DNA of 64,000 bases from Candidatus Omnitrophota bacterium. Lineage in GTDB: Bacteria; Omnitrophota; Gorgyraeia; Gygaellales; Profunditerraquicolaceae. The notes beneath the pieces are model-generated. The model worked only from the letters and a program-made list of their open reading frames with translations. It had not been told where the DNA came from and searched no databases. This document shows, one piece after another, positions 1 to 64,000 of this stretch; the first letter of the stretch is position 1, and every line of letters begins with the position of its first letter. The stretch covers positions 32,185 to 96,184 of the forward strand of contig JBEKSD010000003.1 in NCBI GenBank assembly GCA_049517335.1. Reading direction: 5' to 3'. The translations under genes were made by a program, and so were the position numbers.

Positions 1-616
1 TGCGCCTCATCCAGGAAAATTTCGCAATCATACTTTTCTTTTAAGCGCACAATTTTTTTTAAGGGCGCTTTATCCCCATCCATACTAAATATGCTCTCCG
101 TAATAATCAGCGCCTTTTTAAAATTCCCTCTTTCTTTTTTAATAAGCAATTCCAGGTGGTCCGTATCGTTGTGGCGGAAACGGAATGATTGCGCTCCGGA
201 TAAATTTATGCCGTCAATCAGGCTGGCATGGTTTAAGCGGTCTGAAAAAATGCAGTCATCTTTGCCGTATAACGCGCTGATTATCCCAATATTTGCCTGA
301 TATCCGGAATTAAATACCAACGCCGCTTCTTTATTTTTAAACTTAGCCAGCCTTTTCTCTAGTCTATGGTGTAATTCCGAATCTCCGCTCAAGAGGCGCG
401 AGGCTGAATTAGAAGTGCCAAATTTATCGAGTGCTTTGCAAGATGCGGCTATAAGTTTAGGATGCTGCGAGAGGCCAAGATAATCATTAGAAGAGAAATC
501 TATATAGGGCTTATTATTAATAATTATTTTACCTGCCTTGCGCAAGGAAACAGGCCGCAGCATGCGCAGGGTGCCTTCTTGCGCCTTTTTTTTAAGTACT
601 ACCTCTACATCTGCCA
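1..616 (-). CDS. bioF: 8-amino-7-oxononanoate synthase (BioF), N-terminal part; the 3' end runs off the window start
   Basis: Manual reverse-complement translation from the ATG at 616-614 gives MADVEVVLKKKAQEGTLRMLRPVSLRKAGKIIINNKPYIDFSSNDYLGLSQHPKLIAAS...NSGYQANIGIISAL...SMDGD..., which matches a BioF/class-II aminotransferase N-terminus. It is missing from the ORF track because no stop codon lies inside the window. It overlaps the bioB stop by 12 nt. Confidence 0.75.
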
Positions 617-1522
617 TAGCTTTTTTATTTCCTCAACCAGTTTCCAGTCTTCATCAACCATTCTTCCTTTTATAGTAAGGTACCCACCGATAAGCATCCC
701 GTTTGCTCCGGCCATAAAAGCTAAAGCCTGAAAATCCTTTAATAGAGACTCGCGCCCTGCGGCAATCTTAATGGTCTTACCTTCCAAAATTATCCTAAAA
801 ATCGCAATAGTCCTAATGGCTTCTTGTGCAGAAAGTAATGCCTGCCTTTCCATTTGCGTTCCTTTTATCGGTACCAGTATATTTATAGGCACGGAATCCA
901 CATTTAACTCTTTTAATGTCAAAACCATATCTATCCTGTCCTGCATATCTTCCCCCATCCCGATTATCCCTCCGGAACATACCTGCAAGCCGCATCTTTT
1001 AGCTGCTTTAATGGTATTAAGCCTGTCCTGAAAGGTGTGCGTGGTAACGATTTTCGGGAAGAAACGCGCTGAGGTTTCAATATTATGGTGGTATCGGATA
1101 ATTCCTGCATTTCTTAATAAAGAGAATCGTTCTTCATCCATGCTTCCCAATGAAGCGCAAATTCGTATTTTGATATTGGTAGAAATTTCTTTAATCGCAT
1201 CAAGAACCACCCTAAAATCTTTTTCCGATAACTTATCGCCGCTGGTCACGATACCAAAACTCTTTGCGCCAATTTTCTTGGCACGCATTGCCGCTTTGAT
1301 AATCTCCTCTTTTTTCTTTAGAGGATATGTGTCCAGGCCTGTCGCGTGCTTGCTGGACTGAGCGCAAAATTTGCAATCCTCAGCGCAAAATCCGCTTTTT
1401 GCGTTCATAATAGTACAGAGGTCCATAGACTTGCCGGCAAACTTCTCCCTTACCCGGTTTGCCTCTACCACTAAATCCATAATCGGCATTTTAAGTAGTT
1501 TTTCTATTCTCTCTCCCTCCAT
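605..1522 (-). CDS. bioB: biotin synthase (radical SAM). The ORF track extends to 1585, but the likely start is the ATG at 1522 (MEGERIEK...), preceded by GAGAGG
   Basis: The CAEDCKFC motif is a CxxxCxxC radical-SAM signature. The BioB-like region reads LPIMDLV..ANRVR...GAKSFGIVTSG. It lies between birA and bioF. Confidence 0.85.
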   Translation of the reverse strand: MEGERIEKLLKMPIMDLVVEANRVREKFAGKSMDLCTIMNAKSGFCAEDCKFCAQSSKHATGLDTYPLKKKEEIIKAAMRAKKIGAKSFGIVTSGDKLSEKDFRVVLDAIKEISTNIKIRICASLGSMDEERFSLLRNAGIIRYHHNIETSARFFPKIVTTHTFQDRLNTIKAAKRCGLQVCSGGIIGMGEDMQDRIDMVLTLKELNVDSVPINILVPIKGTQMERQALLSAQEAIRTIAIFRIILEGKTIKIAAGRESLLKDFQALAFMAGANGMLIGGYLTIKGRMVDEDWKLVEEIKKLWQM

Positions 1523-1616
1523 CAAATAATTCCTCTCATACATAATTCCGGCGCTTATTATAATAAGCGCCGGAATAATTGTCAACCTAATTAAATTTAT
1601 TAGTTTACGGAACTGT

Positions 1617-2573
1617 TTATCTGCAATGCATTACATCCCCGGCCACAACTTTAACATTCAAACCGGCATCATTACGCAGGATAAGCCCGCCGTCAATATC
1701 AATATCAAGAGCTTCCCCTTCATAATGTTTTTTGTGCGTATAGACTTTAACCCTGCGGCCTAAAGTTGTACTGTGTTCTCTCCATTTTCCGATAATAGAG
1801 GCAGGGCCCCTATGCTGGAATAGCAAATAATCCGCTTCCAGCTGCCGTAATAACTCCCGCAGTAACTCAATACGGTTTATTCCTTCTTTTTTGTGTTCCT
1901 TTAAAGAAGTTGTTCCCGCAATCAAAGTTTTTTTATCGTTATTCACATTCAAGCCTATCCCGATACTTATGAAATTCACCCTGTCTGTTTCGGCGCTTAA
2001 CTCGGTAAGTATGCCACCCAATTTCTTATTATGGATTAATATATCGTTCGGCCACTTTATTTGCGCATCCAGCGTACATATTTTTTTAACCGCCTCGCAA
2101 ACACTTACTGCCGAAAGCAATGTCAGGATAGATGCTTCTGACGGTGGTATTTTTGGCCGTAAAATCAAAGACATATAAATTCCTTTATATTTGGGGGAAA
2201 ACCAAATCCTGCCTAGCCTGCCCTTGCCTTTTGTCTGCGTTTCCGCTAAAATAAGGGTTCCTTCCTGCGCACCTGTAATGCCGAGCTTGAGCGCTTCATT
2301 CATAGTAGAAGCTACGGAATCAAAATAATAGATTTTCCTTCCCACAAATTTTGTTCCCAAATTACGGCTAACTTCAAATTCAAAAAGGCGATCCGGGGTT
2401 TCTTTGAGCCGGTAGCCCAAATGGGGCACAGCCACGATGTCATACCCGGCATCCCTCAATTCCTGAATATGTTTCCAGAGTGCCTGCCGGGATACCCCTA
2501 AACGCACACTGATAGCGTCTCCTGAAACATAATCATCTTTATTGCTTAAATATTCTAAGATTTTTTCCTGCAT
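1617..2573 (-). CDS. birA: bifunctional biotin-protein ligase / bio operon repressor BirA, with an N-terminal HTH
   Basis: The N-terminal wHTH reads VSGDAISVRLGVSRQALWKHIQELRDAGY. The BPL catalytic core reads GKGRLGRIWFSP. The gene sits in a bio gene context. Confidence 0.85.
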   Translation of the reverse strand: MQEKILEYLSNKDDYVSGDAISVRLGVSRQALWKHIQELRDAGYDIVAVPHLGYRLKETPDRLFEFEVSRNLGTKFVGRKIYYFDSVASTMNEALKLGITGAQEGTLILAETQTKGKGRLGRIWFSPKYKGIYMSLILRPKIPPSEASILTLLSAVSVCEAVKKICTLDAQIKWPNDILIHNKKLGGILTELSAETDRVNFISIGIGLNVNNDKKTLIAGTTSLKEHKKEGINRIELLRELLRQLEADYLLFQHRGPASIIGKWREHSTTLGRRVKVYTHKKHYEGEALDIDIDGGLILRNDAGLNVKVVAGDVMHCR

Positions 2574-2575
2574 GA

Positions 2576-3739
2576 TTATTTCTTTTCGTAAAGAGGGGAC
2601 ATGGCGCGCAATTTCTCAACCACCTGCGACAGTTGCTTAAGAAAACGACTAATCTCTTCTTCCGTTGTCCACCTACCTATAGTTATACGCAGGGAACCAT
2701 GGGCGATTTCATGCGGTAGGCCCAAAGCCAGAAGGACATGCGAAGGCTCAAGCGACGTAGATGTGCAGGCGGAACCGGTAGAGCAGGCAATACCCAACAA
2801 ATCCAGATTAAGCAGCATAGACTCGCCTTCAATGTATTTTATGGAGAAATTCACGTTATTGGGCAGCCTCTTTACGGGGTGGCCGTTAAGAAGGACTTCG
2901 GGGATTTTTTTGCTGATTTCAGTTATCATCCTATCGCGCAGCCCGCTCTGGAATTTTGCCTCATTTGCCATATTTTTACTACATAATTCCACGGCTTTTC
3001 CTAAGCCCACAATGCCGGGAGTATTCTGCGTAGAAGCGCGCCTTCCTTTTTCCTGATCGCCGCCGTCTAAGAACCTTGTAATACGCGTCCCCTTCCTGAG
3101 GTATAAAGCACCTACCCCTTTGGGGCCGTAAAATTTATGCGCAGAAAGCGACAATAAATCCACGTTCATTTCGTTAACATCAACTGGAATGTGGCCGACG
3201 GTCTGAACCGCATCAGTATGAAAATAAATCCCTCTTTCTTTTGCGATCCTGCCGATCTCGGTAATAGGCTGAATTGTACCGATTTCGTTGTTCGCATGCA
3301 TTACTGAAATAAGGACCGTCTTATCGGTTATGGCTTTCTTGATATCCTCCGAGGAAACCAAACCGGTTTTATCCACCCTGACATAAGTAACATTAAAACC
3401 GTGTTTCTCAAGGTATTTACAAGGCTCAAGTATTGCATGATGCTCAATGGCGGAAGTTATAATGTGATTTCCCTTTTCCGCCATGGCGGAAGCTATACCT
3501 TTTACGGCAAAATTACCGGATTCAGTCCCTCCGGACGTAAAAATAATTTCATCAAGCTTTGCCCCGATAAAAGAAGCGAGTTCCTCGCGGGCATCCTCTA
3601 CTCCCTTTTTCGCTTCCTGACCGAAAGAATGTATACTTGAAGCATTGCCGTATTTTTCAAAGAAATACGGCTCCATTGCTTTAACTACTTCAGGGTCGGT
3701 CGGCGCTGTAGCGGCGTAATCCAGATATATTCTTTTCAT
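2576..3739 (-). CDS. nifS: cysteine desulfurase (NifS/IscS family)
   Basis: Class V aminotransferase fold. The sequence LDYAATAP...SGGTESGN...SAHKFYGPKG...GSACTS carries the active-site Cys motif. Confidence 0.85.
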   Translation of the reverse strand: MKRIYLDYAATAPTDPEVVKAMEPYFFEKYGNASSIHSFGQEAKKGVEDAREELASFIGAKLDEIIFTSGGTESGNFAVKGIASAMAEKGNHIITSAIEHHAILEPCKYLEKHGFNVTYVRVDKTGLVSSEDIKKAITDKTVLISVMHANNEIGTIQPITEIGRIAKERGIYFHTDAVQTVGHIPVDVNEMNVDLLSLSAHKFYGPKGVGALYLRKGTRITRFLDGGDQEKGRRASTQNTPGIVGLGKAVELCSKNMANEAKFQSGLRDRMITEISKKIPEVLLNGHPVKRLPNNVNFSIKYIEGESMLLNLDLLGIACSTGSACTSTSLEPSHVLLALGLPHEIAHGSLRITIGRWTTEEEISRFLKQLSQVVEKLRAMSPLYEKK

Positions 3740-4539
3740 TTTATTGCCTCGTTCATGCTTCCGGTACGGTAACCTTCCAAATCAACTGTGATGTAATTAT
3801 AACCTAACTTTTTCAATTTGTCGACTACGAGGTTGCGTTTAGAGATTAAATTGCGTATTTGTTTATTCTCCACCTCTATCCGGCAGGAACGGCCGTAATC
3901 CCTGAGCCTTACCTGCTTAAAGCCGAGCTTCCTTAAAAAAAGCTCTCCTTTATTTATCCGCTTTAGCGCTATTGATGAAATCCTATTCCCATAAGGGATG
4001 CGCGAAGCAAGGCAAGCAAGGCTGGGCTTATCCCAAGTAGGGAGTTTTAACTTCCTGCTTAAACAACGGATATCATCCTTGGTAAAACCCGCTTCTTCAA
4101 GCGGCGAGCTTATCTTTAATTCTTTTCCGGCAATGCTGCCCGGACGGAAATCGAATTTATCGGAAACATTGCCTGCCTCTAAAACAACCTTAAATTTTTC
4201 TGCCCTCGCCATGTCTTTAAGGCGCGAAAAAAGTTCTTTTTTGCAGAAATAGCAGCGGTTAACCGGATTAGCAATAAACTTTTTGTTCCTACCTTCATGG
4301 GTGCGGATTATTTTATGACGCACGCCTATAAGCTTTGCTATCCTTCTGGCATAGATGATTTCTTCTTTAGGGTAAGTCGGGGAAACTGCCGTAACTGCAA
4401 GCAGATTTTCTCCAGGCAGGGTTTCCGCCGCTATTTTAAGCAGTAAACTGCTGTCAACCCCTCCGGAGAAAGCAATCACGCAGGAATTATATTTTAAGAT
4501 AAGTTTTTTAAGCTTATCCAGTTTTTTATAAAGCAACAA
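3736..4539 (-). CDS. PP-loop ATP pyrophosphatase of the LarE/TIGR00268 family (sulfur transferase) with a CxxC...C motif
   Basis: The PP-loop is SGGVDSS. The motif NRCYFCKKELF plus a later Cys matches Fe-S-dependent LarE-type thiolation enzymes. The gene is embedded in the thiamine/sulfur operon. Confidence 0.65.
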   Translation of the reverse strand: MLLYKKLDKLKKLILKYNSCVIAFSGGVDSSLLLKIAAETLPGENLLAVTAVSPTYPKEEIIYARRIAKLIGVRHKIIRTHEGRNKKFIANPVNRCYFCKKELFSRLKDMARAEKFKVVLEAGNVSDKFDFRPGSIAGKELKISSPLEEAGFTKDDIRCLSRKLKLPTWDKPSLACLASRIPYGNRISSIALKRINKGELFLRKLGFKQVRLRDYGRSCRIEVENKQIRNLISKRNLVVDKLKKLGYNYITVDLEGYRTGSMNEAIK

Positions 4540-4798
4540 CCTCTTTAACCTCGGGGACTTCCTGCTTTAAAATCCTCTCAACGCCGTTCTTCAGGGTTAT
4601 TTGAGACATCGGGCAGCAGCCGCAGGTACCAGTAAGCTTAAGCTTCACTACCCCGTCAGCTGTTACTTCTACCAATTCAACATTCCCGCCGTCAGTCATA
4701 AGCATCGGCCTGATTTTATCTAAAGCCTTCTCTACTTTTTCTCTCATAAATTGCTCCTTTTTGCTATTATTATAGCATTCAGCTGCTTTATTTGCCAC
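4526..4798 (-). CDS. NifU-like (Nfu-type) Fe-S cluster scaffold domain protein
   Basis: TGTCGCCPMS is a CxxC motif typical of the NifU C-terminal domain. The protein is 90 aa. Confidence 0.7.
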   Translation of the reverse strand: MANKAAECYNNSKKEQFMREKVEKALDKIRPMLMTDGGNVELVEVTADGVVKLKLTGTCGCCPMSQITLKNGVERILKQEVPEVKEVVAL

Positions 4799-5420
4799 TT
4801 TTCTTTAAAACATATTCCAACACAATATCCGCTTCTTTTGCCGCAGCTATGTTAACCCGCGGGGATACTGCGGGCTTATCCTTAATATCGCTCTTTAAAT
4901 CCCCGACAACCACAAAGTTTTCCTTTATCCTGTGCGTTCTGATTTCATCGCTTGAGCCTACGCCGCCTAATCCGGAAGCAGAAACAATAAATCTGCCTTC
5001 GGGTAAAAGCCGATTAACTAACATGCTCTTACCTTCGGAGGTATCAAGACATTCAACAATAATATGGCAGTTTTTAAATAATTCTTTTATGTTATTTTCG
5101 GTAATTTTTACTGCTTCTGTTTTAATATCCAATTCCGGATTAACCCTGCAAAGATTTATTTTGAGCGCATCCACTTTTTTCTGGCCGACCTGGTCCAGAA
5201 AATAAAACTGCCGGTCTAAATTTGAAGGTGTAATGATATCAAAATCTACGATCTTAAATTTTTTAAAACCGGATCTTACCAGATTAAGGGCGCAATTAGA
5301 ACCCAACCCTCCTGCTCCGGCTATGCCTATTCTGGTCTCTTCAACCCTGGCGAGGTTCTCTTTCCCGAACTTTTTAATTAAATCTTCCCTGAATGTTTCC
5401 ATTTTTAGAGCTGCAACCAA
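4788..5420 (-). CDS. thiF: ThiF/MoeB-family E1-like adenylyltransferase (ThiS adenylyltransferase)
   Basis: The Rossmann fold reads [21 protein letters not shown]...DFD. It is adjacent to thiH, thiG and thiS. Confidence 0.8.
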
Positions 5421-6496
5421 TCTTTCAGCACCGGCTGGTATCCTTTTCTTTCAATTGCGTCTTTAATTTCATCAACACTTCTTTCGTCCGAAATCCGGAA
5501 CTGGGCTTGATGAGCGCCCTGATTCAAAGTATGGCCTCCTACGGCTGTAGTTGAACCGGCAGACATCTTGGTAATTCCCAAGGACAGAATATTTTCCCTG
5601 AACTCCGGATTCTCACGCGTAGATATTGTTATGCCGACACGCGGCAGGAATAATCTTAAAGCCATTATCATCTGGACGATATTCTTGTCTGTTACGATAT
5701 AAGGTGCTGTAAAATTTCCTACCTGCGGCCTCAAGCGCGGGAGCGAAATACCAATTTCTACATCTGGAAACTTATCCTGCAGGTATTTTGCGTGTAGCCC
5801 CATAAAGAAAGCCTCCTTTCTCCATGGCGCTAATCCCAGTAAAATACCTATATTGACATTACGCATGCCTGATGCGCATCCTCTTTCAGGCGCATCAAGC
5901 CTAAAGTTATAATTCTTTTTTGCTCCGGCAAGATGCACCGAATCATAAACTGTTTCGTCGTAAACTTCCTGGTATATTGTTAACCCGTCAACTCCGCAGG
6001 AAACCAACTCTGCATACTCAGCTTCTGTAAGCGGAAAAATTTCAATGGATATTGAACTAAAATATTTTTTCAGTACATTCACGCAATCCTTAATGTAGCT
6101 TATGGGCGTCATTTTACGGGATTCTCCGGTCAGAATAAGAATGTGTTTTAATCCAGTAGAAGCGATGAACTTGGCTTCTTTTTCAACTTCATCTAGGGAA
6201 AGCTTTTTTCTTTTAAAGCTGTTATCCGCGGTAAAACCACAGTAAGCGCATTTATTTTCGCAGTAATCCGATAAATACATTGGTGTATAAAGTTGGATGG
6301 TCTTGCCGAAATTACTTATAGTCAACTCATGGGCCCTTGCAGCTATCTCCTCCAAATATTTTTCCGCGGAAGCAGAAAGAAGAGCGGAAAATTGAGAAAT
6401 ACTCACATTATCGGTTAATATGGCAGATTTTATATCTTCCGACTTTTCGTCAAAAGTCTTACCTTTATATTGTGAATAAACTTCATAATAATTCAT
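5405..6496 (-). CDS. thiH: 2-iminoacetate synthase ThiH (radical SAM tyrosine lyase)
   Basis: The CENKCAYC radical-SAM motif is present. The ~363 aa length and the position next to thiG fit ThiH. Confidence 0.8.
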
Positions 6497-7281
6497 TTTC
6501 TTAAGAACCCCGTTAATGGGCTAGATGCCTGAGCCACATTTGATTGCGCGGGTATACCGCTTAAAAAAGCCTGTCTTCCGGATGAAACCGCCTTGTTAAA
6601 CGCTTCTGCAAAATTCACCGGATCCGGGGAGATAGCAATAGCAGTATTCACTAATACAGCGGCACTTCCTAACTCCATACATCTACAGGCATCTGACGGC
6701 CTGCCTAATCCCGCATCAACGATAATTGGAGCATTGACTTCTTCAATCATTATTTTAACAAGTTCTTCCGTCCTTAAACCCCTGTTACTGCCGATTGGTG
6801 AACCTAACGGCATAACAGCGCTGGCTCCGTATTCAACAAGCTTTTTTGCCACAGCTATATCCGGACTCATATAAGGCAAAACGATAAAACCTTCTTTAAC
6901 TAAAACCTCAGTTGCCTTTAAAACCTCAAGATTATCCGGCAGAAGGTATTTATTGTCCTTTATGATTTCAATTTTAATCCAGTTTCCCGCGCCTACTGCT
7001 TTGGCCAAGCGGGCAATCCTTATTGCCTCCTCTGCGTTCCGGGCACCGGAAGTATTGGTCATCACCAAGCATTCTTTAGGGATATAATACAAAATGTTAT
7101 CCGACTTAGAACCGACATCCACCCTTCTTAAAGCTACCGTTACCACATCCGGACTGACTTTTTCTAAAACTTCCTTCATAACACGGTTGCTTGAAAATTT
7201 TCCCGTGCCGATAAATAACCTGTTCTTGATTTTCTTTTTTGCGATTATCAATGCGTCTTCCAATTTATCCTCCTCCGACAA
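6493..7281 (-). CDS. thiG: thiazole synthase ThiG
   Basis: A ThiG-like TIM barrel of 262 aa (IGTGKF..., ...SPIGSNRG...), located between thiH and thiS. Confidence 0.85.
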
Positions 7282-7465
7282 AACTTAAGACCTCTAAAGT
7301 ATCATCCTGGGCTATTATAATTTTGCGCCATTCTTCTTTAGGCACAATGCGTAGATTATGTTCTACAATAATTCTTTCCAGAAGAAACCCCTTTTCTGCA
7401 AGTAAATCGTAGAGGGTTATTCCGGAGTTGAATGATATCTCTTCTCCGTTCAGTTTAACAGACAT
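7265..7465 (-). CDS. thiS: sulfur carrier protein ThiS
   Basis: 66 aa ending in GG (…LSFVGGG). It is the first gene after the TPP riboswitch and overlaps thiG. Confidence 0.85.
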
Positions 7466-7480
7466 CTCTCCCTCCTAAGA

Positions 7481-7516
7481 AATAAAAACCCTTAATGCCA
7501 AAAGATTAAGGGTTTT
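7481..7516 (-). terminator. intrinsic terminator hairpin forming the expression platform of the TPP riboswitch
   Basis: A 12-bp stem (aaaacccttaat / attaagggtttt) is followed on the minus-strand RNA by UAUUUCUUAGGAGG. The U-tract overlaps the thiS SD sequence. Confidence 0.7.
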
Positions 7517-7616
7517 ATATTTTTCCCTACGCTGGCATTATCCAGATCAGGTTAAACAAGGGTAATCTGCTTACTTTAAGCAGAACTCTCAGGCTGTCTG
7601 ACAACCTCCCCTTACT
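7517..7616 (-). ncRNA. TPP (THI-box) riboswitch aptamer
   Basis: The minus-strand RNA contains GGGGAGG...CUGAGAG...ACCCUUGUUUAACCUGAUCUGGAUAAUGCCAGCGUAGGGAA. These are the conserved CUGAGA and ACCUGAUCUGGAUAAUGCCAGCGUAGGGAA blocks of the THI element. It sits directly upstream of thiS. Confidence 0.9.
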
Positions 7617-7619
7617 TTT

Positions 7620-8210
7620 TTATTTTGAAATCACAAAAACCGCATTAAGAGCAAGAAGATTCGGCCAAAACCTAACCCTGCGCAATTTTCCAAGATTATA
7701 CACCTGGAGAATCTTTATATCTTTACTTTTACAATAATATTTAAAATCGCTGATACTCAAAAACCGGACGTTAGGAGTATCGTACCAGCGGTATGGTAAG
7801 GATTTCGTAATCGGGGCCTTGCCTTTAAAAAACATCATAAAGCGCGCCTTTATATGGGCAAAGTTAGAAAAGCCTATAATGACTTTCTTGCCTACGCGAA
7901 GCGTCTCCTCTATAACAAAGTCAATTTTTTTGACCTCCTGCATACTCTGATTCAAAATCACGTAATCAAAGTTTTTATCCGGATATTCAGTCAAGCCACT
8001 GTCAATATCGCTTTGAAAAACGCTCAAGCCTTTTTCAACGCAATCATGGATAGCCTCATCGTCAAGCTCAATACCCTGCACAATCGCATTTTTCTTTTCT
8101 GAGAGCAAAAGAATAAGGTCTCCGTTGCCGCAGCCTAAATCCAGAACGCGCGACCCGGGTTCAATAATATTAGTAATAACCTTATAATCTAACCTTATTT
8201 TTTCAGACAA
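7620..8210 (-). CDS. metW: methionine biosynthesis protein MetW (SAM-MTase-like)
   Basis: The methyltransferase fold reads VLDLGCGNGDLI. The gene lies immediately downstream of metX. Confidence 0.8.
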   Translation of the reverse strand: MSEKIRLDYKVITNIIEPGSRVLDLGCGNGDLILLLSEKKNAIVQGIELDDEAIHDCVEKGLSVFQSDIDSGLTEYPDKNFDYVILNQSMQEVKKIDFVIEETLRVGKKVIIGFSNFAHIKARFMMFFKGKAPITKSLPYRWYDTPNVRFLSISDFKYYCKSKDIKILQVYNLGKLRRVRFWPNLLALNAVFVISK

Positions 8211-8228
8211 TTTTCAACCTCTCTGTAC

Positions 8229-9356
8229 TTATCCGTGAAAAGTTTTCTTAAGAAAGTGCTTGATTAAATGCGTTTCCTCTTCAACCTCCAGAAGGAATGC
8301 ATCATGGCCATAGGTTGAGTTTATTTCACAGTACGTAGCGTCCTGACCGCGCAATTTCAGGGCTCGCGCTATCTCCTGCGACTGATAGGAAGGATACAGC
8401 CAATCGGACTTAAAAGAGATAACCAGAAAACGCAGATCAATATCTTTATCTTTCGGTATAAGTTTACTACCGGAAAGGTCAAAATAATCCATGGCCTTAG
8501 TCAAATACAGGTAAGAGTTGGCGTCAAAGCGCTTAACAAAATTATCCCCTCTATACCTTAAATACCCTTCAACTTCAAAATCTGTTGCGAATTTAAAACT
8601 ATAATCCTGTGCTTTAAGCCGACGGGAGAATTTTTCTTCCATAGATTTATCGCTCATATAAGTAATATGGCCGATCATGCGCGCAACAGCTAACCCTCTT
8701 TCCGGCTTTGCTTTCCCGTAATAATTGCCTTCATTCCACGCCGGGTCAGCCATTACTGCCTGCCTGCCTACTTCATCAAAGGCAATCTGCTGAGGCGAAT
8801 GTTTTAAAGTTGTAGCAATGGGTATGGCGCTTTGCACATGCTTAGGATATGTTGCTACCCATTGCAAAACCTGCATTCCGCCCATCGAGCCTCCGATAAT
8901 ACAAAGAAGTTTCTTGATTCCCAAATGATCAATCAAATACTTTTGGGCCCTGACCATATCAGCAATGGTAATTACCGGAAAATCAAGTCCGTAATAATTG
9001 CTTGTTTTCGGGTTAATTGATGCCGGGCCGGTGCTCCCCTTACATCCGCCAATGACATTTGAACAAATCACGAAATACTTATTTGTATCCAACGCTTTAT
9101 TCGGCCCAACCAACACATCCCACCAACCGGGATCTTTATCTCCTTCGTGGAATCCTGCGGCATGCGCATCCCCGGATAAGGCATGTTCAACAAGAATAGC
9201 ATTACTTTTGTCTGTATTAAGCTCGCCGTAAGTTTCATAGCTAAGCGTAATGGGGCCTAAAGACTGCCCGGAATCGAGCTTCAATCCATCTGAGCCTTCT
9301 GCGAAACTAAAATATTCCTGTTTTAGAGTACCTACCGATTCTGTTTTATAAGTCAT
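8229..9356 (-). CDS. metX: homoserine O-acetyltransferase
   Basis: A MetX alpha/beta-hydrolase of 375 aa carrying GGSMGGMQ. It sits with metW and metY. Confidence 0.85.
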
Positions 9357-10288
9357 CCTAAGTATTCCTGAAATAACCAGGTTGTCAGATAGCGTTCGCC
9401 TGTATCAGGCAGAACTACCACTATGGTTTTACCTTGTGATTCTTTGCGCTTGGCAACCTCTAATGCCGCCCATACGGCAGCGCCACTTGAAATCCCCACA
9501 AAAATGCCTTCCTGCCGCGCTAATTTTCTTGCAACTTGCCCCGCATCATCATTAGATACCTTAATGATTTCATCAATTATTTCGCGGTTAAGTATCTGCG
9601 GAATAAATCCCGCGCCTATTCCCTGAATTTTATGCGGTCCCGGCTTGCCTCCGGATAAAACCGGAGAATCGACCGGTTCAATTCCTATGACCTTTACGGA
9701 AGGTTTATTTTTTTTAAGTACTTCCCCTACTCCGGTTATTGTACCACCGGTGCCGATTCCGGCAATAAAAATGTCTACTTTGCCGTCAGTATCATCCCAT
9801 ATTTCCTGCGCGGTTGTTTTACGGTGGATCTCGGGATTTGCCGGATTATTAAACTGCTGCGGCACAAAACTATTTGGAGTAACCTTTGCCAATTCTTCTG
9901 CTTTCTCAACTGCCCCGCGCATGCCTTTAGCCCCTTCAGTCAAAATAAGCTCTGCGCCGAGAATCTTCAAAAGCTGCCTGCGCTCTAGGCTCATGGTATC
10001 CGGCATGGTCAAAATCAGCTTATACCCCTTGGCTGCGGCTACGAATGCCAAAGCAATCCCGGTATTACCACTGGTCGGTTCAATGATTACTGAATTTTTT
10101 TTCAAAAGCCCTTTTCTTTCGGCATCTTCGATCATAGCGACCCCTATGCGGTCTTTAACACTTGAAAGCGGATTAAACGATTCTATTTTTGCCAAAACAA
10201 ACGCATCTAAACCCTCAGTGATACGATTTAGTTTCACCAGAGGAGTATTTCCAACGGTTTTGGTTATATCATCAAATATTCTACTCAT
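9353..10288 (-). CDS. cysK: cysteine synthase (O-acetylserine sulfhydrylase)
   Basis: PLP fold with NPLSSVKDR and GNTGIALA, which is the CysK/CysM signature. Confidence 0.85.
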
Positions 10289-10304
10289 ATTCCCTCCTTA
10301 AAAA

Positions 10305-11627
<1,323 letters not shown>

Positions 11628-11673
11628 TTAACTACAGGCAAGGGGAATAAACCCCTTGCCTGTAGTTTTATCT

Positions 11674-12513
11674 TTAGAAAGCATATTGCGCGCTTAATAC
11701 AAACCCGCTGCCTAATCCTTGCCTCGTAGAATTAGTGTAGCTACCGGTATCAGTATAGGCTGCAATAAGAGTAAGATTTTTGTTTGCAAGCCATGCTAGA
11801 TGCGTATCCCAGTAGTTATTATTTTTATAAGTCGCAAACTGCTCTCCCTGCTTAAACTCCCAACCAACCACAAAACCGTGAGGCAGTACCACAGCAATGT
11901 TGGCAAACCCGGTGGTCTTTCTCTTGTTATGGAAACCTAACACGCCTGTAACAAATTCCTGCGAGGAAAGCACGCCACCAGAAACAATCACAGGTAGCGG
12001 AAGCTGTGTTATCGTTTTTGTTGCCACAGCATACCAATCCTGTCCGCTCGTACGAAGGGGAAGGCCCAGTTTATGTACGCCTTCGCTGGTAACCTTATAT
12101 ATAGTCCCAACGGAAACAGCGGGAACCCATTTTGAATTAAATGAATCCTCATCTAATAACAGATACTTAGCTCCGACGTTGTTTTTATGAAAAGTTGGAT
12201 GGTCTACCCAGCTGACAGCTTGAAAGCCGTAAGAAACTTCCAGCTTTTTAAATAAGGTATCTGCCACGCCAACTGATGTCCAGTCAATGGACGGATCCCC
12301 CAAATTCACATACCAAGCGCTGAATCTGGGTTTACCTATTACATCCTGATTACCGATCTTAAAATCACTGTCCCCCTCGGCAAGATACGCCAACGGGTTA
12401 AATGCCACACCGCCCACGCCTTCCAGATTATTGAACGGGGGAGCGGCGAATACGTTTTTTGAAAATACGACGGTCAGCAAAAGAGCGGTGAAAAACAAAA
12501 TAAGCTTTTTCAT
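11674..12513 (-). CDS. putative outer-membrane beta-barrel protein
   Basis: A signal peptide (MKKLILFFTALLLTVVFSKNVFA) and a C-terminal ...AQYAF ending in aromatic F, typical of OMPs. Confidence 0.45.
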   Translation of the reverse strand: MKKLILFFTALLLTVVFSKNVFAAPPFNNLEGVGGVAFNPLAYLAEGDSDFKIGNQDVIGKPRFSAWYVNLGDPSIDWTSVGVADTLFKKLEVSYGFQAVSWVDHPTFHKNNVGAKYLLLDEDSFNSKWVPAVSVGTIYKVTSEGVHKLGLPLRTSGQDWYAVATKTITQLPLPVIVSGGVLSSQEFVTGVLGFHNKRKTTGFANIAVVLPHGFVVGWEFKQGEQFATYKNNNYWDTHLAWLANKNLTLIAAYTDTGSYTNSTRQGLGSGFVLSAQYAF

Positions 12514-12636
12514 ATGTTTCTCCTTAACTTAATTTGCGCTTCCTACTCCAGCTGACTGGCCGTATTGAGCTTTAAATTTTTAAAGAACGAAGTTCCGGAA
12601 TGTCCGGTAAAACACAAAACTTAAAAATGCCTACTT

Positions 12637-12825
12637 TTAGATTCCACCTCCTTCTTCAATAAACCAAACACCATCAAAACGGCTTTTTTTAGATACGTCA
12701 ATTTGCACTATTTTTGAGTTGTGTACTTTAATAATGACAGAACCGAACTTCAAATCACGAATAGTATCCGCTATATCTTTTATAATCGCATCATTTACGA
12801 TATTCTTATTTTCCTTCATATCCAT
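12637..12825 (-). CDS. DUF2292 (YezD-like) small protein
   Basis: The segment GSVIIKVHNSKIVQIDVSKK resembles the YezD family motif GSVTLIIQDGKVIQIEKNEK. The protein is 62 aa. Confidence 0.55.
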   Translation of the reverse strand: MDMKENKNIVNDAIIKDIADTIRDLKFGSVIIKVHNSKIVQIDVSKKSRFDGVWFIEEGGGI

Positions 12826-12836
12826 CCATTCCTTAA

Positions 12837-13274
12837 TTATATTTGATAAGTAAAAACTTTATTTGTGGTTACTACCTGCTTCGCCAAATCTTCAAAAGTT
12901 ATATTATCCACGATATCACTTGTTGCTTGGGCTACCTGTTTAAAAATATTCCTAAAGGTACATTTATAAATATCGGCGCACCCGGAATAATCTTTTTCAG
13001 TACATGCAATCGGTTCAAGTGGGCCGTCAATATACCTTATCAGATCACCTATTTTAATTTGAGAAGGATGTTTTGCCAGTAAATAACCGCCGACTTTCCC
13101 CCTGCGGCTCTCTACAAACCTGCCTCTTTTCAAGTCCAACAAAACCTGCTCTAAGAATTTAATCGGTATCTGCGCGTGACTAGCTAAATCGTGAATGGTA
13201 ACGATCTTGTCATAATTTATAGCCAGATCCAATACTGCTTTTAAAGCATAATCTCCGCGATATGTAATTTTCAT
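12837..13274 (-). CDS. Rrf2-family transcriptional regulator (CymR/IscR-like)
   Basis: The Rrf2 N-terminus reads MKITYRGDYALKAVLDL followed by a wHTH. The likely ATG is at 13274, with the GTGAGG SD upstream. The ORF track starts at a GTG 12 nt further upstream. Confidence 0.75.
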   Translation of the reverse strand: MKITYRGDYALKAVLDLAINYDKIVTIHDLASHAQIPIKFLEQVLLDLKRGRFVESRRGKVGGYLLAKHPSQIKIGDLIRYIDGPLEPIACTEKDYSGCADIYKCTFRNIFKQVAQATSDIVDNITFEDLAKQVVTTNKVFTYQI

Positions 13275-13314
13275 TTTAAACCTCACATCATGATTATGTC
13301 TATCAACTTAGTAG

Positions 13315-13342
13315 AGTATAATATATTTTTTATTCTTGTCAA
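13315..13342 (-). promoter_or_regulatory. sigma70-like promoter for the Rrf2 gene (TTGACA-N16-TATACT)
   Basis: The minus-strand sequence is TTGACAagaataaaaaatatatTATACT. It lies ~40 nt upstream of the start. Confidence 0.5.
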
Positions 13343-13362
13343 GTATTTTCTTGAATTTTTTA

Positions 13363-13653
13363 TCAAACAATCAGCTTTAGGGCTTCTTTGACTGGCTGGC
13401 CGGATTTTATTCCAAGCTTCGTTGCGGCAGGTGTGCAGGAATTAATTTTGGCTTTTAAAGCATCCGATATTGTGGCTACTCTCACTATCTTGGCGGCAGC
13501 GTCTCTAAATTTTTTAGCTACGCTTAAATTTAGATACCCGCACATAATATAACCTCTGCAGCCCTTCAAAAGAACAAAATTTTTAGCCTGCAGATTAGTG
13601 GAAAAAGCTTCAATATACCTTGTGCCTATTTTGATTTTCTTATATTCTTTCAA
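13363..13653 (-). CDS. DUF1805 (YunC-like) protein
   Basis: The segment LLKGCRGYIMCGYLNLSVAKK resembles the B. subtilis YunC core (KGYIMCGALDV). The protein is 96 aa. Confidence 0.55.
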   Translation of the reverse strand: MKEYKKIKIGTRYIEAFSTNLQAKNFVLLKGCRGYIMCGYLNLSVAKKFRDAAAKIVRVATISDALKAKINSCTPAATKLGIKSGQPVKEALKLIV

Positions 13654-13661
13654 CTTATGTC

Positions 13662-14573
13662 TTAATTTTTGAAGTTATGCTGGGCTAAATATTTAAAAGC
13701 GCTAAGACAAGCTTTGGAGCCTTCCCCTGCGGCAATAATAATCTGTTTCTCCGGCACGTCGGTCACGTCGCCTGTGGCAAAAACTCCGGGAATATTGGTT
13801 TCGTTATAACTATTCACTTTTATCTCGCCAAGTCGGTTTTTCTCTACGCCTGCGGCAAATTCGCTATTTGGGATAAGCCCTATCTCTACAAAAACTCCCC
13901 CTACGCCCAAGGTTTCTTCTCTATCCTTACGCTTCACTTTAATCCCGCTTACAAATTTATCGCCCAATATTTCAACTATCCGGCTGTTATTCCATATGCT
14001 AACCTTATCAGAGCTTTCAACCTTTTCTCTCATAATCGCATCTCCAACCAGCGAGGATTTTATATTTATCAAATAAACGTGCTTTGCGATCTTAATTAAT
14101 TGTAAAGCTGCATCCAGCGCGGAATTCCCCCCACCGATAACCGCGACTTCCTTACCGGAAAAAAGCGGGGCGTCGCATGTTGCGCAATAGGTAAGACCGC
14201 GGTTCCTGAATTCTTCTTCGCCTGCGACGTTAAGCTTCCGGGTCCTTTTTCCAGAAGCGATAATCAGGCTTCGCGCTTCATATTTACTTTTACCGGTTAT
14301 AACAGTAACTACATCATTTTCTTTTTTTAATTCAACAACTGTTTCATTTTCTCTTACCGGAATATTATACTTGCGCATATGCTCTTCAAATTTAAGCGCC
14401 AGTTCCGGCCCGGTAATAAACTGATAACCCGTGTAGTTCTCAATATCCCCGCTCCAGGCAGCCTGTCCGCCGATATCGCCCGTAATAACAAGCGCATTCA
14501 GCATTTTACGCGCCGCATAAACACTAGCGGTAATCCCTGCCGGACCTGCCCCTATAATTATTAAGTCATACAT
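13662..14573 (-). CDS. trxB: thioredoxin-disulfide reductase
   Basis: The FAD and NAD sites read GAGPAGITA and GGGNSALD. The redox-active motif is CATCD. Confidence 0.85.
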   Translation of the reverse strand: MYDLIIIGAGPAGITASVYAARKMLNALVITGDIGGQAAWSGDIENYTGYQFITGPELALKFEEHMRKYNIPVRENETVVELKKENDVVTVITGKSKYEARSLIIASGKRTRKLNVAGEEEFRNRGLTYCATCDAPLFSGKEVAVIGGGNSALDAALQLIKIAKHVYLINIKSSLVGDAIMREKVESSDKVSIWNNSRIVEILGDKFVSGIKVKRKDREETLGVGGVFVEIGLIPNSEFAAGVEKNRLGEIKVNSYNETNIPGVFATGDVTDVPEKQIIIAAGEGSKACLSAFKYLAQHNFKN

Positions 14574-14576
14574 ATT

Positions 14577-14810
14577 TTAGATACCAAGTGTCTGTTTTAT
14601 CTTTTCTTTATCAAACCCCACAATAACCGTACCCTCTATGTCAAGCACCGGTACGCCCATCTGGCCGGACTTCTTAGTCATTTCGTCGGCCTTTTCAGAA
14701 TTCACTGAAACGTCATAATCCTGGTAAGGGACATTATTTTCTTTTAAAAACTGCTTCGTCCTTATACACCACGGACAGGTAGGAGTGCTGTAAATCAAGA
14801 CGTTCTTCAT
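14577..14810 (-). CDS. glutaredoxin/NrdH-like small redoxin
   Basis: A CPWC active site in a thioredoxin fold of 77 aa. Confidence 0.75.
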   Translation of the reverse strand: MKNVLIYSTPTCPWCIRTKQFLKENNVPYQDYDVSVNSEKADEMTKKSGQMGVPVLDIEGTVIVGFDKEKIKQTLGI

Positions 14811-14826
14811 AAGGTTCCCCCTTTTC

Positions 14827-15303
14827 TTAAAGTGCGCTTTTTAGCTCTATAAGTTTCTGCAAATGAAGCTGCTCTTGGGCGATAAGCTGGTCAACAAGAG
14901 CAACATTGCCCCCCATTACCACTTTTTTCATGCCTTCATAAAAAATAATCGAATCCTTTTCAAACCCGATTCCCTTCTCAATTGCTTCCTTTTCGCTTTT
15001 TATCTTCTTTGCTACTTCTGAGCCTTTGCCCGCTTGAGTAAAAACATACTCCCCGGCCAGGGTTTTCATATAACTAAGATATTCCCCGGGATAACTTTCC
15101 ACCGGTTCATAATTTTCTACCGTAGAAAGAATCTGCTCAAATACTTTTATATGTTTTTTTTCTTCCCCGGCAAGGTAGCGGAATACCTCTTTGGCTTTTT
15201 TATGCTTAGACTGTTCATCCAAGGCGCGGTAAAAATCCCTGCCGTTTTTCTCAATCTGTATCCCGATCCCGACTATTTCGCTGCCGGAAAAAATATTTAC
15301 CAT
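14827..15303 (-). CDS. rubrerythrin-like ferritin-fold protein
   Basis: A ferritin-like diiron four-helix bundle with E..H-type repeats (AGEEKKHIKVFE..., ...AQEQLHLQKL). There is no rubredoxin domain. Confidence 0.55.
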   Translation of the reverse strand: MVNIFSGSEIVGIGIQIEKNGRDFYRALDEQSKHKKAKEVFRYLAGEEKKHIKVFEQILSTVENYEPVESYPGEYLSYMKTLAGEYVFTQAGKGSEVAKKIKSEKEAIEKGIGFEKDSIIFYEGMKKVVMGGNVALVDQLIAQEQLHLQKLIELKSAL

Positions 15304-15327
15304 TGTTTTCTCCTCTTTTCAGTTTTT

Positions 15328-15786
15328 TTATTTCAAGGGCGGCGGCGTAAGGTTTACTGCTTCTTCCACCTCAACCTCGAGCAAATACTCCGGTTTTGGA
15401 AGCATGGCCTCGGGATGACGAGAATGCCCTTTTTCATCACGAATATTCTTAAGCAGGCGCTGGGTAAGACGACTGGTAATCCGGTCCTCCCAAGCCTTGA
15501 TAATCTCAGGTCTCAATTCTTCCGGAGGCATAATTCTCCCCTTGCCTTTTAAACAATAGCCGGTAAATTTATGCTCGTTTATCGCAGAAATACTCACATA
15601 GTGATTATGCAACAGGTTTTCATAAGTCCTTGCGCAATAAACATCCAGTAGATAAACCCTGCCGTTATTCTTAATATCGACTATCCCCTTGCATGAAATA
15701 TGGGGATAGCCGTTCTTATCAATGGTAGCAATAACGACAAATCCCTGATTTTGGAAAAAGTGCATTATCTCTTCGCTTAATTTCAT
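15328..15786 (-). CDS. pyridoxamine 5'-phosphate oxidase-family (FMN-binding split barrel) protein
   Basis: A PNPOx-like fold of 152 aa (FVVIATIDKNGYPHIS...). Confidence 0.5.
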   Translation of the reverse strand: MKLSEEIMHFFQNQGFVVIATIDKNGYPHISCKGIVDIKNNGRVYLLDVYCARTYENLLHNHYVSISAINEHKFTGYCLKGKGRIMPPEELRPEIIKAWEDRITSRLTQRLLKNIRDEKGHSRHPEAMLPKPEYLLEVEVEEAVNLTPPPLK

Positions 15787-16973
15787 TTATTTATTTTTGA
15801 CGCAAAGCTGCGCCCGAATTCAAAGCAGGCCTTCAAATCAGCTTCTGCGGGAGCATATTTTATCCCGAGTCCCGGCTGGAATACTTCAAGCCCTGCCTTT
15901 TTCAATAACTCTTCTATTTCTGCGACCGCTCCTCCTGCCCAGCCAAACGAACCAAAAGCTGCAGCCAGGCGCTCCTTTACCTTGAATCCTTTTACAAGCT
16001 CCAAAAATGCGGCAATATTCGGAAGTATATCATTATCATGAGTGGAAGAACCGAAAAGGAAACCTTTAGCGCTAAGCATATCCTTAACCACTTCCGTCCT
16101 GTCGGTTGAGGCGATATCATAAATTTTCGCGCTCACCCCTTCGCTTACAATACCTTCCAGTATCTTGCGGGACATTTCTTTTGTTGCTCCCCACATTGTC
16201 TCATAAACAATGATAATTTTAGGCTCTGTTACATTTTTTGCCCAATTCAGGTAAGCATTGATGATTTTTGCCGGCTCCTTCCTCCAGATAACCCCGTGGC
16301 TGGGCGCAATTATCTTAATAGGAATGTTCATTTTATGGACTTCTTCAATCTTACGCAGGATTACCGAACCCAAAGGCCACAGTATATTGGCGTAATATTT
16401 TTCCGCCTCATCCATGAGCGCGCAACTGTCTACTTCATCGTCAAAACGCTCTACTGTCGCGTAATGCTGACCAAAAGCATCGTTAGGCATAAGAAGCGCA
16501 TCTTGCGGGCAATAGGTAAACATGCTGTCCGGCCAATGGATCATCGGTGCTTCAATAAACTTTAAGGTTCGCTTTCCTAATTTTAATTCATCTCCGGTTT
16601 TAACTACCTGAAAATCCCAATTCTGGTAATAATGCCGATATAAACCCTCCTTGCACTTGGCAGTGCCGATAACTTTTGCCTTAGGGATTAACTTCATCAA
16701 CTCAGGAAGCGCTCCGGAGTGGTCGGTCTCAACGTGGTTAGCTATAACATAATCTATTTTCTCAATTGGGATAATCTGCCTGATATTCTCAATAAGCTCA
16801 TGGCCAAAACTTCCCAGTACCGTATCCACTAAAGCGGTCTTTTCATCCAGTATCAGGTAGGAATTATACGTAGTTCCTCTGTTCGTGGTGTAGGTGTGGC
16901 CGTGGAAATTGCGCACATCCCAGTCTATGGCTCCCACCGAATAAATATCAGGAATTATTTTCAAATTAGGCAT
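15783..16973 (-). CDS. fprA: flavodiiron protein (FprA / rubredoxin:oxygen oxidoreductase type)
   Basis: It combines a metallo-beta-lactamase-like domain (HVETDHSGALP) with a C-terminal flavodoxin domain. The 396 aa length and the adjacent rubredoxin gene fit FprA. Confidence 0.85.
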   Translation of the reverse strand: MPNLKIIPDIYSVGAIDWDVRNFHGHTYTTNRGTTYNSYLILDEKTALVDTVLGSFGHELIENIRQIIPIEKIDYVIANHVETDHSGALPELMKLIPKAKVIGTAKCKEGLYRHYYQNWDFQVVKTGDELKLGKRTLKFIEAPMIHWPDSMFTYCPQDALLMPNDAFGQHYATVERFDDEVDSCALMDEAEKYYANILWPLGSVILRKIEEVHKMNIPIKIIAPSHGVIWRKEPAKIINAYLNWAKNVTEPKIIIVYETMWGATKEMSRKILEGIVSEGVSAKIYDIASTDRTEVVKDMLSAKGFLFGSSTHDNDILPNIAAFLELVKGFKVKERLAAAFGSFGWAGGAVAEIEELLKKAGLEVFQPGLGIKYAPAEADLKACFEFGRSFASKINK

Positions 16974-17003
16974 TTAATCATCCCCCCCCCCTACTCCGTC
17001 TAT

Positions 17004-17162
17004 TTATATCTTTTCGAATTGGTCCTTTGGTACTCCGCACTCAGGGCAAACCCAGCTATCGGGAAGTTTTTCAAAAGGCGTGCCGGGTTGTATGTCTTGG
17101 GTTGAATCCCCTATTGCGGGATCATAAATATATCCGCAAACTGTGCACCTGTATTTATCCAT
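17004..17162 (-). CDS. rd: rubredoxin (52 aa); not in the ORF track because it is below the 60-aa cutoff
   Basis: Manual translation gives [52 protein letters not shown], with two CxxCG knuckles typical of rubredoxin. Confidence 0.85.
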
Positions 17163-17175
17163 TAAGACCTCCTTA

Positions 17176-17688
17176 TTATTTATGGGTAAAAAGCCCGGTT
17201 AGCTGCGCTTCTTCTATTACGTGACCTGCTATCGCTTCCGTAAACGCCCGGTTATCCGGCGGCGATTTAAATTTCAATTCGGTATCGAGGGCAAATATCT
17301 TAAATATATAGCGGTGTGTCCCCGAGGGCGGGCAGGGGCCGTGGTAAGCATTGTCTCCCGCGCTGTTTACTCCCTGATCGCCCGGCACACTTGCCTCTGT
17401 TATACGCGAAAGGGACGGGATATTATAAACAATCCAGTGCGTCCATAATCCTGCTGGCGCATCAGGGTCAACCACAAGCAAAGCAAGCGTCTTGGTATTG
17501 GCAGGTATATCTTTGATGGACAACTCGGGGCTTAGATCATCGCCCCGACAGGAAAATCTTTGGGGTATATATTCATTATTGCCGAAAGAAGGGCTGGTTA
17601 ATTTCATATTCGCGCTCCAGGCTAAATTAATAAAAAAAATTCCACTTAAAAAACTTAGGAGCAAAAAAGAAACTACGGGCTTATCCAT
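17176..17688 (-). CDS. YbhB/YbcL-family PEBP (Raf-kinase-inhibitor-like) protein, secreted
   Basis: A signal peptide precedes the PEBP motifs DPDAP..W.HW and GPCPP...HRY. Confidence 0.75.
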
Positions 17689-17972
17689 TTTTGGATATTA
17701 TAAACCCGCGTATTTACTTTGTCACCTTTTATTTCGGAAGGAAGGTCTCTTTTTAATTGAAGCCATTTTCCTTCGCCTATGCACTGGCGCGCGCTCGCGC
17801 ACCAATCCACACAGGCGGACAATCTTTCTCTTGCGGTCCATATACCGCAAGAGGGGCATTTAAGCTTAATTTCATCAGAAAATATCTCAATCAAATACCC
17901 GCAGTTATAACAACTTAACGTTTCTATCTTAATATTTCTTTTATCCTGCCCCGGGCATTTATTTATCAGCAT
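17673..17972 (-). CDS. Cys-rich small metal-binding protein (zinc-ribbon plus CxxxCx5C) of unknown function
   Basis: MLINKCPGQ...SCYNCGY...KCPSCGIW...SACVDWCASARQCIGEG carries 8 Cys in 99 aa. The ATG overlaps the Rrf2 stop (TAATG). The ORF track extends to an upstream start at 18065 inside the Rrf2 gene. Confidence 0.5.
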   Translation of the reverse strand: MLINKCPGQDKRNIKIETLSCYNCGYLIEIFSDEIKLKCPSCGIWTARERLSACVDWCASARQCIGEGKWLQLKRDLPSEIKGDKVNTRVYNIQKWISP

Positions 17973-18376
17973 TATTCCCGCTTTCCAAGAGAAGCGATTG
18001 TTATTAAACTCAATTCTTTTTTTACTATCTTCTCTATTCTTCCCAATTTTGCGCTTAAAGCGCATACCTTAACCGAAGGGCAGACTTTTGCCCTAAAAAT
18101 ACATTCATTGAGTTTCAACGGGCCTTGAAATATCTCCGCCAGTTTCACAAGATAAATCTTTACCGGTGCGACTTTAAGAGAAAAACCTCCACCCTGGCCT
18201 CTATGGGATTTAAGTATGCCTTCCTTATTTAAAACCTGCAATATCTTCCTTAAAAACGGCCCCGGCATCTTCAATTCTTTAATCATCCTTGAAACAGGGA
18301 CAATTTTATCTTTTTGTTTGGCGATGTAGCATACCGCCCTTAAGGCGTAATCCGTATCCCTGGTAATTAATTTCAT
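17972..18376 (-). CDS. Rrf2-family transcriptional regulator with a 3-Cys cluster-binding motif (IscR/NsrR-like)
   Basis: The Rrf2 N-terminus reads MKLITRDTDYALRAVCYIA, followed by a wHTH. The Cys-bearing segment is ECIFRAKVCPSVKVC. Confidence 0.75.
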   Translation of the reverse strand: MKLITRDTDYALRAVCYIAKQKDKIVPVSRMIKELKMPGPFLRKILQVLNKEGILKSHRGQGGGFSLKVAPVKIYLVKLAEIFQGPLKLNECIFRAKVCPSVKVCALSAKLGRIEKIVKKELSLITIASLGKRE

Positions 18377-18392
18377 CTTTCTCCTTTTTTTT

Positions 18393-18435
18393 AGGGACGT
18401 TTTTCAAGCGAGGTTAAAGCTTGAAAAACGTCCCT
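18393..18435. promoter_or_regulatory. perfect 17-bp inverted repeat with a 9-nt spacer (agggacgtttttcaagc-N9-gcttgaaaaacgtccct) in the Rrf2 5' region; candidate operator or regulatory hairpin
   Basis: Read directly from the sequence. The stem extends to 19 bp with flanking T/A. It lies 17-61 nt upstream of the Rrf2 start, in a divergent intergenic region. Confidence 0.5.
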
Positions 18436-18595
18436 AATTTTAAGGCAGTTTAGAGTCGTACCTTAGGACACTTTACTGCAGCCCTCCTTACAATGGGCTA
18501 CCGGGCGAAGCATATATTTTACGGTTATATCCATTCTAGCCCTCCTTTTGGATTAAAGATACCATATTAGTATCATTTGTCAAGAAAAATTTTTC

Positions 18596-18623
18596 TTGTA
18601 ATTCGGCACTTTAACAATATAAT
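18596..18623 (+). promoter_or_regulatory. sigma70-like promoter (TTGTAA-N16-TATAAT) whose -10 ends 9 nt before the ATG, suggesting a leaderless transcript; a 9-bp inverted repeat caagaaaaa/tttttcttg (18581-18598) overlaps the -35
   Basis: Read directly from the sequence. There is no SD between the -10 and the ATG at 18632. Confidence 0.4.
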
Positions 18624-18631
18624 TATGACTA

Positions 18632-19315
18632 ATGAATAGAATTGCTTTAATAATAACTATATTGGCCGTGAATTTAGTCGCTGCCGGCAGTGCTTTCGCT
18701 GCTTCTGAACCTGCGGCAATAACCTTTCCGGAGCAAGCCCAAGCCTTTGCTGAAGAAGTCGCGCAAGGTAAACCTAAAGAAACCGACGTAACTGTTGTAA
18801 AAGAAGAAAAATGCTTAATCGGTATTGAATTCCTTTCCGGTTACGGCCGGGCAAACAAAATCAGGCGTAAAGAAGACATAAAAGAGATCCCTTTCATGGT
18901 TGATTTTGACCTTAACCTTAAACCTTTATTAAAAAAAATTAATTTAAATCCCCCTGTATTAGCACAATTCCAGATTGAGCCTTTCGTTACCGACATATAT
19001 GAGCCGGTTAATGAGAACATTGAGGGAGGACTGGCTTTTTGGTTCAAATTTGGCCTGCTTCCGGAATCCTTCAAAATACAGCCCTATGCAAAATTCGGAG
19101 CCGGCTTTGATTATATGACTCTACATACTATCAATCAAGCCACCCAATTTAATTTTATTTCGCAGCTCGCCTGTGGCGTGCATTACTTCTTCCTGAAAAA
19201 TACCGCGCTTACTATTGAAGGCCACTACCGCCACCTTTCTAACGCAGGGATAAAAGAACCTAACCGCGGGATAAACACATATTTTATTCTCGGCGGGCTT
19301 ACCTGGCGGTACTAA
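18632..19315 (+). CDS. PagL-like lipid A deacylase / acyloxyacyl-hydrolase-family outer-membrane protein
   Basis: A signal peptide, beta-barrel character and the H-x-S-N-A/G catalytic-type motif (HYRHLSNAGI) near the C-terminus. Confidence 0.5.
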   Translation: MNRIALIITILAVNLVAAGSAFAASEPAAITFPEQAQAFAEEVAQGKPKETDVTVVKEEKCLIGIEFLSGYGRANKIRRKEDIKEIPFMVDFDLNLKPLLKKINLNPPVLAQFQIEPFVTDIYEPVNENIEGGLAFWFKFGLLPESFKIQPYAKFGAGFDYMTLHTINQATQFNFISQLACGVHYFFLKNTALTIEGHYRHLSNAGIKEPNRGINTYFILGGLTWRY

Positions 19316-19695
19316 TTCATACTTACCAAAACTATTCCGGTTATAATAAGGAAAGTCCCCAGCCATCGTTTTGAGCCCACTTTTTCCTTTAGGATAAACT
19401 TTGAGACAAGGGCAATGAGGATATAGTGCATGCTATCGGCTGAGAAGGCAAAACTAAGGTCAGCCTTGGAAAGCACGAAAAGCCAGATACAAAGGGATAG
19501 AACGGTAAAGCAAAACCCGATCCAGATACGGGGAATAACAATAAGTTTGATAATGAACCTGAATATCTTCTTTATGCTAAAGGCCACAGGAAGTTCCATG
19601 GAATTTATTGCGGACTTTAGGAATAACTGATTTATCGTATCACAGATACTGGTGAGCATAATCAGGAAAAGAATAAAAATGAGCCCTGGCTGCAT
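19312..19695 (-). CDS. small 4-TM EamA/SMR-like membrane protein (ArnE/ArnF-like flippase subunit)
   Basis: 127 aa and hydrophobic, with a C-terminal WLGTFLIITGIVLVS motif typical of the DMT/SMR half-domain. A paired paralog lies next to it. Confidence 0.55.
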   Translation of the reverse strand: MQPGLIFILFLIMLTSICDTINQLFLKSAINSMELPVAFSIKKIFRFIIKLIVIPRIWIGFCFTVLSLCIWLFVLSKADLSFAFSADSMHYILIALVSKFILKEKVGSKRWLGTFLIITGIVLVSMN

Positions 19696-19696
19696 A

Positions 19697-20104
19697 TTAA
19701 AGGACCCCTTTCTCTTCCGTACTTAGCGAAACAAAAATAACGCCCGTAAGTATCAGTAATATCCCTAGCCACCTGAGTAAGCCTATCTGTTCATGAAGGA
19801 AGATTATAGAAACTACCGGGACGAGGATATAGCTAAAGCTTGCTATCGGGACAGCGACGCTTAAATCAATCTTGGAAAGAATCGTTGACCAGATAACAAA
19901 GGTAAGGAATACCGATAAGAAAGCAATCCAGAGATAAGGAGAAAGAGAGACAGTCTTAAGAAATATAATAAGCTCGGAAAAACTGGATATTCCAAGCCTG
20001 TCCGCGTTTAGTGCGCTTTTTTTAAAACAAAAGTTCGTAAATGTTTCCAGAAAATCGGAGAATATTAAAAACGATAATATTGTAATAGTCAGTTTTTTCT
20101 TCAA
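19697..20104 (-). CDS. small 4-TM EamA/SMR-like membrane protein (ArnE/ArnF-like flippase subunit)
   Basis: 135 aa with the C-terminal motif WLGILLILTGVIFVS. It is divergent from the DegT aminotransferase gene. Confidence 0.55.
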   Translation of the reverse strand: MKKKLTITILSFLIFSDFLETFTNFCFKKSALNADRLGISSFSELIIFLKTVSLSPYLWIAFLSVFLTFVIWSTILSKIDLSVAVPIASFSYILVPVVSIIFLHEQIGLLRWLGILLILTGVIFVSLSTEEKGVL

Positions 20105-20120
20105 CGCTTCTCCTTACTCC

Positions 20121-20149
20121 TTGAATTTCAGAGTATTTTAGCATAAAAT
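20121..20149 (+). promoter_or_regulatory. sigma70-like promoter TTGAAT-N17-TAAAAT for the DegT gene
   Basis: Read directly from the sequence, 22 nt upstream of the ATG. Confidence 0.45.
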
Positions 20150-20170
20150 AGAAAAAAGGCTAATTATAAT

Positions 20171-21385
20171 ATGAGTATTCTTAAAGAAATCCCTCCTACC
20201 GCAGGTTTCCCTTTACGCTTAAAAGATATCTATTTTGCGCTAGCGGTAGCCAACCACAAGGACCTGCTTGAAGAAGATTTTAAGCATTACCTTAAAACCC
20301 CTTATGCCCGTGTCACCTATTCGGGAACCGCGGCTTTTTATTTTATCTTAGAATCCTTAAAAAAATTATCCGGTAAAAAAACTGTGGTCATCCCTGCTTT
20401 TATCTGCCCCCTTGTAGCGCTAGCAATTATTAAAGCCGGGCTGAAAGTTAAAATTTGCGATATAGATAAGGATGGTTTTGATTATAATTACAGACGCCTG
20501 GAAAGCCTGTGTAGAAATGACCCTGATATACTGGCGGTTGTGGCTACGCACTTGGCCGGTATTCCGGTTGACCTCGATAGAATAGCCAAAATAGCGCAGG
20601 AGAATAATGTTTTTGTCATTGAAGATTGCGCCCAAAGCTTGGGCGCTGAATACAAGAATCAAAAAGTAGGAACGTACGGAGATTTCGCTTTCTTCAGCCT
20701 CTGCCGGGGCAAGGGGCTGACAATATATGAAGGCGGAATAACGGTAACTAAAAATGCGGGATACGCGCAGCTGCTTAATAATACTATTGACCGCCTGGAA
20801 GATAACAATTTTTTTTCAGAGGCTCTCAAAATACTGGAGCTTTTTGGTTACTGGATTTTTTACCGCCCCACTCTTTTCTGGTTCGTATTCCGCCTGCCCC
20901 AGCTTTATTGGAGGCATAAGAAAAATGCGGTACGCGCAGCAGGAGATTACTTTGATGCGCATCTTCTTCTGCACCGGGTTTCAGCTTTCCGGAAATCATT
21001 AGGTCATGTAACATTTAACCGGCTCAATAGACAAATTTTAGAGCAGAGAGAGAAAGCGACGCACTATATAAATAAATTCAAAAATGCCCCCGGCATAAGA
21101 GTAATTACCGAGGCGGCTGAAGGCAAAGCTACCTACCCTTTCATTACCCTGATATTTGACGATCCCGCAAGGCGGGCACAGGCATTAAAAAGACTGGAAC
21201 ATTCTGGAATGGGCGGCTCAATAATTTACCTTAAGGCCATTACCGATTACGAATATTTAAAGAATATAATCCCCAGCACTACCTGCCCCAACGCTCAAAA
21301 CCTTGCTAACCGCCACCTCACCCTTTCCACCAGCACTTTTCTGGACAAAAAATCAATAGAGAATATTAATACTCTTCATTTTTAA
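20171..21385 (+). CDS. DegT/DnrJ/EryC1/StrS-family PLP aminotransferase (sugar aminotransferase, ArnB-like)
   Basis: 404 aa with a fold-type-I sugar aminotransferase pattern. The candidate PLP lysine lies in FFSLCRGKGL. It is divergent from the ArnE/F-like pair. Confidence 0.7.
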   Translation: MSILKEIPPTAGFPLRLKDIYFALAVANHKDLLEEDFKHYLKTPYARVTYSGTAAFYFILESLKKLSGKKTVVIPAFICPLVALAIIKAGLKVKICDIDKDGFDYNYRRLESLCRNDPDILAVVATHLAGIPVDLDRIAKIAQENNVFVIEDCAQSLGAEYKNQKVGTYGDFAFFSLCRGKGLTIYEGGITVTKNAGYAQLLNNTIDRLEDNNFFSEALKILELFGYWIFYRPTLFWFVFRLPQLYWRHKKNAVRAAGDYFDAHLLLHRVSAFRKSLGHVTFNRLNRQILEQREKATHYINKFKNAPGIRVITEAAEGKATYPFITLIFDDPARRAQALKRLEHSGMGGSIIYLKAITDYEYLKNIIPSTTCPNAQNLANRHLTLSTSTFLDKKSIENINTLHF

Positions 21386-21440
21386 ACGGCTGACTTGGTT
21401 TGATTCGAGCGGTGCTGCGAAAGGTAAGACTTGGCAGACG

Positions 21441-22367
21441 CTAAATTAATACTTCTAAGATTCTAAGGTTGGTTGTTTCGTTGATAGAGGTGACCATAGA
21501 CTCAGGAAGTTTTTCCGCAGCAATATTTCTAGGATGATCCAAGCGAGAAATAACGGCTTTAAATTTATTGGCGAAAGAGGGCTTTGAATAATCCCCGCAA
21601 ATATCCATACCGATGATCTCACAGTTATCCTTGATTATTTTCAGCATAACCAGCAACTCATCCAGAGAAAACTTCCCTTCTTCCCAATTGGTAAGACTAT
21701 CTTCATTCTTCAGGCAATCCTTATCCAGCGAAACATAGGCGTTTTTAACCGGAAGGCTCCTGACCAGTGATAAAAATAATTCCGGAATATTTTTGTCTTT
21801 AAGCTCGCTCCAGAATATCTTACTTAAAAGAAAGTTTCCTTCTCTTCTAAAAGAATTATTCTCGGGAATCTTTTCCAAAAATACCCGTGTCGGTTCATGC
21901 AGGTAAGGATAAATTTCAAGCCGGCTAGCCTTTAAAGAAACAAAATTACCGCTCTGGATTGACCATGTTGATATATCGGATGAGGAAACGCCGATTAAGA
22001 GACATTTTGAGAGGGCCTTATTGCGCAAGGCTTCAGTCACCCATGACCCGCAGCCGTAACGGGGAGGAAGAATATCCCAATCAGGATGGTGATCAAAAAC
22101 AATCAAAGAAAAAGGTTCTCGGAATTGCCGGGTAAGGATGCCTGAGATATGATGGAAGTCGCCCGACCCCGTAAAGGTAACTGCATTTTCGGTTTCCGGA
22201 AGCAGGCGGGCGGCAATCTCATCCTTTAAAGCGCTGTTCATCCATAACCTTACTTTTGGGCCGATTTTTTCCAAGTCAATGATTTGGGCGGGATATCGCA
22301 GGAGGATCCTTTTCTGCTTTATTAAGCTGTCGTCAAAATTAAGGATACGGATGGATTTATTTAACAT
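21441..22367 (-). CDS. arginase/deacetylase-fold (ureohydrolase-like) metallohydrolase, divergent
   Basis: His/Asp-rich motifs GSGDFHH, FDHHPD and SLDKD parallel the arginase-family GGDHS, DAHAD and SxDxD. The assignment is weak. Confidence 0.35.
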   Translation of the reverse strand: MLNKSIRILNFDDSLIKQKRILLRYPAQIIDLEKIGPKVRLWMNSALKDEIAARLLPETENAVTFTGSGDFHHISGILTRQFREPFSLIVFDHHPDWDILPPRYGCGSWVTEALRNKALSKCLLIGVSSSDISTWSIQSGNFVSLKASRLEIYPYLHEPTRVFLEKIPENNSFRREGNFLLSKIFWSELKDKNIPELFLSLVRSLPVKNAYVSLDKDCLKNEDSLTNWEEGKFSLDELLVMLKIIKDNCEIIGMDICGDYSKPSFANKFKAVISRLDHPRNIAAEKLPESMVTSINETTNLRILEVLI

Positions 22368-22380
22368 AGGGGGGCCTTAC

Positions 22381-23805
22381 CTACGATTTCTTTAAGGCCT
22401 TGGAGAGCGCTTCTTCAAAAAGATCGACCCCTAAATCAATCTCTGCTTCCGTAATGTAGAATGACGGCGCAAGAGTAAAGACGTTCTTGTAATACCCCCC
22501 GACATCAAGCACTAACCCGCGCATCTTGCCGCCAGCCGATAATTTGCCGCTCAAACCCAGCTCAACAATCTTATCGGTCAATTCCCTGTCCGGGGTATAG
22601 CCGTCCTTCCCGCACATCTCCACGCGCAGCGCTAAACCCAAACCATCGACGTCGCCTATCTGGGGGTATTTCTTCTGCAGCTTCTTCAGACGTATCTTAA
22701 AATATTCGCCTTTCTCGTGCACCATTGTGCCGAAATCAGATTCTTCGATTAATTTCATTACCTCTAATCCCACGGCGGTACCGAGGGGGTTGGATGAAAA
22801 TGTAGCATGGGTTGAGCCCGGAGGGAAGACTTCGGGAGAGATTAATTTCTCTTTCGCCCATATGCCTGAAATAGGATTAAGGCCGTTAGTCAAGGCCTTA
22901 CCAAAGACGATTATATCGGGCGTAACGTTAAAATGCTCAATCGCCCAGAATTTTCCTGTCCTGAAGAAACCCATTTGGATTTCGTCGTCCACGAACAATA
23001 TCCCGTATTTATCCAATATATCTTTTAAACCGGCAAAATAGTCGTGGGGAGGAGTGATATAGCCACCTGTGCCTTGTATTGCTTCGACGTAAAAAGCGAC
23101 AAACTCGCATTTATTATTCTTCTTGTTGACTACCGAATGATACTCCGTTTCAAATAGCTTTTCAAACTGCTTTAAGCAGTAAAAATCGCAAAAATTTTTC
23201 TTCTTCTCATAGGGGCAGCGGAAACAGTAAGGAAAAGGTATGAACATCGCCCTATCCCCGAAATGACCGAATCTCTCGCGGTAACGGAAACTCGAGGTAA
23301 TTGCGCTTGCGGCGAGGGTTCGGCCGTGATAACCGCCCATAAATGCAAACACGAGACTCCTTCCACAGTGATTCCTGACTAATTTCAGCGAATCCTCCAG
23401 AGCGGAGGACCCACCGACATTAAAATGGACCCGGCCCTTCTCCTCAAAGGTTAGCTCATTGCGCTGGGAAAGCTTAGCTGCCAGCCTGATCTTTTCTTCA
23501 TGAAGGTACTGACAGGCAAGCTGAGGAAGAGTATCAATCTGTTTTTTTAATACGTTGTTGAGGCGTTTGTTTTTGTAACCGAAGTTCGCCGCAGAATACC
23601 ACATCTGTAAGTCCAAAAATTCAGTCCCTTCCCGGTCATACAAAAATGAGCCTTCCGAAGCAACAAAGATATTGGGGCTTGCGACGTAATGCACGGTATC
23701 GCCCCATGAGCAATATTTGGCTTCCAGTTCCAGTAATTCATCGCCGGCCGCAGCATTTTCCTGCCTCAGCTTCTGATTACGCGCGTCAAACTGTTTATCA
23801 TTCAT
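22381..23805 (-). CDS. class-III (ornithine/GABA/BioA-type) PLP aminotransferase with a Cys-rich insert
   Basis: 474 aa. The sequence ...DEIQMGFFRTGKFWA... is the AT-III signature. The insert CFRCPYEKKKNFCDFYC is a Cx2Cx9Cx3C motif. Confidence 0.7.
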   Translation of the reverse strand: MNDKQFDARNQKLRQENAAAGDELLELEAKYCSWGDTVHYVASPNIFVASEGSFLYDREGTEFLDLQMWYSAANFGYKNKRLNNVLKKQIDTLPQLACQYLHEEKIRLAAKLSQRNELTFEEKGRVHFNVGGSSALEDSLKLVRNHCGRSLVFAFMGGYHGRTLAASAITSSFRYRERFGHFGDRAMFIPFPYCFRCPYEKKKNFCDFYCLKQFEKLFETEYHSVVNKKNNKCEFVAFYVEAIQGTGGYITPPHDYFAGLKDILDKYGILFVDDEIQMGFFRTGKFWAIEHFNVTPDIIVFGKALTNGLNPISGIWAKEKLISPEVFPPGSTHATFSSNPLGTAVGLEVMKLIEESDFGTMVHEKGEYFKIRLKKLQKKYPQIGDVDGLGLALRVEMCGKDGYTPDRELTDKIVELGLSGKLSAGGKMRGLVLDVGGYYKNVFTLAPSFYITEAEIDLGVDLFEEALSKALKKS

Positions 23806-24467
23806 GAGAAACTCCTTTTAAAATAATCATATACGTCTTTCAAATTGCGGTATGAAAAACAGGTTAAATTTTTATCCTTAAAATGTTTCAACAAATCATC
23901 TTTGGCGAAAATAATATCCGCATATTTTGACGGGCATATATCCGAGCGGCCGTCACCTATGTATATTATTATAGATTCCTTAGTCACATTTGCCAAGAGA
24001 TTTTTCGTTTTGCAATGTGCGCAAATATGGCATTTGTCGCTCGAGTAAGGGAATTTAGGCACAAGCTCATCTTTAACCAGGTGTAACTTATTGGAATAAA
24101 TCTTGAGGTTCTTTATTCCGTTTAAATGTAAAATGCGTTCTAATATATAATCAAAATTATCGCTTAAAACAAAAGTCTTTACTCCTCTTGATGCTAGGCC
24201 ACGGACAATTTTCTTAAAGTAAGGGTCAATTTTTATGCCAGAGAGGTAATTGTCCAAAGCTTTCCTGGTTATGCTTAAACCTTTAATCTGGCCTTCCAGG
24301 CAGGCGCGGGAGCCGATCTTACCTTTCTGCCACTTTGCTTCCAACTTCACCCAGAGGTCATCCTGAGAAAAACGCGGGAGCATATTGTCAAACACATCGC
24401 AGGTTGCGATAGTGTTATCAAAATCAAAAAAAACGGCGCATTTATCGGGATTAATTAGCTTCATCAA
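23802..24467 (-). CDS. HAD-IB-family phosphatase (MtnX/phosphoserine-phosphatase-like)
   Basis: DxDxT motif (FFDFDNTIA) and a C-terminal GDGRSD. Confidence 0.65.
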   Translation of the reverse strand: MMKLINPDKCAVFFDFDNTIATCDVFDNMLPRFSQDDLWVKLEAKWQKGKIGSRACLEGQIKGLSITRKALDNYLSGIKIDPYFKKIVRGLASRGVKTFVLSDNFDYILERILHLNGIKNLKIYSNKLHLVKDELVPKFPYSSDKCHICAHCKTKNLLANVTKESIIIYIGDGRSDICPSKYADIIFAKDDLLKHFKDKNLTCFSYRNLKDVYDYFKRSFS

Positions 24468-25473
24468 AACCTTTTCTAAAGACGCCCGCTATGGCCGTGC
24501 GGCAAAAAGAGCATCTTCCTTCCTCCAGATTATTCTGGGAAACATTAAAGAACTCCCTTTTAATCAGTAATTTTTTGCATTCCGGACAGTAAGTATCGCT
24601 GCCGGAACCGGGGACATTGCCGATATAGATAAATTTAAGCCCTGCGTGGCTTCCTATTTTTTGCGCCCTCTCCAAGGTTGATTCCGGAGTAGTTTCGTAA
24701 CCAATAAATTTATATTCAGGGTGAAAGCGCGAAATATGCCAGGGGATATTTTTATCAAGCTTTGCGATAAACCCGGCTATCCCGCTTAACTCTTCGTCTG
24801 AATCATTCTCTCCGGGAATCAGGAGCGTGGTTATTTCAACCCACACCCCCAGCCTTACCATACGCTCAATTGTACCCAGCACAGGCTGAAGAGTGGCCTT
24901 GCATATTTTCCTGTAAGATCTTTCTTTAAAGAACTTCAAATCCACGTTTGAGGCGTCCAGATAAGGCCTGATTGTCAAGAGCGCCTCTTCCGTCATGTAA
25001 CCGTTGGTTACAAAAACATTAAACAGGCCGTTAACCTTGGCTGACTTAGCCACGTCTAAAGCGTATTCAAAGAATATCGTCGGTTCAGTATAAGTATAGG
25101 ATATACTCCGGCATTCACTATCCAATGCCGCTTTCACGATTTCTTTCGGAGAAACTTCTTTTGCCTGTGCGCCTATATCCGGCGCCTGCGATATTTGCCA
25201 ATTTTGACAAAAACCGCAACGGAAATTACATCCGGCTGCGGCAATGGAAAAACTCAAGCTACCGGGAAAGAAATGATACAGCGGTTTTTTTTCAACGGGG
25301 TCAACGTACGACGCCACTACCTTACCGTAGCTGTAGGTAAAAAGCTCCCCTGCGATATTCTGGCGCACCCCGCAAAACCCAAATCCCTTTTCCCTAATCC
25401 GGCAGAAATGGGCGCAAAGATAACATCGCACTAAACCTTTACCTATCTTTTCATAAAGCAGTGCTTCTTTCAT
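24451..25473 (-). CDS. radical SAM enzyme of the AmmeMemoRadiSam (PflA-activase-like) family
   Basis: The N-terminal Cys pair is CYLCAHFC. It is followed by EKKPLYHFFPGS and the CNFRCGFC radical-SAM cluster motif. The C-terminal motif is CPEC...CSFC. Confidence 0.7.
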   Translation of the reverse strand: MKEALLYEKIGKGLVRCYLCAHFCRIREKGFGFCGVRQNIAGELFTYSYGKVVASYVDPVEKKPLYHFFPGSLSFSIAAAGCNFRCGFCQNWQISQAPDIGAQAKEVSPKEIVKAALDSECRSISYTYTEPTIFFEYALDVAKSAKVNGLFNVFVTNGYMTEEALLTIRPYLDASNVDLKFFKERSYRKICKATLQPVLGTIERMVRLGVWVEITTLLIPGENDSDEELSGIAGFIAKLDKNIPWHISRFHPEYKFIGYETTPESTLERAQKIGSHAGLKFIYIGNVPGSGSDTYCPECKKLLIKREFFNVSQNNLEEGRCSFCRTAIAGVFRKGFDEAN

Positions 25474-25481
25474 TTCCCGGC

Positions 25482-25518
25482 AAACCTAAAAAGAAACCCT
25501 TAGCCTAAACAGGGTTTC
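25482..25518 (-). terminator. rho-independent terminator downstream of the lipoprotein gene
   Basis: An 8-bp stem (gaaaccct/agggtttc) with a 10-nt loop is followed on the minus-strand RNA by UUUUUAGGUUU. Confidence 0.55.
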
Positions 25519-25584
25519 CTTCCTTTGTTCGCCTTCTTCGAACGCCAGTTAAGTTTCCCCCTGCGTTTTCTTTTTCCCATAGTC

Positions 25585-26142
25585 TTAATATTTGTAATAT
25601 TTGGAAGGTATAGAATGCAATATATACCTTACTGCTTCATTAATACATTCATCGATTGCCTTATCCAGCGAAGCATCTGCGCCTGCCTGGCCCTGAACGC
25701 GCCCTACGGAGAAAACCTGTGCGTTGGCATAATCCGCAATACGTATCTCCAAAGCAACATGGGTTTTATTAAGGGAAGCCCCTAGTAGTCCGCCGAATTC
25801 CCCGCTAGACGAACCGCCGCCGCCGCCTATACCGGAACGGCCTCCTGAGCGGTCCTGCGGCTCAAACTCCACTAATGTTGCGGTAAGGATCAACTCTGCC
25901 TGCTTAAGCGCGGGCTCACTTATCAGAAACCGGTTACTCTTTAATAGCGCGGCAATCAATTTTTCACGCAAAATAGACGCTGATTCTTTATCCGCCTTGG
26001 CGGCCTTCACTTCAAAATCCGCAACTGTAATCTTTGCTTTTTTTCCTTCCGGCATAAAAAGTACCTTCTTGACCGAAGATATGCATCCGGAGAGCATAAA
26101 AACAACCAGGCAAACGGCAATTGCGTAAGTTATTTTCTTCAT
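25585..26142 (-). CDS. lipoprotein of unknown function with a Gly/Ser-rich linker
   Basis: Signal peptide plus lipobox (FMLSGC) and a GGGGGSSSGEFGG stretch. Confidence 0.5.
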   Translation of the reverse strand: MKKITYAIAVCLVVFMLSGCISSVKKVLFMPEGKKAKITVADFEVKAAKADKESASILREKLIAALLKSNRFLISEPALKQAELILTATLVEFEPQDRSGGRSGIGGGGGSSSGEFGGLLGASLNKTHVALEIRIADYANAQVFSVGRVQGQAGADASLDKAIDECINEAVRYILHSIPSKYYKY

Positions 26143-26159
26143 TCTAGAAAAGGTAAGGA

Positions 26160-26660
26160 TTATTTATTGCTGTGCGGAGGGGTCTCCGTTTGCGTATTCT
26201 CTGTGCTTGTCTCGCCGTTAGGGGTTTCCTGAGGCGCAGCAGCCGATTCGGGCTTTTCAAGGCTGATATTCTTTGCAGTATTTTTACCCTCGGCTCCTAC
26301 GATATAATCTATGCTCAACGTATCCTTTGGCTTTATTTCATCTATGCTTTTAATATTTTCGTAGGTTGTTTTTTCATCCGTACCGATAACCATATCTTTT
26401 TCCTGGTCTGTTTCATAATCAAGGTATTTAACAGTAAGCGATTTTGCGGCAGGGTCTATTGAAAGAACTTCACCCCAAACCCATTGCGTTTCCGACTCAC
26501 TCGGGGGCATAATCGTAGCCGGATTTTGCGGAACAGCTATCTCCTGTGATGCCGGCTGAGTAGCAACAGTGTCTTCCTGCGAGCCCTCTGCGGCAAAAAC
26601 AGCACCTATAAATAATAATGAAACCGAGATTACCAAGAGCGATAATTTATTAATCTTCAT
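26160..26660 (-). CDS. secreted protein of unknown function
   Basis: A signal peptide (MKINKLSLLVISVSLLFIGAVFA) and acidic, Thr-rich low-complexity tails. A candidate promoter TTGACA-N17-TATTTT and a GGAGGTG RBS lie upstream. Confidence 0.4.
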   Translation of the reverse strand: MKINKLSLLVISVSLLFIGAVFAAEGSQEDTVATQPASQEIAVPQNPATIMPPSESETQWVWGEVLSIDPAAKSLTVKYLDYETDQEKDMVIGTDEKTTYENIKSIDEIKPKDTLSIDYIVGAEGKNTAKNISLEKPESAAAPQETPNGETSTENTQTETPPHSNK

Positions 26661-26739
26661 TTTACACCTCCGTTTATAGTTTAAGTTAAAATATCACATA
26701 AAAACCTATTTGTCAAGTTAATGAGTCCTTATTGCTTAG

Positions 26740-26931
26740 CTATTCTTTCGCAATCGCTAAAGTGAGTATCCCGGCAAGGATTAAAAGCGCAGGGGCGCTC
26801 CCTTTTAAAACCAGCCAGGTCTGACGCCACCATTGCAGCTCAAGCAAAAGATAAACTGCAAGGCCCAGAAAAAATAACCCCAGAATGACTTTTAAGATTA
26901 CAGCCGATATTTTCCTGTCTTCCCTTGGCAT
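26740..26931 (-). CDS. small 2-TM membrane protein
   Basis: 63 aa with two hydrophobic helices. Confidence 0.35.
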   Translation of the reverse strand: MPREDRKISAVILKVILGLFFLGLAVYLLLELQWWRQTWLVLKGSAPALLILAGILTLAIAKE

Positions 26932-26961
26932 ATTTTCCTCCTAATGTTTGCACCACTTAAT

Positions 26962-27882
26962 TTAAACCGGCTTTGATTTCCACCTGCGATGAATCCACCC
27001 CCATTCTGCCGGGTAGCGGCGTATATAAGACTCAATTATACCTGTTAACTTCTGGATATTTATAAGGATGGTCTCCTGAGCGTTGCTTCCTTCCTCCAAT
27101 ACCATCTCCGGCTCAAAGACTATGTTATGCCTATCGTCGTACTGGCGAATAATGAAACACGGTAAGAGTGATGCTTTAGTGCGTTGGGCTAAAACAACCG
27201 GCCCGGTAGCCGTAGCAGCTTTAACCCCGAAAAAATCCACAAATACCCCGGAAGTCCCGAAATTCTGGTCTAGGGGTATGAACACTGCTTCATTGTTACG
27301 TAATGATTCAATGGTAGAGTTAACGCAAACTTTGCGCGGCTGGGCGTAAATTGTTTTTATCCCATAACGGTTGCGCATCTTTAAAAAAATATTTTCCACC
27401 TTTAAATCACGCATCTGCCGCATTATGCCGACGGTTTTATAGCCCTCTAAACTAAGCTTCGCAAGCAGGAGCGGGAAATTCCCAAAATGCGCGCTCACCA
27501 GGATTACGCCTTTACCCTTGGTAAGGGCGCTGTCCAAGTGTTCGGCTCCTATAATCTTAACGCGCTCTTTTAACGCCTGGGGCCTGCCCATTAAATACAT
27601 AAGCTCAATTGCACTTTTAGCCATATAAATGAAACAATCTTTGGCTATACGCTCCAGTTCCGGGGCAGACTTTTCATTTCCAAAGGCTATCTTCAGGGAA
27701 TCAAGCGCGATCTTCCTTTGTTTTGAGGCAAGACGGTATCCTACGAATGCTATTGCGTTTGCAAAACCATAAAGACAGCAGGAAGGAGAGAGCTTAACTA
27801 TAAAAAGGCATATACGCAACCCGAAGCGCGCCAAGAAACGGCTGATAGAAGTACGAATTTTTTTATAATCCATAGCCGGCAA
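26962..27882 (-). CDS. lipid A biosynthesis lauroyl/myristoyl acyltransferase (LpxL/HtrB family)
   Basis: 306 aa. The N-terminal TM is followed by an acyltransferase HX4D-type region (SAHFGNF). Confidence 0.7.
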   Translation of the reverse strand: MPAMDYKKIRTSISRFLARFGLRICLFIVKLSPSCCLYGFANAIAFVGYRLASKQRKIALDSLKIAFGNEKSAPELERIAKDCFIYMAKSAIELMYLMGRPQALKERVKIIGAEHLDSALTKGKGVILVSAHFGNFPLLLAKLSLEGYKTVGIMRQMRDLKVENIFLKMRNRYGIKTIYAQPRKVCVNSTIESLRNNEAVFIPLDQNFGTSGVFVDFFGVKAATATGPVVLAQRTKASLLPCFIIRQYDDRHNIVFEPEMVLEEGSNAQETILINIQKLTGIIESYIRRYPAEWGWIHRRWKSKPV

Positions 27883-28374
27883 TTATAACTTATACCCCGC
27901 TTTACGCAGGAATTGTTTTCTCCATAAGATATCCTCATCCGTCTCAATGCCTTTGGGCCTTGAGCCATCGATTACCCCAAGTATCCCCCTTGAGCCTCCT
28001 ACGTTTTCGGCCACAATAACTTCTAGAGGATTTGCAGTCGCGCAATAAATATTGCAGACTTCCGGTATATTTTTTATCGTGTTTAAAACGTTTATCGGAT
28101 AAGCGTTCCTTAGGAAAATCAGGAAACTATGCCCTGCTCCGATTTCCAGCATATTAGCAGCGGCAAGCCTTTTTAATTCCTCGTCATTACCTTCGCATCT
28201 TACCTTACAGGCTCCGGAAGATTCAGAAAAGGCAAAACCGAATTTTATACCGGGCACGCTGCTAACCAAAACTTCGTATAAATCCTCAACTGTCTTTATA
28301 AAATGGCTCTGGCCAAGGATAAGGTTTACCTCGTCCGGCTTATTTATCTTCACTAATTTTAGTTCTACCATCAC
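27883..28374 (-). CDS. PF04008-like (adenosine-specific kinase family) protein
   Basis: The sequence LVKI.KP...[32 protein letters not shown]...[22 protein letters not shown] matches my recollection of that family. The assignment is tentative. Confidence 0.35.
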
Positions 28375-29686
28375 TCCCCCCCTTTATTATAATCTTGCGG
28401 AAACCGGAAAAATATGCCAAAGACTGCTCCCCGTATACTTTAACGGAAGCAAACAAGAAATCGGGCTCCCCTAACAGTTTTAAGGGTACCCTCAAAACTA
28501 GTGTTTCGTTAAATAAATCAATTTTTACTTCTTCCGGGTTGATTATTCTTGGACCATTAAAAATTTTAACTTTATTATATTTACTCACTATCATAATTTT
28601 AGGCATTTCTGCGAACGGCTTTTTATAACTATAGCTAAAAAGATAACTTAAAGTAGAGATATGCTTGATTACTTCTTTCGGTTTATCTATGCTGATAAGA
28701 AGATCGCCGTTGTCAAGGGAATAGTTTATAGGATACATATTTTTATCCTGCGTTAAATCAATAGGGGAATAATCCCCGAACAGCTCATTTTTACGCGCAA
28801 AAGACAAAAGGTAAAACGCGCTTGACTCTGTCTGACTGCGGTAGCTGAGTATAGAGCGGTGTTTATTCTTTAATTGCCCTTCGGTCAGATAAAATTTAAA
28901 CCAATCGATCTGCCCATCGGAGAATTCTTGCGGCGCATCAAGACCTAACTCCGGATGATAATGCCGGGGCTGCGGCCAGCCTAGGCAATGCACAAGGTAA
29001 GGATAAACCTTCGGAGCGTTAATTTGATTTTTCAGGTCCGCCAACGCCACCTGCAGATAGATATAAAGACTCTTGTGGTCCACATTTACATCAGCCGGAT
29101 GCGAAACAAAAATTTCATCCGGTTTATAATTAAGGATAACATTTTTTAAATCCCGCAAAATATTATCCCCTATATAAGAGGAACCAAAAGAAAGGTTTGT
29201 TTTATAAGGCACGCTTGAGATACGCGTGAGCAGGCTTTTATAGGGACGCGCGTCATTCCAGTAATTACGCAATATCATAAAGGTGCCGAAATCCGGGTAG
29301 CCTAAGAAGATAAGATTACTTTCATCGAGCCCCAGAAGCTTCATCGCTTTCTTTGCTTCGTTCATCCGCACTTCGCCCATATGGATGAATTCGCTTCTGC
29401 GCAAAGTAAACCGCTTTTCATAGACAATAAAAGAAAACTGGTTATGGTCCCCGTTCGTAAGATACACTATTTTTACTTCTGAACCCTTGGCAAGAGCCTC
29501 TTGGATTACCCCTGCGCAGGCAATCGCTTCATCATCGGGGTGAGGAACAAGGATTAAGATACGCCCCTTTCTTTTAATTAAGCTGCCTTCCTTGCTATCG
29601 GCCTGTTTTGCATTCTGCCTTATGAACAGGAATACGCCAAAACCAAAAACCACGAATATAAAAATCAAGATTATTTTCTTAAACAT
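28340..29686 (-). CDS. PIG-L/LmbE-family N-acetylglucosaminyl deacetylase with an N-terminal TM helix and a C-terminal extension
   Basis: The sequence [17 protein letters not shown] is the canonical LmbE zinc-binding motif. The protein is 448 aa. Confidence 0.7.
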
Positions 29687-29730
29687 GGATTTTATCTTAT
29701 CATATAAGTCGGAGGTAGTCGATAAATAAT

Positions 29731-29759
29731 TTGAAATGGCCTTGAATTAGGTATATAAT
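29731..29759 (+). promoter_or_regulatory. sigma70-like promoter TTGAAA-N17-TATAAT, with the -10 ending 10 nt before the CDF ATG (likely leaderless)
   Basis: Read directly from the sequence. There is no SD. Confidence 0.45.
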
Positions 29760-29768
29760 TACGAAAAG

Positions 29769-30644
29769 ATGGATAGCTTAAGCCAACATTACGGCCGTAT
29801 ACGTAAAGCTCTCATAATAATCCTGGGGTTAAACTGGCTCGTAGCTCTAGTCAAAATTTTTTACGGATTGACTACCAGGTGCGAAAGTATGACTGCCGAT
29901 GGCTTTCATTCTCTTGCCGACGGCGCGTCTAACATTATCGGCTTAGTCGGGATACATTTCGCCTGCCAGCCTAAAGACTCAGACCACCCTTACGGGCATA
30001 AAAAATACGAGACATTCTTTGCGTTAGGTATTGCCGGTATGCTTTTTCTGGTTGCATTTAATCAGACTAAACAAGGAATAACCCACCTAACTCAACCCCA
30101 TAACCCCGTGGTTAACCTCAATAGCTTCATAGTTATACTTATCACCTTGGCGGTTAATTTTTGGGTAATGGATTATGAACGCAAACTAGGCATTAAGTTT
30201 AAAAGCGATATCCTCATCTCGGACGCAGCGCATACAAAGGCTGATATTTTCACTTCCCTCTCAGTAATCTGCGTCCTTATCGTAATAAAACTGGGTTATC
30301 CTATACTTGACCCCATTGTCACTATAATCATTTCCGTTTTTATCGCGTATGCCGGATATGAAATTATCAAAGAGAGCTCCAATGTCCTTTGTGATACGGC
30401 TGCGATATTAGACGTGAAAAGAATAAGCGATATCGTACTGGCTGTAAAGGGGGTGAAGACCTGCCATAAGATCCGCTCCCGCGGCCGGCCCGACGATGTG
30501 CATATTGATTTACATGTGCAGGTTAATCCCGATATGCACGTGGATAATGCTCATAAGATTAGTTTTGCTATTGAAGAGGCGATAAAGAAAGCTTTGCCTG
30601 AAGTGACGGATGTTATTGTCCATATAGAGCCTAAATATAACTAG
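29769..30644 (+). CDS. cation diffusion facilitator (CDF) family metal efflux transporter
   Basis: The motif HSLADGASN, six TMs and a C-terminal cytoplasmic domain. Confidence 0.8.
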   Translation: MDSLSQHYGRIRKALIIILGLNWLVALVKIFYGLTTRCESMTADGFHSLADGASNIIGLVGIHFACQPKDSDHPYGHKKYETFFALGIAGMLFLVAFNQTKQGITHLTQPHNPVVNLNSFIVILITLAVNFWVMDYERKLGIKFKSDILISDAAHTKADIFTSLSVICVLIVIKLGYPILDPIVTIIISVFIAYAGYEIIKESSNVLCDTAAILDVKRISDIVLAVKGVKTCHKIRSRGRPDDVHIDLHVQVNPDMHVDNAHKISFAIEEAIKKALPEVTDVIVHIEPKYN

Positions 30645-31783
30645 AGGCCAGAGAGGACAAAGAAAAATCCAATACTTGCGATTATACCCATAAAAGACCC
30701 GAAGTAAAATGCCGCCTGCGCGCCATACACCTTCCAGAGTAGTCCTGCCAATATAGAAGCCGGCAACAACCCTATTCCTACTAGCGTCGCATGCAGGCCA
30801 ATTGCTGTTGCGCGTAAGTTTGGGGGAGCAATATCCGTAACTAATGCCTTTTCTACCCCCTCGGTAAAACCTATATATAAACCGTAGAAGCCGAAAAGAA
30901 ACCAGAAATTACTTAACGAGCCGTTGCGCGCGAAACCAAAATAAACTAACCCATAGAATAAATACCCTAAAACCAGAATCTTCTTTCTTCCTATTTTATC
31001 CGATAAATGCGCAGCTGGATAAGATGCTAAAGCATATATTAAGTTATAAACTAAATAATAAAGAATCACCAATGGAAGAGACGCGCCTAAAGTTTTAGCC
31101 CGGAGCAATAAAAATTGGTTTGATGAATTGCCTAAAGTAAATATGAAAGTAAAAATCAGGAAAAACTTAAGCCTCTTATCCAGGGAATGCCAATTAAATC
31201 TGATTTTCTCATGCTGGGTCCCTACTTCCCTTTTTTTCTCTTTGACAAAAAACAAAAATATTACCCCCAAAAGAGCTGGAAGCAACGAGAGAAGGAATAT
31301 ATTCTTAAAATCCCCTTTGTAACGCGTGATTAAAAAATAGGCTAAGGTTACTCCGATAGCAGCACCAACAGTATCCATAGTCCTATGCAGACCGAAAGCT
31401 GCCCCTGACCTGCCTACCTTTGCGCTTTCGGCGATCAACGCATCACGCGGAGCAGTGCGGATGCCTTTCCCAAAACGGTCTACTACCCGACTAAATAAAA
31501 CCAAACCCCAACTGGAAGAAATATACAAAAAGAATTTTCCTATCGCAGAGCTAAAATACCCCAATATCGTAAAAGGCCTTCTGCGCCTAATTTTATCTGA
31601 AAAATACCCTGAGAAAACTTTTAGCAGGCTTGCGTTACTTTCCGCTATTCCTTCGATTAACCCCAATATGGCCGGGCTTGCGCCCAGCACGGTAACAATA
31701 TAAACAGGTAAAAGAGGATATATCATTTCACTAGAAATATCGGTCAATAAACTGGTAATCCCCAATATGATAATATTAAACAT
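30641..31783 (-). CDS. MFS transporter
   Basis: 380 aa with ~12 TMs. An MFS-like loop motif (GRSGAAFG) is present. Confidence 0.6.
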   Translation of the reverse strand: MFNIIILGITSLLTDISSEMIYPLLPVYIVTVLGASPAILGLIEGIAESNASLLKVFSGYFSDKIRRRRPFTILGYFSSAIGKFFLYISSSWGLVLFSRVVDRFGKGIRTAPRDALIAESAKVGRSGAAFGLHRTMDTVGAAIGVTLAYFLITRYKGDFKNIFLLSLLPALLGVIFLFFVKEKKREVGTQHEKIRFNWHSLDKRLKFFLIFTFIFTLGNSSNQFLLLRAKTLGASLPLVILYYLVYNLIYALASYPAAHLSDKIGRKKILVLGYLFYGLVYFGFARNGSLSNFWFLFGFYGLYIGFTEGVEKALVTDIAPPNLRATAIGLHATLVGIGLLPASILAGLLWKVYGAQAAFYFGSFMGIIASIGFFFVLSGL

Positions 31784-31786
31784 AGG

Positions 31787-33304
31787 TTATCTTCGTCCTT
31801 TTCGGAAAAATTGAGGTATTATTCCAACTAATACCATTATCAGGCAGATTAAAACAAAAATATCTCCAAAACGTGTATAAAATGCAGGTTTTGCCTGCAA
31901 GATATTAACCTCTCCGGTATCAAGCCCGTCAACAAATAAAGCTCTTCCTGATTTATCCTTAACCAAAGAAATAATCTTGCCGGTCGGTGAGATAAAACCG
32001 GAGACACCGGTATTGGCTGCCCGGGCTAAATAAACGCGGTTTTCCACTGCCCGAAAAACCGAGGCCTGTAAATGCTGCCAAGGTGCTGAGCTTTCTTTAT
32101 ACCAGGCGTCATTGGTGATGTTTACGAGGAAACCCGCCCCTCTTTTCACAAATTTCCGGGCCAACTCCGGAAAAACATCCTCAAAACAATCAAGGACGGC
32201 AAAGCCTGAAGGGAAAATAGTATACTCTCTGCCTCTCTGGATATCTCCGATAGGCACGATTGTCTCTAAAAAAGGAAAGGTATTTTTTAATGGAATGTAC
32301 TCACCAAAGGGGACCCGGTGCAGTTTATCGTAACGGCCGACAATTATCCCGGCAGTATCAATCAGCAATGCGCTGCCAAAGTAATTTCCCCTGTCTTTAA
32401 CTACCGCTCCGGCGAGTAATGGGATTTTCATTTCTTTGGCCAAAGAAAAAATTTCTTTATATACCCAATCGTCTTCGCCTAATATTCCGGGGACGGCTGC
32501 TTCCGGCCAAATAATCATCTGTGGATTCTCCTTAGCCGCTAACCGAGAAAGCTTTAAATATTTTTCCAGTACAAATTCACTGTATCGCTCGTCCCATTTC
32601 AACTCCTGCGGGATATTACCCTGAATCACAGAAATCTTCATCCGAGTTCCCTGCCTGCCAATAGGCAGGCGTATTCCGTTAATCCTGTAATAACCGTAGC
32701 CTAAAGTTAAAATTAGGACCGAGATTAAAAAAATAATAATCCTCTTTAATCTGAGCCTAAGTTTATTTCTTATTGCCCAGATTATTTCCACAATTCCCAC
32801 ATTGACCAGCATAACTAAAAAAGAAATGCCCCAAACTCCAGTGATATCCGCGACTTGGATTACGGGAAGATTAAGGTATTGAGAGTAGCCTAAAAGGGCC
32901 CAAGGGAATCCCGTAAAAAAGTGCCCCCGGACGTATTCCAGCAAAACCCAGACTGAAGGGATAAATATCAGAACGTAAGGCGTAGAATGTTTGGTGCAGG
33001 CTCGGATAATCAGGCCGAATATTGCAAAGTATAAAGCCAAATATAGAATCAGGACAATTGTTCCGACTAAAGTAACATGGGCCAGCCAATAAATAATCCC
33101 CGACCAGAAAATTATCCCGGTAATAAAAAACAAAAAGAAGGCATCTTTGCGGGATTTATCCTTTAGTGCAAAAAATACCGGCACAAACCCAAACCAAGCA
33201 AATAGCCAGATATTAAAATTAGGAAAAGATAAAATAAGTAATCCTGCGGACAATAAACAAAGAGGTAATCCTTTTGTGATATGCGAAGTTATCTTCCGCA
33301 GCAT
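31787..33304 (-). CDS. lnt: apolipoprotein N-acyltransferase
   Basis: An N-terminal multi-TM region is followed by a CN-hydrolase domain (WPEAAVPG..., ...[12 protein letters not shown]). The protein is 505 aa. Confidence 0.8.
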
Positions 33305-36183
33305 TTTTTATATTTCTTGCCTGAACCGCAAGGACAGGGGTCATTACGGCCTACTTTGGGATGCGTTGATTGTATTGGCTTTTGAGCTGGCTGTTGCTCC
33401 GGTTGTTGTGCGGCAGCATCTAACGCGGATAGTTCGGGATGGGTTAATTCCTGCCTTTCTTCACTAAATACCCCTTTAAAATGGGCTGTTCCTGCCGGCT
33501 GGAGCTTAAATAGCGTTTCGACAGCCTCTTCTTCAATCGAAGAAATCATCTGATTGAACATAAGGAAACCTTCGCGTTTATATTCTATTAAGGGATCCCG
33601 CTGACCATAAGCGCGTAAGCCAATGCCTTCGCGGAGGCTGTCCATGGCGTAAAGATGGTCCTTCCATTTGGAGTCTATTATCTGCAGAAAGACCATGCGC
33701 TCCAAATGGCGCATCAAATCAAGCCCGACAGAATTCTCTTTCTTTTCATAAGCAGTAAGTGCAATTTCATAAAGGCTGTCTTTCAATTGCTCCTTATGCA
33801 AATCTTCCATCTTCTTATCTTCTATATCAAGCCCGAACTTCAATTTCATTATATTGATTAAACCGGGAAGATCCGGTTCATGCGCGCTTCCCATATAGGT
33901 TTCAACTATACCGTCAATTGAACCCCGAAGCATATCCAGCATATTTTCTTTTAAATTCGCCCCCTCAAGCGTCTGTTTACGCTGGCTGTAAATTATCTCT
34001 CTCTGTTTATTCATGACGTTGTCGTAATCAAGGAGCTGTTTCCTAATCTCGAAGTTATGCTGCTCAACCCTCCTCTGGGCAATTTCAATGGAACCGGCAA
34101 CCCAGGGGTGTTCAATTACCTGCCCCTTCTCTAAGCCCAATTTTTCCATAAGGCCGATAAGCCTCTCGGAGCCGAATAAACGCATAAGGTCGTCTTCAAG
34201 CGCAACGTAAAATCTGGATGAACCTGGGTCTCCTTGCCTACCGGAACGGCCGCGCAGCTGATTATCAATACGCCTTGATTCATGACGCTCAGTCCCCAAA
34301 ACATGCAAACCGCCGAGGCTTACAACTTTTTCATGTTCTTCGGCTGTCTCTTTTTTATATTTCTCGAGTAATTTCTTGTATTCTTCCTGATAATCAGGAT
34401 GGTCAGCTTTTAACTTCTGCTTGATTACGTTCTTAGCCATAAACTCAGGGTTACCGCCTAAAAGTATATCGGTTCCCCGGCCGGCCATATTAGTTGCAAT
34501 AGTCACGCCCTTGAACCTGCCTGCCTGCGCGACAATTTGAGCTTCCATTTCATGGTATTTTGCGTTTAAGACCTGATGCGTTATGCCGCGACGCTTAAGC
34601 ATTTCGGAAAGATACTCCGATTTATCTATAGTTATGGTCCCCACAAGAACGGGCCTTCCGGAATTATAAAGAGAACTTATTTCATCAACCACAGCATTGA
34701 ATTTTTCCTCTTCTGTCTTATAAACCCTGTCCGGGTAATTTGTCCGGATTAAATTCCTGTTCGTAGGTATCGTGATCACGTCAAGCTGGTAAATGCTTTT
34801 AAACTCATTGGCTTCGGTCGCTGCGGTTCCGGTCATACCGGCTAATTTTTCATACATGCGGAAATAATTCTGGAAGGTAATGGTGGCCAGCGTCTGGTTT
34901 TCCCGCTCAATTTTTAAACCTTCTTTTGATTCCACCGCCTGATGCAGGCCGTCCGACCAGCGCCTGCCCGGCATCATGCGCCCGGTGAATTCATCTACGA
35001 TAATCACCTGCCCGTCTTTTACGACGTAATCCACATCACGCTCGAAAAACTCCTTGGCCCTTAATGCCTGTATAGTGTGGTGCCTGTATTCAATAGTCTC
35101 AATGCTGTGCAGGCTCTCCACTCCCCAGAGGCGCGCTGCTTTCATCTCTCCGTTTTCAGTCATGGCCACCGTCTGGGCCTTTTCATCGGCAAGATAATCG
35201 AACCCCTGGGATAAATCTATGCCTTTATATTTTGCGTTAATTTCGTCTTTTTCGGTAACGCGCCTGCCTTTAAGCTGCCCGGCTATGGTGTTTGCAGTAT
35301 AATATTTATCGGTTGATTCTTCTGCCGGGCCGGAGATGATCAAGGGTGTACGCGCCTCATCAACCAGGATGGAATCAACTTCATCTACTATCGCATAATA
35401 AAACGGCCTCTGTACAAGGTCGCCTAAATTATATTTCATATTATCGCGCAGGTAATCAAAACCAAATTCGTTGTTGGTCCCGTAGGTTATATCGCAGGCA
35501 TATTCGGTTTTCCTTTCTTCATCTGGCATATCATGCTGGATTACCCCGATAGAAAGACCTAAGAATTCATAAACAGGCCCCATCCACTCTGCGTCACGCC
35601 TCGCTAGGTAATCATTAACGGTGACTACATGTACGCCTTTGCCAAACAGCGCATTTAAATACGCGGGCAGGGTCGCCACAAGGGTCTTTCCTTCACCTGT
35701 GGCCATTTCACAGATGCCTCCTTGATGGAGGATTATCCCGCCGGCAATCTGCACGTCAAAATGGCGCAGTCCTATTGTGCGGCTTGCCGCCTCCCTTACC
35801 ACGGCAAACGCTTCAGGCAGAATATCCTCAAAAATTTTATTTCTTGTATTTTTGAGTTTTTCTTTTATTTTTTCCTTTTCTTCGGGGATGGCCACCGAAG
35901 ACATCTGTTCTTCCAGGTTCGCTATCTCCTGCTGGTAAATTTCGGATTGTTTCCTGATATGCTCCCTAAACTCTAGTGACTTTGCCTTTAATTGCGCATC
36001 GCTTAAGGCACTGACCTTCTCTTCCCAAGAATTTACCGCGGCGACAATCCCGGCTACCACAACCATTTTATTCATTGAAGGACTGGGCATTTCCGGATGC
36101 AATACTATTTTCACTCCGGGGTAACGCCTGGTAATCGCATTCTGCTTGTTTTTTAGAATAACCTGTTTTATTAATTTAAGCAT
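33289..36183 (-). CDS. secA: preprotein translocase ATPase SecA
   Basis: 964 aa with DEAD-like motor motifs ([25 protein letters not shown]) and a C-terminal zinc motif ([14 protein letters not shown]). Confidence 0.95.
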
Positions 36184-37290
36184 CTTGGTTTGTCTTTTGT
36201 TTTTTTTAAGTACGCTTCAATGAATTTATCCAGCCCGCCGTCCATAATTGAGGCAACGTCCCCCGTTTCATAACCACTGCGATGGTCTTTGACCATACTG
36301 TAAGGATGCATTACGTAAGAACGTATCTGGCTGCCGAATTCAATTTTCTTTTTCTCGCCACCCCCAAACTGCTCCTGCAGCTGGCGTTCTTTTTTCTTCC
36401 TTTCAAATTCAAAAAGGCGCGCCTTTAGTATCTTCAAGGCCATCTGCTTATTTTGGTATTGCGAGCGCTCATTCTGGCATTGGGCTACGATACCCGAAGG
36501 GATATGCGTAATACGCACTGCCGAATCTGTCGTGTTTACGCTCTGGCCGCCTGCGCCTTTTGAGCGGTAAACGTCAATGCGCAGCTGTGTTTCATCTATC
36601 TTTATCTCCGCATCTTCTTCTATTTCCGGAATAACGTCCACCGAGGCAAAAGAAGTATGCCTGCGTTTATTGGCGTCAAACGGCGAAATACGCACCAGGC
36701 GGTGTACTCCCCGCTCCGCTTTCAAATAACCATAGGCATATTCGCCCTCAATTATAGCCGTTACGTTCTTAATACCGGCTTCTTCGCCAAAGAGTATATC
36801 CGTGGTCTTAAAGATATAGTCGTGCTTTTCGGCAAAACGCGTATACATACGCAGGAGCATACTCACCCAGTCGCATGATTCCGTGCCTCCGGCGCCGGCA
36901 TTGATGCTGAGAATAGCACCCGCGGAATCAAACGGAGCACCGAGGAGAGTTTTAAACTCTAATTTCTCGAGTTCTCCGGAAAGCGCTTCAATATTCCGCG
37001 CCAGCTCTAAGATTAACCCTGAATCCTCATTCTGGAGTATTTCGGCAAGCTCTTTTAATTCCTGAAGTTTTTTTGAAATCAATTCCCACGGCTCGACACT
37101 GGTTTTAAGGTTCTTTAATTCTTTTACTATCCTAGTTGACCTCTCCGGATTATCCCAAAAACCTTCACTTGACATTGACTGAGTTAGTTCATTAATCAGC
37201 CTCTTCTTTTTATCAATGTCAAAGATAACCTCTGAGGTTGGCGAGCTTAACCTCTAATGTGTTTATTTTGCCCTTAATATCTTCAAACAT
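36171..37290 (-). CDS. prfB: peptide chain release factor 2 with a programmed +1 ribosomal frameshift (frame 0 from 37290 to 37219, then the +1 frame from 37220)
   Basis: The ORF-track ORF carries the SPF and GGQ motifs. Manual translation upstream gives [23 protein letters not shown] followed by TGA. The shift site is AGAGGUUAUCUUUGAC, matching the canonical AGGGGGUAUCUUUGAC. Confidence 0.9.
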
Positions 37291-37308
37291 CTCACGCCTT
37301 CCCTTATT

Positions 37309-38382
37309 TTAAGCTTTCCTTATCCCTTTTAAAGCCAATATGAACTCATCCCGGTTATCCGAGAAAGTTATGGCATCTTCTTCTTTAATCCTGCCTTCTT
37401 TGACCAGCTTAACCAGCGCCTGATTAAATGACTGCATCCCAAACACCTCTCCGTCTTCAATAAACTGAGGTATATCCCAGATTTTCCCTTCCCTGATTAA
37501 GCGGCTGATGGTCGGCGTAAGGAGCATAATTTCGCAAGCCGGGATGCGTTTTGTTCCGTCAAAAGAGGGAACGAGGCGTAAGGATATTACGCCTTTTAAA
37601 AGAGTAGATAACTCGTTACGGATTTCATGGTGTTGGTGAGGCTGGAAAAAGTTTACAATTCTTTCCACGCTTTTAGAAGCATTCACCGTATGTAGGGTGC
37701 TTAAGACCAGCACCCCCGTATCAGCGGCGGTAATAGCCGCGGACATTGTTTCAATATCCCTGATATTACTGATAAAGAGGACATCCGGGCTTTGTAAAGT
37801 AAAAGCCCTTAAAGCCGCTCCGTATGTGGAAACGTCCAGCTCCAGCTCCCGCTGGTTTACAACCGAACTCTTGTCTCTAAAGGTAAATTCAATGGGTTCC
37901 TCAATGGTGAGGATGTGTTTCTTACAGTTAGTATTGATATATTCAATCATGCTCGCGATAGTCGTAGACTTACCGCTGCCCATTGAGCCGGTCAAAAGCA
38001 CCAGCCCTCTTGTTTCAAGCGATAATCTTTTTAATGTTTCCGCAGGTAGGTTTAAATCCTCAAAGGTCTGGACTTCGCTGCGCACATTCCTGATGACCAT
38101 CGAAGGCCAGTTCCTTTGCCTGAAGATACTTACGCGGAACCTGTGGTTCACCTCTTCAACATAAACCGCGAAATCAACATCAAGATTATCCTTAAAAGTC
38201 TCCCTCTGTTTAGGCGTGGTTAATTCTTCAACCGCCTCCATAATGTCATCTACGCTTAAAATAATATCATCAACCGGGATAACTTTTCCGGCAAGCCTCA
38301 AATATGCAGACCCGCCTGCGCGGTAAAATAAATCCGAGGCATTCTGGTCTACCATCTGTTTTAATAATTTCTTTATGCTCAT
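37309..38382 (-). CDS. pilT: type IV pilus retraction ATPase PilT (PilT/PilU family)
   Basis: Walker A (GSMGSGKSTT), the PilT N-terminus (QNASDLF) and the 357 aa length. Confidence 0.8.
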   Translation of the reverse strand: MSIKKLLKQMVDQNASDLFYRAGGSAYLRLAGKVIPVDDIILSVDDIMEAVEELTTPKQRETFKDNLDVDFAVYVEEVNHRFRVSIFRQRNWPSMVIRNVRSEVQTFEDLNLPAETLKRLSLETRGLVLLTGSMGSGKSTTIASMIEYINTNCKKHILTIEEPIEFTFRDKSSVVNQRELELDVSTYGAALRAFTLQSPDVLFISNIRDIETMSAAITAADTGVLVLSTLHTVNASKSVERIVNFFQPHQHHEIRNELSTLLKGVISLRLVPSFDGTKRIPACEIMLLTPTISRLIREGKIWDIPQFIEDGEVFGMQSFNQALVKLVKEGRIKEEDAITFSDNRDEFILALKGIRKA

Positions 38383-38402
38383 AGCTTATGCCCTCGCCTT
38401 CA

Positions 38403-39896
38403 TTATACCACTTTCTTGATTTTTGTAGTAGGATTAAATTCCATGTATTTGGCCAGCATTAAGCGGGTTTGCGCGTCGAGAGCAGGGGCTGAGCCAAGGA
38501 TGAGGATGACAAGCGGCACCAATGCCCACTCTAAAGTCATCACCACATTTTTAAACCAGCTTACGTGTTTGGGCCGCTCAGGCAGCGTTGTGCGGCTTAA
38601 AATTATCCAGGCCAGGCTTGAAGCAAGGGTGAAATTCAGCAACAGGCCGGTAATCTTAGGAAGGTTGTAGCTGATTGTCATCTGATTAAAGAAAGTACCC
38701 CCCAAAACTAAAGGTAAAGGAGCAGCGAGGAACAAGATATTCGCCCAAATCGCCCAGGTAACGTGGCTCTCGAGAAGCTGGAAAGAACGCCTTAACTTGG
38801 TTAAAAAAGGGATATCCCTGTTCCTTAAGAAGCCGTCGACAACAAAAGGAAAATTCTCCACCCCCCAGGCCCACCTTCTTTTCTGTTTATATTGCAGACT
38901 AATGGTCTTAAACAAATTGCTGGAATAAGCTACATCCATGGAAACAGTTATATATAAAGGCACTACCCGGTAATCGCCATTATAAAATAAAAACGCCTTC
39001 CAATAAATAACGGAATCATCCGAAACCATATCCACCGGCCAGTAATCAATATCGACAAGCGTTTTAAAACTCATGCTATGACTTGAAAAAGTAACAAACT
39101 TTTCTAGCCGCATGCTTTCTATCAGCTGGCAGAATGAACTGCTGATTTCAACGAGGCGGGCAAATGAAGGCGCTTCCCAGACATTATTATTGTAAACGGG
39201 CATGGGCTGGTAGCTTGCCTGATGAGGTTTCTCAGAAGTCAAAAAATGATAGGCAAGGCAACTGAAGTATTTTTTATCCACGCAGGTATCGGCGTCAAAA
39301 CAGGAAATAATCACCTTTTCATAGGGAATTTTTTTCTCATCAAGCAGTTCTTTGGCTTTTTTCGCCGCCCAAGTGGCGTTTGCGCCTTTGGTGCGCGACT
39401 CAAAAGGGATATTGTCCGGATGGAAGGTGGTCAAAAAGATAAAAAAATCTTTTTTAAACTCCCTTTCAAGCATAAGGGCATTTTCCCGCGCTTTAGGGTT
39501 GCGCTCTTCAAGGGCCAAAACCACGATCATCTTATCTTTAGGATAATCGCAGTTACGTAGGGCTTCAAACGAAGGCCTTAGGATCTCCAGGCCTTCCTTA
39601 TAAGATGGGAATATAACCAGATGATACGGCCCCGGGCAATCTTTACCCGCCGCTAGGCCTTTACACTCCCTAAGCCAGGCCCTGTTCTTTTGCTTTTGCA
39701 GCTTATGATGGGCAATTACTAAAAGCGTGGTCAGGTAGGTGGTACGTATAATCCAGTAAAAATCAAAAATGATTATGAGTACCGCGCAGATAACGGGATT
39801 AACGACCGCAAGTATCAAGAAAAAAAGGAGTATCCCCCAGGAAAGGGAGCCCGGCAATATTTCAAAGAACCTTCTTTTTTTATTCCGGCCGTTCAT
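38403..39896 (-). CDS. family-2 glycosyltransferase, processive synthase type (cellulose/chitin-synthase-like) with a multi-TM C-terminus
   Basis: The DxD motif is CFDADT. The QxxRW-like motif is QYKQKRRWAWG. There are N- and C-terminal TM segments. Confidence 0.6.
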   Translation of the reverse strand: MNGRNKKRRFFEILPGSLSWGILLFFLILAVVNPVICAVLIIIFDFYWIIRTTYLTTLLVIAHHKLQKQKNRAWLRECKGLAAGKDCPGPYHLVIFPSYKEGLEILRPSFEALRNCDYPKDKMIVVLALEERNPKARENALMLEREFKKDFFIFLTTFHPDNIPFESRTKGANATWAAKKAKELLDEKKIPYEKVIISCFDADTCVDKKYFSCLAYHFLTSEKPHQASYQPMPVYNNNVWEAPSFARLVEISSSFCQLIESMRLEKFVTFSSHSMSFKTLVDIDYWPVDMVSDDSVIYWKAFLFYNGDYRVVPLYITVSMDVAYSSNLFKTISLQYKQKRRWAWGVENFPFVVDGFLRNRDIPFLTKLRRSFQLLESHVTWAIWANILFLAAPLPLVLGGTFFNQMTISYNLPKITGLLLNFTLASSLAWIILSRTTLPERPKHVSWFKNVVMTLEWALVPLVILILGSAPALDAQTRLMLAKYMEFNPTTKIKKVV

Positions 39897-40827
39897 TTGT
39901 TTTTGTCCTCATCAGGTCCTGGAAAGGAAATGATTTTACGTTCAACTCAAGTTTGTAAACATTGTCGTAATAATTATCGTCCGCCGCCTTCTGCGTATCC
40001 AGGAAATAGAGTGCGTCTTTTGTTTCATCGTAAAAAACTTTCGTCTCCTTCTTGTTAAGCCTGACAAGTTCAATGGGTATTGTTTCGGCTTGGGCTTCCA
40101 AAACTTCAACTGTTTTCTCCGTAACCACCAGCATATGGTAACTGTCCGAATGCCAGAAAACATCAATTATTTTCCTGCCGCCAAGGTTTAAGACTATTGC
40201 TGAATCGGAAATTGATGAACCCTCTTCTAATTTTAAGCTGACTATTACTAGCTGAGAAGGATTAAAAAAAAGCAGCCTTTCTCTATTCGGAGAAAGTTTC
40301 CATTTTTTAGGCGCCGGGGTTATCTCAGGAAGCGAGCCGATATCCTGAAAATCTTCTCCCTCAAGGTCTGATTTATAGATTACATTTTCTTTTACGTCTA
40401 CGTAATAAATTTTCCCTCTCTCTTCATCCACCCAGAAAGTGGAAATCTTGTCCTTATTCAGCTTCTTCACATTAGGCCGCAGAGGAAAAAGAATAACCTT
40501 ATCAAACCTGCTCACGTGCCCCCCATAGACTTCCGTATCGCTTGACCAGGGATAGTGTTTTTCGAGTTCAATTTTAATATTATATTTTCCGGGAAGCAGC
40601 TCCTGAATGGTGGCAGGGGTCTTTTTATCCAGGAGGGTACCGTTAAGATAAACATCTGCGCCCGCAGGCTGGGTTTCTATGGCGATTATCCCCGTCTTGG
40701 TAAACTTTAATAAACGCATGTTAAATTTATAGCCAAGCGCGTAAGAAAGGATATAGGGCAGGCCGGCGAAAAACACAAGGACGCTCGCGTAAAAAAGGAC
40801 CGACCTTATTTTCTGTCCGCTAAACAC
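39880..40827 (-). CDS. membrane-anchored PEGA-domain protein
   Basis: An N-terminal TM is followed by ETQPAGADVYLNGTLLDKKTP...LPGKYNIKIE, which is a PEGA motif. It overlaps the GT2 gene by 17 nt. Confidence 0.55.
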   Translation of the reverse strand: MFSGQKIRSVLFYASVLVFFAGLPYILSYALGYKFNMRLLKFTKTGIIAIETQPAGADVYLNGTLLDKKTPATIQELLPGKYNIKIELEKHYPWSSDTEVYGGHVSRFDKVILFPLRPNVKKLNKDKISTFWVDEERGKIYYVDVKENVIYKSDLEGEDFQDIGSLPEITPAPKKWKLSPNRERLLFFNPSQLVIVSLKLEEGSSISDSAIVLNLGGRKIIDVFWHSDSYHMLVVTEKTVEVLEAQAETIPIELVRLNKKETKVFYDETKDALYFLDTQKAADDNYYDNVYKLELNVKSFPFQDLMRTKTNERPE

Positions 40828-41090
40828 TTCGCTATCTCCTTCTCCAGCTTAATAAGCATTTTCTTATTTTTTCTCCCTCCCGCATAGCCGCCTAGGCTTA
40901 AGTCGTTCTTAACTACGCGGTGGCAGGGGATAATCAAAGGATAGGGATTCTTCTTTAAGGCTCTGCCTACTGCCCGGTAGGCAGCCGGAAACCCTGCTTT
41001 TTGCGCAACCCATTTGTAACTGCGCACCTCGCCTAACGGTATTTTTGCAACAACCCTGTAAACCTTTTTAGTAAAAGTGGTCATCTTCAT
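40806..41090 (-). CDS. methylated-DNA-protein-cysteine methyltransferase DNA-binding/active-site domain protein (MGMT family)
   Basis: The PCHRVV active-site motif in a 94 aa protein. Confidence 0.75.
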   Translation of the reverse strand: MKMTTFTKKVYRVVAKIPLGEVRSYKWVAQKAGFPAAYRAVGRALKKNPYPLIIPCHRVVKNDLSLGGYAGGRKNKKMLIKLEKEIAKCLADRK

Positions 41091-42328
41091 TTTCCGATCA
41101 CCTTTTTTCTGTGCAAGAGGTGATGATAGCTTAGCGCAAACCTGTGTGCCTCATCGCGCACCCTGCGGATTAAGTTAAGCGCTGCGTTATCCGACTTAAA
41201 TTTGACCGGCGTTGCGCTGCCTTTAGTATATATATTCTCTTCTTCTTTGGCAATACTTAGTAAGGGCAAATTAAGCCCCAGGGCCTCAAGCTCCTTTTGC
41301 GCGGTAGCCAGATGCGCAAGGCCGCCGTCAATCAAAATTAAATCCGGCAAGGGTAATTTCTCTTTAAGCAGCCTTTGATAGCGCCTGCCCACTACTTCAG
41401 AGAGCATTTTATAATCATCAATACCTTTCACGGTCTTAATCCGGAAACGCCGGTAATTATTTTTATCCGGCACGCCTTTATAGAAACTGACCATTGAGCC
41501 GCAGGCCTCCTGGCCGCTGATATTGGAAATATCAAAGGCCTCTATCCTCTCAGGCAGCCTTTGCATATGCAGCAGCTCTTTTAAGCCCTGAAGTGCAGCA
41601 GAAGCAGCAGGGCCTAGCTGCACTGAATTAATCGCGCTTATGGCCTTAATCTGATCCCGGATCTTGGCCGCCTCTTCATATTGCTGCTGCTTAGACTTTT
41701 TTTGCATAATACGGTTTAAGTACTTAAGCAGATATTCTGTTTTACCTTCTAAAATCAGGCGGATATTCTTAATCAAGACAGCATAATCTTTCCGAGAAAT
41801 TTTACCTATGCATGGCGCGGGAGAGAGGTTAAGGCGATAGTAAATACAGGCTTTCTTGGGAAGTTTCCTACAGGAACGAAAGGGAAAAGTGCGGCGGATA
41901 ATCCTTAGGGCTTCCTTGAGTAATTTCGCGCTTGTGTAAGGCCCAATATAAACGGAGCCGTCATTCTTTTTCTCGCGGGTTATCTGAATCGCGGGATATT
42001 CCTCATTAGTGATTACAACATAAGGGAAACTTTTATCATCGCGCAAAACAACGTTGTATTTCGGCATATATCTGTGGATTAAATTCGCTTCGCGCAGCAA
42101 GGCTAGGCTTTCCGTAGGGCATAATTCATATTCAATTTTAGAGGCATGCTGCATTAAGGCGGCGGTTTTAGCGGAAAGCCCACCTGCGAAATAACTGCTC
42201 AGGCGCTTCTTAAGCGAATTCGCCTTGCCTACATAGATGACCTGCTCAGAGGCGTTTTTCATGAGATACACGCCTGAAGCATCCGGCAGGGCATTTGCTT
42301 TTAGCTTGAGCTGATTTATTCTCTTCAT
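41087..42328 (-). CDS. UvrC-like excinuclease: GIY-YIG nuclease plus the UvrC RNase-H-like endonuclease domain; no HhH tail
   Basis: GIY-YIG is SGVYLMKN..VIYVGKANSLKKR. The C-terminal region reads AFDISN...DGG...DEAHRFA. At 413 aa it is ~200 aa shorter than UvrC. Confidence 0.6.
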   Translation of the reverse strand: MKRINQLKLKANALPDASGVYLMKNASEQVIYVGKANSLKKRLSSYFAGGLSAKTAALMQHASKIEYELCPTESLALLREANLIHRYMPKYNVVLRDDKSFPYVVITNEEYPAIQITREKKNDGSVYIGPYTSAKLLKEALRIIRRTFPFRSCRKLPKKACIYYRLNLSPAPCIGKISRKDYAVLIKNIRLILEGKTEYLLKYLNRIMQKKSKQQQYEEAAKIRDQIKAISAINSVQLGPAASAALQGLKELLHMQRLPERIEAFDISNISGQEACGSMVSFYKGVPDKNNYRRFRIKTVKGIDDYKMLSEVVGRRYQRLLKEKLPLPDLILIDGGLAHLATAQKELEALGLNLPLLSIAKEEENIYTKGSATPVKFKSDNAALNLIRRVRDEAHRFALSYHHLLHRKKVIGK

Positions 42329-42340
42329 CTTTTTTATCTT

Positions 42341-43885
42341 TTAAGCGCTTGCTTTCATCCCTTTTTTTAACCAGACTAACAGCTCGCCTGCCTCGCTGAC
42401 CCTGAAGATAAAACAGCAAACAACGTAAGAAACCATACCTGCCGCAACTGCCAGGCTTAAGCTTAATAATTTATTTACTCCGATATTAGAAATAAAATAA
42501 CAGGCCGCCCCCATGCAAACGCTTGAGGCCAGTATTTTTACGAATGAACTCGCGATGTGTCTTGATTCAAAATCGCCGATTCTCCTACGCAAAACTATAA
42601 ACAAAATAATAAAGCTGATTATCCCCGATATGGAGGTTGCCAGGGCAAGCCCGGCTATCTTCATGGGAAACATAAACAGAGAACATAAGACGATATTTAA
42701 AACTAAGGTTATACCCGCATTCTTAGCCGGAGTTACGGTATCTTTAAGCGCAAAAAAACATGATTGCAATATTTTAACTGCCCCGTAGGCAAATAATCCG
42801 ATACTATAGTAGAAAAGCGCTTGCGAGGTAAGGTTAGCGGAGTAGGCGTCGAATTTTCCTCCCCTATATAAAGTTGAAATAATTTGCCTTGAGAGGACCA
42901 TAAAGGCAACCGAAGCCGGCAGCATCACGAATAAATTCGCGCGCAGGCCCCAAGAAAGTGTGCGTTTTAAATCCTGATGATTATCATCCAGCGCCTCTCT
43001 TGAAAAAGTAGGCAGGATTGCCTGAGAAAGCGCGTTACTAAAAATACCGATGGGAAACTGAATCAGGCGGTAAGAAAAATACAGTACCGCTACACCTCCC
43101 TCCCCTACGATAAATGCCAAAGAACCGAATATTGAATCAACAAAATTATTCAGCTGATAAATGCCGGAACTGGCTACCCGCGGCAGCATGAGTTTAGCAA
43201 TAGTCCGCGCGCCGGGATGGTTAAAATGCTTGAATAAGCGCAGCCGGAAACCCTTTTTATAAAGAACGGGGATCTGCACGGCAAGCTGCAAAACTCCTCC
43301 TACAAGCACGCCGTAAGCCAACCCGGCAATCCCCTCTCCAAAGAGAAGCGCGAATACGATTATGGAAATATTCAGAAGACAGGGCGCAAAAGCGGGAACG
43401 GCAAAATGTTTCAACGAATTAAGCACCCCCATTGCATAAGCTGCCAGGCATATTAAAATCAGGTAAGGGAATATTATCCGGTTAAGTTTTATGGTTGTTT
43501 CTAATTTCTCGGGGAAACTGATAAATCCAGGGGCAATAAGGCGCACGATAAGGGGAGAAAATATCATCCCTAAAATCGTAATAACCATGAGTGTCACAAG
43601 GAGCAGGTTCAAGACCACATTCGCTAGTTCCCAAAATTCTTCTTTTGTGTGCTTATGCGCGTATTCGCTAAATACCGGGACAAGGGCGGCGTTGCTTGCC
43701 CCCTCCCCGAGTAAGTCGCGGAAAAGGTTGGGGATCCTGAAAGAAATAACTAATGCCTGGGCGTAAAGATAGACGCCGAAGAGCCGGGCAATGACTATAT
43801 CCCGGACAAACCCCAAGAGCCGCGAAACGAACGTCGCTAGCGCGATGACTAAAGCGGACCTGGCTATGGATTTATGGGTTGACAT
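42341..43885 (-). CDS. murJ: lipid II flippase MurJ
   Basis: 514 aa and multi-TM. The MurJ N-terminal region reads ALVIALATFVSRLLGFVRDIVIARLFG. Confidence 0.85.
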   Translation of the reverse strand: MSTHKSIARSALVIALATFVSRLLGFVRDIVIARLFGVYLYAQALVISFRIPNLFRDLLGEGASNAALVPVFSEYAHKHTKEEFWELANVVLNLLLVTLMVITILGMIFSPLIVRLIAPGFISFPEKLETTIKLNRIIFPYLILICLAAYAMGVLNSLKHFAVPAFAPCLLNISIIVFALLFGEGIAGLAYGVLVGGVLQLAVQIPVLYKKGFRLRLFKHFNHPGARTIAKLMLPRVASSGIYQLNNFVDSIFGSLAFIVGEGGVAVLYFSYRLIQFPIGIFSNALSQAILPTFSREALDDNHQDLKRTLSWGLRANLFVMLPASVAFMVLSRQIISTLYRGGKFDAYSANLTSQALFYYSIGLFAYGAVKILQSCFFALKDTVTPAKNAGITLVLNIVLCSLFMFPMKIAGLALATSISGIISFIILFIVLRRRIGDFESRHIASSFVKILASSVCMGAACYFISNIGVNKLLSLSLAVAAGMVSYVVCCFIFRVSEAGELLVWLKKGMKASA

Positions 43886-43950
43886 GGGTTTATAATTATG
43901 CTATAAAATAAACCGCTTGAATTTTTTTTACGCTAAAAGGAGAAATTAAT

Positions 43951-44214
43951 ATGCCCAGACGCAGAACATCATTAAAGAGCAACCGCCAGAACCTAAAAAA
44001 ACACTTACGTAACTTAAAAGTAAAACAGCAGCTTAAGAAAACGCTGAAATCCCTTCAGGACCTGCTTAGTGCTAAGAATTTAGCGGAAGCGAAAAAGCTA
44101 CTGACAAAAGTTTTCTCCCAGCTGGACAAGGCAGCCAAGAAAAAGATCATTCACCCTAAAACAGCCAGCCGTAGGAAATCCCGCCTAATGAAGCGGCTTA
44201 ACAAAAGCGCATAA
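43951..44214 (+). CDS. rpsT: 30S ribosomal protein S20
   Basis: 87 aa and highly basic with an alpha-helical K/R/A-rich composition typical of S20. Synteny with holA supports the call. Confidence 0.8.
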   Translation: MPRRRTSLKSNRQNLKKHLRNLKVKQQLKKTLKSLQDLLSAKNLAEAKKLLTKVFSQLDKAAKKKIIHPKTASRRKSRLMKRLNKSA

Positions 44215-44835
44215 ACTCACGACTAATTTTTCCAAGGCGAAAACGGGCTTTAGTTTACCCATTTTTATTTCCGTATCGCATAAGATAAAAAGCTTGAGTC
44301 TTCTTCTTAATTCAAAAGGGCCTGCACTCAGCCTTTCCCACTCATGGCGCAACCCGCCCAGTATCCTTTCCGGCCTCTCCCCCTGATTTAATAACTGATT
44401 CAGCACCCTTAATGCCGCATCTATGCTTTTTGAGTCAATCAAGCGGCATAATGTAAACGTATTCAGCTGAGGCGTTTCCTTAAAGCGGATTACTTTTGCA
44501 TATTTTGCGGCATTATTAAGAAAACTGTCCCTTCTATCAACGCAGCCTAGATCCAATATAAGGACTACGTATTTCTGCGCTTCCTTTAGATATTCCAGCA
44601 GGAAATCCTTTAACGCCTCTTTTAACTCCTGCGCTTCTTTAATAACCACCATTCTTTTAGCATTGTTGCCGGGAAGGTAAAACAGTTTTTCCTGAAGGCT
44701 CTTTAAGCTGAGGCCCCTTGCATATAGGGTATCAAGGTTAAACTGTTCTATATTTTCAGGTAAGAATGAGCTTTTTAGTTTCCTAAGCTGGATATCTTTT
44801 GAGGTAGGATCATCACCGACGAATAAATAGACCAT
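44185..44835 (-). CDS. holA: DNA polymerase III delta subunit (short form)
   Basis: 216 aa with a HolA-like N-terminus (MVYLFVGDD). It is convergent with rpsT as in many bacteria. Confidence 0.55.
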   Translation of the reverse strand: MVYLFVGDDPTSKDIQLRKLKSSFLPENIEQFNLDTLYARGLSLKSLQEKLFYLPGNNAKRMVVIKEAQELKEALKDFLLEYLKEAQKYVVLILDLGCVDRRDSFLNNAAKYAKVIRFKETPQLNTFTLCRLIDSKSIDAALRVLNQLLNQGERPERILGGLRHEWERLSAGPFELRRRLKLFILCDTEIKMGKLKPVFALEKLVVSLCAFVKPLH

Positions 44836-44844
44836 TACCTTAGC

Positions 44845-45390
44845 TTACCACTGGTCAACAGCCCGCTCAACAACCCTGCGCGCAAGGTCGACCAAGGCGT
44901 TGTTAACTGCCGCACTTTCCGAGATTGCGGTTGTACCGCTAGTATAATAAGTTGTGTCTCCCGTAAAGTTGTTTTCTTGGTAAAGGAGCTTATTTTCTTT
45001 AGTGTCCCAGAGGCTCATATTAATAACGGGACTAAGCCGGTACTCCAAAACATTCTTGCTATTATCGTATCTTAAGGGATCCCTGTGAAAATCAACCAGT
45101 TCGCCTTTGAGGATTAAATCCGCATTAGGTTCTTGAACCGGCTTAAGGTTTCCGTCGGTAAGGAACTTATTGATAACCGCGTTCGTTATATCCGTCTCAA
45201 GATGGGGTATGTAGATACGGTACTGGCTTCCAGTATAGGCTTCATTGGTAATATCGGTCTTATTCACGAAAGGCGTGATGTATATGGTGTGGTATTTATT
45301 GGTAATCATTGATCGGGTAGTATAGCCGCAGCCGCATAAAGCAGTAACGAGTAACAAGTAACTAGTAATTAATAAAAATCTTTTTCTCAT
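44845..45390 (-). CDS. LptE-like LPS-assembly lipoprotein
   Basis: Lipobox LVTALCGCG, the ~180 aa size and the position directly upstream of holA. The likely start is MRKRF at 45390. The ORF track begins further upstream, at 45441. Confidence 0.45.
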   Translation of the reverse strand: MRKRFLLITSYLLLVTALCGCGYTTRSMITNKYHTIYITPFVNKTDITNEAYTGSQYRIYIPHLETDITNAVINKFLTDGNLKPVQEPNADLILKGELVDFHRDPLRYDNSKNVLEYRLSPVINMSLWDTKENKLLYQENNFTGDTTYYTSGTTAISESAAVNNALVDLARRVVERAVDQW

Positions 45391-46331
45391 TTTTTCATTT
45401 TCTCCAGTACCTGAAGCCTCTCGGCAGCCTTTGCCGGCCAAGAAGTTTCGGAATAATTATTTATTATATCATTATAATAAATAATGGCTGCGTTATAAGC
45501 CTTCTCTTTTTCGTAGAAACGGGCGATATCGTAGCAGCTGGCCGCCTCTTTTTCTTTTAAAGCCGCAATATTCTTCTCCGCTTCCTGAGACAAAACTGCG
45601 TCGGGATGATCCCGGGCAAACTCCTCAAATTTCTGTTTTGCTTCCTGCATCGCGCCCTGATCATACTCCGGTCCTTGGGATTCTGCTGCGCGGCAGGTGG
45701 CTATCTGGAACCTTGCGGCAGTAGCCCATTCGCTGGAGGGGTAATTTGAGATAACCTTGCCAAACGCTTCCTCTGCATCATAATAACTCAGCTGCTTTTT
45801 TAAAACAAGCCCGAGCATATACTCTGCCTTTGGCGCAAGCGGACCGTAAGTAGAGTTTTCAACTACTTTAGTAAAGATTTCAATAGCCGGGTTCTCAACC
45901 GGTAGAGTAACCCCCAGCGCTTTCCTTTTCGCGCCGTTCATGAAATCTTCTGCGATCTTATACTCACGCCTGATTATTTCCTGGATCCTTTCAGAGAAAG
46001 GATACTTATCGATTACTTTCTGGTAGGCCTGATACGCCTCGTATATATTACCTTTTTCTTCCTCAATTAAACCGATATAATACTGCGATTCGGAAGCCTC
46101 AAAGGACTTAGGATAGGCCTTAAGGAGTTTCTTGAACTCGCGTATCGCGTCCTCATATTTCTTTATATCATAGAAACTTTTGGCATACTCAAACTGCTCT
46201 TTAGGAGTAGATTTGGGTAAGCTTTTAGGATTTACGAATTTCCCGCTCTTAGGAGTCCAGATCCAATAAGGATAGGCCGGGGTTAAACCCAAAGTAAGAA
46301 GTAAAAATATTATTAAGATGCTGCGCTTCAT
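45387..46331 (-). CDS. TPR-repeat lipoprotein, BamD/YfiO-like
   Basis: A signal peptide is followed by several TPR-like helices (YEDAIREFKKLLKAYPKS..., ...YEAYQAYQKVIDKYP). Confidence 0.5.
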   Translation of the reverse strand: MKRSILIIFLLLTLGLTPAYPYWIWTPKSGKFVNPKSLPKSTPKEQFEYAKSFYDIKKYEDAIREFKKLLKAYPKSFEASESQYYIGLIEEEKGNIYEAYQAYQKVIDKYPFSERIQEIIRREYKIAEDFMNGAKRKALGVTLPVENPAIEIFTKVVENSTYGPLAPKAEYMLGLVLKKQLSYYDAEEAFGKVISNYPSSEWATAARFQIATCRAAESQGPEYDQGAMQEAKQKFEEFARDHPDAVLSQEAEKNIAALKEKEAASCYDIARFYEKEKAYNAAIIYYNDIINNYSETSWPAKAAERLQVLEKMKK

Positions 46332-46340
46332 AATGTTTTA

Positions 46341-46369
46341 ACTTTAACATACGGCGGGGATTTTGTCAA
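46341..46369 (-). promoter_or_regulatory. sigma70-like promoter TTGACA-N17-TAAAGT, with the -10 ending 10 nt before the ATG (leaderless candidate)
   Basis: Read directly from the sequence on the minus strand. Confidence 0.4.
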
Positions 46370-46482
46370 CCCGTCTAGAACCAATTCAAACTGCCTCCCA
46401 AGTCCAAATAAAGATTATAATTCAAGCACTCTAACGAATCCCTATTATAGCAAAGATTGGCAAAAAGAATACAAGAATTACA

Positions 46483-46566
46483 TTTACTTAAAATGTCTTT
46501 ACGGGAAATCGCTAAAGCGTTTAAGATAAGTAAAGGAACTGTCTTTAAGGCATTTAAATATCTGAA
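46483..46566 (+). pseudogene. 27-codon remnant of an HTH (resolvase/transposase-type) DNA-binding domain
   Basis: Translation gives MSLREIAKAFKISKGTVFKAFKYLNHS*. It resembles the C-terminal HTH of serine recombinases or IS OrfA (LSLREIAK.FGVSK.TVYR). It lies in an AT-rich intergenic islet. Confidence 0.35.
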
Positions 46567-46783
46567 TCATTCCTAGTAGAAAACTGTCGTTTTTTGTCCG
46601 ATTTTTTAAGGCCTTAAATTACGTAACTCTTTTGTATGCAATAAGTTAAGAATAAATAACGCATCGAGCTATGACATTAGTTCCTAGATGTATTAGTTTG
46701 CAGGTTAGCGTCGGCATTATATAAACCTAGCTTTTTATTCTCTACAATAAGAAGTTTAGCTACTCTTTACGGTATTTCCAGCT

Positions 46784-47152
46784 TTATTCTCCTTTGCTTC
46801 TTTCATTCTCTATCGGATAAATTCTAAAAGCACCATATCCTTGGCTATGTATATAATACTCATCACCATCTAGCTTTGATTTAACCCTTAGTGGCTTATC
46901 TCTCATTATGAAGTCTGTCTTACATATACAAAAATGCTTAAAAGCTTCTTCTGACGAAATTATTACACCATTACTTTTCGTCTCCCTACTTCTTTTTATT
47001 ATCCCTTTAGACTGAGGAGATATTTTTGTTTCTTCTATTCTTCCTGGCTTAACTTCAATCTCGCTATCTTTCTTCGTTAAATCGCTTCGACAATACCTAC
47101 ATTTTATCGCTTCATCTTGGATTTCCTCGGCACAAAAAGGACATTTCTTCAT
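46784..47152 (-). CDS. zinc-ribbon protein of unknown function
   Basis: CPFC...CRYC at the N-terminus. The likely start is MKKCPF. AT-rich. Confidence 0.35.
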
Positions 47153-47368
47153 GATATACCTCCCTGTTTCTTTTATCCACCTGCTCAAAGGCTTTGGGGT
47201 TATTAATTAGCTCTGAGGGAAAGCAAGTATGAAAGTCTTACGAAGAGACTTATTTTCTGGAATTATCTATATTCCATTTTGGCATATTTCATCTTGGAAT
47301 ATATCATATTTATATAAGACAATCAAGATAAATAGGAAGGTAAATATGGATAAAACGGCTGGTTTATT

Positions 47369-48382
47369 CTATGCGTGTGTTTCAGTAAATTTAATGATAT
47401 GTTCCATCATATCAACGCATTCTATAGGATACAAACCGACTGCGGTTTCTGCGGAAAGCATCACGTAATCCGAACCGTCCAATATGGCGTTAGCCACATC
47501 TGAAACCTCCGCCCTTTCAGGGATACGATTCTCAGTCATACTCTCCAGCATCTGAGTAGCGGTAATGACAAATTTTCCTGCTCGGTTACATTTTCTAATT
47601 ATCTCTTTTTGAACTATCGGCACCTCATATATAGGGATAGAAACTCCCATATCCCCTCTTGCGACCATAATCCCATCGCAGACTTTGATTATTTCATCAA
47701 TATTTTTAATGCCTTCCCGGTTCTCGATCTTTGCAATGATCTGACATTTATGCGGATAATTCTTAAGATATTCTCTAATAATAACGATGTCATCCTTACT
47801 TCTTACAAAAGACTGGGCTATATAATCAATTTTATTCTCTATACAAAAACGTATATTCTCCTTGTCTTTTGCTGTCAAATCTTTAAAGCCAATTTTAACG
47901 CCGGGCATATTAATACCCTTACGCTCCTTAATTAGCCCGGGCATAACCACCCTAGTCTTTAATCTATTTCTTTGGCGCTCTAAAACTAAAAGAGCAATAT
48001 TGCCATCATCAATATAAATATGCTGGCCTTTTTTGATCTCATTTAAAGAGTCTTTGTAATCAAACGGTATGAGGCTACCTTTTCCTAAAGTATTCTCTTG
48101 CGTTAACCAAATGACCTCCCCTTTTTTTACTTTGATAGCCTGACCTACCTTTAGTCTACCAACCCTTATGCGGTAACCTTCTAAATCTCCCAATATTTTT
48201 GTATTTAGGCGATATTTTTTATTTAGTTTTCTGATGAGCCGTACCAGATGCAAATGAACCTTTAGGCTAGAGTGAGAGAAATTTAGCCTTGCCACATCCA
48301 TACCAGCACGCATCATCTTTAAGAGGATACTTTCTTTTTTTGAAGCAGGGCCTAAAGTGCAAATTATTTTAGTCTTTGTCAT
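47369..48382 (-). CDS. pyk: pyruvate kinase, A (TIM-barrel) and B domains only; the C-terminal effector domain is absent
   Basis: The PK motifs [25 protein letters not shown] and TATQMLESM are present. The protein ends at ...[26 protein letters not shown], the usual A/C domain junction. Confidence 0.7.
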
Positions 48383-49164
48383 TTACGAATTTTCCCCTTA
48401 TGATTCTTGAGGTTTTTCTCAATACACCTATAATCTTCGATTTCGCAATGCAATTGTTTATTGATTATCTCTAAAGCGCGAGATGTTGTTTCCATTTGGA
48501 TTCTTTTCTTTTGAATACGGTAAAAAATATAGCCGAAGACAAGAAATACAAGAAAAAATAATCCTATCAGCACCAGTAAATTTCTTAAATTCCTATGCAG
48601 CGGGACGGTAAGCGCGCTGAGCCTTTCTGTTACGACAACAGAATAAAGGCCATTTTGCCCCTGTAGGTGGGCAAAGGCAAATAGTTTCATTTCTTTCTTC
48701 GGCTTATCGTCCTTTGTAGGGAACAATAAAATTGCTGTCCCCGAACTGTTAGAATTCAGCTTTTTCATAAAAGCATTTAACTGAGACAATTCCTTTGCGT
48801 TCAATACCTCTTTGCCGACTTCAAGAATATTTTTACCTACGTGCCTTTTAACCGGATCGCTCAAGATAGTATGATTATTATCCATAACAAAGGTGGTAAA
48901 TCTTTCTTGATCATTTATATGTTGTATAAGCTTGTCTATATACCCGGGCTCTTGTTTAATTCCAAGAACCCTGCTTTCAATATCATGACTAGCTGACTTG
49001 GCAATAATCAGAAGTTCACGTAACTCCGCGTTAATAACAGAACGCTCAAAATCAAAATGATTAATCCATCCTAAAGTTAAAATACTACCCACAAACAAAA
49101 CAGCTAAGGTAAATAACAGCGCATTCCTGAAGCTGATAACTTGCCTAGCTATTCTTTTTATCAT
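48379..49164 (-). CDS. membrane protein with a periplasmic sensor-like (Cache-like) domain between two TMs and no output domain
   Basis: TM1 lies at residues ~15-35 and TM2 at ~195-220. The fold assignment is tentative. Confidence 0.3.
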
Positions 49165-50012
49165 TTTGTTACCCCCTGCCCTATACGAGAGACTCTCGCA
49201 ACAAAAATTACTACTCCAAATACAATCATCACGAAACAGAGGATTTGCCCCATACTAAACGGACCTACAATAAATCCTAATTGCTGATCTGGTTCACGAA
49301 AGAACTCTAAAAAGAACCGTATCACTCCATAGCCGATAAGATAGAAAGAGAAAAGCGCTCCAGGAATCCGCACCTTCTTACGCAGGCTCCAGAGAATAAT
49401 AAAAAGAAATAGCCCCTCAAATAACGCTTCATAAAGCTGGGATGGATGCCGTAATTGACGCATAGGGTCTAAAGGAAAATACATACCCCAGGGCACACTA
49501 GTAACGCGTCCGTAAAGTTCGCCATTAATAAAATTTCCTAATCTGCCAAAGGTATACCCTAAAGGAACAGCGGAAACGAATAAATCCGCAAGTATCCAGA
49601 AATTCAACTTAAACTTACGGCAAAAAATTACCGAGGCAGCAATTATTCCTATAAGGGCACCATGATAACTCATTCCGTATAGCCCTATATAGTGGAATCC
49701 GTTATTAATATCAAAAGGTAAGATGATTTCTAAAGGATGCTTAAGGTAATAGGATAAATTATAAAATAAAACATACCCTATCCTGCCGCCGGTTAAAAGA
49801 GCAATAGTTATCCAAAGAAAATAAGTGTCTATAGACTCTTTTTTAAATTCAATCTTTTCGTTTTTCAGCCTATACAAAACAAACAAATATACGGTAAGAA
49901 AAGCCAAAAGATACATCAGCCCATAATAATGCACCTGTACCGGGCCTATTCTAAGTGCAATAGGGCTAATGTGTTCAGGAATATGTTTCCACAAGCTAAT
50001 GAATTCTTTCAT
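49161..50012 (-). CDS. lgt: prolipoprotein diacylglyceryl transferase
   Basis: 283 aa and multi-TM. The Lgt signature G103-like region reads GRLGNFINGELYG. Confidence 0.85.
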   Translation of the reverse strand: MKEFISLWKHIPEHISPIALRIGPVQVHYYGLMYLLAFLTVYLFVLYRLKNEKIEFKKESIDTYFLWITIALLTGGRIGYVLFYNLSYYLKHPLEIILPFDINNGFHYIGLYGMSYHGALIGIIAASVIFCRKFKLNFWILADLFVSAVPLGYTFGRLGNFINGELYGRVTSVPWGMYFPLDPMRQLRHPSQLYEALFEGLFLFIILWSLRKKVRIPGALFSFYLIGYGVIRFFLEFFREPDQQLGFIVGPFSMGQILCFVMIVFGVVIFVARVSRIGQGVTK

Positions 50013-50250
50013 TCAGTATAGAGGTTAAAAAACTCCTTCTTAGTATATATCTTTAAAAGTATACCCACAATAAAAAATCACCACAAACACGTTTTCCTCA
50101 TACAGTTCTTGTGAAATTTGCGAGTTATTTCCGCTAAGGAGGGGCAGTAATATTGCAACTCTCTAGACACAGCTATGGGGAAAACTTAAGAGGTAACTCC
50201 CTTAAGAGGAGCCGAACTTATGCATTGACAAGCCCCTTATTAAACAAACA

Positions 50251-50829
50251 TCATTTTCCATGCACCTTTTTTATCAGCCAAGACATATTTTTACCCAATA
50301 CGCTCATCGTCAATAACCCCTCTTCGTCTTTTTCAACCTCTCCGATTTCACGGCCTACTCCTATATTCCAATAGGAAGACCCGACAGTGATCATCTGCCC
50401 TATGGTAAAGAAATGGTTTAGGGTATCGAATGCATGGATTGCACCGGAGCGCCTGACCGAAACAACTGCAGCACCGACCTTACGTTTAAACATTTCGCCG
50501 TTCGCTCTGGAAACGAATCCCGCACGCTCAATTAAGGCTTTTATCTGTGCCGTGCAATCGGCAAAATAGGTAGGTGAGCCTAAGATGATGCCCTCTGCCT
50601 GCTCCATTTTTGCGATACACTCGTTTACTATGTCATCGGTTACCGCGCAGCGCTTGTTTTTGGCGGAGAAACATTTATAACAGGCGATACAACCTTGAAT
50701 CTTCTCTCCGGCAAGCTGAACGAGTTCAGTCTTAATGTCTTCTTTTTCAAGCTCCTTAAATACATGCTTTATCAGAATAGCGGTATTACCATCCTTGCGT
50801 GCACTTCCGTTAAAGGCAACAACTTTCAT
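50251..50829 (-). CDS. iron-sulfur flavoprotein (NADPH-dependent FMN reductase / Isf family)
   Basis: A flavodoxin-like fold (MKVVAFNGSARKDGNT) plus the Cys motif CIACYKC...C. Confidence 0.65.
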   Translation of the reverse strand: MKVVAFNGSARKDGNTAILIKHVFKELEKEDIKTELVQLAGEKIQGCIACYKCFSAKNKRCAVTDDIVNECIAKMEQAEGIILGSPTYFADCTAQIKALIERAGFVSRANGEMFKRKVGAAVVSVRRSGAIHAFDTLNHFFTIGQMITVGSSYWNIGVGREIGEVEKDEEGLLTMSVLGKNMSWLIKKVHGK

Positions 50830-50856
50830 GATACGGCCTCCTTTTATAACAACAGC

Positions 50857-51924
50857 TTATAGCTCTATTAGCTCATAGTCAAGATTACCCAGCCCTATTT
50901 CCTGGGCATACACAAGTTGTTTCATCCCGTCCTTGTCAGGATGAGCTGCCTTAAAAATATCTTGGCCACAATTCTTATTCACTATATCAAGACTTGCCTT
51001 GTCAATGCTTACAGGATCAAGTGATGCCAGTATTCCGACATCAGGCCCAATCCGCGGGTTCTCCATGTTCCAACAATCGCATTCTTTACTAATATTAACG
51101 GCGAAGTTCAGGAATCCCACTTTGCCTTTCTTGTCTTTAAGCACGGCTAAACTATACTCGGCTATCTTTTCCTGCGTTTTGTCGCTTCCACCTAAGTCTA
51201 TGAACATCGCCATAGTAGGACAAACCGCTAAACAACTTGCGCAGCCTATGCATTTCTTGCTATCGATTACCGATTTATTGTTTTCGATGCGAATTGCTCC
51301 TACCGGACAGATTATTGAACATTCACCGCAGCCAATGCATTTATCCACATTGACAACAGGGGAAACATCGCAATGTTGCGCAAGCTTGCCCTCTCTGGTA
51401 GCGCAACCCATACCGATGTTTTTCAATGCGCCTCCAAATCCGGTCAAGATATGCCCCTTGAAATGGCTGACGGCGACAAGCGCATCCGCATCAATAAAGA
51501 CACTGGCGAGCTTAGCAGTCTTGATGAATTTCTGATTGATTTGGATATCGATTGCGTCTTCTTTCTTATTGTCATCCGGGATGAGAACATCCACACCTAC
51601 CGTCTCTTTTGTGAAACCGTGCTCATGGGCAAGCTGCAAATGGTCCTTAGAGTTTAAGCGCTTGCCGCGATAAAGCGTGTTTGCGTCTGAGAGGAATGCC
51701 TTTGCGCCTTTATGGGCAATCCCGTCGCAGACAACACGCAGATGCTCAGGCCTGACAAAATTAAGATTACCCGCTTCTCCGAAATGCACCTTCAGCGCAA
51801 CCTTATAATCTTTCTGAATGAAATCTAGGACCTTGCTTACAGCAAGCAGTTTTTTAAGCCTATTATTTATGCTTTTAACCTTATCAGAATCCTTTACCGC
51901 TACGAAATATACTTTACTTTTCAT
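50857..51924 (-). CDS. DUF362-domain protein fused to a 2x[4Fe-4S] ferredoxin domain
   Basis: The motifs CIGCGECSIICP and CIGCASCLAVCP are present. The likely start is MKSKVYF. The ORF track starts 7 codons upstream. Confidence 0.6.
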   Translation of the reverse strand: MKSKVYFVAVKDSDKVKSINNRLKKLLAVSKVLDFIQKDYKVALKVHFGEAGNLNFVRPEHLRVVCDGIAHKGAKAFLSDANTLYRGKRLNSKDHLQLAHEHGFTKETVGVDVLIPDDNKKEDAIDIQINQKFIKTAKLASVFIDADALVAVSHFKGHILTGFGGALKNIGMGCATREGKLAQHCDVSPVVNVDKCIGCGECSIICPVGAIRIENNKSVIDSKKCIGCASCLAVCPTMAMFIDLGGSDKTQEKIAEYSLAVLKDKKGKVGFLNFAVNISKECDCWNMENPRIGPDVGILASLDPVSIDKASLDIVNKNCGQDIFKAAHPDKDGMKQLVYAQEIGLGNLDYELIEL

Positions 51925-51972
51925 AGGCTGATCTCCCTGCTGCAAATAACTTTCAAAGTATTCGCAGCTATT

Positions 51973-52410
51973 TCATATGAGCGCTTTTGCTAATTTCTTA
52001 CCCAGCTCTTTTGCCTTTTCTAAGTCCACCTTCTTAGGCTTACCTTCCACGAGTAAGGACTCAGTAACCTTTTTTAATTTAAATCTCTCTGCCATCGTTT
52101 CCAGGCTGCTAAGTGCCTTTCCGCCTCCGCCGTGACTGACAAAAGAAACATAGGGTCTGTTGGTAATCTTACCTTCAGAGGGATAACAAGTCCGGTCAAA
52201 GAAATCCTTTAACGCGCCTGCCATATAACTGAAATAATCCGGGGTTCCAAAACAATAGCCGTCAGAGGATAGTAAATCCTCTAAGCTTGCTTCAGATGCC
52301 TTTTTTAATATTACATCTATAGCGCAAGATTCAACTCCTTCCTTTACGGCAAGAGCCAATTTTTCTGTATTTCCTGTCTGGGTATGATAAACCACTAGAA
52401 CTTTAGCCAT
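51973..52410 (-). CDS. flavodoxin
   Basis: MAKVLVVYHTQTGNTEKLA is the flavodoxin FMN-binding T/S-x-T-G-x-T loop. The protein is ~145 aa. Confidence 0.7.
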   Translation of the reverse strand: MAKVLVVYHTQTGNTEKLALAVKEGVESCAIDVILKKASEASLEDLLSSDGYCFGTPDYFSYMAGALKDFFDRTCYPSEGKITNRPYVSFVSHGGGGKALSSLETMAERFKLKKVTESLLVEGKPKKVDLEKAKELGKKLAKALI

Positions 52411-52930
52411 TTTTATTCCTCCATCCCTCATGCATTACGATTTCTTGAAGAGCTAATCTGTCTTTTTGTCCCAGGCAAGGTTTATCCGGATATCCTAAGG
52501 TCAAGAGGTCCACTACTCGGATATCTTGAGGGATGCCCAAAATCTCTTTAACCTGATCTTCATAAAAAGCCCCGATCCAGCAAGTCCCCAATCCCTCTTC
52601 AGTTGCCTTAAGCGCCATATGTTCAATGGCAATAGCCAGATCAATGGGATAAGACAATTGGCCGCAGGTCATTACCTGGTTATCGGTCTTAGCACAACAG
52701 GCGATTACTACCGGTGCTTGAGCCACAAAGGCTTGGTTTTTGGCTGCTTTCATAAGGCGCTGCCGGGTACTTTTATCCTGAACCAGAATAAATCTCCATT
52801 CCTGCCGGTTACTTGCAGAAGGCGCAAGTCTAGCTGCTTCAAGAATACTCTCGAGTTTTTCTTTCTCAAGCGCTCGGTCCTGGTAACTGCGCACGCTGCA
52901 TCTTCTTTTAATCGCTTCCATGACGTTCAT
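52403..52930 (-). CDS. nitroreductase-family protein
   Basis: RRCSVRSY...APSASNRQEW is the nitroreductase FMN-site signature. Confidence 0.75.
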   Translation of the reverse strand: MNVMEAIKRRCSVRSYQDRALEKEKLESILEAARLAPSASNRQEWRFILVQDKSTRQRLMKAAKNQAFVAQAPVVIACCAKTDNQVMTCGQLSYPIDLAIAIEHMALKATEEGLGTCWIGAFYEDQVKEILGIPQDIRVVDLLTLGYPDKPCLGQKDRLALQEIVMHEGWRNKNG

Positions 52931-52942
52931 AGTTTACTCCTT

Positions 52943-53317
52943 CTAAAAACTGGTTATATTTTTGCATTGGTCGATCCTACGCATAACCTTGAATCTGTTA
53001 TTTCTTACACGTTCCATAATTAGTTTATATGGTCTGCCTTTCTTCCATGGGATCTTAAAGTTTTCTCTAAGCCATCGACCAATCTCTTTATGGCACAATT
53101 CTCTGCAAACATGATCCCAAAAAGATTTTTTATCAATATTCACTCGAATTCCATCATATTTTCCCTTTAATATCAAAACGATATATTTCCATCTTTTATC
53201 GAAGTAAGCATCTCTATCCTTAACCCTTATTTTTATACCATATCCTGCGCCTGTAGAATAATGCTTACCATTATTCCATACGCTTACTATTATTTTTCTC
53301 TTCAGCGCTATACTCAT
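52943..53317 (-). CDS. hypothetical protein
   Basis: 124 aa, basic and AT-rich. No motif was recognised. Confidence 0.3.
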   Translation of the reverse strand: MSIALKRKIIVSVWNNGKHYSTGAGYGIKIRVKDRDAYFDKRWKYIVLILKGKYDGIRVNIDKKSFWDHVCRELCHKEIGRWLRENFKIPWKKGRPYKLIMERVRNNRFKVMRRIDQCKNITSF

Positions 53318-53341
53318 TTTTCTATAATTTATTGATAAAAT

Positions 53342-53932
53342 CTAAAATTTAGGCGACGATTCTTGCTGCTGTTTGCTTTGTTGTGATTCAAGCTCAACAT
53401 CAATATATGAAACAGAGTAATAATTCACTTCGTGATCAAATTGTTCACCGAATTCCTCGTCAATCCCTAGGATAGTTTTTCCGTCATTCCACTCTATTGA
53501 TTTTCGCACAGCATCTTCTTTGCCTGTTCCATATTCTTGTTTTGCATTAGAAATGAACTCATCCCAAGAAGGATGATATTGATAAGAGTACTGTATGGAT
53601 ATGCCGTATAATCTCCCATTGAAAAAAGAACAAAACACCTGATAAACATTAGGGACTTCTTTCATAGTCCCCCCATTGTCGATATTGTACATCCGTGAAT
53701 AAGCCAGATATGGCCTTCCCGGTATTTGCTGATAAGTTACTTTAGATTTAAATTCTTCCTCGCTCATCCCCAGAGTTAGATCTTCGAAGTTTCTACTTAT
53801 CGGTTTTTTAACAGTGGCACCATTACCACACCCAATAAGAAATAACATTGGTATGATAAAAATAGTTATGACCTTCTTCACGGTTCCTCCTTGTTCAGAG
53901 TATTTAACGAATTCTATTAAGGCAGATATCAA
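53342..53932 (-). CDS. hypothetical lipoprotein
   Basis: TM plus lipobox (FLIGCG). Confidence 0.35.
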   Translation of the reverse strand: MISALIEFVKYSEQGGTVKKVITIFIIPMLFLIGCGNGATVKKPISRNFEDLTLGMSEEEFKSKVTYQQIPGRPYLAYSRMYNIDNGGTMKEVPNVYQVFCSFFNGRLYGISIQYSYQYHPSWDEFISNAKQEYGTGKEDAVRKSIEWNDGKTILGIDEEFGEQFDHEVNYYSVSYIDVELESQQSKQQQESSPKF

Positions 53933-53974
53933 TGTGTTCCCGGGAACTTTAGGAAAAGGTTATTTAAGGTTTAA

Positions 53975-56362
53975 TTAAACTACGATGTTAACCAGCTTTT
54001 TTGGGACGATGATGAAATTCCTAATAGGCTTTCCTTCCAGCCAGGATTTGATTTTCTCATCGGAAAGAACGAAGACTTTGAGCTTATCTTCGGACAGATC
54101 CGCGGGAATATCCATCTTCGAACGAACCTTCCCGTTTACCTGAATTACTATTGTCACAGTATCCTCAATTAACATTTCGGGGTTAAACTTAGGCCACTCT
54201 GCTTTAAATATACTGTCGCTATTACCTAAAATATGCCAGAGCTCTTCGGCAAAATGCGGAATAATCGGGGAAAGTAGCAAAACAAGCTTACTAAAAACTT
54301 CTTTATCCGAGCCCTGCTGATAAATTGCGTTGGTGAGCTCCATAAGAGAAGCGATTGCGGTATTGAATTTAAACTCCTCTACATCTTCAGAAACCTTTTT
54401 TATCGTTTTATGCATTATCCGGATGAGTTCGGGGCTGGCTTTACTTTTTAAATTATCCTGAATGCGCCAGACACGGTTTAAGAATTTAAAAGCTCCTTCG
54501 ATCCCCCGGTCATCCCATTCCAACTCTGTCTCAGGAGGTGCGGCGAATAAAATAAACAACCGTAAAGTATCGGCACCATATTTTGAAATTATGGAATCGG
54601 GATCAACGATGTTGCCGCGCGATTTTGACATTACCTCCCCGTCTTTTAAAACCATACCCTGGGTTAAAAGGCGCTTGAACGGCTCCTCGAAATTAATCAT
54701 CCCGAGGTCTTTAAAGAATTTGGTAAAAAACCGGGAATATAGCAGGTGCAATATCGCATGCTCTATCCCGCCGATATACTGGTCCACCGGCATCCAGTAT
54801 TTTGTTTCTTTCATGTCAAATGGCGCGCCCTCAAATTTCGGGGAACAGAATCTTAAAAAATACCAGGAAGAATCAAAGAAAGTAGCCATGGTATCTGTCT
54901 CACGCCGCGCCGCACCCTTACACTTCGGGCATTTTACATTGACAAATTTTTCTACCTTCCCCAGCGGGCTGCCGCCTTCTCCGGTAAACGGAGCAGCACT
55001 CGGCAATTCTACGGGTAAATCTTCGTAAGGCACAGGCACAACTGCACATTTCGGGCAATAGATCATGGGAATAGGTGTGCCCCAATAACGCTGGCGCGAG
55101 ATAAGCCAGTCACGCAGGCGCCAGTGCGTCTCAATTTTACCTATCCCTTTCTTCTCCATCCATTGCGCAATCTTTATTTTTGCTTCCTGATTTGACAGAC
55201 CATTAAATTCTCCGGAGTTAACCTGGATACCATCGCCTTCATATGCTTCATCCATTGCCTCAAGAGAATCCGGGCCCTTTATTACGATGCGCATGGGTAG
55301 GTTATGCTCTCTGGCGAACAAAAAGTCGCGCTGATCATGCGTAGGCACGCTCATGATCGCGCCCGTACCGTACTCCATCAGCACATAATCCGCAATCCAT
55401 ATCGGCATTTCCTCATTATTCACCGGGTTAACCGCGAAACATCCGCTGAATATCCCTTCCTTCTTAACATCCGAAGAGGAACGTACGACTTTGCTTTCCT
55501 TGGAAACCTTCTCGATGAATTTCAAAACTTCTTTTTCCTGAAAGTTCCCCTTGATGAGTTCCTTGACCAAGGGATACTCCGGGGCTAAAACAATATAAGT
55601 TGCCCCGAAAATAGTATCTACGCGCGTGGTAAAAACAGGAATGATCTTTTCTGAATTTTTGAGGCGGAAATAAATCTGCACACCCTGGCTCTTCCCGATC
55701 CAGTTCGACTGCATGGCCAGGACCCTTGAAGGCCACTGTCCCAACTGATCTAAATCTTCCAGAAGCCTTTGGCGGTAATCGGTGATCTTCAAATACCACT
55801 GCTCAAGGTCCTTCTGTTCGACCTTGGTATTGCACCTCCAGCAGCCGCCGTCAACAACCTCCTCATTGGCAAGCGTGGTTGAGCATGACGGGCACCAGTT
55901 GACATTTGAGGCTTTCTTATAGGCAAGCCCGCGCTCAAACATTTTTAAGAATATCCACTGGTTCCATTTATAGTAAGACGCATCAGAGGTAGAAATTTCC
56001 CTTTCCCAGTCATAAGAAAAGCCCATCTTTTTAAGCTCAACGCGCATCCAATCAATGCATTTATGCGTCCAAGCGTCCGGCTTGGTCTTATTCTTAATCG
56101 CGGCGTTCTCCGCCGGCTGGCCGAAAGCGTCAAACCCCATGGGATGCAATACATTAAAACCCTGGATCATCTTGACCCGGGCTGCGGCATCCGCGATGGT
56201 GTAATTACGCACATGACCCATATGAATTTTTCCCGAAGGATAAGGAAACATCTCAAGCAGGTAATATTTCTTCTTATCCGGATTTGCGCTGACATTAAAA
56301 ATACGCATCCTTTGCCAGCATTCCTGCCACTTTTTTTCTATTTCTCTAAAATTGTAATCCAT
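53975..56362 (-). CDS. leuS: leucyl-tRNA synthetase
   Basis: HMGH (…GKIHMGHVRNYT) and KMSKS (VMSKSRGN) motifs in a 795 aa protein. Confidence 0.95.
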   Translation of the reverse strand: MDYNFREIEKKWQECWQRMRIFNVSANPDKKKYYLLEMFPYPSGKIHMGHVRNYTIADAAARVKMIQGFNVLHPMGFDAFGQPAENAAIKNKTKPDAWTHKCIDWMRVELKKMGFSYDWEREISTSDASYYKWNQWIFLKMFERGLAYKKASNVNWCPSCSTTLANEEVVDGGCWRCNTKVEQKDLEQWYLKITDYRQRLLEDLDQLGQWPSRVLAMQSNWIGKSQGVQIYFRLKNSEKIIPVFTTRVDTIFGATYIVLAPEYPLVKELIKGNFQEKEVLKFIEKVSKESKVVRSSSDVKKEGIFSGCFAVNPVNNEEMPIWIADYVLMEYGTGAIMSVPTHDQRDFLFAREHNLPMRIVIKGPDSLEAMDEAYEGDGIQVNSGEFNGLSNQEAKIKIAQWMEKKGIGKIETHWRLRDWLISRQRYWGTPIPMIYCPKCAVVPVPYEDLPVELPSAAPFTGEGGSPLGKVEKFVNVKCPKCKGAARRETDTMATFFDSSWYFLRFCSPKFEGAPFDMKETKYWMPVDQYIGGIEHAILHLLYSRFFTKFFKDLGMINFEEPFKRLLTQGMVLKDGEVMSKSRGNIVDPDSIISKYGADTLRLFILFAAPPETELEWDDRGIEGAFKFLNRVWRIQDNLKSKASPELIRIMHKTIKKVSEDVEEFKFNTAIASLMELTNAIYQQGSDKEVFSKLVLLLSPIIPHFAEELWHILGNSDSIFKAEWPKFNPEMLIEDTVTIVIQVNGKVRSKMDIPADLSEDKLKVFVLSDEKIKSWLEGKPIRNFIIVPKKLVNIVV

Positions 56363-56364
56363 TT

Positions 56365-56751
56365 TTATTTTATGCGCGCGGGAAGAAGGGAAACCATTGT
56401 TTTTATTCCGTGCAAAACCGCATCAATAGTGCAGGGTTTGGCCAGATAATGGTCCGCCTCCATATCATAGCCCTTCCTGATTGAGTCAAGCTCGGCATTA
56501 GTGCTGATAATGATTACCGGCCGCCATCGGTCATTAATATTGGTCCTGATCTCTTTTAAAACATCAAAACCATTGAGTTTAGGCATAATCAGGTCTAAAA
56601 GGATAATATCGGGATTACAGTCTTTTACCATCCTTAACCCCTCTTCTCCGTCAAAAGCCTCAATGACGTCGTAACCTTCGCGCTGCAAGCGGGGCTTAAG
56701 GGTTTCAATTATCTCTTTATCGTCATCTACTAAAAGTAATTTATGCGGCAT
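56365..56751 (-). CDS. single-domain response regulator (CheY-like receiver)
   Basis: LLVDDD...D...ILLDLIMP...K fits the receiver-domain Asp/Lys pattern. The protein is 128 aa. Confidence 0.75.
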   Translation of the reverse strand: MPHKLLLVDDDKEIIETLKPRLQREGYDVIEAFDGEEGLRMVKDCNPDIILLDLIMPKLNGFDVLKEIRTNINDRWRPVIIISTNAELDSIRKGYDMEADHYLAKPCTIDAVLHGIKTMVSLLPARIK

Positions 56752-56776
56752 ATTTATCCTCTTAATATATAATAAG

Positions 56777-56849
56777 TGGAGCTGAGGGGGATTGAACCCC
56801 TGACCCCTTGCATGCCATGCAAGTGCTCTCCCAGCTGAGCTACAGCCCC
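56777..56849 (-). tRNA. tRNA-Ala (anticodon GGC)
   Basis: The manually folded RNA is GGGGCUGUAGCUCAGCUGGGAGAGC-ACUUGCAUGGCAUGCAAG-...-GGUUCAAUCCCCUCAGCUCCA. It has a G3:U70 pair, the anticodon loop AUGGCAU and no encoded CCA. Confidence 0.85.
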
Positions 56850-56912
56850 GAAATTAATCTATTGACCTTTGTTATTTTAGAATATAAAATAAGCTCCGTC
56901 AATCTTAATCTT

Positions 56913-56995
56913 GCCGAGGTGGTGGAATGGCATACACGTCGGTCTCAAAAACCGATGAGTTCACGCTCGTGAGGGTTCAACTCCCTCCCTCGGCA
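56913..56995 (+). tRNA. tRNA-Leu (anticodon CAA), type II with a long variable arm
   Basis: The acceptor stem is GCCGAGG/CCUCGGC. The anticodon arm is UCGGU-CUCAAAA-ACCGA. The T-arm is GAGGG-UUCAACU-CCCUC. The RNA is 83 nt. Confidence 0.85.
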
Positions 56996-57015
56996 TTATC
57001 TTTTTCTCTCCTCGT

Positions 57016-58101
57016 CTATAAATCTCCATTTTTGCCTTTCTTTGGCATAACTTTTGGCATAAGACCGGTATCTATTTTTGTTATCTCTAATCCCCGTGCC
57101 ACATTCTCCGGCGTAGCGTGTGCGTAATATTTAAAAATAGTTGCGCTATCCTTATGCCCTGTTATTGCCTTTACCACTTCCACATTGGCTGTATTATCTA
57201 AAATGTTAGTTACTACCCAATGCCTAAATATATGGTTAGTGATATTCTTTTTTATGTCTAGCTCCTTACAGGCACGCTTTACATAATTTAATAACAGGTC
57301 TTTCCCTATAAAATCTGTTCCTTTATGGAATGGCGGGTAGAGCAAACCATCGGGCTTATATTTCTTCATCTTCTTCAGGAGGATTATGTGTTCATTAAAA
57401 ACCATACAATCCTGATCCGTTAATTTTGCTGGTCTTGGCTCTGTTTTAGCATTTCTGATATACACAATCTTGCTGGCTAAATCCACATCAGAAATGAGCA
57501 TTTTCCTAAACTCACTCCTTCGCCATCCTCTAGTAATAACGAAATATATCCAAGCGTAGAAGTAAGGTTTATTCTTATAAAACCATTTAAGAATCTTTAA
57601 CCGTTCTTCCTGAGTAGGCAGAATCCAAACTTTCTTCTCAAAAGGAAAACTCCTTATTTCCTTGGGGTCAAACTTTGTAACCAGTCTTTTATTTAATGCG
57701 CTCTTGCCTATTTCCTTCAGATAATCAAGGTCTCTATTTATGCCTGATTTTGACCTTCCCTCATCGTGTTTACTGTTTTTGTAGTCGTTAAGTAGGCTTT
57801 CTGAATAATCTTCCATTGATTGTCTTGACCGCTTCTGAAGAAATATATCAAAGTGATGCACTGTCTCCAGAAATACTTCTCTCGTAGCATCAGAGGGTCT
57901 CTTGCTTTCTAAAACTTGTAAGGCAAAATCCTTGAAAGCAGTATCTTTAGTTAATATCCCCCCAAGTTCCCGCCTCCCAGCTTCATCCTTGGCATCTTTT
58001 TTCCCAGGATATTTGCTTTTGGGGATAGTGGCAAATTTCTGCTTACTATCAACCATCCACCAAATACGCCAACTATTTTTCCGTGAAACTACTCCAGCCA
58101 T
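57016..58101 (-). CDS. int: tyrosine-type site-specific integrase
   Basis: The C-terminal catalytic motifs HIFRHWVVT (HxxR) and GHKDSATIFKYYAH (catalytic Tyr) are present. The gene is adjacent to the tRNA. Confidence 0.85.
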   Translation of the reverse strand: MAGVVSRKNSWRIWWMVDSKQKFATIPKSKYPGKKDAKDEAGRRELGGILTKDTAFKDFALQVLESKRPSDATREVFLETVHHFDIFLQKRSRQSMEDYSESLLNDYKNSKHDEGRSKSGINRDLDYLKEIGKSALNKRLVTKFDPKEIRSFPFEKKVWILPTQEERLKILKWFYKNKPYFYAWIYFVITRGWRRSEFRKMLISDVDLASKIVYIRNAKTEPRPAKLTDQDCMVFNEHIILLKKMKKYKPDGLLYPPFHKGTDFIGKDLLLNYVKRACKELDIKKNITNHIFRHWVVTNILDNTANVEVVKAITGHKDSATIFKYYAHATPENVARGLEITKIDTGLMPKVMPKKGKNGDL

Positions 58102-58105
58102 AAGT

Positions 58106-58270
58106 TTATTGCTTGCCGTCCTTTTTCATTTTACTTAATACTTCAGCTAAGTCATATCTGTGATTTCTCCCAATTACGAGAGCAGGAATTATTCCCTTCC
58201 TCCTGTAATAATCAACCATCGCTGGGGAAATCTTTAATTCCTTTGCCAATTCTTCCTTATCAATAAGCAT
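58106..58270 (-). CDS. xis: excisionase/AlpA-like HTH DNA-binding protein (54 aa; not in the ORF track)
   Basis: Manual translation gives MLIDKEELAKELKISPAMVDYYRRKGIIPALVIGRNHRYDLAEVLSKMKKDGKQ*. It lies directly upstream of int. Confidence 0.65.
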   Translation of the reverse strand: MLIDKEELAKELKISPAMVDYYRRKGIIPALVIGRNHRYDLAEVLSKMKKDGKQ

Positions 58271-58273
58271 TTT

Positions 58274-58849
58274 TTAACCCTCCTGTTTTACCAAAATTCG
58301 CTTTCCTAATTGCCTGTTCTTTTTCCTAATTCCACTGTATCGCAAATAATACCCCCCTGTTGCTCTCGGTCTTTTATCTTTACTTCCAAGATGCCTCCCA
58401 AGCTTAATCCCATCTCTTTTTGCTCTTTCTAAACCACTGATTACCCTACTCCTGATAATTTCCCTCTCCAACTCGCCAAAAACTCCCAAGAGTTGCCAAA
58501 ATGCTTTAGACACAGGGTCATCTGCCTTAGCGGTATCAATATTGTCCGTAACAGATACTAACCTAATTTTCCTATTCCTAAATTCTTGGAATAAATTCAA
58601 GAGGTGTGATAGGCTGCGGGCTATGCGGTCTAATTTATAGATTACAATAACATCGAATTTCTTATTCCTCATATCAATTAAAAGCTGATTTAATTGCGGT
58701 CTTGATTCTTTGGCGCCGCTAACGCCAACGTCAACATATTCCCTAAAGACCTTTATCTTATGCTCACGACAGAAATCCCTAGGTGGCAATAGCTGTGTTT
58801 CAGCAACCTGTTTGCCTGTAGAGACTCTGCCATAAATTGCTCCCAACAT
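58274..58849 (-). CDS. serine recombinase (resolvase/invertase family)
   Basis: AIYGRVSTGKQ is the catalytic Ser motif, inside the resolvase N-terminal domain. Confidence 0.8.
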   Translation of the reverse strand: MLGAIYGRVSTGKQVAETQLLPPRDFCREHKIKVFREYVDVGVSGAKESRPQLNQLLIDMRNKKFDVIVIYKLDRIARSLSHLLNLFQEFRNRKIRLVSVTDNIDTAKADDPVSKAFWQLLGVFGELEREIIRSRVISGLERAKRDGIKLGRHLGSKDKRPRATGGYYLRYSGIRKKNRQLGKRILVKQEG

Positions 58850-58984
58850 AAAACCTCCTTTACTTATTCCGAATTACCCCTAGTAGGGTTTAGTTATATA
58901 AAAAATAACCTATAAATCTGTACCCCCAAAGGATTATTTTATCTTTGAAAATCATGGTCACGGAACTTTGGGGAAAACAAGAAG

Positions 58985-59200
58985 TTACCAAAATCCATTA
59001 GGCTCAGAAATTGGTATTTTTAATTTTCTCCTGCTCCTTTTTATGCGAGAATCTTGTTCAAGCTTGAATCGGCAAAAAGGACACGCCTCTGCGCTCACGC
59101 CATTCTTTAATATTTCCTTATCTGGATACCACCAACCACCACAAGTCTGACATTCCTCCAAATTTACCTTAGCCTTTGCTCCTAACGGTTCTTTTTCCAT
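58985..59200 (-). CDS. small zinc-finger protein
   Basis: CQTCGG...CPFC in 71 aa. Confidence 0.35.
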   Translation of the reverse strand: MEKEPLGAKAKVNLEECQTCGGWWYPDKEILKNGVSAEACPFCRFKLEQDSRIKRSRRKLKIPISEPNGFW

Positions 59201-59280
59201 CTGATTCCTCCTTGTTAATTAAATTATTCCATAAATAAATCAAATTACTAACCCCCACTTTGTTTAAATAAAGTCTTGAT

Positions 59281-59309
59281 AAAATAAAAACCCAGTCTTA
59301 AAGACTGGG
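59281..59309 (-). terminator. rho-independent terminator downstream of the 59343-61274 gene pair
   Basis: The stem cccagtct/agactggg is followed on the minus-strand RNA by UUUUUAUUUU. Confidence 0.55.
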
Positions 59310-59342
59310 TATAAAAATTGATTTTAGTATTATACTTAGTTC

Positions 59343-59927
59343 TTAATCGTATTTCTTACTATAAACAATCTCCTTGATTGTCTTAATTGTTCTATGATAT
59401 TTACGTGATAGCCAATCAATAGCATATGAAGGTTTATCTCCTCTTTTCCTCAGTTTCTTAAATTCTGCCCTAATCTTTCTTTTATACTCAAAATAGTCAA
59501 TATTTTTAAGGGCTCCGTATTTGAATTTTCTTCCTTTTAATGATTTTTTGATTTCAGGCAAATAATCTCTTATATCTCCTGAATTTGCCCATTCGGGGAT
59601 AGATAAATTAATTTCTGCATCTTTACCTTTTGATTCCACTTTGAGCCCTTTAAGAACTGGTTTATTACCCCTGAAACCTTGAAGCCCCCATTTTAAACAA
59701 AGCCGACTCATAGCAAAAAATGCAATCATATATTTTCTTTTTCTTAGATGATTAAGATTTAAATCCTCTCCGGCTATCTTCTTTAATTCTGACAAGTCTT
59801 TTTGAAATTCGGGTTTGGACTCTAACTCTCTTAGTTTAGCCTGAAGTCTTCTAACATATGGAAGGTAAATGATTTTAGGCGGGCAATTCCTATTAGCTAA
59901 TTCTTTTAACGCTTCTTCCTTTTTCAT
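59343..59927 (-). CDS. hypothetical highly basic protein (island cargo)
   Basis: 194 aa and K/R-rich. No motif was recognised. Confidence 0.35.
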   Translation of the reverse strand: MKKEEALKELANRNCPPKIIYLPYVRRLQAKLRELESKPEFQKDLSELKKIAGEDLNLNHLRKRKYMIAFFAMSRLCLKWGLQGFRGNKPVLKGLKVESKGKDAEINLSIPEWANSGDIRDYLPEIKKSLKGRKFKYGALKNIDYFEYKRKIRAEFKKLRKRGDKPSYAIDWLSRKYHRTIKTIKEIVYSKKYD

Positions 59928-59936
59928 AATGTATAT

Positions 59937-61274
59937 TTACGACTTATTTTTTCTTTGTTTCTTTTTTAATTGCTTAATTCTGTATTGCTCTGCTTCTACT
60001 ATTTCTTTTGCATATGTAACCATTTTATCGTATTCTTTCTTTCCTTTCGCCTTATTAACGAATAATGATAAATCCTTAACACCTTGTTCCATATCATAAA
60101 ATTTATAACCTATAATGCCCATTGCAAATAAGAAAGCAATTTCATTTTTATTCTCCTGATATCGCTGATTAAAGAATTCCAGGAGTTGGGGTATATATAC
60201 ATCAATTACAGTAAAAGATATGACCTTCTTATACCAAAATAATGCCCTATCATAGTTCTTTTCCAATAGCATAAAAAAGGCATTATTGAGGAAAACCACT
60301 GGGTGTTCTTTTTCAATCTCGCTTGCTTTAGCAGTATACCCTTTGGCTTTATTTAAATCTCCCAAGAAATATTCTAATCTTGCCAATTGGATATAAACAC
60401 GGAAATGATTTATCGGAAGCCGCAGTAGCTCTATGAAACATTGCTTAGCCACTCTATATTCTTTTTTTTCAATCAGCTCTTCTCCTATCAATATGTATAA
60501 TTCGCTGATGATTACGTTAATTCTGCCTTCAATAAGAGGTTTAAAGGTATCGGGTTTCATAGCTGCCAACATCTGTTGTAGACCGTTAAATAATTTTAAC
60601 GCATCGCGCAACCTATTATCAGTAAACAGATGTATTCCAAAAATGAAAATCCCAGCTTCGACAAAGTTATCAGCAACCTTTATCTCTTCAAATAATGTGT
60701 TGTCAATGTTGAGTATCCAATCACGAGTTCCAGCAATCAAAGCTAAATCGGCATTAAACAGCAACATCTTATTTTTTAACCACTGATTTAGCCTATAAGT
60801 ATAATTTAAGCTGAAGCTAACGACATCTTTACCTTCCTTTGTTTCAACGAAAGCGCTGCCCCAAATAATTAAATCCACTCCTTGGTTCTCACAATATTGA
60901 ACCGCTTCTTCACGTTTATTAATAATATCGGAAGCTATATTAATTATTTTCACTTCCTTAGAAATATTAAAATTATCAAGCTTAATTCTAAGCTTTTCTA
61001 ATACTTTTTCGAAATGTAATTTTGACTTATCATCTGTTTTAATGCAGAAAATCAATGTGTATTTATTGGTAGGCAAAATAAATCTTCCGCTTTTACAGAA
61101 CCAAAACGCCATCCATAAAAGAATTAAGGCAGGAGCAATATATAAGACGAAAGGAATTTTGATTATGTAGCATATTAACGAAATTAACAAAATACCACCC
61201 AATAACCCACCAATGGTTTTGGGTTCTTTCTTTAATGAACCTAAAGCTAAATCAAATAGTCCTTTCATACCCAT
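59937..61274 (-). CDS. membrane-anchored (2 TM) protein with an alpha/beta region and a C-terminal TPR-like helical domain (island cargo)
   Basis: Hydrophobic helices lie at ~20-60. The alternating beta/alpha pattern is LIFCIKT...VKIINIAS...DLIIWGS. The C-terminus is helical and repeat-like. Confidence 0.35.
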   Translation of the reverse strand: MGMKGLFDLALGSLKKEPKTIGGLLGGILLISLICYIIKIPFVLYIAPALILLWMAFWFCKSGRFILPTNKYTLIFCIKTDDKSKLHFEKVLEKLRIKLDNFNISKEVKIINIASDIINKREEAVQYCENQGVDLIIWGSAFVETKEGKDVVSFSLNYTYRLNQWLKNKMLLFNADLALIAGTRDWILNIDNTLFEEIKVADNFVEAGIFIFGIHLFTDNRLRDALKLFNGLQQMLAAMKPDTFKPLIEGRINVIISELYILIGEELIEKKEYRVAKQCFIELLRLPINHFRVYIQLARLEYFLGDLNKAKGYTAKASEIEKEHPVVFLNNAFFMLLEKNYDRALFWYKKVISFTVIDVYIPQLLEFFNQRYQENKNEIAFLFAMGIIGYKFYDMEQGVKDLSLFVNKAKGKKEYDKMVTYAKEIVEAEQYRIKQLKKKQRKNKS

Positions 61275-61433
61275 ATTTTGTTTTTACATTATACCACTAT
61301 CAACCCAAATATGGCGGGTAAATAAACTATTAATTGTTTGGTTTAGAAACTAATGAGTAGGTATCGACGATAAAGCTTAATTACTTTTATAGGGGGGTTT
61401 ATTTGGCAAACCTAAGGAGTATTTATATAGAGG

Positions 61434-61940
61434 CTATTCCCAACCTTTTATCTTATAGTCAAAGGTTATTTTCTTAATCTGCGGGTTGCTTTCATATTTA
61501 TTAAGGCACCGCTTGTCCATCTTGAAGCCTTTTTGCCTATTTATTCTACACTGTCTTTCAAATTCTACCCAAGGCAATAGATACATCCGTATATTATTAG
61601 CATCATCAATTGAATCAACTACGACAGCAAGATAAGGCTCACAATCAAAGATTTTGCAGGCAGATAATACTTCTCTTTTGCTTGGGATGGTTACATTGCT
61701 ATAAGCTTGCCCTCTTTCACGGGTGCGGGCTTTAACACTTATGCCTAGCCTTTCTTTTGTCTTCTTGTTATACGCTATTAAGTCAATTCCAATATAATCA
61801 ACATTAACAACCTCATAGCCATACTTAGATAGCCAATACATCAGCATAGCTTCGCCAAAGTCGCCAGCAATCTTACTATGCCTTGAGCTCTTTCTTATTT
61901 CCATGTAAAGGATTGTATCACCTACTTTAGTGGGTGTCAA
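61434..61940 (-). CDS. small PD-(D/E)xK-fold nuclease-like protein (Hjc/Mrr-cat-like core)
   Basis: The pattern G..GE..L...L.K.G..V is followed by GIDLIAY (Asp) and ISVKAR (x-V-K), which matches the restriction-endonuclease-like core. The assignment rests on the motif pattern only. Confidence 0.4.
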   Translation of the reverse strand: MTPTKVGDTILYMEIRKSSRHSKIAGDFGEAMLMYWLSKYGYEVVNVDYIGIDLIAYNKKTKERLGISVKARTRERGQAYSNVTIPSKREVLSACKIFDCEPYLAVVVDSIDDANNIRMYLLPWVEFERQCRINRQKGFKMDKRCLNKYESNPQIKKITFDYKIKGWE

Positions 61941-61972
61941 TATGTGGAATTTTATGGGAGAATTGGAGCGTG

Positions 61973-62182
61973 GAAAATATTAATGCTGGATTTGGAAAAC
62001 ACTTAAAAGACCTACGCAGAAAAAAGAAGATAACTCAAGAGGAGCTTGCGGAATTGGCTAACTTGGAATACAAATACATCCAGCGCCTTGAGGGTAAGAA
62101 GCCTTCTTCTCCTACCTTAAACACCTTAGAGAAACTTGCCAAAGCCTTCAGTATAACTCCTTCACAATTACTTAAATTTTAA
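61973..62182 (+). CDS. XRE-family (Cro/C1-type) HTH transcriptional regulator
   Basis: The HTH reads LKDLRRKKKITQEELAELANLEYKYIQRLE. The probable GTG start is at 61973. The ORF track begins at the ATG at 61934, which overlaps the divergent gene. Confidence 0.65.
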   Translation, partial: ENINAGFGKHLKDLRRKKKITQEELAELANLEYKYIQRLEGKKPSSPTLNTLEKLAKAFSITPSQLLKF

Positions 62183-62186
62183 TTAC

Positions 62187-63401
62187 TTATTTCTCTTTAT
62201 CCTGTAATTTTGATAAAGAAACGGATTTTTTGGATTCAATCTTTAAAAAACCTTTAATTTTAGTCATTATCTTCTTATCCCATCTTGATTCATTAACGGC
62301 TTTTTCAACTGCATAGGTGTCTATATCAGCGACTTCATCCCACTTGCCGGCTTCCTTTAACGCTTTTGATAATTCTTCCCGTTCTTCGCTTCCCTTAGGA
62401 GGACAGGAAACTTTCTGTTTTTCGGCAACTTTAAGCTTATTATTGTTGCCTATGATAATGCTGGATTTTTCTTCTTCGGCATACTGGATAACCGCTTCTT
62501 TTACCTTATCTATTTCCTCATCTATTTTGTCAATCTCTCCCTGTTGCTCACGCTTCTTAGCTACAAGCTTAGCGAAAGTATTTACAAGCTTTACGCCGCT
62601 GTCTTTTAGGTATTCATTTACAGGTAGAGCTTCCACTTTATAGAGGTGCTTTCTCTTGGGGCAAAGGTCAGGATATACGCACCATTCGCAAAGGCTACTT
62701 TCATTCGGTAGGAATTCCTCTGTAGCTTCAATCTTATCAATTAGGACTGCCGTATCATTCTTTAGCTGCTCCAATTGTTTATCAGTCCTCACAGAGGACA
62801 TTTCCTTGTCAAAAACCACATAATGCCAGATTAACTTGACCTTATTGACATCATTCCAAGTGTCGCTTATGCCAATTTGATACAGAGCAAGCTGTCTATC
62901 CTCATCAAAATGCGCCTGTCCGGGCAAGGATCCGGAAGTCTTATAATCATGTATCTCATAAGTATCGTCTTGTGCTTGGGCTAGCCTATCTATGTAACCC
63001 CTAAGCTTATATTTACCGTCCCCATTTAAGTCAATCAAAACCTCCCTCTCAAGACCTAAGACCCTGCTCTGGTCAAAGGGAGAATAGCGCTTATAATAAT
63101 CCTCAATGCATTTCCTGCCTATGTTTTTGTAGTCCTCAGCGGTTCTATCTTTCTTAGTAACAATAATAGTATCGTTATATTCCTTATCCCATTGGCTTTC
63201 ATAATAACCCAATAGCTCCTTTAAGGAATATGTCTTGCATTTAAGGTCTTTATAGAGTTTCTGCATGGTTTCGTGGAAACGAGAACCCATAAATGCCTCA
63301 ATGCCTTCTTGTTCACGCTCAATCTTATCTATGTAGGAAAACTTATACCGGAGAGGACAGGATTCAAAACTATTTAATCTGGAATGGGAATATATAGGCA
63401 T
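62187..63401 (-). CDS. Cas4-like / RecB-family PD-(D/E)xK exonuclease with a 4-Cys Fe-S motif and a KE-rich C-terminal tail
   Basis: The N-terminus reads YSHSRLNSFESCPLRYKFSYID. The RecB motif is IHDYKTSG. The C-terminal Cys triad reads LCEWCVYPDLCP. Confidence 0.6.
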   Translation of the reverse strand: MPIYSHSRLNSFESCPLRYKFSYIDKIEREQEGIEAFMGSRFHETMQKLYKDLKCKTYSLKELLGYYESQWDKEYNDTIIVTKKDRTAEDYKNIGRKCIEDYYKRYSPFDQSRVLGLEREVLIDLNGDGKYKLRGYIDRLAQAQDDTYEIHDYKTSGSLPGQAHFDEDRQLALYQIGISDTWNDVNKVKLIWHYVVFDKEMSSVRTDKQLEQLKNDTAVLIDKIEATEEFLPNESSLCEWCVYPDLCPKRKHLYKVEALPVNEYLKDSGVKLVNTFAKLVAKKREQQGEIDKIDEEIDKVKEAVIQYAEEEKSSIIIGNNNKLKVAEKQKVSCPPKGSEEREELSKALKEAGKWDEVADIDTYAVEKAVNESRWDKKIMTKIKGFLKIESKKSVSLSKLQDKEK

Positions 63402-63463
63402 ATTATTTTTGTTTATTTCCGCCTACCCAAAGATTGATAGGTATTAGTTTACATGCTTTTTAC

Positions 63464-64000
63464 TTACCTTTTTCTTCTGATAAATTTTCTTATTACTTCG
63501 TTAAGATTTATTCCCAAACCAAAAAAATTTGGTTTTAATTCAAGCATATCGACATTATCACCGATTTTAGTTTTAATTTTCCCTTTCCTACCAACAAAAT
63601 CCTCTAAACGTCCTGCGAGATTTGATAGGTCTCTCATATCAATAGCCATGCCTCGACCTTGTTCATATAATTCTTCAACTAATCTAAAGTTTTTATTGTC
63701 GTAATCTTTATCCTCATATCTATTATGCCAAATTTCACCATAGCGAATATCGAGATCCGTGGCTGTTTTATATAAATTCCTAATTCTTTTCACGTGATGA
63801 ACTTTAACTTCCTGTTGTATCTCACTTAGTATTTCAGAGATTTCTTTAATACTTGTATCATAAAATTTTAAGGAATATTGTACTATACCTTGAAAGTCAC
63901 TGTCTACTTTTTTCCAATATTCTAATTCTTTAAGTTTTCGAATATTTTTAGAAATAATTGTAGTAACTTCTTCAAGATTCTTAATCCATACCTGTAAGTC
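63464..64000 (-). CDS. hypothetical protein, 5' end beyond the window
   Basis: The reading frame stays open upstream of the GTG reported by the ORF track (...SEIQQEVKVHHVKRIRNLYK...). It is probably cotranscribed with the Cas4-like nuclease. Confidence 0.35.
   Translation of the reverse strand, partial: DLQVWIKNLEEVTTIISKNIRKLKELEYWKKVDSDFQGIVQYSLKFYDTSIKEISEILSEIQQEVKVHHVKRIRNLYKTATDLDIRYGEIWHNRYEDKDYDNKNFRLVEELYEQGRGMAIDMRDLSNLAGRLEDFVGRKGKIKTKIGDNVDMLELKPNFFGLGINLNEVIRKFIRRKR

What the first reader, a model, noticed from the sequence alone, without database searches (positions are those of the whole stretch)
59343..61274. Two-gene cargo module: a basic 194-aa protein and a 2TM-anchored alpha/beta plus TPR-like 445-aa protein
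The two genes are co-directional, separated by 9 nt and share a terminator at 59281-59309. Neither has a recognisable family. The larger one combines an N-terminal two-helix membrane anchor, a Rossmann-like beta/alpha segment and a helical repeat C-terminus. That domain logic recurs in membrane-disrupting or NAD-depleting defence effectors.
Basis: inference. Interest (0 to 1): 0.5.

Follow-up and report, generated by a model that had tools for sequence, protein, structure and literature searches.

The report
Membrane-anchored TPR gene in defence islands
The larger gene belongs to an undescribed family of membrane-anchored repeat proteins that moves between genomes on its own and usually sits among anti-phage genes, so it is a reasonable but untested candidate immunity gene; the smaller gene is a one-off orphan, not a conserved partner.

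Summary
Two co-directional ORFs (445 aa and 194 aa) lie 9 nt apart with one terminator, in a low-GC integrase island beside tRNA-Leu in an Omnitrophota MAG. Neither matches any Pfam, NCBIfam, PHROG or PADLOC family.

- The pair is not a module. The 194-aa protein has no relative in 5.8 billion proteins, and none of the homologue loci encodes one.
- The 445-aa protein has a two-helix membrane hairpin, a cytoplasmic alpha/beta domain and real TPRs. The alpha/beta domain has a mixed sheet (beta3-beta4 hairpin). Its weak best fold matches are PelC, TolB-N and anticodon-binding domains, not TIR, SIR2 or SLOG.
- Across about 170 sequence clusters with the same architecture, only structural residues are conserved, so no shared catalytic site is visible.
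- In 8 of 11 informative loci of the close family, the gene lies next to recognised defence genes (PifA, Old, caspase-like, AbiTii, AbiGi, SspB, TIR, Mrr/type IIG). It is more AT-rich than its surroundings in 13 of 13 loci.
- Two more distant relatives sit among housekeeping genes.

Best reading: a stand-alone, mobile, non-enzymatic membrane sensor-effector and candidate anti-phage gene. The mechanism is inferred, not shown.

The parts
59937..61274 (-). Gene for the 445-aa protein, the family member that recurs elsewhere. An alternative start two codons in (61268) gives the 443-aa form called in another assembly.
   Evidence: ORF. 13 full-length homologues at 48-100% identity. 174 clusters at 50% identity with the same architecture. 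The 443-aa form is P0001.
61215..61274 (-). Residues 1-20: short basic N-terminal tail with a predicted amphipathic helix (3-16). In the wider family it ends in the motif W-[KR]-T-[KR]-x-G. Inferred to be cytoplasmic.
   Evidence: Model. N-terminal sequences of distant members. Net positive charge. The topology is inferred from the positive-inside rule.
61095..61214 (-). Residues 21-60: two-helix transmembrane hairpin with a 1-4 residue outer loop. G23 and W58 are conserved across the superfamily.
   Evidence: Hydropathy above 1.6 over residues 19-61. Helices 21-38 and 43-62. G23 in 77% and W58 in 88% of 133 members.
61065..61094 (-). Residues 61-70: conserved juxtamembrane linker K-S-G-R-x-I-x-P.
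   Evidence: S62, G63, R64 and P68 are invariant in the close family. R64 is R or K in 71% of the superfamily.
60705..61064 (-). Residues 71-190: cytoplasmic alpha/beta domain with order b1-a1-b2-a2-b3-b4(hairpin)-a3-b5. Its fold resembles PelC, the TolB N-domain and anticodon-binding domains.
60504..60704 (-). Residues 191-257: helical region joining the alpha/beta domain to the TPRs. It carries N203 and E206, among the few conserved polar positions.
   Evidence: Helices 190-218, 222-237 and 245-269. N203 conserved in 79% and E206 in 74%.
60219..60503 (-). Residues 258-352: about three genuine tetratricopeptide repeats.
59940..60218 (-). Residues 353-445: helical C-terminal region, modelled poorly at 354-395, ending in a variable lysine/arginine-rich tail.
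   Evidence: pLDDT below 50 for 354-395. F367, D394 and F405 are conserved across the superfamily. The tail has pI 10.4 and low conservation.
59343..59927 (-). Gene for the 194-aa basic orphan protein. It starts 9 nt after the upstream stop and is probably co-transcribed. It is specific to this lineage.
   Evidence: ORF. The only match in 5.8 billion proteins is itself. No match in the Protein Data Bank, in phages or in homologue loci. pI 10.0.
59281..59310 (-). Intrinsic terminator-like hairpin plus T-run that closes the two-gene unit.
   Evidence: It is the only such site found in 58800-62300.
61271..61314 (-). Promoter-like extended -10 element (TGgTATAAT, 61296-61288). It is bracketed by an inverted repeat, CCATATTTGGGTT / AAACAAAATATGG, whose downstream arm overlaps the start codon. 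This may be an operator. It was not tested, and the repeat could be chance.
   Evidence: Sequence. Inverted repeat I1, 13 nt, 85% complementary. No Rfam family in the region.
56912..58101 (.). Island boundary: tRNA-Leu(CAA) at 56912-56996(+) and the adjacent tyrosine integrase at 57016-58101(-).
   Evidence: GC drop. No second att repeat was found up to window-equivalent position 66706.

Best explanation
The 445-aa gene is a self-contained, horizontally mobile gene of an undescribed protein family.

Architecture (shown by sequence analysis and structure prediction):
- a short cytoplasmic tail
- a two-helix membrane hairpin
- a cytoplasmic alpha/beta domain of the PelC / TolB-N / anticodon-binding-domain fold type
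- about three TPRs plus further helices

It carries no recognisable enzyme, and no catalytic constellation is conserved across the superfamily.

Genomic behaviour (shown): the gene travels alone. In its close clade it lands in integrase islands and among known anti-phage genes.

Proposed mechanism (inferred): it acts as a one-protein sensor-effector in phage or mobile-element conflict.
1. The cytoplasmic TPR/helical part binds a protein ligand, either a phage protein or a host protein altered by infection.
2. This changes the packing or oligomeric state of the membrane-proximal alpha/beta domain.
3. That change gathers or re-orients the hairpins, so the inner membrane is perturbed (abortive infection) or DNA entry is blocked (superinfection exclusion).

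The 194-aa basic protein is a lineage-specific addition co-expressed in this one element. It may be a nucleic-acid-binding or regulatory accessory. It is not part of the conserved unit.
For: Stand-alone gene:
- The homologue loci share only this gene.
- No relative of the 194-aa protein exists anywhere.

Defence neighbourhood of the close family (PADLOC E-values):
- PifA 1.5e-91, caspase 1.8e-19, Old 1e-77, PDC-S02 1.7e-93 plus type IIG R-M 1e-283
- AbiTii 5e-14 and TIR effector 1.8e-8
- SspB 4.4e-47, AbiGi 3e-8 and PDC-S31 5.6e-55
- That is 8 of 11 informative loci. The probability is below about 1e-3 for any assumed per-locus background up to 0.25.

Mobility:
- There are integrase islands in the window and in L001.
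- The window island also carries weak SIR2-like and PtuB-like genes just past the window edge.
- The gene is more AT-rich than its surroundings in 13 of 13 loci.
- A decayed 105-aa remnant sits in a defence island.
- The family was not found in 185,579 GTDB species genomes.

Architecture:
- Models are; TPR evidence is.
- The hairpin and the N-terminal motif are kept in distant members.

Non-enzymatic:
- Superfamily-wide conservation is limited to Gly, Trp, Ala, Phe and Tyr plus a few Asn, Glu and Asp.

Regulation:
- XRE-type HTH regulators lie adjacent in L020 and L021 and nearby in L012 and the window. From general knowledge, this is common for defence genes.
Against: - There is no experimental evidence of any kind.
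- No member hits any PADLOC model.
- Two more distant relatives (about 24% and 32% identity) lie between housekeeping genes with no defence neighbours. The ancestral role may therefore be ordinary.
- The TPR region is as conserved as the rest of the protein, 0.71 against 0.71-0.73. It is not hypervariable, as many phage sensors are.
- Most contexts are short metagenome contigs. The background rate of defence neighbours was assumed, not measured.
- AT-richness could partly reflect a Lys/Ile/Asn/Phe-rich composition.
- The hairpin is the least conserved ordered part (0.59), which fits a plain anchor as well as an effector.
Confidence: 0.4

Rival explanations
1. It is a housekeeping-type membrane-tethered TPR adaptor that organises or regulates a host envelope or membrane process, in the manner of other TM-anchored TPR scaffolds. 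Its presence in islands would then be incidental hitch-hiking.
For: - Distant members sit among ccm genes, a glycosyltransferase, PEMT and an M23 peptidase, and among glmS, purC, pgsA, pgpA, cinA and recA.
- One close member lies next to Wzy_C and a methyltransferase.
- There is no catalytic signature, and conservation is even along the whole length.
- Length and architecture are uniform across about 170 clusters.
Against: - No operon partner is conserved in any context.
- Defence genes flank 8 of 11 close-family loci.
- The gene is compositionally foreign in 13 of 13 loci, including the two 'housekeeping' ones.
- The family is patchy, was not found in GTDB species representatives, and includes a decayed copy.
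- In the Wzy_C locus the downstream neighbour is AbiGi-like and the methyltransferase is mad2-like.
Confidence: 0.25
2. One reading: the 445-aa and 194-aa proteins form an obligate two-gene effector module, such as effector plus regulator or immunity partner.
For: - The spacer is 9 nt, and the two genes share a promoter-like element and a terminator.
- Both genes are island cargo with similar codon use (cosine 0.86).
Against: - The 194-aa protein matches only itself among 5.8 billion proteins.
- No homologue locus encodes anything similar.
- In other loci the downstream gene is different or absent.
- The large gene therefore works without it in every other genome.
Confidence: 0.1
3. It is a mobile-element maintenance or life-cycle protein, for example a membrane factor for element transfer, lysis timing or exclusion of sister elements, rather than host immunity.
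For: - It sits close to the integrase end of two integrative elements.
- The window island also carries a phage-type PD-(D/E)XK exonuclease and an HNH protein.
Against: - No relative was found in 50,697 phage records, 72,556 plasmids or IMG/VR.
- Most loci show defence genes rather than element core genes around it.
- At 445 aa with TPRs, it is unlike holins.
Confidence: 0.08
4. The alpha/beta domain is a TIR-, SIR2- or SLOG-like NAD(P)- or nucleotide-processing enzyme tethered to the membrane.
For: - It has a three-layer alpha/beta architecture.
- Many polar residues are invariant within the close family: K79, D81, E144, T145, R161, D191-N192-T193.
Against: - No TIR, SIR2 or SLOG HMM hit in 74 members.
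- Beta3 and beta4 form an antiparallel hairpin, unlike the all-parallel sheets of those folds.
- The polar residues are not conserved across the superfamily.
Confidence: 0.03

Closest known systems
PelC / TolB N-terminal domain / class II aminoacyl-tRNA synthetase anticodon-binding domain fold (SCOP c.51 'anticodon-binding domain-like'; the fold name is from memory)
   Same: - The secondary-structure order is the same: b-a-b-a-b-b(hairpin)-a-b, with strand 4 antiparallel.
- These are the best Foldseek hits: PelC E 1.3e-3 with probability 0.99, HisRS/ThrRS/ProRS anticodon-binding domains, TolB-N and FlgT.
- Like PelC and FlgT, the domain sits right at a membrane.
   Different: - There is no sequence similarity: 0 Protein Data Bank hits at E <= 10.
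- It is predicted to be cytoplasmic rather than periplasmic, and it is fused to a TM hairpin and to TPRs.
- Ring formation is not shown.
Membrane-acting defence effectors with N-terminal TM helices (2TM/SLATT-type effectors of CBASS and related systems, KwaA of Kiwa, Tmn, RexB; from memory and the abstracts listed)
   Same: - It has a TM hairpin joined to a cytoplasmic domain.
- It resides in defence islands.
- No nuclease or NADase domain is present, so the membrane is the likeliest target.
   Different: - There is no detectable homology: PADLOC 0 of 74 members, and Pfam finds only TPRs.
- It has no signalling partner such as a cyclase, no NTPase domain and no second subunit.
TPR-sensor immune proteins (Avs/STAND-type receptors; from memory and the abstract of PMC13581612)
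   Same: A C-terminal TPR array could act as a protein-binding sensor in a defence-island gene.
   Different: - It has no STAND NTPase and no enzymatic effector.
- The TPR region is short (about three repeats) and as conserved as the rest of the protein.
TM-anchored 'TolB/FlgO-like + TPR' sensor proteins, such as the 575-aa neighbour in L001 (6003-7730)
   Same: The domain types come in the same order: TM, small alpha/beta domain, TPRs. The neighbour has a weak FlgO hit plus several TPR hits and lies directly upstream of a family member.
   Different: - Profile comparison shows no homology (hhalign probability 0.2%).
- The sequence motifs differ.
- In that family the module is probably extracytoplasmic (inferred).
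LapB/YciM- and YfgM-type membrane-anchored TPR adaptors (from memory)
   Same: They share an N-terminal membrane anchor and a TPR scaffold without enzymatic activity.
   Different: - There is no NCBIfam or Pfam match.
- It has a two-helix hairpin and an extra alpha/beta domain, and no rubredoxin-type zinc domain.
- Its distribution is patchy and island-borne instead of conserved and chromosomal.

Membership tests
TIR domain | Match to TIR sequence profiles | tested here: not met
   No TIR hit in Pfam or PADLOC for the window protein or for any of 74 superfamily members.
TIR domain | Flavodoxin-like fold with an all-parallel five-stranded sheet | tested here: not met
SIR2 | Rossmann-type NAD-binding fold and SIR2 profile match | tested here: not met
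   No profile hit. No sirtuin appears among the fold matches.
SLOG / LOG | SLOG/LOG profile match and Rossmann-like fold with glycine-rich nucleotide loop | tested here: not met
   No profile hit. No LOG or DprA-like structure appears among the fold matches. No conserved glycine-rich loop; the only invariant Gly in the domain is G139 in the W-G of strand 3.
Tetratricopeptide repeat (TPR) proteins | Tandem 34-residue helix-turn-helix repeats matching TPR profiles | tested here: met
PelC / TolB-N / anticodon-binding-domain-like fold | Three-layer alpha/beta fold with a five-stranded mixed sheet in which strand 4 is antiparallel | tested here: inconclusive
Defence-island gene family (guilt-by-association criterion) | Most family members lie next to known defence genes | tested here: met
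   Close family: 8 of 11 informative loci have a PADLOC-recognised neighbour. Caveats: the background rate was assumed, the contigs are short, and 0 of 2 distant members show it by Pfam annotation.
Known defence systems in PADLOC v2 | Match to any PADLOC protein model | tested here: not met
   0 families for both window proteins and 0 of 74 superfamily members.
Conserved two-gene operon (effector plus partner, or toxin-antitoxin-like) | The same two genes are adjacent in unrelated genomes | tested here: not met
   The 194-aa protein is unique. No similar ORF occurs in any homologue locus. Neighbours differ in every context.
Anti-phage function | Protection against phage when expressed | not testable with these tools
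   This requires cloning and phage challenge.
Two-pass inner-membrane protein with both ends in the cytoplasm | Two TM helices with positively charged flanks on the cytoplasmic side | tested here: inconclusive
   Hydropathy and model give two helices. The N-tail (4 K) and the post-TM2 segment (K61, R64, K71) are basic, and the outer loop is 1-4 residues. The topology itself is inferred from the positive-inside rule. No dedicated predictor or experiment was used.

The most novel reading that the evidence does not exclude
The 445-aa protein founds a new single-gene, non-enzymatic, membrane-acting anti-phage family (2TM hairpin, PelC-like switch domain, TPR sensor). The family would be spread through uncultured lineages such as Omnitrophota. 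In this reading, ligand binding by the TPRs drives ring-like assembly of the membrane-proximal alpha/beta domain and converts the hairpins into a membrane lesion.
Probability: 0.25. Interest if true: 0.6.

Novelty: new variant of a known kind. Interest (0 to 1): 0.4.

Why it matters
If the defence role is real, this adds a compact, one-gene, enzyme-free immune protein from a phylum with no cultured model and almost no characterised defence genes. It would also give a function to an alpha/beta domain that no family database describes. It would be another case in which immunity acts through the membrane rather than through nucleases or NAD depletion. If the role is not real, the result is still useful. 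It removes a false 'two-gene NADase-like effector' annotation and defines a roughly 170-cluster family of membrane-anchored TPR proteins for later study.

Tried and rejected
Family and structure searches:
- Pfam, NCBIfam, PHROG and PADLOC scans of both proteins found nothing beyond sub-threshold TPR hits.
- Sequence searches of the Protein Data Bank with the alpha/beta-domain profile and with the 194-aa protein found 0 hits.
- A PD-(D/E)XK-like reading of D134...E144-x-K146 was rejected. Both acidic residues lie on one strand and K146 is variable.
- TIR, SIR2 and SLOG were rejected (see the membership tests).
- Homology between the family and the adjacent 575-aa TM/FlgO-like/TPR protein of L001 was rejected (hhalign probability 0.2%).

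Searches of sequence collections:
- tblastn against phage and plasmid collections found no match.
- Scans of GTDB genomes (two tries) and of IMG/VR found no relatives.
- The 74-sequence alignment was too divergent for pattern scans.
- The third big-database search, run with the superfamily profile, was swamped by generic TPR proteins and added only one eligible member.

Partner and neighbour searches:
- A search for any relative of the 194-aa protein in homologue loci found none.
- A search for conserved small upstream or downstream ORFs found only one pair, L001 158 aa and L005 80 aa. It was not seen in the other loci.

Non-coding and boundary checks:
- A search for attR, a repeat of the tRNA-Leu 3' end, found nothing up to position 66706.
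- An Rfam scan of the unit gave only chance-level hits.
- My crude terminator scan downstream of the homologues was uninformative.

Literature:
- Searches for a described TM-plus-TPR single-gene defence system found nothing matching.
Full report
**1. Observation**

They are separated by 9 nt.
- Given the local base composition, the chance of such stop-free stretches is 4.7e-18 and 1.6e-8, so both are real ORFs.
- The only terminator-like site in 58800-62300 is a 9-bp stem at 59310..59290(-) followed by a T-run.
- Upstream of the large gene there is an extended -10-like TGgTATAAT at 61296-61288. A 13-nt inverted repeat brackets it, and its downstream arm overlaps the start codon.
- No Rfam family matches in the unit.
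- The 194-aa protein is strongly basic (pI 10.0) and has no hydrophobic segment. The 445-aa protein has one hydrophobic block at residues 19-61.

**2. Setting**

The window comes from a Candidatus Omnitrophota MAG, according to the source's name for the 194-aa protein.
- GC drops from ~0.43 to ~0.35 immediately after tRNA-Ala and tRNA-Leu at 56776-56996.
- After the tRNAs come a tyrosine integrase, a 54-aa MerR-like HTH protein, a serine resolvase and a 71-aa zinc-ribbon ORF, and then the pair.
- Beyond the pair lie a weak YraN/UPF0102-like gene, a divergent XRE regulator and a PD-(D/E)XK exonuclease.
- An identical JGI contig extends 2.7 kb past the window. It adds a 196-aa, a 74-aa and a 372-aa protein (the last a weak SIR2-like PADLOC hit, 4e-7) and an HNH protein (a weak PtuB-like hit).
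- No second copy of the tRNA end was found, so the far island boundary is unknown.
- 'Cargo of an integrative island' is therefore confirmed.

**3. The pair is not a conserved module**

The 194-aa protein matches only itself among 5.8 billion clustered proteins. It has no match in the Protein Data Bank or in phage genomes.

The 445-aa protein has 13 full-length relatives at 48-100% identity. I recovered their loci.
- tblastn with the 194-aa protein finds nothing in any of them.
- An all-against-all comparison of neighbouring ORFs shows that the only thing these loci share is the 445-aa gene.
- The downstream gene elsewhere is different, or is separated by 115-430 nt.
The large gene is the unit.

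**4. Anatomy of the large protein**

AlphaFold with the family alignment gives the following (domain-only model pLDDT 81, pTM 0.77):
- an amphipathic helix (3-16)
- two membrane helices (21-38 and 43-62)
- an alpha/beta domain (strands 72-80, 108-112, 135-146, 149-160 and 187-189, with three helices)
- an all-helical region running to the C-terminus

Both the N-tail and the segment after the second helix (K61, R64, K71) are basic, and the outer loop is 1-4 residues. The soluble part is therefore most likely cytoplasmic. This is inferred from the positive-inside rule.

**5. The alpha/beta domain is not TIR, SIR2 or SLOG**
- Strands 3 and 4 are joined by a two-residue turn, so the sheet is mixed rather than all-parallel.
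- Foldseek's best hits are PelC (E 1.3e-3, probability 0.99), the anticodon-binding domains of HisRS, ThrRS and ProRS, TolB-N and FlgT.
- These converge on the 'anticodon-binding-domain-like' fold, but the scores are weak, so I treat the assignment as tentative.
- No TIR, SIR2 or SLOG profile matches any member.

**6. A larger superfamily without a catalytic signature**

A profile of residues 60-255 was scored against 1.84 billion representative proteins. It finds 174 clusters at E <= 1e-3, of which 89 are at E <= 1e-10. Nearly all are 400-480 aa, with the domain starting at residue ~55-90.
- The N-termini keep the pattern W-[KR]-T-[KR]-x-G, helix, loop, helix, W..SGR.
- In an alignment of 133 full-length members, the conserved positions are G23, W58, A124, W138, G139 (100%), W186, A298, A332, F333, Y348, F367 and F405. 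N203, E206 and D394 are partly conserved.
- The polar residues that are invariant in the close family (K79, D81, E144, R161, D191) are not conserved.
- This pattern argues for a structural, binding or switching protein rather than an enzyme.

**7. Neighbourhoods**

Close-family loci, with PADLOC E-values for the neighbours:
- L004: PifA 1.5e-91, plus DUF4062
- L011: caspase-like 1.8e-19
- L012: HTH plus Old nuclease 1e-77
- L018: AbiTii/Ymh 5e-14
- L019, a 105-aa remnant of the gene: Mrr/PDC-S02 1.7e-93, PDC-S31 5.6e-55, type IIG R-M 1e-283
- L021: HTH plus SspB 4.4e-47
- L008: AbiGi-like 3e-8 immediately downstream and a mad2-like methyltransferase
- L001: TIR-effector-like 1.8e-8, and an integrase
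- L005 and L020: no recognised defence neighbour
- L022: no usable neighbour

That is 8 of 11 informative loci. For any assumed per-locus background up to 0.25, the binomial probability is below about 1e-3. The background was assumed, not measured.

The gene is more AT-rich than the rest of its locus in 13 of 13 loci. No relative was found in cultured-phage, plasmid, IMG/VR or GTDB-representative collections.

Against this, two more distant relatives (P0045 and P0016) lie among ordinary chromosomal genes. The one next to P0016 is preceded by a 63-aa ORF with a weak type I restriction R-subunit N-terminal hit.

**8. Interpretation**

What is shown:
- a stand-alone gene of an undescribed family
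- a membrane hairpin, a cytoplasmic alpha/beta domain and TPRs
- no conserved catalytic residues
- horizontal mobility, and defence-island residence of the close clade

What is inferred: the protein is a one-component sensor-effector in phage or mobile-element conflict.
1. The TPR/helical part binds a protein cue.
2. The membrane-proximal alpha/beta domain transmits or oligomerises.
3. The hairpin perturbs the membrane (abortive infection) or blocks entry (superinfection exclusion).

The PelC/FlgT resemblance makes ring-like assembly under the membrane an attractive but untested idea. I put about 0.4 on the defence or conflict role with this general mechanism.

Rival readings:
- A housekeeping-type membrane-tethered TPR adaptor is the main rival (about 0.25). 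It is supported by the two distant contexts and by the even conservation.
- The two-gene module: about 0.1.
- A mobile-element life-cycle role: about 0.08.
- A TIR/SIR2/SLOG-like enzyme: about 0.03.

**9. The 194-aa protein**

It is real as an ORF and is probably co-transcribed. It is a lineage-specific orphan. Its strong basic charge, and what looks by eye like a C-terminal helix-turn-helix (residues ~165-190; no profile supports this), suggest nucleic-acid binding or regulation. Nothing here tests that.

**10. Novelty and score**

The family has no entry in Pfam, NCBIfam, PHROGs or PADLOC, and I found no matching description in the literature searches. As a kind of thing, a TM-anchored defence-island protein with a repeat sensor, it is a new variant of a known kind and not categorically new. 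Candidate defence families of this sort are numerous, and the evidence is association only, so interest is moderate (0.4).

Noticed in passing
window 56776-58849: Island entry point: tRNA-Ala(GGC) and tRNA-Leu(CAA) are followed directly by a tyrosine integrase (57016-58101), a 54-aa MerR/excisionase-like HTH protein (58106-58270) and a serine resolvase (58274-58849). That puts two different recombinases side by side at one island end.
   Followed up: partly
window 58985-59200 (-): A 71-aa ORF with two CxxC pairs (zinc-ribbon-like, sub-threshold Pfam hit) lies between the pair's terminator and the resolvase. It has its own good Shine-Dalgarno sequence (AAGGAGG).
   Followed up: no
window 61434-62182: An XRE-family HTH gene (61934-62182, +; PADLOC capH-like 2.6e-13) is divergent from, and nearly abuts, a 156/168-aa weak YraN/UPF0102-like gene (61434-61904/61940, -). 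XRE regulators also lie beside or near family members in L020, L021 and L012.
   Followed up: partly
window 61271-61314: An inverted repeat, CCATATTTGGGTT / AAACAAAATATGG, brackets the -10-like element, and its downstream arm overlaps the start codon of the 445-aa gene. It may be an operator or a start-codon-sequestering hairpin, or it may be chance in AT-rich DNA.
   Followed up: no
window 62187-63401 (-): A 404-aa PD-(D/E)XK nuclease (Pfam 2.6e-32). It resembles phage exonucleases (phrog_69, 2.9e-30) and Cas4 (2.7e-8), and its C-terminal part weakly resembles Pam3 gp33 (DUF7307).
   Followed up: partly
L014 1-3243 (equivalent to window coordinates 63464-66706, mostly beyond the window edge): The island continues with an HNH protein (255 aa, weak PtuB-like hit), a 372-aa protein with a weak SIR2-like PADLOC hit but no Pfam hit, and small ORFs of unknown function. 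This may be a second defence-type unit in the same island.
   Followed up: partly
window 46000-50000: A second low-GC stretch (0.35-0.38 against ~0.43-0.46 around it) contains four or five minus-strand ORFs. It may be another acquired segment.
   Followed up: no
L001 6003-7730: Directly upstream of a family member lies a 575-aa protein with the same order of domain types (TM, FlgO/TolB-like alpha/beta domain, TPRs). It has no detectable homology to the family (hhalign probability 0.2%). This may be convergent architecture or a coincidence.
   Followed up: yes
L019 6278-6595: A 105-aa remnant of the family gene (residues 114-206, 53% identity) sits between an M23-peptidase giant protein and Mrr/PDC-S31/type IIG restriction genes. 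This is evidence of gene decay inside a defence island.
   Followed up: partly
window 60433-60786 (+) and 61042-61170 (+): Antisense ORFs inside the 445-aa gene appear 'conserved' in homologue loci. This is a shadow of the conserved sense frame, not evidence of overlapping genes.
   Followed up: yes
L024 9697-9888: The 63-aa ORF just upstream of a distant family member has a weak hit to the N-terminus of type I restriction R subunits (E 3.9e-4). It may be a defence-gene fragment in an otherwise housekeeping neighbourhood.
   Followed up: no

Follow-up and report, generated by a model that had tools for sequence, protein, structure and literature searches.

A divergent gene pair inside a tRNA-Leu island of an Omnitrophota MAG, contained in the 64,000-nt stretch of DNA analysed here (the window), probably represents the repressor, operator and promoter cassette of a mobile element driving a variable cargo slot, which at this locus is occupied by a solitary nuclease gene. 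The pair would accordingly consist of a regulator and its cargo and not of two co-evolved partners, a view that follows from the cassette being kept while the gene in the slot varies, and from a nuclease family that lacks an HTH partner. A sequence-only reading had proposed a dedicated controller/nuclease, toxin-antitoxin or abortive-infection pair. That interpretation of regulator plus nuclease as a toxin-antitoxin or restriction module is corrected here, the XRE clade being found beside many unrelated divergent genes. The locus joins known kinds, with an uncharacterised nuclease family of a known superfamily placed under a mobile-element repressor switch, and it points to mobile elements of a little-studied phylum in which repressor, operator and promoter are kept as a cassette while the adjoining cargo slot can be exchanged.

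The edge of the island is marked by a tRNA-Leu(CAA) gene (56912-56996, + strand; ARAGORN and Rfam), the presumed integration site, just past which the GC content falls from about 0.43 to about 0.35. A tRNA-Ala(GGC) gene on the - strand lies 62 nt from the tRNA-Leu(CAA) gene, the two occupying 56776-56996 just before the integrase. The integration module (57016-58849, - strand), delineated from the ORFs and from precomputed Pfam matches on an identical contig, comprises a tyrosine integrase (57016-58101; Phage_integrase), a MerR-like excisionase (58106-58270; MerR, weak) and a small serine resolvase (58274-58849; Resolvase), the last lying directly upstream of the other two. No repeat of the tRNA-Leu region of at least 12 nt that could mark a second att site was found up to position 66706, and the far boundary of the island therefore lies further on.

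Three genes of a putative cargo unit follow on the - strand, the first being the nuclease gene, the second encoding a 445-aa protein (59937-61274) that has membrane helices at its N-terminus and TPR matches too weak to pass the Pfam cut-offs, and the third a 194-aa protein (59343-59927) with no family match in Pfam, PADLOC, NCBIfam or PHROGs. A terminator-like hairpin with a 9-bp stem followed by a T-run (59290-59310, - strand; consensus match only) is located 3' of the 194-aa gene and suggests that the three genes may form one transcription unit ended at this point. The 445-aa and 194-aa proteins had no homolog in any other of the approximately 110 fetched nuclease-family or XRE loci, so that the present data give no support to a system of three genes conserved as a set. 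The XRE gene is the sole + strand gene in that part of the island and converges on a gene for a 404-aa PDDEXK_1 (RecB/Cas4-like) phage-type exonuclease (62187-63401, - strand; Pfam PDDEXK_1 2.6e-32, PHROG 69 exonuclease 2.9e-30), the C-terminal third of which has a weak match to DUF7307 ('Pam3 gp33-like'). A phage-type HNH endonuclease gene lies just past the end of the window (415-1182 of L001). As the sequence-only reading had stated, no methyltransferase gene is nearby: none was detected in the 50-66.7 kb interval, in which the available sequence extends to window-equivalent position 66706.

The nuclease-like and XRE ORFs are both real genes and lie where they were first placed, and the motifs originally quoted for the former (G..GE, GIDLIAY and ISVKAR) are all present in the protein. 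Their starts had to be revised. The 168 aa first given for the nuclease correspond to the maximal ORF, read from a TTG; because the N-terminus of all homologs reads M-x-I-x-K-S-S-R-H-S-K and the identical protein has 156 aa in both the NCBI and JGI gene calls, the gene was assigned to 61434-61904 (- strand), encoding 156 aa. The XRE protein, previously given as 69-82 aa, most likely has 70 aa and starts at GTG 61970 (61970-62182, + strand), judging from a GGAG located 9 nt 5' of this codon, from a Logan gene call of 70 aa and from 221 homologs of 70-71 aa. Direct reading of the sequence with the corrected starts leaves a divergent control region of 65 nt between the two start codons (61905-61969), compared with an overlap of 7 nt between the maximal ORFs. 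The two genes are thus divergent and close, as had been proposed, but their starts are neither within about 35 nt of each other nor overlapping.

Within this control region, a sigma-70-like promoter candidate is directed toward the nuclease (61912-61940, - strand), with a -35 hexamer TTGACA (61940-61935), a 17-nt spacer and a TG-extended -10 hexamer TACAAT (61917-61912); it matches 11 of the 12 hexamer positions plus the TG and is the best in the 56.9-64 kb interval. The nuclease ATG begins 7 nt past the -10 hexamer, a distance from which the mRNA is deduced to be probably leaderless or nearly so. The promoter spacer contains a candidate 18-bp palindromic operator, CACCTAC-TTTA-GTGGGTG (61919-61936), which overlaps 2 nt of the -35 hexamer and whose 3' end lies 33 nt before the XRE start. 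Palindromic sites of this type, with up to two mismatches, occur once in the window against 0.19 expected by chance. The corresponding pattern, CACCYAMTWTMRYRGGTG (CACCYAC-N4-GTRGGTG), was present in all 19 XRE-clade loci and in none of 95 other fetched loci, and the palindrome between the two starts that the sequence-only reading had raised is found, in the promoter spacer. Alignments of the DNA upstream of XRE genes were near-invariant from the -10 hexamer to the XRE start, with no similarity left of the -10, and the -10 variants across loci (TACAAT, TAGTAT, TATAAT and TAATAT) all keep TAnnnT. Conservation of the control region follows XRE and not the nuclease. The candidate operator of this very tightly conserved 70-aa repressor can now be tested. 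Candidates for a rightward promoter, serving XRE, were discarded, their hexamers being weak or not conserved and none convincing, and Rfam revealed no RNA family in the control region. At one XRE locus (L107, 4936-4990) the main palindrome is followed, about 20 nt downstream, by an additional TAGGTG half-site, which hints that some elements may have a second operator.

The XRE protein, presumed repressor of the leftward promoter, scored above the Pfam cut-offs for HTH_26 (47.9 bits, cut-off 22; 1.6e-12), HTH_3 (40.9 bits, cut-off 23; 2.1e-10) and HTH_19, in agreement with its initial description as an XRE-type HTH protein, and its best PADLOC matches were capH, together with HTH_VI (E 2.6e-13), and Control_protein (E 3.8e-11). 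No sensor domain is present in its 70 aa. Its clade is unusually tight, with 221 clusters sharing 73-90% identity, several of which are labelled Omnitrophota; a search of IMG/VR found no member of the clade. Six clusters were looked up and led to 17 loci of about seven distinct kinds, the XRE-clade loci inspected amounting to 19, about seven of them distinct, out of the 221 clusters. The layout common to the looked-up loci is an integrase or recombinase and a variable run of genes pointing away from XRE. Outside the window, the gene divergent from XRE was found to encode a 118-aa, 153-aa zf-tcix, 343-aa, 106-aa, 77-aa, 130-aa or 464-aa metallo-beta-lactamase/RMMBL protein; the slot is therefore known with at least eight kinds of gene counting the nuclease, at least seven of them unrelated genes found elsewhere. 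The nuclease fills it only in the window and, presumably, in the contig of its nearest homolog, described below. The other side of XRE is taken up in sister loci by a convergent block, often with a 520-aa terminase-large-subunit-like protein, ParB-methyltransferase fusions and PDDEXK_1, and some XRE-clade loci instead have HEPN_AbiV or OLD-like genes in this block.

The part that is constant among elements measures about 290 bp and consists of the XRE gene, the palindrome and the leftward promoter (61905-62182 in the window; L098-L114), with both flanks varying. One sister element (L109, 108-8769) appears to be only about 8.7 kb long and to run from an integrase to GTP cyclohydrolase I, with host trmE at the flank; it has a terminase-like gene, ParB and a methyltransferase, is devoid of capsid genes and resembles a phage satellite.

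An AlphaFold2 model of the nuclease, built on 52 homologs, had a mean pLDDT of 90.5 and a pTM of 0.86, and a Foldseek search of the PDB with this model gave Archaeoglobus Hjc (2wcw) as the best match (E 4e-5). On these two lines of evidence the 156-aa protein is predicted to adopt the PD-(D/E)xK nuclease fold and to be a member of that superfamily, which bears out the restriction-endonuclease-like core originally recognized from its motifs. The catalytic set of the PD-(D/E)xK superfamily comprises a Glu on helix 1, an Asp on strand 2 and (D/E)-x-K on strand 3. The candidate catalytic residues lie at the places expected for the superfamily: helix 1 carries E18, strand 2 opens with D41 and strand 3 contains S56-V-K58. 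Among 213 full-length family members, E18 is conserved in 206, D41 in 209, S56 in 193 (with Thr in 10 more) and K58 in 198, so that E18, D41 and K58 are present in 93-98%; E31, D36 and D97 are also conserved. A Ser thus stands family-wide in place of the usual acidic residue of (D/E)xK. Enzymes of the BisI family are active with QxK, which also has a non-acidic residue at the (D/E) position (PMC11347163), and in Cfr10I the Glu is displaced from the third strand to the second core helix (PMC3424549). In the nuclease family this helix lacks a conserved Glu, and this, together with the Ser, means that nuclease activity is not assured. The conserved E31, D36 and D97 might substitute for the absent acidic residue. 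The protein is most likely a metal-dependent DNA endonuclease that would act through E18, D41 and K58, probably as a homodimer.

Three consensus residues of the family are replaced in the window nuclease: H37 by Y, K78 by E and W127 by F. Departures at these near-invariant residues are in part common to it and its three nearest relatives, with Y or F at position 37 and F or W at position 127, the K78 to E change being that of the window protein. One close relative (P0003) has T-V-R where others have S-V-K.

Sequence-level searches retrieved little. At E up to 1, the only Pfam families matched were UPF0102 and DUF6860, and UPF0102 (PF02021), the only sequence-level relative of the nuclease, reached 19.9 bits against a gathering cut-off of 23.6; the NCBIfam YraN models scored 16-17 bits against cut-offs of 124-172. 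Searches of PDB sequences with the single sequence and with a profile returned only spurious matches to designed proteins, and nothing significant was found in PADLOC, PHROGs or NCBIfam. PADLOC-DB v2 gave no family at E up to 1 for the nuclease, the 445-aa or the 194-aa protein. A search of viral folds in BFVD produced only generic small PD-(D/E)xK matches, with TM of about 0.5.

Homologs of the nuclease fall into at least 806 clusters, and an exhaustive profile search yielded 561 clusters (50% identity) at an E-value limit of 1e-3 and 372 at the stricter limit of 1e-10, nearly all of about 156 aa. Relatives were recovered in 164 pattern-matched stretches from 185,579 species genomes, spread over many bacterial phyla and DPANN archaea. 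This is a compact family with an unusual SxK site, found in many bacterial phyla and some DPANN archaea and covered by neither a Pfam nor an NCBIfam model. IMG/VR contained a single hit among 2.9 million contigs, and neither 72,556 plasmids nor 50,697 phage genomes gave a match in tblastn with a typical family member. Across 83 non-redundant nuclease loci, no neighbour cluster recurred in more than four, and Pfam analysis of 76 upstream and 78 downstream neighbours detected no family in more than three members. Genes for DXP synthase, Mur ligase, tRNA synthetase, recombinases and transposases were seen next to family members, and housekeeping genes were common among the neighbours. An XRE-like ORF, searched with an iterated XRE model, was located within 1.5 kb of the nuclease in just 4 of the 83 loci and was divergent and adjacent only in the window; the family is solitary. 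The sequence-only reading had held that homologs never co-occurring with an HTH partner would speak against a module, and this is largely what the family displays.

The nearest homolog, at 70% identity on a 3.1-kb contig, again has a divergent 70-aa HTH gene, located 115 nt away, from which we infer that the pair may travel together in a small sub-clade; the genes beyond the HTH gene differ from those of the window. No XRE or operator was detected in the little sequence available around the homologs at 59% and 58% identity, and a metagenome scan of the close nuclease clade gave seven loci, none with XRE. A further locus (L002) is the same DNA as the window and carries no evolutionary signal. 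No conserved flanking DNA motif was found around the family genes. An exact inverted repeat of at least 11 nt between the two 200-nt flanks occurred in only 4 of about 80 loci, so that an interpretation of the nuclease gene as a mini-transposon was left without support and was dropped.

In the arrangement that we consider probable, a dimer of XRE would bind the 18-bp palindrome filling the spacer between the -35 and -10 hexamers of the leftward promoter, and the bound protein would block RNA polymerase and keep the divergent slot silent; upon loss of the repressor, the slot would be transcribed. At this locus it would hold a three-gene operon headed by the nuclease, a horizontally acquired and normally solitary gene product of the Hjc/YraN structural class. 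The cassette is most likely a backbone feature shared by phage-like or satellite-like integrative elements of one family, found mainly in Omnitrophota.

The dedicated two-gene module, in which XRE would be a controller or antitoxin-like repressor matched to a toxic nuclease in a restriction-, toxin-antitoxin- or abortive-infection-like system, draws on the divergent arrangement, the 65-nt spacing and the palindrome in the promoter, on the matches of XRE to PADLOC capH, HTH_VI and Control_protein, and on the 70% homolog, where a divergent 70-aa HTH gene is retained while other genes lie beyond it. It nevertheless appears very unlikely to us, since 79 of the 83 nuclease loci are without an XRE-like gene within 1.5 kb, the same XRE and operator stand elsewhere beside at least seven unrelated genes, the genes are divergent whereas type II toxin-antitoxin pairs and C/R operons are co-transcribed, a methyltransferase is absent and the nuclease has no PADLOC hit. 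We regard as unlikely to a somewhat lesser degree that the nuclease serves the element itself as a Holliday-junction or branched-DNA resolvase, expressed upon derepression with the recombinase, excisionase and integrase arm. Hjc resolvases are indeed its best structural matches, its gene is co-oriented with those of the resolvase, excisionase and integrase, and viral proteins include small Hjc-like folds; the family is nonetheless near-absent from viral data (one hit in IMG/VR, none in the phage genomes and no PHROG), unrelated genes fill the slot in sister elements, most family members reside among chromosomal housekeeping genes, and a terminator-like hairpin stands between the cargo unit and the recombinase arm.

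A different objection concerns the protein and not its regulation, namely that it could be a catalytically dead DNA-binding protein of PD-(D/E)xK fold for which the label 'nuclease' would be misleading. The Ser that replaces Asp/Glu at (D/E)xK in more than 90% of members, the lack of a compensating Glu conserved on the second core helix and the T-V-R of the close relative P0003 are all compatible with such a loss. On the other hand, the retention of E18, D41 and K58 in nearly all of the 213 members, accompanied by E31, D36 and D97, and the tolerance of a non-acidic residue in the active QxK enzymes of the BisI family (PMC11347163) and in Cfr10I (PMC3424549) make catalytic death a highly improbable explanation. 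It is also conceivable, if speculative and on balance unlikely, that the XRE cassette acts as a portable switch that keeps diverse toxic or defensive effectors silent in Omnitrophota mobile elements, and that the SxK nuclease is an unrecognised single-gene DNA-targeting defence enzyme. The nuclease would then work alone or with the 445-aa membrane/TPR and 194-aa proteins, one possibility being a modification-dependent nuclease like NhoI and BisI.

Comparison with characterised enzymes shows a nuclease that resembles Hjc, YraN and NhoI structurally and, by profile score and motif, falls outside all three families. Identity to Hjc (PDB 2wcw, 1gef) is only 20-24% over the aligned part; Hjc has an E-D-E-K tetrad, whereas the window nuclease has Ser for the second acidic residue and about 50 extra residues at the C-terminus. 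Hjc is moreover a core archaeal gene, while the present family is bacterial and patchy, and no match to Hjc (PF01870) was obtained by Pfam scan at E up to 1 or by profile search of PDB sequences. YraN/UPF0102 (PF02021) proteins carry ExK in contrast to the SxK seen here, and the score of the nuclease against this family stays below the gathering cut-off (19.9 against 23.6 bits); the YraN-like chain 3fov has 102 residues, compared with 156 aa. YraN has recently been linked, together with ComM, to the resolution of transformation D-loops (bioRxiv 10.1101/2024.02.06.579203), and no ComM linkage was seen for the nuclease family. UPF0102 has a well-conserved genomic context (PMC3424549), but the nuclease family is sporadic and without such a context. 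The BisI family groups modification-dependent restriction enzymes such as NhoI and Eco15I, which have a PD-QxK motif and recognize 5-methylcytosine within GCNGC (PMC11347163). The nuclease differs from them in its SxK, and neither NhoI nor Eco15I appeared among the profile matches to PDB sequences at E up to 10. The small size that had been remarked upon is real, at 156 aa, but not anomalous: NhoI, a BisI-family enzyme without a methyltransferase partner, has a solved chain of 155 residues (PMC11347163).

Controller (C) proteins share several features with XRE, being small XRE-type HTH proteins with a palindromic operator in the promoter region by a nuclease gene, and the palindromic operator upstream of the C gene has its counterpart in the candidate site at 61919-61936. 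The C and R genes of restriction-modification systems normally form a C-then-R operon. Here, by contrast, the genes are divergent, and neither the linkage to a methyltransferase and an R gene that goes with C-protein systems nor co-transcription is found. C-boxes are paired operators, whereas one palindrome is present at this locus, and, unlike C proteins, the same XRE regulator occurs beside many non-nuclease genes. The pair likewise does not qualify as a type II toxin-antitoxin system, its genes being divergent, XRE accompanying the nuclease in few loci and the partners of XRE varying. CapH of CBASS and the CI/Cro regions of phages with moron slots similarly combine a small HTH regulator and an operator by a variable slot near an integrase. 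CapH has a CapP-like protease partner, which is missing here, and, compared with CapH- or CI-type regulators, XRE has no sensor or cleavage domain. By analogy, the closest counterpart would be a mobile-element repressor beside a variable cargo slot, as in defence regulators or phage immunity regions with morons.

A locus of different composition was encountered among the nuclease-family relatives (L004, 635-3400; also L005 and L006), where a family member lies beside an N6/N4 methyltransferase and a 298-aa protein in which an N-terminal XRE HTH is fused to a region with PD...EVK-like motifs. From these motifs, the 298-aa protein may combine a restriction enzyme and its controller domain in one chain.
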